Positions 1 to 32,000 of a stretch of DNA of 32,000 nucleotides are shown here, one piece after another; the stretch's first letter is position 1, and each line of letters opens with the position of its first letter. A model generated the notes under the pieces. That model worked only from the letters and a program-made list of their open reading frames with translations. It did no database searches and had not been told where the DNA came from. The stretch is from Nitrosopumilaceae archaeon. GTDB lineage: Archaea; Thermoproteota; Nitrososphaeria; Nitrososphaerales; Nitrosopumilaceae. The position numbers and the translations under genes are program-made. The stretch is taken from the NCBI GenBank assembly GCA_035631875.1, contig DASQHX010000009.1, positions 269,281 to 301,280 on the forward strand, read 5' to 3'.

Positions 1-190
1 TCATACCTGAAGCTATGAATGCTGGATAGTCTAGAGATTTGTTTCCAAATGGAACAGAATGAATCAAAGCTGTATAAGCAAAACCAGCTACAAAGATGTA
101 GATCAGGGGGAAAACAATCTGCCAGATCAAAAAACCCTTGTTTAGAGAAATAGTGAGATTTCTGTTTACTAATCTAATTACTGGATGCAT
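1..190 (-). CDS. ABC-2 type transporter permease, N-terminal fragment (gene continues beyond window start)
   Basis: Hand translation of the minus strand from ATG (190-188) gives MHPVIRLVNRNLTISLNKGFLIWQIVFPLIYIFVAGFAYTALIHSVPFGNKSLDYPAFIASGM, open to position 1. It has a hydrophobic TM segment. The start overlaps the end of the upstream ABC ATPase gene by 17 nt. Not in the ORF track. Confidence 0.6.
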   Translation of the reverse strand, partial: MHPVIRLVNRNLTISLNKGFLIWQIVFPLIYIFVAGFAYTALIHSVPFGNKSLDYPAFIASGM

Positions 191-1115
191 TAGAATTTTT
201 CACCACTGTAAGAAATATTTCTTCAAGAGTTGTAGGCATTACAGACAAATCCTCTATGGAAATATTGTTTGCCGTTAAGATTTGTAGAATTTTTAGTAAA
301 ACTTCCTCAGAATCATTTGATCGAATTGTTATGTTTGTTCCAGAATTGAAATCAATTTCATAGTCTTTTACATCAATTAAAAGACCTTGTACGTCTTTTT
401 TTGTTTCAGGTATACGTATTTTAATTGTTTTTTCTCTACCAAATTTATTTTTCAGTTCATTAGGGGTATCTACTGCAATTATTTTTCCTTTATTAATAAT
501 AGCAACCTCATCACACAGATATTCAGCTTCATTTAGTATATGAGTTGTAAAAAATATTGTAAGACCTTCTTTGACTTTCTTTTTAATAAAATCAAGCAAT
601 CCACGTCTAGCAGAAGGATCTAATCCTACTGTGGGTTCATCAAGAAACAAAAGTTCCATGTCATGCATAAACTCGCGCGCAACTTGGACTCTTCTTCTTT
701 GACCAATTGAAAGATCATCGTTTTTCATCTTCCTTATTTCTTGTAGATCAAAAGCAGAAAGAAGTTCCTCTACTTTATCTTTTCTTGTCTTCCTCTCAAC
801 ATTCCACATCATGCCGTATTTTTCCAGTGATTTTTCTACACTTAGTGTTGGTTCATAGCTTGGTTGTTGTAAAACAACACCTATCTTTTTTCGTATATCA
901 AGAGGCCGCTTGATAGCATCCATGCCAAGAATGTTAATAGCCCCACTTGTTGGTGCGATCAGAGTTGTAAGTAGTTTGATTGTAGTGGTTTTTCCAGCAC
1001 CGTTTGGTCCCAAAAAGCCAAAAATCTTACCAGAATTCACAGAAAGATCGATTCCATCTACTGCCATGATTGACCCATATGATTTAGAAAGTGAATTTGC
1101 CACAATACAGGACAT
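174..1115 (-). CDS. ABC transporter ATP-binding protein (ABC-2/multidrug-type exporter ATPase)
   Basis: Walker A GPNGAGKTT, ABC signature LSIGQRRRV, Walker B LLFLDEPTVGLD, H-loop FFTTH. ATG start. Confidence 0.9.
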   Translation of the reverse strand: MSCIVANSLSKSYGSIMAVDGIDLSVNSGKIFGFLGPNGAGKTTTIKLLTTLIAPTSGAINILGMDAIKRPLDIRKKIGVVLQQPSYEPTLSVEKSLEKYGMMWNVERKTRKDKVEELLSAFDLQEIRKMKNDDLSIGQRRRVQVAREFMHDMELLFLDEPTVGLDPSARRGLLDFIKKKVKEGLTIFFTTHILNEAEYLCDEVAIINKGKIIAVDTPNELKNKFGREKTIKIRIPETKKDVQGLLIDVKDYEIDFNSGTNITIRSNDSEEVLLKILQILTANNISIEDLSVMPTTLEEIFLTVVKNSNASSN

Positions 1116-1190
1116 TAAAGATTATTTTATTCCCCCACTAATTTATCTAATGAAATTTTTATTAATACACACTTTCTAACACACAGTAAC

Positions 1191-2588
1191 TTGTCAGAAT
1201 TTGAGTCTCTCTTAAACAAACTTCTAGAACAAAAGCCTGATCTTTCTAGATCAGACATACAGGAAATGATTGAAAAAAAGAAAGAAAAGATCGGTGCAGG
1301 ATATCTGACAGATCAAGGAGCTCTTTTTCTCATAGCATCAGATCTTGGAGTATCCTTAAATGAACAATTGAAAGTTGAAATGGGTCTTAAGGATCTATAC
1401 GTGGGAGCAAAAGAAATTACACTTCAAACAAGAGTAATGAATGTTTATCCAGCAAAACAGTTTTCTAGAAAAGACGGTTCTCAATTTCTTCTTAGAACTA
1501 TGACGGTTTATGATGCAGACTCACGTGCAAAAGTCAAATTATGGGATGAAAAAGCAAACTTACCAGGAATAGAAACCCTCAAGCCAGGAGATCTAGTAAA
1601 AATAATCAAAGCTTATGTAAAATCTGACATGACAGGTACTCCCATAATCAATGTAGGTTCAAATTCAAATATTGAGACAGGGGATGTGCAAAATGACATT
1701 CCTTCTCTTGATTCAATTACTGATGATGTTAGTACAATAAAAGAAAATCAGCAAAACTTGGTAGTTTCCGGTATATTAGATGGAAATGTTAGGGTTTCTG
1801 AATTTACAAACTTTAAGGGTCAACCAGGTAAAGCACTCCATTTACGAATAAAAGGAAAGGATGGAACGTTTGCACGTGTTGTATTGTGGAATACTGATGA
1901 AAAATCCCTACCAAAAATGATTACACTTGGTGCAAAGACTAGACTCATTGGAGTTAGAACCAAGATGGGTCAACAAGGACTAGAACTGCACGGTGACGAG
2001 GGCACAGTGATTGAAATTGAAGGTGCAAAAGAAATTCAACCAATAATTATTAGAGTTTTGTCTATGACAAAAAATGATTCTGGAAATATAATGATTTTAG
2101 GATCGGAACAAAATAAGAAAATTTTAAACATTGTAGATTCAGCTGGAGTTTCTAAAGATCTTAAAGTCGGTGATGTAATAGAATGCATGCCAACTAAAGT
2201 ATATGGAAATTCAATAACACTAGAAGGAGATTCTTTTATCAGAAAAATTGATGATAACAAGATGCCAACTATTTCAGAAATTAGAACTAAAATCAGAGAT
2301 CTTAAACCAAGTGATAGTATCTATTGCATAGAATCTATTATTCTAAAAAACCCAGAAAGACGTGAAATTCAGACAAAGACTGGTGAATTGGTAGCTCTTT
2401 CAGAGGTGTTTATTGAAGATGACACTGGACAAATCTGGTTGAAAGGTTGGAGAAATCAGGCTAGATTACTAGACCAGTTTTCCCAAGGCGAGATAATCAC
2501 GGTAACTGGTGTAACTGCAAAAGCAGGTTTAGAAGGCAGAATTGAACTCTTTTTGACACCATTTTCAGGCATTATAAAGAAAAACTAA
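1191..2588 (+). CDS. Replication protein A-like ssDNA-binding protein with several OB-fold repeats
   Basis: The N-terminal helical module (LLEQKPDLSRSDIQEMIEKKKEKIGAGYLTDQGALFLIASDLGV) is followed by repeated OB-like units, each with a ...W(D/N/R)... strand (AKVKLWDEKA, ARVVLWNTDE, QIWLKGWRNQA). TTG start in the track, so the start is uncertain. Confidence 0.7.
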   Translation: MSEFESLLNKLLEQKPDLSRSDIQEMIEKKKEKIGAGYLTDQGALFLIASDLGVSLNEQLKVEMGLKDLYVGAKEITLQTRVMNVYPAKQFSRKDGSQFLLRTMTVYDADSRAKVKLWDEKANLPGIETLKPGDLVKIIKAYVKSDMTGTPIINVGSNSNIETGDVQNDIPSLDSITDDVSTIKENQQNLVVSGILDGNVRVSEFTNFKGQPGKALHLRIKGKDGTFARVVLWNTDEKSLPKMITLGAKTRLIGVRTKMGQQGLELHGDEGTVIEIEGAKEIQPIIIRVLSMTKNDSGNIMILGSEQNKKILNIVDSAGVSKDLKVGDVIECMPTKVYGNSITLEGDSFIRKIDDNKMPTISEIRTKIRDLKPSDSIYCIESIILKNPERREIQTKTGELVALSEVFIEDDTGQIWLKGWRNQARLLDQFSQGEIITVTGVTAKAGLEGRIELFLTPFSGIIKKN

Positions 2589-5344
2589 GAATCCCAAAAA
2601 CCTCTAGTTGTAACATATTGTCTTTCCGCTTCATAGATTTGCTTGTATAGTTGTTCTTCTCCTATCATATTTCGTAGAATGCGAGCACCTGTATCAGCAC
2701 CAATACCATATCCTGAAAGAACAACAAGTGCGGTTCTGCCAAAATTTTCAATGAGTGATGAAATTTTCCATGCACGTACAAACTTGTGATTTTCGTCAGT
2801 GGTGATTTTTTTGCCAGAATGCTTCTTTTGTATTATTTTGGGCAGTTCATAATCAGAAAAGAATGTGGCAGTTATCTGTCTAGATTTACAATAAGGGCAT
2901 GAAAGCAAATCTTTTACTTCCTTTGTTTCCATCACTCGTTCCCATTTTCCACATCTTGCACACACAAGTCTATGCTTGGTTTTCAACAGCCTAGTCTTAA
3001 CAAGATCCAAAATTCCTTTATCAATGTTAGCTGGAGCTGCATAGTATTTTGTAGTATGATCAAGTATTGGTTCTGCAAGTTTAGAAAAGTTTTCAACTTC
3101 AATCCAATGAAGTTTAATCTCTTGTGTTTTTATTTTCTTTAATAATTCTAATGTATTTTCTAAATCATATTTATCATGAAATAGCTCACGCAGTGCTTCT
3201 TTAGCAAGTGGGGTTTTTACATATTTTTCATAAAGGAACCTTGCAGATTTTCTATCATAAACAGAACCACGGCCTACAATACCAAATTTCTTAGCTACAC
3301 ACCAAGTACGCCAATTCACATTATGTGTACCAGCAAGTGATGCTTCTACAATAAAAGATAGATCAAATTCATCTTCCAATACATCCAACAAAGGTTTTTG
3401 CAATATTCTTCCATTTGAGGACATCATAATTCTATATGCGTCAGATCTAGAATCTACCAAATATCCTGACTTGGATGACAACATTGTAGAAAGAAGAGTT
3501 GAAAGAGTAGAGTTAATTTTTGTGCCAAAACATGAATGCATAACTATAGTGTTACGAGCTCTAAGTGATTCTACCACTATGGTTTTTTCATCTGGAATAA
3601 TTCCTAGCTTAAGATTTTCAATTATTTTATTAGATATTATAGATGAGGCCATCTGTGTTTTAGTTCTAAATATACCAACTTTTCGTGCTGTGGTATAGTC
3701 AACTGGTATGCTTTCGCCTTCCCAGTAAGGCACGTTAATTCCTGCTGCACTTATTGGTTCAACATTAATTTTTAGTGAGCTTTCGTCAACATTTAGTATT
3801 CGCCACTGCATTCCTCTAAGGACAAAAATGTTACCAGGATCACCATAATCTCCTACAAATCTTTGATCTAGACTTCCAATAATCTTCTTGCTTGCGGTAT
3901 CAAAGACCTTGAATTTTAAAATGTCAGGTATGGTAGAAAGATTTTCAAAGAAATATCGAAACGCTCTCCCCTTTTTTGTAAAAACCAGTTCTTCTTTATC
4001 AAAAAATAAAATCGAATTAGAATGCAAAATATCAAGTACTGAGAAAAGATCTTCTATTGTTACATTCCTAAAGGAATAGGCTTGCGTAATAATCTTCATT
4101 GCCAAATCCACTGGAACACTTCCAAATTGCATCGTCATACCTACTAAATGATGAGCTAGTACGTCTAGTGCTCTCTCATGGATAACTTGATCTTCTATTG
4201 ACTTTTCTTTTATCCTATCAAGTATTGCGCGTGTCTCAAATTCGTCATCTGGATTGTTTGTTACAATTAATCCCTTTGCAGAAGAATCTCTGTTGTGTTT
4301 GCTTCTTCCTATTCTTTGTATTAATTTGGAAACTTGTCTTGGAGATCCATAATGAATTACTAGTTCAACAGAACCAATATCAAGTCCAAGTTCAAGTGAC
4401 GAAGTACATACTACTATTCCAGGTCTTCCTTGTCTTAGTGATTCCTCTGTTTCTTCTCTAACTTCCTGAGAAAGTGATCCGTGATGTAATTCTATTCTTA
4501 AAGTAGATCTTTCCTTTAAAATAGAAGCGAGATATTCTGATTCTCCACGTGTATTTGTAAAAAGCAAAACTGGTGAATCAGGGTGATTTTTTTCTACATA
4601 TTCAACAATAGAATCTACAACATCTGTTATGGTTCCATCAATGTACTTGACTTCAACATCGTATTTTCTTATCGAATTATCTTGAATTATTTTGCATTTT
4701 CTCTTTGTACCAACAACAAACTTGGCAGATTCGTTAGTATTTCCAATTGTTGCAGAAAGGCCCACTCTGGTTATTGGAAATTTTGAATTAAGCTGGAGTC
4801 TTTCTAGACTAAGAGAAAGTTGAGATCCTCGTTCATTTCCTAAAAGCTCATGCACTTCATCAATTATTACCCACTCTAGCTCTGAAAGAGCATTCAATAA
4901 TTTTTGTTGCGTCAAAAGTATCATCATAGTTTCAGGAGTAGTAATGAGAATATCTGGTGGTGATTCTGTTATTTTTTTTCGAATTGCCTGAGTTGTATCA
5001 CCATGTCGTATTTGTATGGTAAGATTTTCACTTTCAGCGTATTTTATTATTCTTCGAAAAACGTCACGGTTTAGCGCACGAAGTGGGGTAATGTATAATG
5101 CCTTTATTTTTCCAGTTTTTTTTGAATTCGCTAGACGAGCAAAAATTGGAATCACTGAGGATTCTGTCTTACCAGAACCAGTAGGGGCAACTATCAATGA
5201 ATCTATTTTTTGATATACTACTGGAACTGCTTTTTTTTGAATATCAGTTAAATTTTCAAAGCCCAGAGAACGAAACTTGTCTGCAAGAGAAAGATCAGCT
5301 AGTTGGTTCTGGTTCTTGACTCTGTCTTGTTCTAGCTCGCTCAT
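2585..5344 (-). CDS. lhr: Lhr-type large superfamily-2 DNA/RNA helicase (DEVH box) with C-terminal 4-Cys element
   Basis: Q motif LTDIQKKA, Walker A APTGSGKTE, motif II DEVH, SAT, HHGSLS, motif VI QRIGRSKH. Long Lhr-like C-terminal extension with CARCG...CPYC. 919 aa. Confidence 0.85.
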   Translation of the reverse strand: MSELEQDRVKNQNQLADLSLADKFRSLGFENLTDIQKKAVPVVYQKIDSLIVAPTGSGKTESSVIPIFARLANSKKTGKIKALYITPLRALNRDVFRRIIKYAESENLTIQIRHGDTTQAIRKKITESPPDILITTPETMMILLTQQKLLNALSELEWVIIDEVHELLGNERGSQLSLSLERLQLNSKFPITRVGLSATIGNTNESAKFVVGTKRKCKIIQDNSIRKYDVEVKYIDGTITDVVDSIVEYVEKNHPDSPVLLFTNTRGESEYLASILKERSTLRIELHHGSLSQEVREETEESLRQGRPGIVVCTSSLELGLDIGSVELVIHYGSPRQVSKLIQRIGRSKHNRDSSAKGLIVTNNPDDEFETRAILDRIKEKSIEDQVIHERALDVLAHHLVGMTMQFGSVPVDLAMKIITQAYSFRNVTIEDLFSVLDILHSNSILFFDKEELVFTKKGRAFRYFFENLSTIPDILKFKVFDTASKKIIGSLDQRFVGDYGDPGNIFVLRGMQWRILNVDESSLKINVEPISAAGINVPYWEGESIPVDYTTARKVGIFRTKTQMASSIISNKIIENLKLGIIPDEKTIVVESLRARNTIVMHSCFGTKINSTLSTLLSTMLSSKSGYLVDSRSDAYRIMMSSNGRILQKPLLDVLEDEFDLSFIVEASLAGTHNVNWRTWCVAKKFGIVGRGSVYDRKSARFLYEKYVKTPLAKEALRELFHDKYDLENTLELLKKIKTQEIKLHWIEVENFSKLAEPILDHTTKYYAAPANIDKGILDLVKTRLLKTKHRLVCARCGKWERVMETKEVKDLLSCPYCKSRQITATFFSDYELPKIIQKKHSGKKITTDENHKFVRAWKISSLIENFGRTALVVLSGYGIGADTGARILRNMIGEEQLYKQIYEAERQYVTTRGFWDS

Positions 5345-5420
5345 ACACCATAACGCCCACTAATCCAATTCCAAATAGAATTACTGTGATAAGTGGTATA
5401 GAATCAAAAATGCCTGCCAT
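5295..5420 (-). CDS. Possible 41-aa single-TM mini-ORF overlapping the helicase start (speculative)
   Basis: Hand translation gives MAGIFDSIPLITVILFGIGLVGVMVYERARTRQSQEPEPTS. A TATA-like ATATTTAT (complement of 5444-5451) lies about 25 nt upstream of its ATG. It overlaps the lhr start by 50 nt in another frame. No homology evidence. Confidence 0.25.
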   Translation of the reverse strand: MAGIFDSIPLITVILFGIGLVGVMVYERARTRQSQEPEPTS

Positions 5421-5452
5421 GAATGCCTTAGTAATTTACACTGATAAATATC

Positions 5453-6112
5453 TTAAGGTGAATCTTCTAACCCGATCTGTGTAATTATATAATCAGTAAT
5501 TTTCTTGCCATTAAATGATGGAAAAACTTGTGCTGTGTACTTTTGCCCAATTTTTTCTAATTTGATTTTTTGATGTGTGAACATACTTATCGATCTATCC
5601 AAACTTTCTCTTTCTTCATCATCTGATTTTCTAGTTATGTTGGTCACAACTACAGGAATTTGTCTTTTTATAGCAACATGTGCCAATTTGTGCATATATT
5701 CCATAAATGCAATGTGTTTTGCCAACGAGTTTGATTCCTTTGAATATTCAAATGAAAACAGATCGGTTACATTGTCTATTACAACGAGAGTTAAATTCTC
5801 AATTTCTAATATTTTATCTACATAACTTAGTTGTTCAACAGTATTTGTTATTCTTCCAACAATCATTTTATCAAGAAGTTTTTGATCCATTCCTTTTGCT
5901 TTAAGAAATTCAATCAATCTTTCTGGTCTAAAACTACCAGTAGCATCTTGATACAAAATCATTCCATCACATGCTAATGAGTTTACACAAATCTGTAACA
6001 ATAGCTGTGTTTTGCCTGATCCACTTGGACCATATATGTCAGTAATCATCCCACCTCTTATGCCACCCCTTAGGAGTTTGTCTAGATTCTCAATTCCAGT
6101 TGCAATCATCAA
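5453..6112 (-). CDS. RecA-superfamily ATPase, RadA paralog (RadB/aRadC/KaiC-like)
   Basis: Walker A GPSGSGKTQ, Walker B LTLVVIDNV. The 219 aa length suits a core-only RadA paralog. Confidence 0.7.
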   Translation of the reverse strand: MMIATGIENLDKLLRGGIRGGMITDIYGPSGSGKTQLLLQICVNSLACDGMILYQDATGSFRPERLIEFLKAKGMDQKLLDKMIVGRITNTVEQLSYVDKILEIENLTLVVIDNVTDLFSFEYSKESNSLAKHIAFMEYMHKLAHVAIKRQIPVVVTNITRKSDDEERESLDRSISMFTHQKIKLEKIGQKYTAQVFPSFNGKKITDYIITQIGLEDSP

Positions 6113-6162
6113 ATCTCTAATCTACAGAACACCATAAATTAAAGAATGTCAAACACTATTGA

Positions 6163-6190
6163 AGATCGGGAAGGCTTTTATTCCCGATCT
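6163..6190 (+). promoter_or_regulatory. Perfect 10-bp stem / 8-nt loop hairpin just upstream of the Sm-protein coding core
   Basis: AGATCGGGAA (6163-6172) is the exact reverse complement of TTCCCGATCT (6181-6190), with loop GGCTTTTA. It is GC-rich relative to its surroundings. Confidence 0.5.
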
Positions 6191-6218
6191 CAGGCAGTGG
6201 TCAACAAGTGATTTATGT

Positions 6219-6461
6219 TTGTCGCAAGCGCAGCCAAAAAGACCGTTGACAACTTTACAGAAAGGTATTAACAAGAAAGTTACTGTCAGACTGAAAAGCG
6301 AAATAGAATACAAAGGAAAAATGAACAATGTTGATTCATATATGAATTTGATTATGACTGATGCTGAAGAAATAAGCAATGGAAAAGTGATTGCAAATTA
6401 CGGTAGAGTTATTGTAAGAGGAAATAATGTTCTTTTCATCAGATTAGAAAATGAACTTTAA
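6219..6461 (+). CDS. Sm-like (LSm/SmAP) RNA-binding protein
   Basis: Sm1 KKVTVRLKSEIEYKGKMNNVDSYMNLIM and Sm2 GRVIVRGNNVLFI. The track ORF starts at TTG 6159. I prefer in-frame TTG 6219 (MSQAQPKRPL...) because 6163-6190 forms a hairpin and the extra N-terminus is not Sm-like. The start is uncertain. Confidence 0.8.
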   Translation: MSQAQPKRPLTTLQKGINKKVTVRLKSEIEYKGKMNNVDSYMNLIMTDAEEISNGKVIANYGRVIVRGNNVLFIRLENEL

Positions 6462-6479
6462 ATAAATAGGTTTTTGAAA

Positions 6480-7637
6480 ATGGGGCGAAATTACCTCTTT
6501 ACGTCAGAATCAGTAACAGAAGGACATCCAGACAAAGTATGTGATCAAATTTCTGATGCAATTTTAGATGAGTTTCTAAAGCAGGATCCAGAATCAAGAG
6601 TCGCAGTTGAAACCTTGACTACGACTGGAATAGTAGTAGTTGCAGGTGAGGTTACATCTAGAGCAAAATTTGACGTGCAGGATGTGGTAAGAAAAACATT
6701 GCGTGAGATTGGCTATGATGATCCCCAATTTGGTTTTGATGCAGAATCATGTAGTGTCCTAGTTTCATTACATTCACAAAGCCCAGACATATCTCAGGGT
6801 GTTTCGTCAACTGAGAACAAGGAACAAGGTGCAGGAGATCAGGGATTGATGTTCGGATATGCAACAAATGAAACTGAGGAAATGATGCCAATGCCAATTA
6901 TGCTAGCTCATAAACTCACTAAGAAACTTGCAGAGGTTAGAAAAAATAAATCCCTTCCTTGGGTAAGACCAGATGGAAAATCACAAGTGACAGTAGAATA
7001 TGAAGATGGAAAACCAAAAAAACTTGAAACTATAGTAATCGCTACACAACACTCTCCAGAAATAAGTAATGAACAAATAAAAAGAGAGATAATTGAAAAG
7101 GTAATCAAACCAGTTTGTGGAAAATACTGGCATGATAAAATCAAAGTTCATGTTAATCCAACTGGTAGATTTGTTATCGGAGGACCTCCTGGTGATGCAG
7201 GTCTTACTGGAAGAAAAATTATCGTAGATACCTATGGAGGAATGGGAAGACATGGTGGTGGTGCATTTTCTGGAAAGGATCCATCCAAAGTAGACAGATC
7301 AGCATGTTACATGTGCAGATATATTGCAAAGAATATCGTAGCTGCTGGATTAGCTGAAAGATGTGAAGTTCAAGTTGCATATGCAATTGGCGTTGCAGAA
7401 CCTGTATCTCTAATGGTAAGTACATTTGATACAAGTAAGATTCCAGAAGAACAAATTGAAAATCTAGTCAGAAAACACTTTGACATGAGACCTGCTGCAT
7501 TAATATCTCAATTACAACTAAAACGTCCAATTTATAGAAAAACTGCAGCCTATGGTCACTTTGGAAGAAATGAGCCTGAGTTTAATTGGGAAAAAACTGA
7601 CAAAGCCGAGGTACTAAGAAAGGCCGCTGGTCTTTAA
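6480..7637 (+). CDS. metK: S-adenosylmethionine synthetase, bacterial/eukaryotic MetK type
   Basis: [62 protein letters not shown]. The ATG at 6480 is preferred to the track TTG at 6474. Confidence 0.95.
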
Positions 7638-8492
7638 GACTGCTTTGTGTGTTTTAAATTCAATTCCAAACATACTTTGCAATTTTTTGTGATTTCCAAC
7701 ATAATCTCCAACTAAAATATTCAAATCGTCCACACCAAAATCCATTTTTGGATTATTTAATGCTGTATGATACGCATCCTCTAAATCCATATTCTTTATG
7801 AAAGTTTTTCCTCCTTGAAGAAAATCTCTAACATAGTCATTGAATGTTACTGTCTTTGGTCCCACAAGATCAATAATTTTGTATGAAAACTTTTTTTGTA
7901 TGATTGATTGAAAGATAACTTCTGCAACATCTCCTATGAAAATTGGTTGCAGTCGATATCTACCCGAACCAGGAATCATTATAGTTCCTTTTTTTATTTG
8001 TTTAAAAAGAAAATTAGACAATGGATCATCTTTGCCTATTATGTATGATGCACGAAGAATTGTGTAATCTAAACCTGAATTAATTATTTCTTGTTCTGCT
8101 TGGAATTTAGAAATAAAGTATCCAAAAGTAGCATCTTTACTTACACCTAGTCCGCTAATGTAAATTATTTTTTTAATTTTAGCTTTTTTGCATAGCTTTA
8201 TTGCGTTTTTTGTAAGACCTACATTTACTTTTTGATAATCAGAATCAACTGTTTGTTTTCCTTTGCCAATAAAATGCAAGAGTGCAGCGTATCCGCGCAG
8301 TTTTGAAGTAAGATGGTTTTCAGAAAGATCTTTTGATGAAATAACTTCTCCAAAGTTAATAGAAGATCCTTTGCCTTTACGTACAATTCCAATTACAGAG
8401 ATTCCTTTTTTTGCTAATGCTTTCCCAACATTTTTGCCTACAAAGCCATTAGCACCAGTTATTGCCACTTTTAGCGAATTTTTGCGTATCAT
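7614..8492 (-). CDS. NAD(P)-binding atypical short-chain dehydrogenase / epimerase family protein
   Basis: Rossmann motif [13 protein letters not shown] and a YxxxK motif (YFISK). The ATG at 8492 (M4 of the track ORF) lies about 27 nt from a TATA-like element. The 3' end overlaps metK convergently by 24 nt. Confidence 0.7.
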
Positions 8493-8512
8493 GACTTGCA
8501 AATGTATCCGAC

Positions 8513-8526
8513 AAATTAATTTTAAA
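8513..8526. promoter_or_regulatory. AT-rich TATA-like element shared by divergent genes (SDR and J-domain gene)
   Basis: AAATTAATTTTAAA is centred about 27 nt from ATG 8492 (minus strand) and about 28 nt from TTG 8548 (plus strand). The spacing fits leaderless archaeal promoters. Confidence 0.35.
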
Positions 8527-8547
8527 GGTATGCTAAAGATAGATTAA

Positions 8548-8988
8548 TTGAACACTACTGATTGTTACCAAATTTTAGGAGTTCAAAAAGGTGCATCTCA
8601 AAAAGAGATAAAAAGTGCCTACAGAAGACTTTCTCTAAAATATCATCCTGATAGGAATATGGGAGAAAAAGATGGCGAAAGATTCAAGCAAATTATAGAA
8701 GCTTATCAAACCCTTAAACTAGAAGAAAAAAAGAAAGATCGAAAATCAGAAGTGGACATAGCACATACATATACTGAATTTTGGAAACAATATGATAAAA
8801 AAGTAAACGAGGAACAGTTTGACAGAGTAAATTTTGCTGGATTTCAGAATCCATTTGGTGTAAACGTACCAGAAAACTATAGTCATAACCAAGAAAAAGA
8901 ACCTTCACAAATTTCTACACATGTCATTTTGTATGTAGGTCTTGGTCTTGTAGCAGTGTGGATAATTCTCTCAGAGATTTTAAAGTAA
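8548..8988 (+). CDS. J-domain (DnaJ-like) protein with C-terminal transmembrane anchor
   Basis: J-domain DCYQILGV...[14 protein letters not shown] (HPD motif). C-terminal TM segment [21 protein letters not shown]. It has no DnaJ Zn-finger or G/F region. Confidence 0.8.
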
Positions 8989-9026
8989 TTTGATAAAGAT
9001 TAATACATAAAAAATTAATTTCCTTT

Positions 9027-10121
9027 ATGGAAAGTGAGGCAAAACTAAAGGGCAAACTTAAGACTGGTTTTACAACTGGAACTTGTGCAACTGCTGGTGC
9101 AAAAGCAGGAATTTTAGCAATCCTAAATCAAAAAAAAATTGATGTCGTGGATGTAACTTTGCCTAAAAAATCTAAGATTCAAATTAAAATCTTAAGTTGT
9201 CAATTTGATAAACATAGTGCAAAATGTACAGTCATAAAAGATGGTGGGGATGATCCAGACGTTACACATGGTGCAGAAATAATTACGCATGTTTCACTTA
9301 TAGATAAACCAAATCAGATAGAAATTGATGGCGGTGATGGTGTAGGACGAGTAACAAAGCCAGGTCTTGGTCTTGAAATAAATTCTGCAGCAATAAATCC
9401 AACTCCAAAAAAGATGATAATTGAAAACATTCAGGAAATCGGAAAAGAAATTCTTGAAAAAAATGGTGTAAATGTTATTGTCTCAGTTCCAAGGGGAAAG
9501 GAGCTTGCAACAAAAACGGATAATCCAAGACTTGGAATTATTGGTGGCATCTCAATTTTAGGTACAAGCGGAATTGTGATACCATATTCTACTGCTTCTT
9601 TTGCAGCTTCAATCAGACAGAGTCTTGATGTTACAATCGCAATGGGAAATAATATTGTTGTATTAACAACAGGTGGAAGAAGCGAAGATTTTTCAAGAGA
9701 AATAATAAAACTTCCTGATCATTGTTTTATACAAATGGGAGATTTTTCAGGATATACACTTCAACAATGTGCAAAACGACCAATCAAAAAAGCATATGTT
9801 GCAGGTTTTATTGGAAAACTAACAAAGATGGCAATGGGCGTAAAACAAACTCATGTCAAAGGTTCCAAAATTGACATGAAGTTTCTGTCAGATCTTGCGC
9901 AAAAATGTAATGCAAAAAATGAAACCATCGAGGAAGTAAAAAAAGCAAACACTGCAAGACATGTCTATGAAATTGTCATGAAAGAAAACATTGTAGATTT
10001 TTTTGATGCTGTTTGCTTGGAAGTTTACAATCAACTAAGAAAACATTCTGAAGCCAAGTTTGAACTTGATGTCATAATGTTTGATTTTAATGGTAAAATA
10101 ATAGGAAGGTTTCCTAGATAG
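9027..10121 (+). CDS. cbiD: Cobalt-precorrin-5B (C1)-methyltransferase CbiD
   Basis: The N-terminal LKTGFTTGTCATAGAKAG and GGISILGTSGIVIPYS are typical of CbiD. 364 aa. Confidence 0.9.
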   Translation: MESEAKLKGKLKTGFTTGTCATAGAKAGILAILNQKKIDVVDVTLPKKSKIQIKILSCQFDKHSAKCTVIKDGGDDPDVTHGAEIITHVSLIDKPNQIEIDGGDGVGRVTKPGLGLEINSAAINPTPKKMIIENIQEIGKEILEKNGVNVIVSVPRGKELATKTDNPRLGIIGGISILGTSGIVIPYSTASFAASIRQSLDVTIAMGNNIVVLTTGGRSEDFSREIIKLPDHCFIQMGDFSGYTLQQCAKRPIKKAYVAGFIGKLTKMAMGVKQTHVKGSKIDMKFLSDLAQKCNAKNETIEEVKKANTARHVYEIVMKENIVDFFDAVCLEVYNQLRKHSEAKFELDVIMFDFNGKIIGRFPR

Positions 10122-10156
10122 TAACAAATATCTTTAGTTCTAAAAAAATTCAATGC

Positions 10157-11221
10157 ATGGAAAAAGTTGCCATATTAGCAATTACAAAAAACGGAATTTC
10201 AATTGCCTTATCGCTAAAAAAACAATTTCCTTCATGGAAAATTTTTGCACCATCTAAATTTTCAAATAATGACTCACAAATTGACTGGTTCGAGGACTCT
10301 ACTACCGCAAAAATAGGAGATCTCTTCAAAACTCATGAAGCTCTCATATGCATATTCTCACTTGGTGCAGTGATTAGACTAGTCTCACCTCATATGAAAG
10401 ACAAAAAGACAGATCCTGCAGTAGTTGTCATTGATGACACTGGCAAGTTTGCAATAAGCACCCTTTCAGGACATTTAGGAGGAGCAAACCAGCTTACAGA
10501 AGATATTGCCAAGATTTTGAGTGCAACACCTGTCATCACTACTGCTGCAGATGTCAACAAAACGATTGCAGTTGATTTGGTTGGAAAAGAATTTGGCTGG
10601 AAGATAGATGATGATTCTACTGTAACAAGAGTAAGTGCATTTATGGTAAATGAAGAAAAAATTGGAGTCTATCAGGATGCGGGCGAAAAGGATTGGTGGA
10701 CTCCAAAAAAAGAATTTCCAAAGAATGTAACTATTTACAATAGTTTTGAAGAGTTGAGAAATTCTAATTCTAAAGGATATTTGATAATTTCTGATAAAGA
10801 AATAGAAGACAGGGAATTGTTAAAAAACTCTGTAGTATACAGACCAAAGACTTTGGTTGTTGGAGTAGGCCTACATTGGGACACTAGTAAAGACACAATC
10901 AAAGAAGGAGTAGAATTTTGTATGAAAAAATTTAATCTAAGCCCAAAATCAATTGTAAGATTTTCATCAATAAAAAAAGAATCAGATGTAGTAGGATTAC
11001 AAGAACTGGCAAAGGAATGGAATATTCCAGTAGATTATTTTGAAAAAGAGCAGCTTGCCCAAATTGCCATACCAAACCCATCAGAAACTGTGCAAGCCTT
11101 TGAGGGCACTCCAAGTGTTTCAGAAGCTTCAGCACTACGAAGCTCTGGCGGAAAACTAGTAATTGAAAAGCAGAAATTTCCACCAAACTTAACTGTAGCA
11201 ATAGCGAGAATCACAAAATGA
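10157..11221 (+). CDS. cbiG: Cobalt-precorrin-5A hydrolase CbiG
   Basis: Three-part CbiG layout: N-terminal IFSLGAVIRLVSPH, mid VVVIDDTGKFAISTLSGHLGGAN, C-terminal VGVG...SIKKESDVVGLQELA and VSEASAL. Adjacent to cbiD. Confidence 0.85.
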   Translation: MEKVAILAITKNGISIALSLKKQFPSWKIFAPSKFSNNDSQIDWFEDSTTAKIGDLFKTHEALICIFSLGAVIRLVSPHMKDKKTDPAVVVIDDTGKFAISTLSGHLGGANQLTEDIAKILSATPVITTAADVNKTIAVDLVGKEFGWKIDDDSTVTRVSAFMVNEEKIGVYQDAGEKDWWTPKKEFPKNVTIYNSFEELRNSNSKGYLIISDKEIEDRELLKNSVVYRPKTLVVGVGLHWDTSKDTIKEGVEFCMKKFNLSPKSIVRFSSIKKESDVVGLQELAKEWNIPVDYFEKEQLAQIAIPNPSETVQAFEGTPSVSEASALRSSGGKLVIEKQKFPPNLTVAIARITK

Positions 11222-11964
11222 AAAGAGGATTATTACTAATAGATAGAGGTAGTAGAGAAGACGAGGTAAAAGACGAATTAAGATACATTTGCTCTAAAGC
11301 CAAAGAATCTGGGGGTTACCAATTCTCAGATTATTGCTTTTTGGAGGTGGTTCCACCCTTTATTGAGGAAGGTATGGAAAATTGCTTCAAACAAGACATA
11401 GATGCCCTGACAATTGTTCCATATTTTTTGTACCCTGGAAAAAAAGTCAAACTAGCAGTAAACAAGGCAATTGAAATGATATCAAAAAGTAAAATGAAGA
11501 TCAAAATTGCAAAACCAATCACCTTACACAAATCTTTGCCAGATATTGTACATGCTAAAGTTGATGATATTATTACAAAAAACAAGATCACGTTTTCAAG
11601 AAAAGAGATGGATTTGTTACTTATTGGTCATGGAAGCAAGGATCCTAATGCAAAAACCTCTTTGCAATATGTTGTTGACGGGTTACAAGATTCATACCGA
11701 AATGTATCTCTCTGTTGGCTAGAAATAGAAGAGCCCAACATCAAACAAGGAATAGATATCTGTGCTAAAAACAATCCAAATGTATTGGTAATTGTTCCAT
11801 ATTTTTTGCATAGAGGTGCACATGTCAAACGAGATATATATGAAGATCTAAATCCAGCAATGGAAAAATCTGGAATTAAAAATATTTTCATAACAAAACA
11901 TCTTGGTACAGATGTTAAATTGATAGATCTAGTTATAGAAAGAGCAAAGGAAGTTGAGAAATGA
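11218..11964 (+). CDS. cbiX: Sirohydrochlorin cobaltochelatase CbiX, internally duplicated (two-domain) form
   Basis: Two homologous halves: LLLIDRGS...IVPYFLYPGKKV and LLLIGHGS...IVPYFLHRGAHV. ATGA start/stop overlaps with cbiG and cbiC. Confidence 0.85.
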   Translation: MKRGLLLIDRGSREDEVKDELRYICSKAKESGGYQFSDYCFLEVVPPFIEEGMENCFKQDIDALTIVPYFLYPGKKVKLAVNKAIEMISKSKMKIKIAKPITLHKSLPDIVHAKVDDIITKNKITFSRKEMDLLLIGHGSKDPNAKTSLQYVVDGLQDSYRNVSLCWLEIEEPNIKQGIDICAKNNPNVLVIVPYFLHRGAHVKRDIYEDLNPAMEKSGIKNIFITKHLGTDVKLIDLVIERAKEVEK

Positions 11965-12599
11965 TTACTCAGAAGGGCCAATCAATTGAGGACAAGAGCA
12001 TGGAAATAATTGAAAACGAGATAGGCTCTCATTCATATTCAAAAGACGAATGGCCAATAGTTAGAAGAGTAATTCATTCTACTGCAGATTTTGATTTTGC
12101 ACGACAAAACATGATTGTTTTTCATAAAAATTCCATATCAAGCGGCATTAATGCCTTGAAAAATGGCTGTAATATCATAGTAGATGTAAATGGTGTCATT
12201 GGTGGACTAAACAAGGAAAACCTGAAGGAGTTTGGAAACAAGGCAATTTGTAACATATCCGAGCCAAAAATTGTAGAAGAGGCAAAGAAACTCAACAAGA
12301 CACGTGCACAGACCTCTATGCGAATGGCTGCCTCAGAAATGAACGGAGGGGTGATTGCAATAGGCAATGCTCCCACAGCACTAATAGAAGTGATTCAGAT
12401 GATAAAGGAGAACGTAACACATCCAGCTCTTGTAATTGGTATTCCAGTTGGTTTTGTATGTGCAGTAGAATCAAAAGAAGAACTTCAAACAATTGACATA
12501 CCATACATTACAAACAAGGGTCGTAAGGGAGGAAGTCCTTGTGCGTCTGCAATAGTTAATGCGTTGTTCAAGATCGTAAAAGAGAAAACAAAAGGCTAA
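11961..12599 (+). CDS. cbiC: Cobalt-precorrin-8 methylmutase CbiC
   Basis: HSTADFDFA, IAIGNAPTAL and GFVCAVESKE motifs. 212 aa. Confidence 0.9.
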   Translation: MITQKGQSIEDKSMEIIENEIGSHSYSKDEWPIVRRVIHSTADFDFARQNMIVFHKNSISSGINALKNGCNIIVDVNGVIGGLNKENLKEFGNKAICNISEPKIVEEAKKLNKTRAQTSMRMAASEMNGGVIAIGNAPTALIEVIQMIKENVTHPALVIGIPVGFVCAVESKEELQTIDIPYITNKGRKGGSPCASAIVNALFKIVKEKTKG

Positions 12600-12702
12600 C
12601 GAGTTTATCGATAAAGAGTAAAAATGGTTTACCCCCACTTTACTCGTAGAAACATGCTGTTGTCGTAAAACTTTAGGTTAAGTAAAAGATCAACAAGATA
12701 TT

Positions 12703-13254
12703 ATGAAATACGGTTACGCTTATGCATGTATTTCGATATTGATTGTAATGATTGGTACTTTTTTAATTTTTCAATTGGAATCAACAAGGCAAACAACTAG
12801 TTTGAATGAAATCTATAAACCAACATTATCAGATGATCAGGTTACACAAATTATAAGATCTGACTTGTCCAAGCATTTGCCAAATCTTACTAAGGTAATT
12901 ATCGAAGGTAAAGATCCAATTCCAAATAATCTTGATTATCCAAAACATCCACTTCGTTTGTGGTATATTACACCAAATGGCACTCAATTTCTAATAAATA
13001 ATACAAATTATTCTGTAGTATGGAAATGTGTTCCCGAAATTAACTTCTGTAATATTCGTAGTCCATTAGTCCTTCAAGCTTCAAGTGGTAGATTAGTATA
13101 CCTAGCAGATTTAAGCTGGTACACTACGGAAACTCATGGCAATGGCTTCCCAACATATTATTTGATAGATGCGAATGATGGAGAGGTACTTTTCTCAACC
13201 TTACTGGAATCTGCAAATAGCACTAAGCAAATGATAATCGAATACAGACCATGA
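12703..13254 (+). CDS. Hypothetical membrane-anchored, probably extracellular and N-glycosylated protein
   Basis: N-terminal TM anchor ACISILIVMIGTFLIFQL. Five N-x-S/T sequons (NLT, NGT, NNT, NYS, NST) and a Cys pair (WKCVPEINFC). The C-terminal YLIDANDGEVL resembles the end of PepSY-type domains, a weak match. No recognised family. Confidence 0.5.
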   Translation: MKYGYAYACISILIVMIGTFLIFQLESTRQTTSLNEIYKPTLSDDQVTQIIRSDLSKHLPNLTKVIIEGKDPIPNNLDYPKHPLRLWYITPNGTQFLINNTNYSVVWKCVPEINFCNIRSPLVLQASSGRLVYLADLSWYTTETHGNGFPTYYLIDANDGEVLFSTLLESANSTKQMIIEYRP

Positions 13255-13301
13255 CTCTCAAAGGTAAGAAGAACCACTACAACGTAAAATTCCTTCACAA
13301 A

Positions 13302-14657
13302 TTATCTTTTGGAAAATTTGATACAGTTTTGAACAAAATTTCTTGCAATGCGAGGTTGCGCAAAGTGCATGTGCATGTATGAAGCTAATGTGTTGTACTG
13401 CATTAAACCGTCTTTTTGGTTTTTTATACCAATACCAATGGAAAGATCATAGGCAAACTTGGAGTCCTTTGATACTGATTCTAGCTCAGAAAAATGAAAC
13501 TCATGTCCTTGTATGATATTTGAGGTCTTTGCAATAAGACAATCTTTTGTTATTCTAGCCTTGGTATAGTTTAGTTTAAGTTTTTTTTGCATCTTTGTAG
13601 TGGCATCAAAAAGTCCCACCATCTTGAATTTCTTTGAACCATAATCAATGGATCGGGTAAGATACATCAATCCACCACATTCTGCATAGATTGGCATTCC
13701 AGATTCTGCAAGAGTCTTGATATTTTTTTGCATCCTAGAGTTTTTCTCAAGGGCACTGCCTATCACTTCTGGAAAGCCACCACCAATATAGATTCCATCA
13801 CATTCAGGCATCTTTGAATCAGATACAGGACTGAAAAATACTATCTTTGATCCCTCTTTTTTTAGGGCATCCAAATTATCCTGGTAGTAAAAATTGAAAG
13901 ATTGATCCAGTGCGACTGCAATTGTGGTTTTCTGTTTTGGATTTTTTTCTTTAGGAATCAAACCAAAAGGTGGAACTTTGTTCCCAATCTGAATAATTTT
14001 CTTAACATCAATAAAACCTGACATTGCTTTTGCTATCTTTGATATCTTTGATTGAAGTTCTTTTTGCTCAGAGACTGGGATTAATCCAAGATGTCTTGAT
14101 TCCATGAGAAATTCAGGATTACGTGGAATCACACCAACGATAGGAATGTTCAATGAAGAAAGTGCCTGTCTGCAAAGATCTTCATGCTTTTTGCTGCCAA
14201 TCTTGTTTAGAATAAAACCAGAAATTCTAGAATTTTTATGAAATTTCGTAAACCCAAGTGCAGTTGCAGCAATTGATCGTGCAGTCTTGCTTGCATCCAA
14301 AACAAGAATTACTGGAGTTTTTAAAATAGATGCTACGTGATGTGTGCTGGAATAGTTCGAGTCGCCAGAAAATCCATCATAATAACCCATCACGCCCTCA
14401 ATTACAGAAAAGTCAGAATCAAAATTTTTTACAAAGCTCTTAACAATTCCACTGGAACCCATAAGCCAAGGATCCAGGTTTCGTGCAGGTCTGTCAGATA
14501 CAGAACTAAGATAACTAGGATCTATAAAGTCAGGCCCAACCTTGAATGATTGTACAGAATATCCCTTTTTTTTGATTCCATGAATTATTGCACAGCTAAT
14601 TGAAGTCTTGCCAACACCACTTGTAGTTCCAGCAAGCACAATCCTTGGTATTTTCAA
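13302..14657 (-). CDS. cbiA: Cobyrinate a,c-diamide synthase CbiA/CobB (glutamine amidotransferase)
   Basis: P-loop AGTTSGVGKTS. C-terminal GATase with IYAECGGLMYL and GHEFH. 451 aa. TTG start. Confidence 0.9.
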   Translation of the reverse strand: MKIPRIVLAGTTSGVGKTSISCAIIHGIKKKGYSVQSFKVGPDFIDPSYLSSVSDRPARNLDPWLMGSSGIVKSFVKNFDSDFSVIEGVMGYYDGFSGDSNYSSTHHVASILKTPVILVLDASKTARSIAATALGFTKFHKNSRISGFILNKIGSKKHEDLCRQALSSLNIPIVGVIPRNPEFLMESRHLGLIPVSEQKELQSKISKIAKAMSGFIDVKKIIQIGNKVPPFGLIPKEKNPKQKTTIAVALDQSFNFYYQDNLDALKKEGSKIVFFSPVSDSKMPECDGIYIGGGFPEVIGSALEKNSRMQKNIKTLAESGMPIYAECGGLMYLTRSIDYGSKKFKMVGLFDATTKMQKKLKLNYTKARITKDCLIAKTSNIIQGHEFHFSELESVSKDSKFAYDLSIGIGIKNQKDGLMQYNTLASYMHMHFAQPRIARNFVQNCIKFSKR

Positions 14658-14675
14658 TTCTCAACAATATTACGG

Positions 14676-14690
14676 AATTTTATTTAAATG
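14676..14690 (-). promoter_or_regulatory. TATA-like element in the 38-nt gap upstream of cbiA
   Basis: The minus strand reads CATTTAAATAAAATT, centred about 26 nt upstream of the cbiA TTG at 14657. Confidence 0.3.
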
Positions 14691-14695
14691 GATGT

Positions 14696-15916
14696 TTACT
14701 GTTCAGACCTTATACTTTTTACCATATCAAATAGCTGCCTGACAGCTAATTTTGGATGGTGCGTTGCAAGCTTGATCAAATTACTCATACTAAAGTCAGC
14801 TTTTACAAAATCCAAAAATTCTTCCGCTGAGAGCTCTTGGATTATTGCAATTTCCTTGTCCCATTCTTCATCAGATAGACCTAACCATCTGGTTTGTACT
14901 TTGACTGCAGCTTTTATCTTGGAACCTATTGCCTTTTTCCAGTTTTCTTCATATGGTTTTAGGGATTCCTTTGATGTGTCATTTTTTAAAACTGCTTCTG
15001 CACCTACCTGACCTGCTACTCTTCCAAATTCTATTGCATATCGAATTCCTTCTAAGACAAGAGGATTTGCCTGCCCAGCTGCATCACCAACCAGTATAAG
15101 GTTATCTGCAATAGTGGTATGTGTTAATCCTTCATTTGGAATTAATCCATAATGAAATTCTATTGGAACAATTCTACCAAGATTTTCTATTGGACCTGGC
15201 TTTTTGTCAATTAGTTCAAGCAGTCTTTGGGTTGGATCAATTTGTGATTCTGGTTTTCCAACACCAACGCCAATTCTTACCTTGTTTTTTCCCAATGGAA
15301 ATATCCAAGCATATCCGGCTGGAGAATATTGTTGTCCAACCATGAGATGCCACGTTTCTGGATCAATGTTATCAACATATGCTTCAAATTCTGCACCAAC
15401 ACCAAATCTTTTCCATTGTGATACAGTACCTCTATTTTTTCCAATTACTGAATAAAATCCGCTTGCATCTATTACAAGTTTTGAATGAAAAACAAGATCA
15501 TCTTTTATTGATGTAGCCTTGACTCCCACCAATTTTCCATTCTCCTCAAGAATATTAGTCACATTAGTTCTAACAAAAATATCTGCACCTGCATTTGCTG
15601 CTTGATATGCAAGAAACTGATAAGTTTTCCTTACATCCAAGACTGCAGCTTGAGGCTCTGTTCCTTTTATTGTTACACGGTTATTTGGTGAATAAAATGA
15701 ATAATTTCTAATCGGGTTATAACAATCAGAAGGAATACCAAAAGATTTTGCTTCTTTTATCCAAGTAACACCGCTTGTTCTAACTGAGTGTCCTATTGCT
15801 TCTTCTCGCTCAAGTACAGCTACACGTACATCTTTTTTTGCAGCTGACCATGCTGCAGAAAGACCAGCAGGACCACCTCCTACTATAACAATATCAAAAT
15901 CATATTCTCTTGTCAA
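14696..15916 (-). CDS. Geranylgeranyl reductase family FAD-dependent oxidoreductase
   Basis: FAD-binding motif DIVIVGGGPAGLSAA, then VAVLERE and LILVGDAAGQANPLVLEGI (the GDAAG motif of the GGR/FixC family). It has the about 90-aa C-terminal helical extension seen in archaeal GGRs. TTG start. Confidence 0.8.
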   Translation of the reverse strand: MTREYDFDIVIVGGGPAGLSAAWSAAKKDVRVAVLEREEAIGHSVRTSGVTWIKEAKSFGIPSDCYNPIRNYSFYSPNNRVTIKGTEPQAAVLDVRKTYQFLAYQAANAGADIFVRTNVTNILEENGKLVGVKATSIKDDLVFHSKLVIDASGFYSVIGKNRGTVSQWKRFGVGAEFEAYVDNIDPETWHLMVGQQYSPAGYAWIFPLGKNKVRIGVGVGKPESQIDPTQRLLELIDKKPGPIENLGRIVPIEFHYGLIPNEGLTHTTIADNLILVGDAAGQANPLVLEGIRYAIEFGRVAGQVGAEAVLKNDTSKESLKPYEENWKKAIGSKIKAAVKVQTRWLGLSDEEWDKEIAIIQELSAEEFLDFVKADFSMSNLIKLATHHPKLAVRQLFDMVKSIRSEQ

Positions 15917-16024
15917 ACAATCAACATTTTTTCTTTGATGATTATAAACTACACATTTTCTGTTGTAAAATTATAGACAGTTTTGATCCGAATCTTTTTA
16001 GTTCACACTTGAAACCAAAAATCG

Positions 16025-16558
16025 ATGGGAAAAGATGGATTTGTTATAGTATACACAGGTAAAGGAAAGGGTAAAACAACGGCTGCGCTTGGAATGGCCT
16101 TACGGGCTGTGGGATATAATCACAAAATTTGCATGATCCAATTTATCAAAGGTTCTTGGCATTATGGCGAGATGACTTCATCAAAGAGACTAGAACCAGA
16201 ATTTGAGTTAACTGCCATAGGAAAGGGTTTTGTAGGAATTATGGATGATAAAAGCCCAATCGAAGATCATAAAAAAATTTCTGACGAGGCTCTTCGCATA
16301 GCAAAAGAAAAGATTCAATCAGAAAAATATGATATCATTATACTTGATGAGATAAACTATGCAATCAATCTAAATCTAGTAAAATTAGAAGATGTTTTAG
16401 ATTTAATAAAAATTAAACCACCTAAGTTGAATTTAGTTCTTACTGGAAATTACGCTAGAGATGAAATTATAGAAGTTGCAGATCTTGTTACAGAAATGAG
16501 AGAAATAAAACATCCTTTCAAAGCAGGTATTCGAGCCAAGAAAGGTATAGATTTCTAA
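16025..16558 (+). CDS. cobA: Cob(I)yrinic acid a,c-diamide adenosyltransferase (CobA/CobO/BtuR type)
   Basis: YTGKGKGKTTAALGMALRA, IQFIKGSWHYGE, ILDEINYA, TGNYA. 177 aa. Confidence 0.9.
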   Translation: MGKDGFVIVYTGKGKGKTTAALGMALRAVGYNHKICMIQFIKGSWHYGEMTSSKRLEPEFELTAIGKGFVGIMDDKSPIEDHKKISDEALRIAKEKIQSEKYDIIILDEINYAINLNLVKLEDVLDLIKIKPPKLNLVLTGNYARDEIIEVADLVTEMREIKHPFKAGIRAKKGIDF

Positions 16559-16597
16559 CCAGCAACATTAAATTACGTAACAAAAATTTGAAAAACT

Positions 16598-17398
16598 ATG
16601 ACCACAGCTGTTCAAGAACTCCCAGAGGTTGGCGAAATTATTGTTGCTACAGTTACAAAAATTATGGATCAGGGAGCGTATGTCACTCTTGATGAATATA
16701 ATAATATTCAGGGATTTTTACACATATCAGAAATTGCAACTGGCTGGATCAGACACGTAGAAAAGTTTCTCAAGACTGGAGAAAAAAAAGTCCTTTTAGT
16801 AAAACGAGTAAATACTGCAAGATCTGAAATTGATTTATCATTAAAACAAATTTCAAGTGATCAGAAAAAGAAGAAGCTTCTTGAGTTAAAAAAGAAAGAA
16901 AAAGAAAAAGTCTTAATTGATAGTTTAAAAACAAAAGCAGAACTTTCGCAAACAGAGGCTGAAAAAATAGAAGAGGTTTTGATAAACAAATTTAATTCTG
17001 TTTATGATGCCTTTTCAGAAATAGTATCAAAAGGAATAGTCGTTCTTGACGGTCTTAATTTGTCTACTAAAGTGCTAAAAACTATAGAAGAAATTAGTTC
17101 AAAGATCCAAGTACCTCACGTCGAGATACGTGGCGTATTAGAAATCACATGTACCAAACCTAATGGCGTTGAAATCATAAAAAAAGCACTCCTTGATGCT
17201 GTTGAAAATAAAGGAGTCAATGTGGAGATAATCTACATTGGAGCTCCAAAATACCGAGTGACTGTTTCTGCTCAAAATTTCAAGACAGCTGAAAAAGAAC
17301 TAAAACCGATTCTTTCAGAAATTCAAGATACTATAGAAAAGAAAGGCGGGACCTTCAAATTCACTAGGGAAGAATCAAAGAAAACACGTGAGGGATAA
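16598..17398 (+). CDS. eif2a: Translation initiation factor aIF2 alpha subunit
   Basis: N-terminal S1 domain GEIIVATVTKIMDQGAYVTLDEYNNIQGFLHISEIA, followed by helical and alpha-beta domains. 266 aa. Followed by nop10, as in many archaea. Confidence 0.9.
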   Translation: MTTAVQELPEVGEIIVATVTKIMDQGAYVTLDEYNNIQGFLHISEIATGWIRHVEKFLKTGEKKVLLVKRVNTARSEIDLSLKQISSDQKKKKLLELKKKEKEKVLIDSLKTKAELSQTEAEKIEEVLINKFNSVYDAFSEIVSKGIVVLDGLNLSTKVLKTIEEISSKIQVPHVEIRGVLEITCTKPNGVEIIKKALLDAVENKGVNVEIIYIGAPKYRVTVSAQNFKTAEKELKPILSEIQDTIEKKGGTFKFTREESKKTREG

Positions 17399-17400
17399 AT

Positions 17401-17556
17401 ATGCGATTTCAGATGCGTAAATGTCCTGAATGTAAACGATATACACTAAAAGAAGATTGTCCAAAATGTGGTAACAAAACTGTAACAGTTCATCCTGGAA
17501 AATATTCTCCAGATGATAAATATGCAAGATATCGAATTTCTGATCGTTACAAATAA
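17401..17556 (+). CDS. nop10: H/ACA ribonucleoprotein complex subunit Nop10
   Basis: Hand translation (not in the track, 51 aa): MRFQMRKCPECKRYTLKEDCPKCGNKTVTVHPGKYSPDDKYARYRISDRYK. It has a CxxC...CxxC Zn ribbon plus the HP.K(F/Y)SP.DKY..YR signature. It starts 2 nt after the aIF2alpha stop. Confidence 0.85.
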   Translation: MRFQMRKCPECKRYTLKEDCPKCGNKTVTVHPGKYSPDDKYARYRISDRYK

Positions 17557-17568
17557 CTTATTTTGTAT

Positions 17569-20391
17569 CTAACCAGTTGAGGATATGTTTGTAGAAGATG
17601 TTATAGATTGTGTTGCTTGAGATTGAATTATAACTTTACTCATACGTGCTTCCTCAGGATCTATTGGTTGGTCTGTAGCTGGATCTGTTTTAATCGCTCC
17701 AATTTTATCAACTACATCTTGTCCAGAAATCACCTGGCCAAATATCGTATATTTACCATCTAAATTCGGAGCATCGCCAAGCATTATGAAAAATTGAGAG
17801 CTTGCACTATCAATGCTAGGACCGCGTGCCATTGATACCATGTATTTTACGTGTTTAAGAGTACTAAATTCAGGTGGAATTGTATATCCCGCGTCACCTG
17901 TTCCCCAGGTATCACGTGAACCATTTTTTGTATTTGGGTCACCACCTTGAATAACAAAACCTGGAATTATTCTGTGGAATAATGTTCCATCATAAAATCC
18001 GGATTTTGCAAGTTTTTCAAAGTTTGCTACAGTTTTTGGAGCAACATCATCTCTGAATTTGATGACAATGTTTCCATATTTTGTAGAAATGACACCTACA
18101 TCGCTTGTTGGATTTACACTTGTGGGATTTACAGTTGTAGAATTAATTTGAGGTGTTATCTTTTGATTTGTATTACTTGTTTGCAGCACATAGTTTGGAT
18201 TTACTTGATATAGTAAAACTCCTGAAACAATTCCAGAACTATTGCTATTAAGACTTGGTGATGAGTAGACAAGCTTTAATGGACCATTACCATCTACTGG
18301 GTATTTGATCGTTTTAGAATAAACACCAATGTATCCAGATTGATAAGTGGCTGATTGTACATGAGTATTTGGATCAAAATAAGTCACTGGTGTAAATGGA
18401 AACATTTTTCCTAACAAAGTGTTTTGCCAAAAATAATCGGTTGGCGTAAATTGATCATCTTGAAGAAACTTTGACGAATCTTCCCCTGCAATTCTCATAA
18501 ACCACTGTTTTTTACTTTCATCTCCCCCGCCACCTAGTACGTAAAGAGTTTGTCCGTTTGAAGAAAATTCTTGTCCTACTACATACACAAGAACATAGTT
18601 AGCACCCCAATCATGAAGCATTTTCCATGCTTCATCAGGGGAGCTTAGGAATATTTGTGCAATTTTTGCAATTACGCCTGTTGATAAAGTTGCATTATCT
18701 GCAAGTGTTGTTCTTCCACCTAATGTTTGAATCCAATAACCATAATCCCACCATGATGCTATAACCGAGTTTGGTGGAGTATTATTTTTTATCCAATCCA
18801 AAGTGGCTGGCCAGTCATTAGTAGAAATTGCATAATTAGAACCACCATTAAGAATGGTAGGAGGAGATTTAGTTACTGAGATCCAGTTTCCGTTTGCTGG
18901 ATAAATAGTTGGTACCAAAAGTAAAGCCACTATAATGACTACATAAGAGATACTTGCAAACATTCCTAAAGCATAGGTTGATTTTTTACTTTGTGTTGTT
19001 ACTTTCTTTGAATTATCAGATGATTTTCCTTGTGTTTGTTTCTTTGAGATTTCAGGTGGTTTTCCTAGTGTTCGTTTCTTTAAGATTTCAGATGTGATTA
19101 CAGCTAATCCAATTGATGCAAGTATAATGACAGAAGTAGCAGTTAGAAGATCTAATCTTGCAAAAGTTCCTCCTGCATAAGCTCCAACAATGCCAATTAT
19201 TAGAGCAAAGATAGTCATTTCATTTTTGATTCCTATTGGTAAAGAATTTTGATTCTCAGATCTTTTTCTAAAAATAAGCCAAATTCCCAAGCCAGCAAAT
19301 AACATCAGAGTTGAAAAATAGGTAAAGTTTTGAGTAAGATTTGGCGTAGCATGTTCTGCAACAGAATCAACTAAAGCATCCTGAGATGTAAGGAATGGAT
19401 TTATTGCATTAAGATAACGAAAGCTTGGTGCATGAAGAATATTTGATGAAATTATTGCAACTCCAGCTATAACAGATCCTCCTAAAATTGCCAAACTATT
19501 ACGTAATGCTGTTCCTTCCCTGCTAAATTTCTGAATAAATATCATTATAACAAGAAATATTGTGGGTCCGATAAGTGCAAATCCACGTACTCCTAACACA
19601 AAACTGATTCCAGGTCTTGCAAATCCACCAGAAACTGCCAATGTCACAGCAACAAAAAGAGGTATGGCCCATAGCAAGAATTTGTGATCTTTTCTAAAAA
19701 ATGGAAGAGCAATAATGAATAATGCTAACGGCATGAGGAAGAATTCAATGCCACCCCATGAAGCAAAACCAATAGCTAAAAACAAGCCTCCACCAATTAA
19801 TTTTCCAAAAGCAATCTTGCGGTTTTTTGATTTTAATCCACTAAGAAACAGGTACAGTCCTAGAAGACCATAAAAAAGTCCAAGCGGTTCTGATTTGAAC
19901 CATCCTATTGTGCCTCTTACTATTATTGGTGGAGATATTGCAAAAAATAGCGATGCAAAAAGACCAGCTGTTGTACCTCCCATAACTCGTACAAGCGCAA
20001 ATACGATAATGGCTGTAAGTGAACCAAAAACAACTGGAAATATTATTGTAAAATCATAAAGACTGGAACCAGCACCAAAAATTTTGTATAAAAATGCTGC
20101 TGTAAAATGCAAAGGAGCTTGAGATGTTGAATAGACATCTCTACCAGTTGGGTACCAGCTCATGGTATCATGCCAGTGAACGTAGGCATTTACACCGTGA
20201 TCTAAAAGATATTGTGTTGCTCTAAAGTTAAAGAAAGGATCAAATTCATTTAATTGAAAACCATAGTCGGCTGCTTGTGAACGTACCATAACAGAAATTG
20301 AAAATGAAATTGCAAGAATTCCAATGATCAGAAGATGATGTAGATGAAACTCAAAAGTTCCAACTTTAAATAATTTGAGGTTTGAAATCAA
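17569..20391 (-). CDS. aglB: AglB/STT3 oligosaccharyltransferase fused to a C-terminal cyclophilin-type peptidyl-prolyl isomerase
   Basis: Multi-TM N-terminal region with EFDPFFNFR in the first external loop, and WWDYGYW (18733-18753). The C-terminal approx. 160 aa (approx. 17623-18102) carries FHRIIPGFVIQGGD, SQFFI and LDGKYTIFGQV, which mark a cyclophilin. One uninterrupted 940-codon ORF. Confidence 0.9.
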   Translation of the reverse strand: MISNLKLFKVGTFEFHLHHLLIIGILAISFSISVMVRSQAADYGFQLNEFDPFFNFRATQYLLDHGVNAYVHWHDTMSWYPTGRDVYSTSQAPLHFTAAFLYKIFGAGSSLYDFTIIFPVVFGSLTAIIVFALVRVMGGTTAGLFASLFFAISPPIIVRGTIGWFKSEPLGLFYGLLGLYLFLSGLKSKNRKIAFGKLIGGGLFLAIGFASWGGIEFFLMPLALFIIALPFFRKDHKFLLWAIPLFVAVTLAVSGGFARPGISFVLGVRGFALIGPTIFLVIMIFIQKFSREGTALRNSLAILGGSVIAGVAIISSNILHAPSFRYLNAINPFLTSQDALVDSVAEHATPNLTQNFTYFSTLMLFAGLGIWLIFRKRSENQNSLPIGIKNEMTIFALIIGIVGAYAGGTFARLDLLTATSVIILASIGLAVITSEILKKRTLGKPPEISKKQTQGKSSDNSKKVTTQSKKSTYALGMFASISYVVIIVALLLVPTIYPANGNWISVTKSPPTILNGGSNYAISTNDWPATLDWIKNNTPPNSVIASWWDYGYWIQTLGGRTTLADNATLSTGVIAKIAQIFLSSPDEAWKMLHDWGANYVLVYVVGQEFSSNGQTLYVLGGGGDESKKQWFMRIAGEDSSKFLQDDQFTPTDYFWQNTLLGKMFPFTPVTYFDPNTHVQSATYQSGYIGVYSKTIKYPVDGNGPLKLVYSSPSLNSNSSGIVSGVLLYQVNPNYVLQTSNTNQKITPQINSTTVNPTSVNPTSDVGVISTKYGNIVIKFRDDVAPKTVANFEKLAKSGFYDGTLFHRIIPGFVIQGGDPNTKNGSRDTWGTGDAGYTIPPEFSTLKHVKYMVSMARGPSIDSASSQFFIMLGDAPNLDGKYTIFGQVISGQDVVDKIGAIKTDPATDQPIDPEEARMSKVIIQSQATQSITSSTNISSTG
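18106..18135 (-). repeat. 15-nt tandem duplication in the AglB-cyclophilin linker
   Basis: TGTTGGATTTACACT / TGTGGGATTTACAGT (13/15 identical) encodes the VNPTS-VNPTS part of the Thr/Asn/Pro/Ser-rich linker. Confidence 0.8.
19020..19091 (-). repeat. 36-nt (12-codon) tandem duplication inside aglB
   Basis: 19020-19055 and 19056-19091 are identical at 31/36 positions. They encode EILKKRTLGKPP / EISKKQTQGKSS in a Lys-rich loop before the last TM helix. Confidence 0.9.
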
Positions 20392-20419
20392 CTAAAATGT
20401 GTGAAATTTACTCTGCTTA

Positions 20420-21076
20420 TTACTCTTTTGTAAGAATGTGTACCTCACATGATTTTACTATATCTTTGAATTCTTTTGCATCAACGTCACTACCAACTAA
20501 TGTGCCATAATGCATTGGAATTGCTATCTTTGGTTTTATTTTTTCTACTGCTTTTGCAGCCTCCTTTGCAGTCATAACATAAGTTCCGCTTACTGGAACA
20601 AGCAAAACATCTGGTTTTAGATCATTCATTTCTGGAATAAGATCCGAATCTCCCGTATGATAGATTGATGTTTCACCTATACTTATAACATAACCAATTT
20701 TGTTGTCTTCCTTTGGATGAAATGGTTTACTAGTATCTGGATTAATCTTATCAATGTTATATGCAGGAACAGCTTTGATTTTGATATTGTATATTATTTT
20801 TTCTTGTCCTGGACTAAGACCTATTTTTTCTTTTGAAGGAATTTTAGTAAGTTGTTCCATGCATTCTTTTGCAGCAACAATTATAGTATTATCAGATGAG
20901 ATTTTTTTTAGATCATCTAAACTCATATGATCAAAATGATTATGTGAAATTAATATAATATCTGGATGAATAGAACTAGATAATTTGTATGGATCTATAC
21001 ATATGGTAATTGATTTTTCTAGTGTAAATGTGTCATGACCATACCATTTTATTTTAATTCCTTTGTATTCAAACAT
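20420..21076 (-). CDS. Metallo-beta-lactamase fold metal-dependent hydrolase (UPF0173-like)
   Basis: ILISHNHFDH (HxHxDH motif), HTGDS, later PMHYG. 218 aa. Confidence 0.8.
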   Translation of the reverse strand: MFEYKGIKIKWYGHDTFTLEKSITICIDPYKLSSSIHPDIILISHNHFDHMSLDDLKKISSDNTIIVAAKECMEQLTKIPSKEKIGLSPGQEKIIYNIKIKAVPAYNIDKINPDTSKPFHPKEDNKIGYVISIGETSIYHTGDSDLIPEMNDLKPDVLLVPVSGTYVMTAKEAAKAVEKIKPKIAIPMHYGTLVGSDVDAKEFKDIVKSCEVHILTKE

Positions 21077-21102
21077 GTTTTAGACAATAATTTTTGCTAG
21101 AG

Positions 21103-21482
21103 TTAAATCTTACTTGGTTCAAGAACAATTTTATCATTAGATAGAGAAATGATGGAGCCAAAATTTCTTATTCTTTTTTTCAATTCCGCATCTACCGTTG
21201 CTATGATTCCGTGATGTTTTTTTACATATAATACCAAAGCATCATCTACATCATTTCCTGAAATTGAAATTTTTTTAAAATTTTTTATTATTTCTAGTGC
21301 ATTAATAGCGGAAGTTTTTTTTTAAGATTCATGTCTTTTGAAAGTCTTTCAAGTTCATTTATAACCATATCAGGAACGGCAAATTCAATTGCTCCAATCT
21401 CGGTATCAAGATTTGAAATATTTTTTACATTTTTTGATGCAAGAATCATTAAAAAACTAGTGTCACAGACAACTTCAACCAA
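21103..21482 (-). pseudogene. Fcf1/Utp24-like PIN-domain ribonuclease gene split by one frameshift at an A9 run
   Basis: Frame A (21482-21294) gives MVEVVCDTSFLMILA...VINELERLSKDMNLKKK then a stop after 6 codons. Reading from the A9 run (T9 on the plus strand, 21315-21323) shifted by one nt gives TSAINALEIIKNFKKISISGNDVDDALVLYVKKHHGIIATVDAELKKRIRNFGSIISLSNDKIVLEPSKI, with the stop at 21105-21103. The joined product is about 126 aa and carries all four PIN acidic positions (D7, E in INELE, D in NDVDD, D in TVDAE). It sits downstream of aIF2gamma. Confidence 0.7.
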
Positions 21483-22746
21483 CTACAACACCTGCTCCAA
21501 TTAGTCTCCATCTTTCTTGAATTCTTCTACTTATTGCTACCCTACCTTTTTCAAATAGGCAGACTGGTCTTCTGAATTGTACATCTATTCTTTCACCTCT
21601 TACACTGGTTACTTTTGAAAGAACTGGAGCAGTTCCTACACTAAGTCTTAATGATTCGCCTACTTGTACAGATGAAACTTTTATTTCATCAGCTGAGCCT
21701 ACAGCAGTATCAAAGAGGTTTATCTCAAGTTTTGCAATAGAAGAATTTTCTGGTAATGTATTTGGTTTTCCAATAACAGAGCCAATAAGTGAATCGCTTC
21801 GTGTCATTGATGGATCGAGTTTTGTACCTATTGCAACTAAACCACCAGGTTTGACTTCATCTACAAGTCCTGCACCAGTTCCAAGAGAAGAGATCTCTGT
21901 AATGATTGATTCGTAGTTACCATTTTTCTCATTAGCAAGACCAGGTTTTATCTCAATTTCATCTCCTACTTTGAAGTATCCCTGAATCACACTTCCTCCT
22001 ATAACACCGCCTTTTATGCTCTTTATTTTAGTACCAGGCTTGTTAACATCAAATGAACGTAACACATGCATTACAGTTGGTTTTGACTCATCTCTTTTAG
22101 GAGTCTCAATCGTAGATTCTATAGCACCAATTAATGCATCAATGTTAAGTTTTGATTGTGCCGAGATTGGAATTATTGGTGCTTTTATAGCATTAGTGCC
22201 TTTAACAAATTTCACAATATCAGAATAGTTTGTCATTGCATCTTCGTATGAAACTAGATCTGCTTTATTTTGTGCAATCACGATTTGTTGAATTCCAAGT
22301 GTCTGTAGTGCGAGTAGATGCTCTTTAGTTTGTGGTTGTGGCACCTTTTCATTTGCTGCTATTACAAGTAAAGCACCATCAATTAGAGCGGAGCCTGAGA
22401 GCATGTTTGCCATTAAACTTTCATGACCTGGACTATCCACAAAACTTACTACCCTTGTTAATTCACTTTCCTTTCCACAGTTATTGCATTTTGGTGTAAC
22501 CGAATATCCTAAAGGAGGTTGACAGTTTTTACATTTGTAAAATGCTGCATCAGCATAACCAACTCTAATAGTAATTCCACGTTTTAGTTCCTCGCTATGT
22601 GCACTGGTCCAAATGCCAGTAAGAGCTTGGATAAGTGTTGTTTTTCCATGATCTACATGTCCAGCAGTACCAATGTTAACACATGGTTGATGTCCGTATT
22701 TTTTAATATACCAGTCAGGAAGTGTTTCTTTCCAATGCACATACAA
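21475..22746 (-). CDS. eif2g: Translation initiation factor aIF2 gamma subunit
   Basis: G1 GHVDHGKTT, G3 DSPGHE, G4 NKAD. Zn-ribbon insert CKNCQ...CNNCG. 423 aa. No ATG is available at the N-terminus, so the start is TTG or GTG. Confidence 0.95.
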   Translation of the reverse strand: MYVHWKETLPDWYIKKYGHQPCVNIGTAGHVDHGKTTLIQALTGIWTSAHSEELKRGITIRVGYADAAFYKCKNCQPPLGYSVTPKCNNCGKESELTRVVSFVDSPGHESLMANMLSGSALIDGALLVIAANEKVPQPQTKEHLLALQTLGIQQIVIAQNKADLVSYEDAMTNYSDIVKFVKGTNAIKAPIIPISAQSKLNIDALIGAIESTIETPKRDESKPTVMHVLRSFDVNKPGTKIKSIKGGVIGGSVIQGYFKVGDEIEIKPGLANEKNGNYESIITEISSLGTGAGLVDEVKPGGLVAIGTKLDPSMTRSDSLIGSVIGKPNTLPENSSIAKLEINLFDTAVGSADEIKVSSVQVGESLRLSVGTAPVLSKVTSVRGERIDVQFRRPVCLFEKGRVAISRRIQERWRLIGAGVVVG

Positions 22747-22770
22747 GTTTTAAAAATCGCCTATGTTAAC

Positions 22771-23184
22771 TTATGCCTTTTTTGGTTTGTCTGCTGTTTC
22801 CTTTTTTTCTTCAGTTGGAGATGGTGAAGCTTCATCAATTTTTAATTCGCCATCTAAGAAGCAGTTTATCTGATATGCCTCTTCAGTAATGGTATTTCCT
22901 CTAATAAGTTTACGAAAACGTTGTCCCTTTTCAGCATCGCGCAAACCAACACCTTTTGATAATAGGATATATTTTCTTGCTCCACCATGAATATCTTCTC
23001 TCAATGGAACTCCTGATTTATCGCTTCCGCCAGTAATTCGGATCTTACCAGCTTGACCTACAATCGCTGCATCTAATTCATTTCCTATTTGCAGACCTAA
23101 AAGTGGATTTGCATCTTTTTCTTTCAGTTCTCTTGTGATGGATTTTCCTATTTTATCAGATATTGTAAGCTTAAATGTTGCCAA
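22771..23184 (-). CDS. rps6e: 30S ribosomal protein S6e
   Basis: FKLTISDKIGKSITRELKE...IRITGGSDKSGVPLREDIHGGARKYILLSKGVG. 137 aa. It lies 24 nt upstream of aIF2gamma. Confidence 0.9.
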   Translation of the reverse strand: MATFKLTISDKIGKSITRELKEKDANPLLGLQIGNELDAAIVGQAGKIRITGGSDKSGVPLREDIHGGARKYILLSKGVGLRDAEKGQRFRKLIRGNTITEEAYQINCFLDGELKIDEASPSPTEEKKETADKPKKA

Positions 23185-23263
23185 GTATTTTGAAAAAGTT
23201 TCTACACTATTAATTAATCTTTGTACCTAAATCTTTTAAAATTATGAAATACAAAACTATACT

Positions 23264-23386
23264 ATGAAAGAAGAAATCAAATGCCCCAAGTGCGAAAATA
23301 TAATGATCTCAATGCAGGCATGTCATATGATTTGTACAAATTGTGGAGCGCATCTTGATTGTTCTGATAAAGGTTCATTTTGGTAA
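23264..23386 (+). CDS. Possible 40-aa zinc-ribbon mini-protein
   Basis: Hand translation: MKEEIKCPKCENIMISMQACHMICTNCGAHLDCSDKGSFW (CxxC ... CxxC). The TATA-like CTTTTAAAATTA (23233-23244) is centred about 26 nt upstream of the ATG. Below the ORF-track size cutoff. Confidence 0.4.
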   Translation: MKEEIKCPKCENIMISMQACHMICTNCGAHLDCSDKGSFW

Positions 23387-23387
23387 T

Positions 23388-23561
23388 TTAAAATCCAGTT
23401 CTATCAGGGTTGAAATTTTCTACCATGCCGCCAACTCTTTCTTTCATTAATTTCAAATAATCATCATAATTTGCTTCGAATCCACAGTGAGGGCATTTTA
23501 CATTTGTTATCTCATTATCAAGTACGGCTACTTTGTCGCACTCTGGACATTTTGCATCCAT
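23388..23561 (-). CDS. Possible 57-aa zinc-ribbon mini-protein
   Basis: Hand translation: MDAKCPECDKVAVLDNEITNVKCPHCGFEANYDDYLKLMKERVGGMVENFNPDRTGF (CPEC ... CPHC). A TATA-like element at 23579-23590 lies about 25 nt upstream. Its stop is 1 nt from the stop of the convergent 40-aa ORF. Confidence 0.45.
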   Translation of the reverse strand: MDAKCPECDKVAVLDNEITNVKCPHCGFEANYDDYLKLMKERVGGMVENFNPDRTGF

Positions 23562-23578
23562 GTATATTTTTTGTAACT

Positions 23579-23590
23579 AAACTATATAAT
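23579..23590. promoter_or_regulatory. TATA-like element between the divergent 57-aa ORF and tRNA-Gly
   Basis: AAACTATATAAT is centred about 25 nt from ATG 23561 (minus strand) and about 28 nt from the tRNA 5' end at 23614 (plus strand). Confidence 0.4.
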
Positions 23591-23613
23591 GTTAGGTCTT
23601 AAATCTTGGATTG

Positions 23614-23687
23614 GCGGAGTTAGTCCAGCCCGGCACGACGTCAGCTTCCCAAGCTGAAGGTCGCGGGTTCAAATCCCGCACTCCGCA
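23614..23687 (+). tRNA. tRNA-Gly (anticodon CCC), no intron, CCA not encoded
   Basis: Hand-folded cloverleaf. Acceptor GCGGAGT/ACTCCGC with discriminator A. D-arm with A14, G18 G19 and A21. Anticodon stem TCAGC/GCTGA with loop TT-CCC-AA. T-arm GCGGG-TTCAAAT-CCCGC. 74 nt. Confidence 0.93.
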
Positions 23688-23699
23688 TTTAATTTTAAC
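23688..23699 (+). terminator. T-rich tract directly after the tRNA (possible archaeal oligo-T terminator)
   Basis: TTTAATTTTAAC immediately 3' of the discriminator base. Confidence 0.3.
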
Positions 23700-23777
23700 C
23701 AAAAACAGTATGCAATAGGTTAATGGCAATAATTCTCATTTGTATATCTTAAAAGTGTTAGTTAGAGATATTGTATT

Positions 23778-24119
23778 CTATTTTGTTGTAAGTAAAAGAA
23801 TTGCCCTTGCAAGATCTCCTTTAGCCTCTATGAGAGCATTATTTGCAGCTTCTTGAGAAACGTTAGCTTGTTGAGCTACAAGCATTATATCTTCTTGGCT
23901 AAATACTGGTATTTCGAGTTCCCTCTCTTCATAACTTTCTGCTATCACTTGGAATATAGAATTGTCTTTTGCCTTCATTTCAGATACAGATGGTTTTATT
24001 ATTATGATTTCTTTTTTGTCAGTTTTGATTATTACCTCTTGTACATTGGAAATTTCCTTCATTTCTAGACCCATCTTGTCTAGCATTCTGCGCATTTCGC
24101 GATTTCCGCCACGCATCAT
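23778..24119 (-). CDS. nac: Nascent polypeptide-associated complex protein (archaeal NAC alpha)
   Basis: NAC domain VQEVIIKTDKKEIIIIKPSVSEMKAKDNSIFQVI and C-terminal UBA-like EDIMLVAQQANVSQEAANNALIEAKGDLARAILLL. 113 aa. Confidence 0.9.
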   Translation of the reverse strand: MMRGGNREMRRMLDKMGLEMKEISNVQEVIIKTDKKEIIIIKPSVSEMKAKDNSIFQVIAESYEERELEIPVFSQEDIMLVAQQANVSQEAANNALIEAKGDLARAILLLTTK

Positions 24120-24133
24120 ATGTAATCAATTGG

Positions 24134-24592
24134 TTAGTCTGGACTTTTTAAACTATCTCTGACCTTGATTGCTACCCCTCGTTTTAGAGAATTTATCATT
24201 CTTGAAGAGAGGATTGCTCTTCCTACAGCAATTACTCTATCTTTGTAAAGAATAGGCACGTCTGCCCCGATCAAGATGTTCTTGCCGCACCATATAACGT
24301 GTTTACAGAAAACAGAACTGCCGTTTTCCACAAAAGACTTGGAATCATCGTCTACTTCAAGACAGTTTTCTCTAAATTTCTTACTTTTTAATAACAATTG
24401 TGCAAAATAAGGTGTGACTGCAAGCCCTCCATCTATTCGCAAAGTACAAAGAAGTTTTTCATTTTTGTAGACATGCTGTATTCTTCCTGTTCTTTTTGAG
24501 TAAGTAATTTTGATTTCTTTTGGAAGATGCTTTGAAACTCCAATCCCAAATAGTGCATCCAATGTATGTTTAATTTTAAGAATTGAATCCAA
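24134..24592 (-). CDS. PUA-domain RNA-binding protein (small archaeal pre-PUA + PUA type)
   Basis: C-terminal PUA-like segment FCKHVIWCGKNILIGADVPILYKDRVIAVGRAILSSRMINSLKRGVAIKVRD. 152 aa. TTG start. Family assignment is from pattern only. Confidence 0.6.
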   Translation of the reverse strand: MDSILKIKHTLDALFGIGVSKHLPKEIKITYSKRTGRIQHVYKNEKLLCTLRIDGGLAVTPYFAQLLLKSKKFRENCLEVDDDSKSFVENGSSVFCKHVIWCGKNILIGADVPILYKDRVIAVGRAILSSRMINSLKRGVAIKVRDSLKSPD

Positions 24593-24639
24593 TGTTAACA
24601 GTCAAGTTACTGGGTTCTAATTGTTTTTGCACGCTGAAT

Positions 24640-24672
24640 ATTACTATATAGTAATTTAGAATAACTATATAG
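24640..24672 (+). promoter_or_regulatory. 16-nt perfect palindrome containing a TATA core, plus a second ACTATATAG copy, upstream of the AbrB-PhoU regulator gene
   Basis: ATTACTATATAGTAAT (24640-24655) is its own reverse complement. ACTATATAG recurs at 24664-24672, with starts 21 nt apart. The ATG is at 24674. Confidence 0.4.
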
Positions 24673-24673
24673 A

Positions 24674-25738
24674 ATGGTAAATACTATGCGAGGTATGGGA
24701 ACCAATGAAGAAATGCGCAAGATACAGTTCACAGGAAAATCATCATACATTGTTTCATTACCAAAACAATGGATAATCGATATGGGTCTAAAACAAGGTG
24801 ATCAAGTTACAGTTTTAAGACAAGGTACAACGACATTACAAATCACTCCACTAAAACATCATACAAAATCAATTAACACCGAGGAAGCAACATTTGAAAT
24901 AAAACCAGAAGATAAAAGCTCTGCAATTGTTAGAAAACTTATTTCACTTTACTTACTTGGTTTTAGCACCATAAATGTAAAACCAAAGTCAGGAAGATTA
25001 AAACCAGATCAACGAAATGCAGTAAAAGATGCAGTAAAAGGAATTCTAATGGGAACTGAAATAATTGCAGATTCTATAGAAGGTATTACCATCCAAGTAT
25101 TGATAAATTTGTTTGAGCTTTCAGTAGATGGAGCGTTAAAACGGATGCTTATCATTGCAAAATCCATGCAAAATGATGCGTTGTTAGCACATGAAGAAGC
25201 AAATTTTGATTTGGCAAAAGAAGTGATAAACAGTGATGATGAAGTAGATAGGTTTAGTTTTTACATCATACGACAACTCAAGATTGCAATTCAAAACGAA
25301 CATATGTTAAAAGACATGGGTATTGAAAATGCTAGAAGTTGTCTAGGATACAGACTTATTGTTAAGAACATAGAGCGTGTGGGAGATCATGCTACTGTTA
25401 TAGTCAAAGACCTTCTAGAATTTAAAAAACCAATAAAAAAATCTGTGCTGGATACTATTCATGAAATGAATAATTTTGCACTATCTGTGCTTGATGATGC
25501 CTGCTTATCACTATTCAAGAGAGATTTTGTCCAAGCAGAACTCACTGTAGAAAGGACCGGCGATATTACAAAATATGAAAAAAAGATGCTAGAGAGTACC
25601 AAATCATTAAGAGATGACGAAGAAATCTACAGGGTAAGAAGAATGGGTGAAAATATCAGAAGAATTTCAGAGTATGCGAGCGATATTGCAGAAATTGTCA
25701 TGAATATGACTATAGAAAAAACACTGCGAAAGCAATAA
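24674..25738 (+). CDS. AbrB/SpoVT-domain + PhoU-domain regulator (archaeal PhoU-like phosphate uptake regulator homolog)
   Basis: N-terminal swapped-hairpin segment [32 protein letters not shown]. Two PhoU-like helical repeats ([37 protein letters not shown]). 354 aa. Confidence 0.8.
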
Positions 25739-25758
25739 GATACGAATCCACATCTTTT

Positions 25759-26892
25759 ATGGTAATGAAAGATTCTGCAATTCTTATTACATATGACAGA
25801 GCAGATGACGTAAAGGAAGCACTTGCTCTCTGTGATACAGCAGGATATCAGGTTATTAAAATAATCAAACACAAATATCTTAACAAGTCAAAATACGGTC
25901 TTGGAGAAGGCAAGGTTGAAGAATTAAAAGAATTTGTTAGTTCAAAAAAACCGGATGTCATCATATTTGATGAAATACTCAAACCCAGTCAGAATTATAA
26001 TCTAGCATCGAAGTTAAAGACAAACATTTTGGACAGAGAAGCTTTGATTCTTGAAATATTTGAGCGTAATGCAACAAGTGCAGAATCGAAATTACAAATA
26101 AAGATGGCAGAATTAAGATATGAAATGTCACGAGCAAAAGAAAAAGTACGATTGGCAAAGATGGGAGAACAACCAGGATTCATGGGAATTGGTAAATTCG
26201 AAGTAGATGTCTATACTAATGACATAAAAAATAGAATGACCAACATTAAATCCAAACTTGTAAAAGCTGGAAAACAACGCGCGTTACACAGACAGGGTAG
26301 AGACAGAGTTGGATTCAAGATAATTTCTTTAGCTGGTTACACATCAGCTGGAAAGACAACTCTTTTTAATACATTAACGGGTGAAACACGAGAAGAAAAT
26401 CCAAAGCTATTCACAACTCTTTCTACAACAACACGAAAAATAAAGATCACCGAAAATGATGTTTTAATTTCAGATACTGTTGGATTCATTAGTAATCTTC
26501 CTGCATATATGATAGAGGCTTTCAAATCAACACTTGAAGAGCTTACCTACACTAATGCAGTAATACTTGTAATTGATATAAGCGATCCAACTTTGGAATT
26601 ACAAAAGAAATTTAGAAGTTGTATGCGGGTATTAGAAGAACTTGGTGTAGATTATAACAAGATAATTTTCGCATTAAACAAATCAGACTTGACATCACAT
26701 GATGAAATTCTGTCAAAAGTTGACATTCTTGGATTAAAAGAAAACAAAAAATGGCTATACATCTCAGCAGTAACTGGCAAAAACTTAGATCAATTAAAGG
26801 AACTTTTGTCACTTGTTTTAAAAAATGAACCTGTGATAAAGAAAAAAAATGAAATCATAAAAAAAGAAATTGAGATAAATTATGAAGATTGA
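25759..26892 (+). CDS. hflX: GTPase HflX
   Basis: HflX N-terminal domain, G1 [17 protein letters not shown]3 DTVGF, G4 NKSD. 377 aa. Confidence 0.9.
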
Positions 26893-27412
26893 AATTCTAA
26901 GAATAGGTCAGAGACTTGTACGCGACGATAGAGTAACAACGCATGTCGCTCTTGTTTCAAGAGCCTTTGGAGCAACAAAAATCATAATGCAAGAAGTCAA
27001 TCCTGATATCAAAGATACAATATCAGAAATCAATAGAATTTGGGGAGGTGATTTTGAAGTCGAAATAATAGATAATTGGAAAAAAATGTTGAAATCAAAA
27101 AAGAATCAATCTTTCAAAATTGTACACTTAACCATGTATGGTGAAATCATTAATTCTGTTATAGATGAGATCAGAAAAGAGGAGCAAATTCTTGTTGTTG
27201 TTGGGGCAGAAAAGGTACCTAGGGAAGTATACGATATTGCAGATTATAATGTGGCAATAGGTAATCAACCTCATTCTGAAATAAGTGCACTAGCAGTTTT
27301 ACTTGATAGAGTCTTAGATGGTAAGCAGTTCTTAAAAAAACATGTAAATGCACAACGAGAAATTATTCCTATGAAAAAGGGAAAAAAAGTATTAGATAAA
27401 ACAATTGATTAA
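26882..27412 (+). CDS. trm56: tRNA (cytidine56-2'-O)-methyltransferase aTrm56 (SPOUT family)
   Basis: [27 protein letters not shown] matches the aTrm56 N-terminal signature (LRLGHR..RD.R.TTHVAL.ARAFGA). [13 protein letters not shown] lies near the C-terminus. It overlaps hflX by 11 nt. Confidence 0.8.
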
Positions 27413-27429
27413 ATATAGAATCTAAATCA

Positions 27430-27948
27430 ATGAGGCCAATGACTAATGAACACGAGGATCCTTTTATAAAAATAACTGCTTTAATTGGCGGTGACGAATA
27501 TCTAAAAGTCGCACGTTCTCTTTTGAATACGGAAGATGCTACAGATGAAGAAATTGCAAGTTCTACCGGTCTTAGAATTAACATAGTAAGAAAGGTGCTG
27601 TACGATCTTTTTGGAAAAGCTCTAATAACTGGCATTAGAGTGAAGGACGAGAAAAAAGGCTGGTTTGTTTACAGGTGGAGAGCAAGAAAAGATGAGGTTG
27701 ATAATTTTATTGAAAATCAGAAAAAGAAAATCGTTGAGAGATTGCAACAAAGACTAGATTATGAAAACTCGGCTGAATTCTATCATTGTGGAACAGAAGA
27801 TTGTCAAAAGTTGACATTTGAGAAGGCGTTGGATCTATCTTTTAAATGTCCAACATGCGGAAAGCTTGTAAACATAACTAAAAATGAAAAGCTGAAGAAA
27901 TCATTACAAGCTAAAGTAGATCAACTACGAGAAGATCTTAAACATTAA
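27430..27948 (+). CDS. tfe: Transcription factor E (TFE alpha)
   Basis: Winged-helix segment EEIASSTGLRINIVRKVLYDLFGKALI...GWFVYRWR, then a Zn ribbon YHCGTEDC...FKCPTCG. 172 aa. Confidence 0.8.
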   Translation: MRPMTNEHEDPFIKITALIGGDEYLKVARSLLNTEDATDEEIASSTGLRINIVRKVLYDLFGKALITGIRVKDEKKGWFVYRWRARKDEVDNFIENQKKKIVERLQQRLDYENSAEFYHCGTEDCQKLTFEKALDLSFKCPTCGKLVNITKNEKLKKSLQAKVDQLREDLKH

Positions 27949-28598
27949 ATTGTATAATGTAATACAAGTTCATTTTTCATTCTACTGATTTTCTTTAGTG
28001 TTAACAAAGGTGCATTTGAAATTTTATCAGATCCTTTTCCTTGAAATAACGAAATTGCATTACTACCTCCTAGAACGTACGGAGTAATTGTAACAATGAT
28101 CTCATCAACAAACCCACCTTTTATGAAAGACCAATTAGTTAGTCCACCTCCTTCTACAAGAAGACTCTTTATGTTCTTCTTTTTTAAGATGTGTAATAGT
28201 TTTTTAAGATTAATTTTATTTTGTCCACATTTTATTACATCAAGTCCTTCTCTTTCTAAACGAATAATATTTTTTTGAGTTATTTTTTTTGATACTGCTA
28301 TTATTGTCGGGATTGTTTTACAAGTTTTAATTATTTTTGAAGTGGACTTTATTGAGCCCGTAGAATCCAAAATTATACGTATGGGATTCTTTCCTTTCAC
28401 ATGCTTTACTGTCAATAGGGGATCATCAATTACCACAGTATGTTTTCCTATGAGTATTGCATCTACACTTGCCCTAAGCTTGTGAACTCGAATCAGATCT
28501 TCTTTTGAAGAGAGTTTAGAGTTACCTGTTCTTGTTGCTATTTTTCCATCCATACTCATTGCCGCACTAAGTATTACACGTGGTCTAGATTTTACCAT
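27945..28598 (-). CDS. arfC: 2,5-diamino-6-ribosylamino-4(3H)-pyrimidinone 5'-phosphate reductase (archaeal ArfC / RibD C-terminal-domain type)
   Basis: RPRVILSAAMSMDGKIATRTGNSKLSS, RVHKLRASVDAILIGKHTVVIDDPLLTV, LLVEGGGLTNWSF. 217 aa. Confidence 0.85.
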   Translation of the reverse strand: MVKSRPRVILSAAMSMDGKIATRTGNSKLSSKEDLIRVHKLRASVDAILIGKHTVVIDDPLLTVKHVKGKNPIRIILDSTGSIKSTSKIIKTCKTIPTIIAVSKKITQKNIIRLEREGLDVIKCGQNKINLKKLLHILKKKNIKSLLVEGGGLTNWSFIKGGFVDEIIVTITPYVLGGSNAISLFQGKGSDKISNAPLLTLKKISRMKNELVLHYTI

Positions 28599-29778
28599 CT
28601 ACTATTTTGCCTCCAAACATTATTGCTTTTATGGTTGTTTCAGATGCTCTATGCACAATAGAAGCATGAGGATTATGCATTGGTTCTAAATCAATAGCAT
28701 GTTTATTGATAAAAATGCAATCAGCCAAGCTGTTAGATTGGATGGTACCCATGTTCTTTTGTCTAAGCATTTTTGCGGCATTTACCGTAGCCATTTTGAG
28801 TATAGATTTCGGATCTAGTCTAGTTTCTTGTAATCCCATAGAGACTTTCCAGAGATAGTCCATTTCTCTAAACATGTCAGGCGAGTTTATCATCACATTA
28901 TCTGTTCCTATGGTTAAATTGCAACCACTTTTCATCATCAGATTCACGTCAGGAATTCCTTCAGCAAGTGCAGCATTTGCACGTGGACACACAACAATGC
29001 TGGCTTCATTTTTTGATGCAAGTATTAGATCTTTTTTTGATGCATGTGTCATATGAACTAGAAAATTCGGTTTAAGCAATAAAGCACGTTGAGTTTCAGT
29101 TTTTGCAGTTATCTTTTTAGAAATCATACCGCTTTCTAATGTTTCAGCTGAGTGAATAGCCCTAATTTTTGACATTTGAGAATAAAATTTTAATACAGAA
29201 TCACTAAACTCATTGGGACCACTTACACCAATTCCATCACATTTCTTTAATAGATCGCTAAGCTCCATCTTTTTTAATTCGGGTAATAAAGTATTTTTTT
29301 TAATTGATTTTAAATCTTGGTAGTAATTTATTCTGCCAAGAATTATGGATCTAATTGGAAGTCCTTTGATCGCATTCCGTAAAAGTTCAATTCCATCTAA
29401 ATCCCCTTCTCTAAAATCAACAAAAGTTGTAATTCCCTTTTTTATCATTGAAATGCAGGAATTTCTGATAAAACTTGCTAGATGTGATGTTGTAGAATTT
29501 GTCAGAATTTTTTGTTTAATACCTATAATTGGGTGAATTTTTTCTTCTACTCCAAAATCTAGACCAATATCTTTTCCTATTGAATCACCAACATGAGTAT
29601 GTGCATTAATAAATCCAGGAATCATGAGTAGTCCTTCACAATCATAGACGTCTTCTTTTTTGTCTGGTTTTAGGTTAGTGCCTATTGCTTTTACAAATTG
29701 GCCAGAAATTCGAATATTTGTACTATTAATGTAATCTAAATCATTTCCGTAAAGAATACTAACATTTTTTATCAGCAT
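28585..29778 (-). CDS. Amidohydrolase-superfamily metallo-hydrolase of the deaminase/chlorohydrolase type; specific function unassigned
   Basis: PGFINAHTH (H60, H62), IRAIHSAET (H209, E212), VHMTH (H242/H245), IGTDN (D293). 397 aa. Its start overlaps the arfA stop by 7 nt, and its stop overlaps the arfC start by 14 nt. Confidence 0.85.
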   Translation of the reverse strand: MLIKNVSILYGNDLDYINSTNIRISGQFVKAIGTNLKPDKKEDVYDCEGLLMIPGFINAHTHVGDSIGKDIGLDFGVEEKIHPIIGIKQKILTNSTTSHLASFIRNSCISMIKKGITTFVDFREGDLDGIELLRNAIKGLPIRSIILGRINYYQDLKSIKKNTLLPELKKMELSDLLKKCDGIGVSGPNEFSDSVLKFYSQMSKIRAIHSAETLESGMISKKITAKTETQRALLLKPNFLVHMTHASKKDLILASKNEASIVVCPRANAALAEGIPDVNLMMKSGCNLTIGTDNVMINSPDMFREMDYLWKVSMGLQETRLDPKSILKMATVNAAKMLRQKNMGTIQSNSLADCIFINKHAIDLEPMHNPHASIVHRASETTIKAIMFGGKIVDGKI

Positions 29779-30524
29779 GTTAGTTCAAGTACTCGTTGCT
29801 GATTTTTACCGGAATCTCTGAGTTCTCTAATAGTATCAAGAGATTTTGTTGCAAGTTTAGCAGCTTCTCGTGCAGTATTTGCAGTTCCAATTCCACAGTT
29901 TAATGCAATACCATGTTTTTCTTCCATCAAATTCAAGAATTTTACAGCATAATCCTTTCCATCACCTGAAGTAACTATCATAAAGTTGTCCCCACCCATA
30001 AAGAATGTAAGGCAGTTTTTTGTTAAGAAAAATTCTGACATTTCAGAATATAATTTAAACATAAGCGATGAAATCTCATACGGTGATTTTTTTGCTGAAA
30101 TGGATGTAGAACCATCTACATCCATATGCATTATCTGCACTAATTGTTCTGCCTTACCATCTACATAACCAAAAATGTTATGTTCCTTCTCTAAGATTAT
30201 TTTAGATTTTCTTGCTTTGTCTGCATTTAGATTAGCTTCAAATGGAGAATCGCCATATCCTATAGTCATAGAAAGTTGTAGATCAAATGATTTTGCCAAT
30301 TTTTTTTGAATTTCAATATGATCATCTAGAGACAAACCATTTGTAACTGCAAAAAGCTCATCAAATCTATTAGAAAATACAAGACAGTTTTTTTCTGAAA
30401 AAAGGTTTTGTATTTCGTTATAAATGGAAGATTGAAGCATCTGTAATTTGTGTTCTCTATCGCTGCCCAAGGTAAGTGTCCACGGACCATATCCTGTGAT
30501 TTTGATTATGGTAAGTTGGATCAT
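29772..30524 (-). CDS. arfA: GTP cyclohydrolase III (ArfA, MJ0145 family)
   Basis: MIQLTIIKITGYGPWTLTLGSDREHKLQMLQSSIY closely parallels the ArfA N-terminus (MIQITV.QI.NYGPWT.TP.PRRE..LQ.LQSRLY). FFMGGDNFM and GIGTANTAREA are also present. 250 aa. Confidence 0.85.
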   Translation of the reverse strand: MIQLTIIKITGYGPWTLTLGSDREHKLQMLQSSIYNEIQNLFSEKNCLVFSNRFDELFAVTNGLSLDDHIEIQKKLAKSFDLQLSMTIGYGDSPFEANLNADKARKSKIILEKEHNIFGYVDGKAEQLVQIMHMDVDGSTSISAKKSPYEISSLMFKLYSEMSEFFLTKNCLTFFMGGDNFMIVTSGDGKDYAVKFLNLMEEKHGIALNCGIGTANTAREAAKLATKSLDTIRELRDSGKNQQRVLELTC

Positions 30525-30525
30525 C

Positions 30526-30936
30526 TCATATCTTCCTTAACTGTTCAGCTATCTTTTCTACAGCTTCTACTGCTCTCTCTGCTACAGGTCTTATTCGTGC
30601 CTGTGCTTGCCTATCTGACATGCCTGGGCCTGTTATACCTAAAGTTACTGGTTTTTGGTATTTTATAGAAAGATCGGTTATGGCTCTAACCGTAGCATTT
30701 GTAATAAGTTCATCATGTTTTGTTTGTCCTTTTATTACGGCTCCAAGTGTAACTACTGCATCTACTTCCTTTTTTTTCAACAAGGAATCAATTACAATTG
30801 GCATATCAAATACGCCCGGAACTCTGCAAGTGAATTTTATATTTAGTTTGAGATCTTTTGCTTTTTCAACTGCTACATCAAGCATTTTGGAAGTAATTTC
30901 ATCATTAAATTCTGAAACAACAATTGCAATGTTCAA
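30526..30936 (-). CDS. ribH: 6,7-dimethyl-8-ribityllumazine synthase
   Basis: IAIVVSEFNDEIT, VPGVFDMP, LGAVIKGQTKHDELI. 136 aa. Confidence 0.9.
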   Translation of the reverse strand: MNIAIVVSEFNDEITSKMLDVAVEKAKDLKLNIKFTCRVPGVFDMPIVIDSLLKKKEVDAVVTLGAVIKGQTKHDELITNATVRAITDLSIKYQKPVTLGITGPGMSDRQAQARIRPVAERAVEAVEKIAEQLRKI

Positions 30937-30938
30937 AG

Positions 30939-31619
30939 TTAGTGCTCCTTAGTAAATTTTACAAGCTCATTACCATCAAAATAAGGAATTGTATTTTCTT
31001 TTGCATATTTTTTGGCTTTTTCAATTGAAAGCGCTGTATGTGTTTCAGAATCAAGCATTTCACATATTGCTGCAGCAGGACATAAACCAGCAAGATTAGT
31101 CATATAGATGGACATTTCAGTATGACCTAACCTATCTGATAACAATCTTTCCGATGCAATCAAAAGAGGCACATGACCTGGTGTCTTAAATGAAGAAATA
31201 AAAATTTCTTTTTTGTTTCCATTTGTATTTTTGTAAAGATTTGCCATTTCGTTTATGGTTAACGCTCTATCACGATCCGTTATACCAGTATATGTTTGTG
31301 TATGATTTATAGAGATAGAAAAAGATGGCTTGTCACCGTATGGTGCAGTTCCCATAATCATTTTTTTTGATTGATTATCTATATTTTGTGCATTAGAAAG
31401 TATATCATGCATATAATTTAGTCCAAGAGTTTTTGCAAAAGAATGATCTATGGATAAGCATATCAGACCACCAGCATCTTGACGCATTCTTGAGATATGT
31501 TCTGGTGTCACAAATTCTGCTGCAACTACCATATCTACCTCATTTTCACGCTTGTTTGCATCATGAAGTAAAACGAACCCACCTTTACGTAGGGATGAAA
31601 TTGCCTCTTCAAAGGACAT
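30939..31619 (-). CDS. ribB: 3,4-dihydroxy-2-butanone 4-phosphate synthase
   Basis: EAISSLRKGGFVLLHDANKRENEVDMVVAAEFVTPEHISRMRQDAGGLICLSI and GHTEMSIYM. I start at the ATG at 31619 (MSFEEAIS...). The 19-codon hydrophobic extension in the track ORF (to 31676) looks spurious. Confidence 0.9.
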   Translation of the reverse strand: MSFEEAISSLRKGGFVLLHDANKRENEVDMVVAAEFVTPEHISRMRQDAGGLICLSIDHSFAKTLGLNYMHDILSNAQNIDNQSKKMIMGTAPYGDKPSFSISINHTQTYTGITDRDRALTINEMANLYKNTNGNKKEIFISSFKTPGHVPLLIASERLLSDRLGHTEMSIYMTNLAGLCPAAAICEMLDSETHTALSIEKAKKYAKENTIPYFDGNELVKFTKEH

Positions 31620-31691
31620 AGTTAAGAAGCTTGTTGTAATGATTATAAATCTTACTACAAAAGTGGTTAGTACCATGAAAGTAGTAAACAG

Positions 31692-32000
31692 TTAATCTTT
31701 AGAAATTACGTATTTTCCTAGTATGTCAGTTTCAATATTAACTTTATCGCCAATTTTTTTTGAACCAAGGTTTGTGATTTTCAGTGTATGTGGAATTATA
31801 CAAATAGAAATTTTATTTTTGAGCACATCAACAAGTGTCAGGCTTATCCCATCAATTGTAATTGATCCTTTTTTTACTACAAATTTAGCTAAGTCTTTTG
31901 GAAGTTCAATCCAGAATTTGATTTCATTTGACAGTTTTTCTATTTTTATAATTTTACCAGTACCATCAATATGTCCAAGCACAAAATGGCCTTCCATTCT
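31692..32000 (-). CDS. ribE: Riboflavin synthase, bacterial/eukaryotic lumazine-binding-repeat type, C-terminal part (gene continues beyond window end)
   Basis: HFVLGHIDGTGKIIKIE...KGSITIDGISLTLVDV...ICIIPHTLKITNLG is the second lumazine-binding repeat. The reading frame is open to the window edge. Confidence 0.8.
   Translation of the reverse strand, partial: RMEGHFVLGHIDGTGKIIKIEKLSNEIKFWIELPKDLAKFVVKKGSITIDGISLTLVDVLKNKISICIIPHTLKITNLGSKKIGDKVNIETDILGKYVISKD

Follow-up and report, generated by a model that had tools for sequence, protein, structure and literature searches.

The window analysed here, a stretch of 32,000 nucleotides from a Nitrosopumilaceae archaeon, contains six consecutive minus-strand open reading frames (ORFs) in the order ribE-ribB-ribH-arfA-amidohydrolase-arfC. 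The genes and the two overlaps between them are as follows.

31692..32000, minus strand: ribE, riboflavin synthase of the bacterial/eukaryotic Lum_binding type (Pfam Lum_binding; only the C-terminal half lies in the window)
30939..31676, minus strand: ribB, DHBP synthase (Pfam DHBP_synthase; TIGR00506, 208 bits against a cutoff of 177)
30526..30936, minus strand: ribH, lumazine synthase (Pfam DMRL_synthase; TIGR00114, 129 bits against a cutoff of 85)
29772..30524, minus strand: arfA, GTP cyclohydrolase III/IIa family (Pfam GCH_III, 176 bits, 7e-52)
28585..29778, minus strand: amidohydrolase of 397 aa, cog0402-type, MJ0699 ortholog by sequence (Pfam Amidohydro_1, 8e-39; NF005552)
27945..28598, minus strand: arfC, 2,5-diamino-6-ribosylamino-4(3H)-pyrimidinone 5'-phosphate reductase (RibD_C, 2.5e-50; TIGR01508 rib_reduct_arch, 199 bits against a cutoff of 186)
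29772..29778, minus strand: 7-nt overlap of the arfA stop with the amidohydrolase start, ATGCTGA
28585..28598, minus strand: 14-nt overlap of the arfC start (ATG) with the amidohydrolase stop (TAG), ATGGTAAAATCTAG

The ORFs and their Pfam and NCBIfam families agree with the first-pass annotation, which had described six genes running head to tail, and the junctions that it gave hold at the level of coordinates and sequence: gaps of 2 nt between ribB and ribH and of 1 nt between ribH and arfA are followed by the two overlaps on either side of the amidohydrolase. The 7-nt overlap of arfA with the amidohydrolase indicates translational coupling of the two genes. The operon is headed by ribE, which on the source contig is complete at 196 aa and has a TATA-like element upstream. 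Because the RibB domain starts only at residue 20-23, the gap between ribE and ribB (15 nt as called) may exceed 15 nt, and the true start of ribB is possibly M20. ArfA scored under the NCBIfam cutoff for GTP cyclohydrolase IIa (NF002587, 167 bits against 306), and ArfC consists of the RibD_C domain alone. Outside the operon, a Pfam search of all window ORFs of 100 aa or longer found no protein of the creatininase fold or of the CMP/dCMP-deaminase fold, in line with the earlier observation that both a RibD deaminase domain and a creatininase-fold ArfB are missing from this stretch. The remainder of the window carries cobalamin-synthesis and housekeeping genes.

A search for the RbkR operator near the operon, as TTAC-N10-GTAA (Rodionova 2017), gave a single match within ribH (30735), which is at chance level. 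Two other candidate operators were rejected: relatives do not keep a TTAC-N8-GTAA sequence that lies 5' of ribE on the source contig, and a TACA-N7-TGTA palindrome over the TATA box is present in just 5 of 67 promoters.

We placed the amidohydrolase among the COG0402-type families by profile search. It passed the NCBIfam equivalog NF005552 (PRK07213) with 332.4 bits against a cutoff of 294, a margin of just 38 bits, and the match covers residues 1-387 of the protein and positions 2-376 of the 382 in the model. The next-best NCBIfam family reached 125 bits against its cutoff of 617. Scores were likewise far below the cutoffs for 5'-deoxyadenosine deaminase (DadD, PRK07228; 98.5 against 522 bits), MTA/SAH deaminase (PRK15493; 60.6 against 779 bits), guanine deaminase (TIGR02967; 65.6 against 375.4 bits) and 8-oxoguanine deaminase, so that the protein falls outside the characterised MTA/SAH and 5'-deoxyadenosine deaminase groups, membership of which had been named beforehand as counting against a role in riboflavin synthesis. 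Pfam Amidohydro_1 spans residues 52-393, and neither Pfam nor NCBIfam matched a dCMP_cyt_deam domain, a creatininase domain or ArfB (NF033501) within the protein. In NCBIfam, NF005552 is named merely 'chlorohydrolase'.

When 1.84 billion cluster representatives were searched exhaustively with HMMER, only 181 matched at E <= 1e-30, among them a protein of Methanotorris igneus. A search with this protein as the query led to orthologs from Methanococcales, one of which a cluster look-up identified as Q58110, 'Uncharacterized protein MJ0699'; a sister sequence from Methanocaldococcus carries the annotation 'Pyrimidine deaminase archaeal predicted'. MJ0699 itself scored 589 bits on NF005552 against the cutoff of 294, and a pairwise comparison with the window protein gave 36% identity (E 1e-53). 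Judged by these sequence comparisons, the Nitrosopumilaceae protein in the window is orthologous to MJ0699 of Methanocaldococcus jannaschii. A homolog from Woesebacteria scored under the NF005552 cutoff. A composition screen of the top 150 representatives found no haloarchaeal members, and we therefore take the link to the haloarchaeal protein HVO_2483 solely from Pfeiffer et al.

The active-site features of the protein, which was compared with 44 diverse family members, are as follows.

29584..29601, minus strand: HTHVGD, with the beta-1 HxH metal ligands H60 and H62 and the invariant D65
29143..29154, minus strand: HSAE, with beta-5 H209 (metal ligand) and E212 (HxxE proton shuttle)
29053..29055, minus strand: H242, the beta-6 His
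28900..28902, minus strand: D293, the beta-8 Asp (metal ligand)

H60, H62, H209, E212, H242 and D293 are invariant in all 44 sequences, and they correspond to the deaminase residue set that the first-pass annotation had picked out (HxH, HxxE, a third His and the beta-8 Asp). D65, in the motif HTHxGD, is likewise invariant; in the PDB relatives aligned with it (AtzA, 3lnp and an MTA/adenosine-type deaminase) its position is held by Met or Gln. Three basic residues (K88, R266 and R377) vary little or not at all, and would be compatible with a phosphorylated substrate.

An AlphaFold (AF2) model of the protein (pLDDT 96.1, pTM 0.94) has the (beta/alpha)8 barrel and N-terminal beta-sandwich of the cog0402, single-metal (subtype III) branch of the amidohydrolase superfamily. 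All of its Foldseek neighbours are cog0402 deaminases or chlorohydrolases (TM 0.76-0.86, 15-22% identity), including MTA/adenosine deaminases, the isocytosine deaminase Vcz/8-oxoguanine deaminase, TrzN, AtzA, TM0936 and guanine deaminases; the best match is an MTA/adenosine deaminase. We found no solved structure within the MJ0699 family.

We then asked how far the operon is conserved. A scan of a genome collection, seeded with 12 sequences, returned as its best 80 species exclusively Nitrosopumilales, in which the amidohydrolase is 53-93% identical to the window protein. Among these 80 species it adjoins arfC in every case and has arfA upstream in 78, and the complete ribE-ribB-ribH-arfA-amidohydrolase-arfC order is found wherever the contig extends far enough. 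The overlaps are equally constant: wherever alignments reached the gene termini, the arfA/amidohydrolase overlap was exactly 7 nt (68/68 loci) and the amidohydrolase/arfC overlap exactly 14 nt (74/74 loci). This arrangement is not due to chance, and the gene is embedded in the operon rather than merely adjacent to it, as had been claimed from the single locus.

Since the best 80 species were only Nitrosopumilales, we sampled wider lineages one at a time. Overlaps of 4-29 nt join the amidohydrolase and arfC in four archaeal lineages outside Nitrosopumilales, among them Nitrososphaeraceae, which have the same six-gene operon. In a GC-rich Nitrososphaerota lineage, whose amidohydrolase is 35% identical, a creatininase-fold gene comes after ribB-ribH-arfA-amidohydrolase-arfC, with 4-nt overlaps throughout. 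The product of this creatininase-fold gene scores under the ArfB model cutoff and is nearer to MftE/creatininase, as is the bacterial formamidase BrbF. In an HR06-like archaeon the order is ribE-ribB-ribH-amidohydrolase-arfC, with no arfA; the amidohydrolase overlaps arfC, and ECF-transporter S components lie on the flanks. In a Helarchaeote, an overlapping amidohydrolase-arfC pair, again without arfA, is divergent from adjoining radical-SAM/CofH-like genes, which probably encode FO synthase, an enzyme that consumes the product of the riboflavin/F420-precursor pathway. Because the amidohydrolase and arfC are kept together across these lineages, the invariant unit is the amidohydrolase plus the reductase.

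Linkage to rib genes is thus retained in Nitrosopumilales and in further lineages, while the orthologs of methanogens and other sampled Euryarchaeota are unclustered. Orthologs without rib neighbours were found in M. jannaschii, where MJ0699 adjoins the fibrillarin and Nop5 genes, in Methanobacterium, in Hydrothermarchaeota, in a Thermoplasmatales MAG and in two further lineages. Members that pass the NF005552 cutoff and lack rib linkage come from M. jannaschii, Methanobacterium and two further lineages, in one of which the gene lies beside a Bmp/ABC nucleoside-type transporter. The rib genes of methanogens are mostly scattered, and the missing linkage in these organisms is therefore weak counter-evidence.

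The first-pass annotation had proposed that the amidohydrolase is either the deaminase of archaeal riboflavin biosynthesis or a substitute for the formamide hydrolase ArfB. The first of these fits the family placement, the coupling to arfC and the type of fold and active site. Based on the NF005552 placement, the identity of MJ0699 as a published candidate, the synteny with rib genes, the invariant residues and the cog0402 fold, we conclude that the most likely role of the amidohydrolase is to deaminate the intermediate of archaeal riboflavin/F420-precursor synthesis, a reading to which we give a probability of roughly 0.7, with substrate, reaction and metal as we infer them below.

In the proposed mechanism, ArfC would reduce 2,5-diamino-6-ribosylamino-4(3H)-pyrimidinone 5'-phosphate to the ribityl form, and the amidohydrolase would hydrolyse the exocyclic 2-amino group of this ribityl 2-amino-4-oxopyrimidine, yielding 5-amino-6-ribitylamino-uracil 5'-phosphate and ammonia. 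A metal ion (Zn or Fe) bound by H60, H62, H209 and D293 would activate the attacking water, while E212 of the HxxE motif and H242 would shuttle protons in the manner of guanine and isocytosine deaminases. Those enzymes act on the 2-amino-4-oxopyrimidine substructure that is also present in the proposed substrate, a substituted isocytosine. In bacteria, RibD is a deaminase domain of the cytidine-deaminase fold, also found in fungal Rib2, fused to a reductase. The amidohydrolase would replace that domain without being homologous to it, and its translational coupling to the gene for the reductase would in archaea correspond to the bacterial fusion.

This assignment has a history. The MJ0699 family was proposed as the missing archaeal riboflavin deaminase on the basis of gene clustering (Osterman et al. 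2010), and the same candidate was restated as 'PyrD' from a genome set that included Nitrosopumilales, where it is described as a prediction without experimental test (Rodionova et al. 2017). Pfeiffer et al. 2021 (PMC8305020) named the candidate as HVO_2483, a homolog of MJ0699 (Q58110), and called for experimental confirmation. The SEED role of the MJ0699/HVO_2483 family is 'Pyrimidine deaminase archaeal predicted', and both published work and SEED annotation have carried the idea since 2010. We found no enzymology or genetics for any MJ0699-family member in the searchable literature. The earlier statement that the deaminase is unassigned in archaea is accordingly true of experimental assignment and overlooks a candidate family first proposed in 2010 and put forward again in 2017 and 2021. 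Since the prediction had already been published and no later experimental work was found, the hypothesis raised for this window is an independent rediscovery. The deaminase reading is thus well supported but already known as a published prediction; what is new here is the comparative evidence on the operon and its overlaps, which supports that prediction rather than constituting a discovery.

We considered three other readings of the locus. In the first, which we regard as unlikely, the protein is a riboflavin-pathway deaminase that acts on another substrate or in another order: on the ribosyl intermediate before reduction, as in the bacterial order, on a dephosphorylated compound, or in salvage or damage control of a related pyrimidine or pterin. 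The operon context by itself says merely that the gene is riboflavin-related, and cog0402 enzymes are often promiscuous on 2-amino-4-oxo heterocycles, as the range of Foldseek neighbours illustrates. Furthermore, the archaeal order of steps was reportedly established only in M. jannaschii extracts (Graupner 2002). The tight and widely kept coupling to arfC instead fits consecutive steps, and K88, R266 and R377 would be compatible with a substrate that retains its phosphate.

The second reading, the ArfB-substitute half of the original proposal, holds that the amidohydrolase deformylates the ArfA product (2-amino-5-formylamino-6-ribosylamino-4(3H)-pyrimidinone 5'-phosphate), perhaps in addition to deamination, where the operon is without a creatininase-fold ArfB. 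The gene order arfA-amidohydrolase-arfC does parallel the pathway order ArfA-ArfB-ArfC, and no creatininase-fold gene was found in the window or, at the 80 Nitrosopumilales loci, up to about 8 kb from the operon. A tblastn search with a creatininase-fold protein over 1.2 Mb of loci gave no match, and a database search with the same query returned mostly actinobacterial MftE-like proteins. However, M. jannaschii carries MJ0699 together with MJ0116, reported to be a biochemically characterised ArfB (Grochowski 2009), and the amidohydrolase and a creatininase-fold gene occur together in the operon of the GC-rich Nitrososphaerota lineage. In addition, arfA is missing from the HR06-like and Helarchaeota loci, in which the amidohydrolase is paired with arfC, and the only two formamidases known to act at this step (ArfB and the BrbF of bacteria) belong to the creatininase family. 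To our knowledge, the HxxE cog0402 site is known for ring-carbon deamination and dehalogenation and not for formamide hydrolysis. The coexistence with ArfB and with a creatininase-fold gene, together with the deaminase-type site, makes this reading very unlikely. That Nitrosopumilales have no creatininase-fold ArfB or BrbF at all, so that the amidohydrolase would deformylate by itself, alone or along with deamination, is hardly probable; if true, a bifunctional enzyme would stand in place of two missing steps.

The least probable reading of all is an unrelated nucleoside or purine deaminase (MTA/SAH, 5'-deoxyadenosine or guanine) hitch-hiking in the operon, to which the best Foldseek match, the member beside the Bmp/ABC transporter and one family member auto-named '5-methylthioadenosine/S-adenosylhomocysteine deaminase' would point, but against which stand the scores far under the cutoffs of all three characterised families, the family-specific Asp after HxH and an exact overlap geometry kept over 53-93% identity.

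Deamination is among the last reactions of archaeal riboflavin and F420-precursor synthesis to await an enzyme assigned by experiment. Confirmation of the MJ0699 family in this role would make it a clean non-orthologous displacement, with an amidohydrolase barrel taking the place of the cytidine-deaminase fold, and would correct the names 'chlorohydrolase' and 'MTA/SAH deaminase' carried by family members.

Several known systems can be set beside the candidate. ArfB (MJ0116) and BrbF are hydrolases of the same pathway and sometimes of the same operon, but they have the creatininase fold, catalyse a different reaction and show no similarity to the window protein. The solved cog0402 enzymes, comprising Vcz/8-oxoguanine deaminase (7ww2, 8is4), guanine deaminases (2uz9, 6ohb, 2i9u), MTA/SAH deaminases (4gbd, 4f0r, TM0936) and AtzA/TrzN, share its fold and its metal and HxxE machinery; the window protein differs from them in its low identity (15-22%), in scoring under their family cutoffs, in the family-specific D65 and in its expected ribityl-phosphate substrate. 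The closest counterpart is the MJ0699/HVO_2483 'PyrD' family, which has the same NF005552 equivalog, the same catalytic residue set and the same rib-clustering argument. Within that family, MJ0699 is 36% identical to the window protein and stands alone in the M. jannaschii genome, as its ortholog does in Methanobacterium, whereas the Nitrosopumilales gene is part of a translationally coupled six-gene operon. Finally, the N-terminal domain of bacterial RibD and fungal Rib2 carry out the 2-amino-group hydrolysis proposed here, in the case of Rib2 on the same proposed ribityl substrate. Their cytidine-deaminase fold, with its H/C-x-E...PCxxC zinc site, is unrelated to the (beta/alpha)8 barrel and HxH/H/D metal site of the window protein, whose coupling to a RibD_C reductase nevertheless mirrors the bacterial RibD fusion.

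In most Nitrosopumilus loci, a conserved BRE/TATA-like element, TCTAAAT-n-ATTTTATAC, precedes the start of ribE by ~25-35 nt, and on the source contig of the window (L086) it is found at the following position:

L086:2030-2070 (approximately window 32283-32323, just past the window end): TCTAAAT-n-ATTTTATAC element, BRE/TATA-like

The location of this element upstream of ribE marks the latter as the operon's first gene. A search for an RbkR palindrome gave no convincing match. Within the operon, the ribB open reading frame as called (window 30939-31676) carries a hydrophobic N-terminal extension of 19-22 residues ahead of the DHBP synthase domain. Translation probably begins at M20 instead, and the gap between ribE and ribB would then be ~72 nt rather than 15 nt.

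The ArfA homolog of the window (29772-30524) scored 167 against the NCBIfam GTP cyclohydrolase IIa model, well below the cutoff of 306, and showed weak similarity to mCpol and guanylate-cyclase palm domains. We class this protein as a divergent thaumarchaeal GCH III. In the Nitrosopumilaceae MAG Baj_3_bin.15 (L009:1331-2976, JBHIDF010000003.1), ribH is followed directly by the amidohydrolase gene with 48 nt between them, the sole such succession among the Nitrosopumilales loci compared, and arfA was not found across the 11-kb locus; either the gene was lost or relocated, or the MAG is misassembled. In an HR06-like archaeon (L090:3661-8376, JGI 3300020567), the operon reads ribE-ribB-ribH-amidohydrolase-arfC, without arfA; BioY/ECF_trnsprt S-component genes flank it on both sides and may encode a transporter for riboflavin or a precursor.

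The amidohydrolase also occurs in other settings. In a Helarchaeota contig (L092:3018-7262, JBQSBO010000274.1), the amidohydrolase and arfC genes overlap and are divergent from radical-SAM and CofH_C genes that are FO synthase-like, an arrangement that links the pair here with the supply of F420 precursors and not with a complete rib operon. A further family member (L083:4709-7263, Logan SRR25621637; 350 bits on NF005552, above cutoff) adjoins genes for a Bmp lipoprotein/ABC transporter and an aldehyde:ferredoxin oxidoreductase. No rib genes were seen near it, and it may be a paralog that acts on another substrate.

Elsewhere in the window, a cobalamin biosynthesis cluster (9027-16558) comprises cbiD, cbiG, cbiX, cbiC, cobyrinic acid a,c-diamide synthase and the cobA/cobO adenosyltransferase, interrupted by a geranylgeranyl-reductase-like flavoprotein gene and a 183-aa ORF (12703-13254) with no Pfam match. 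A 940-aa protein encoded on the minus strand (17569-20391) fuses an STT3/AglB oligosaccharyltransferase to a C-terminal cyclophilin-type PPIase domain; its gene has a faint HaoB_nitrify match in the precomputed annotation table.

Finally, the rib operon of a Nitrososphaerota locus (L081:7847-8608, JGI 3300045874) contains a creatininase-fold gene translationally coupled downstream of arfC. Its product fell below every NCBIfam cutoff (MftE, 128 against 172; creatininase, 83 against 235; ArfB, 23 against 180), and alongside ArfB and BrbF we consider it a candidate for a third kind of riboflavin formamidase.
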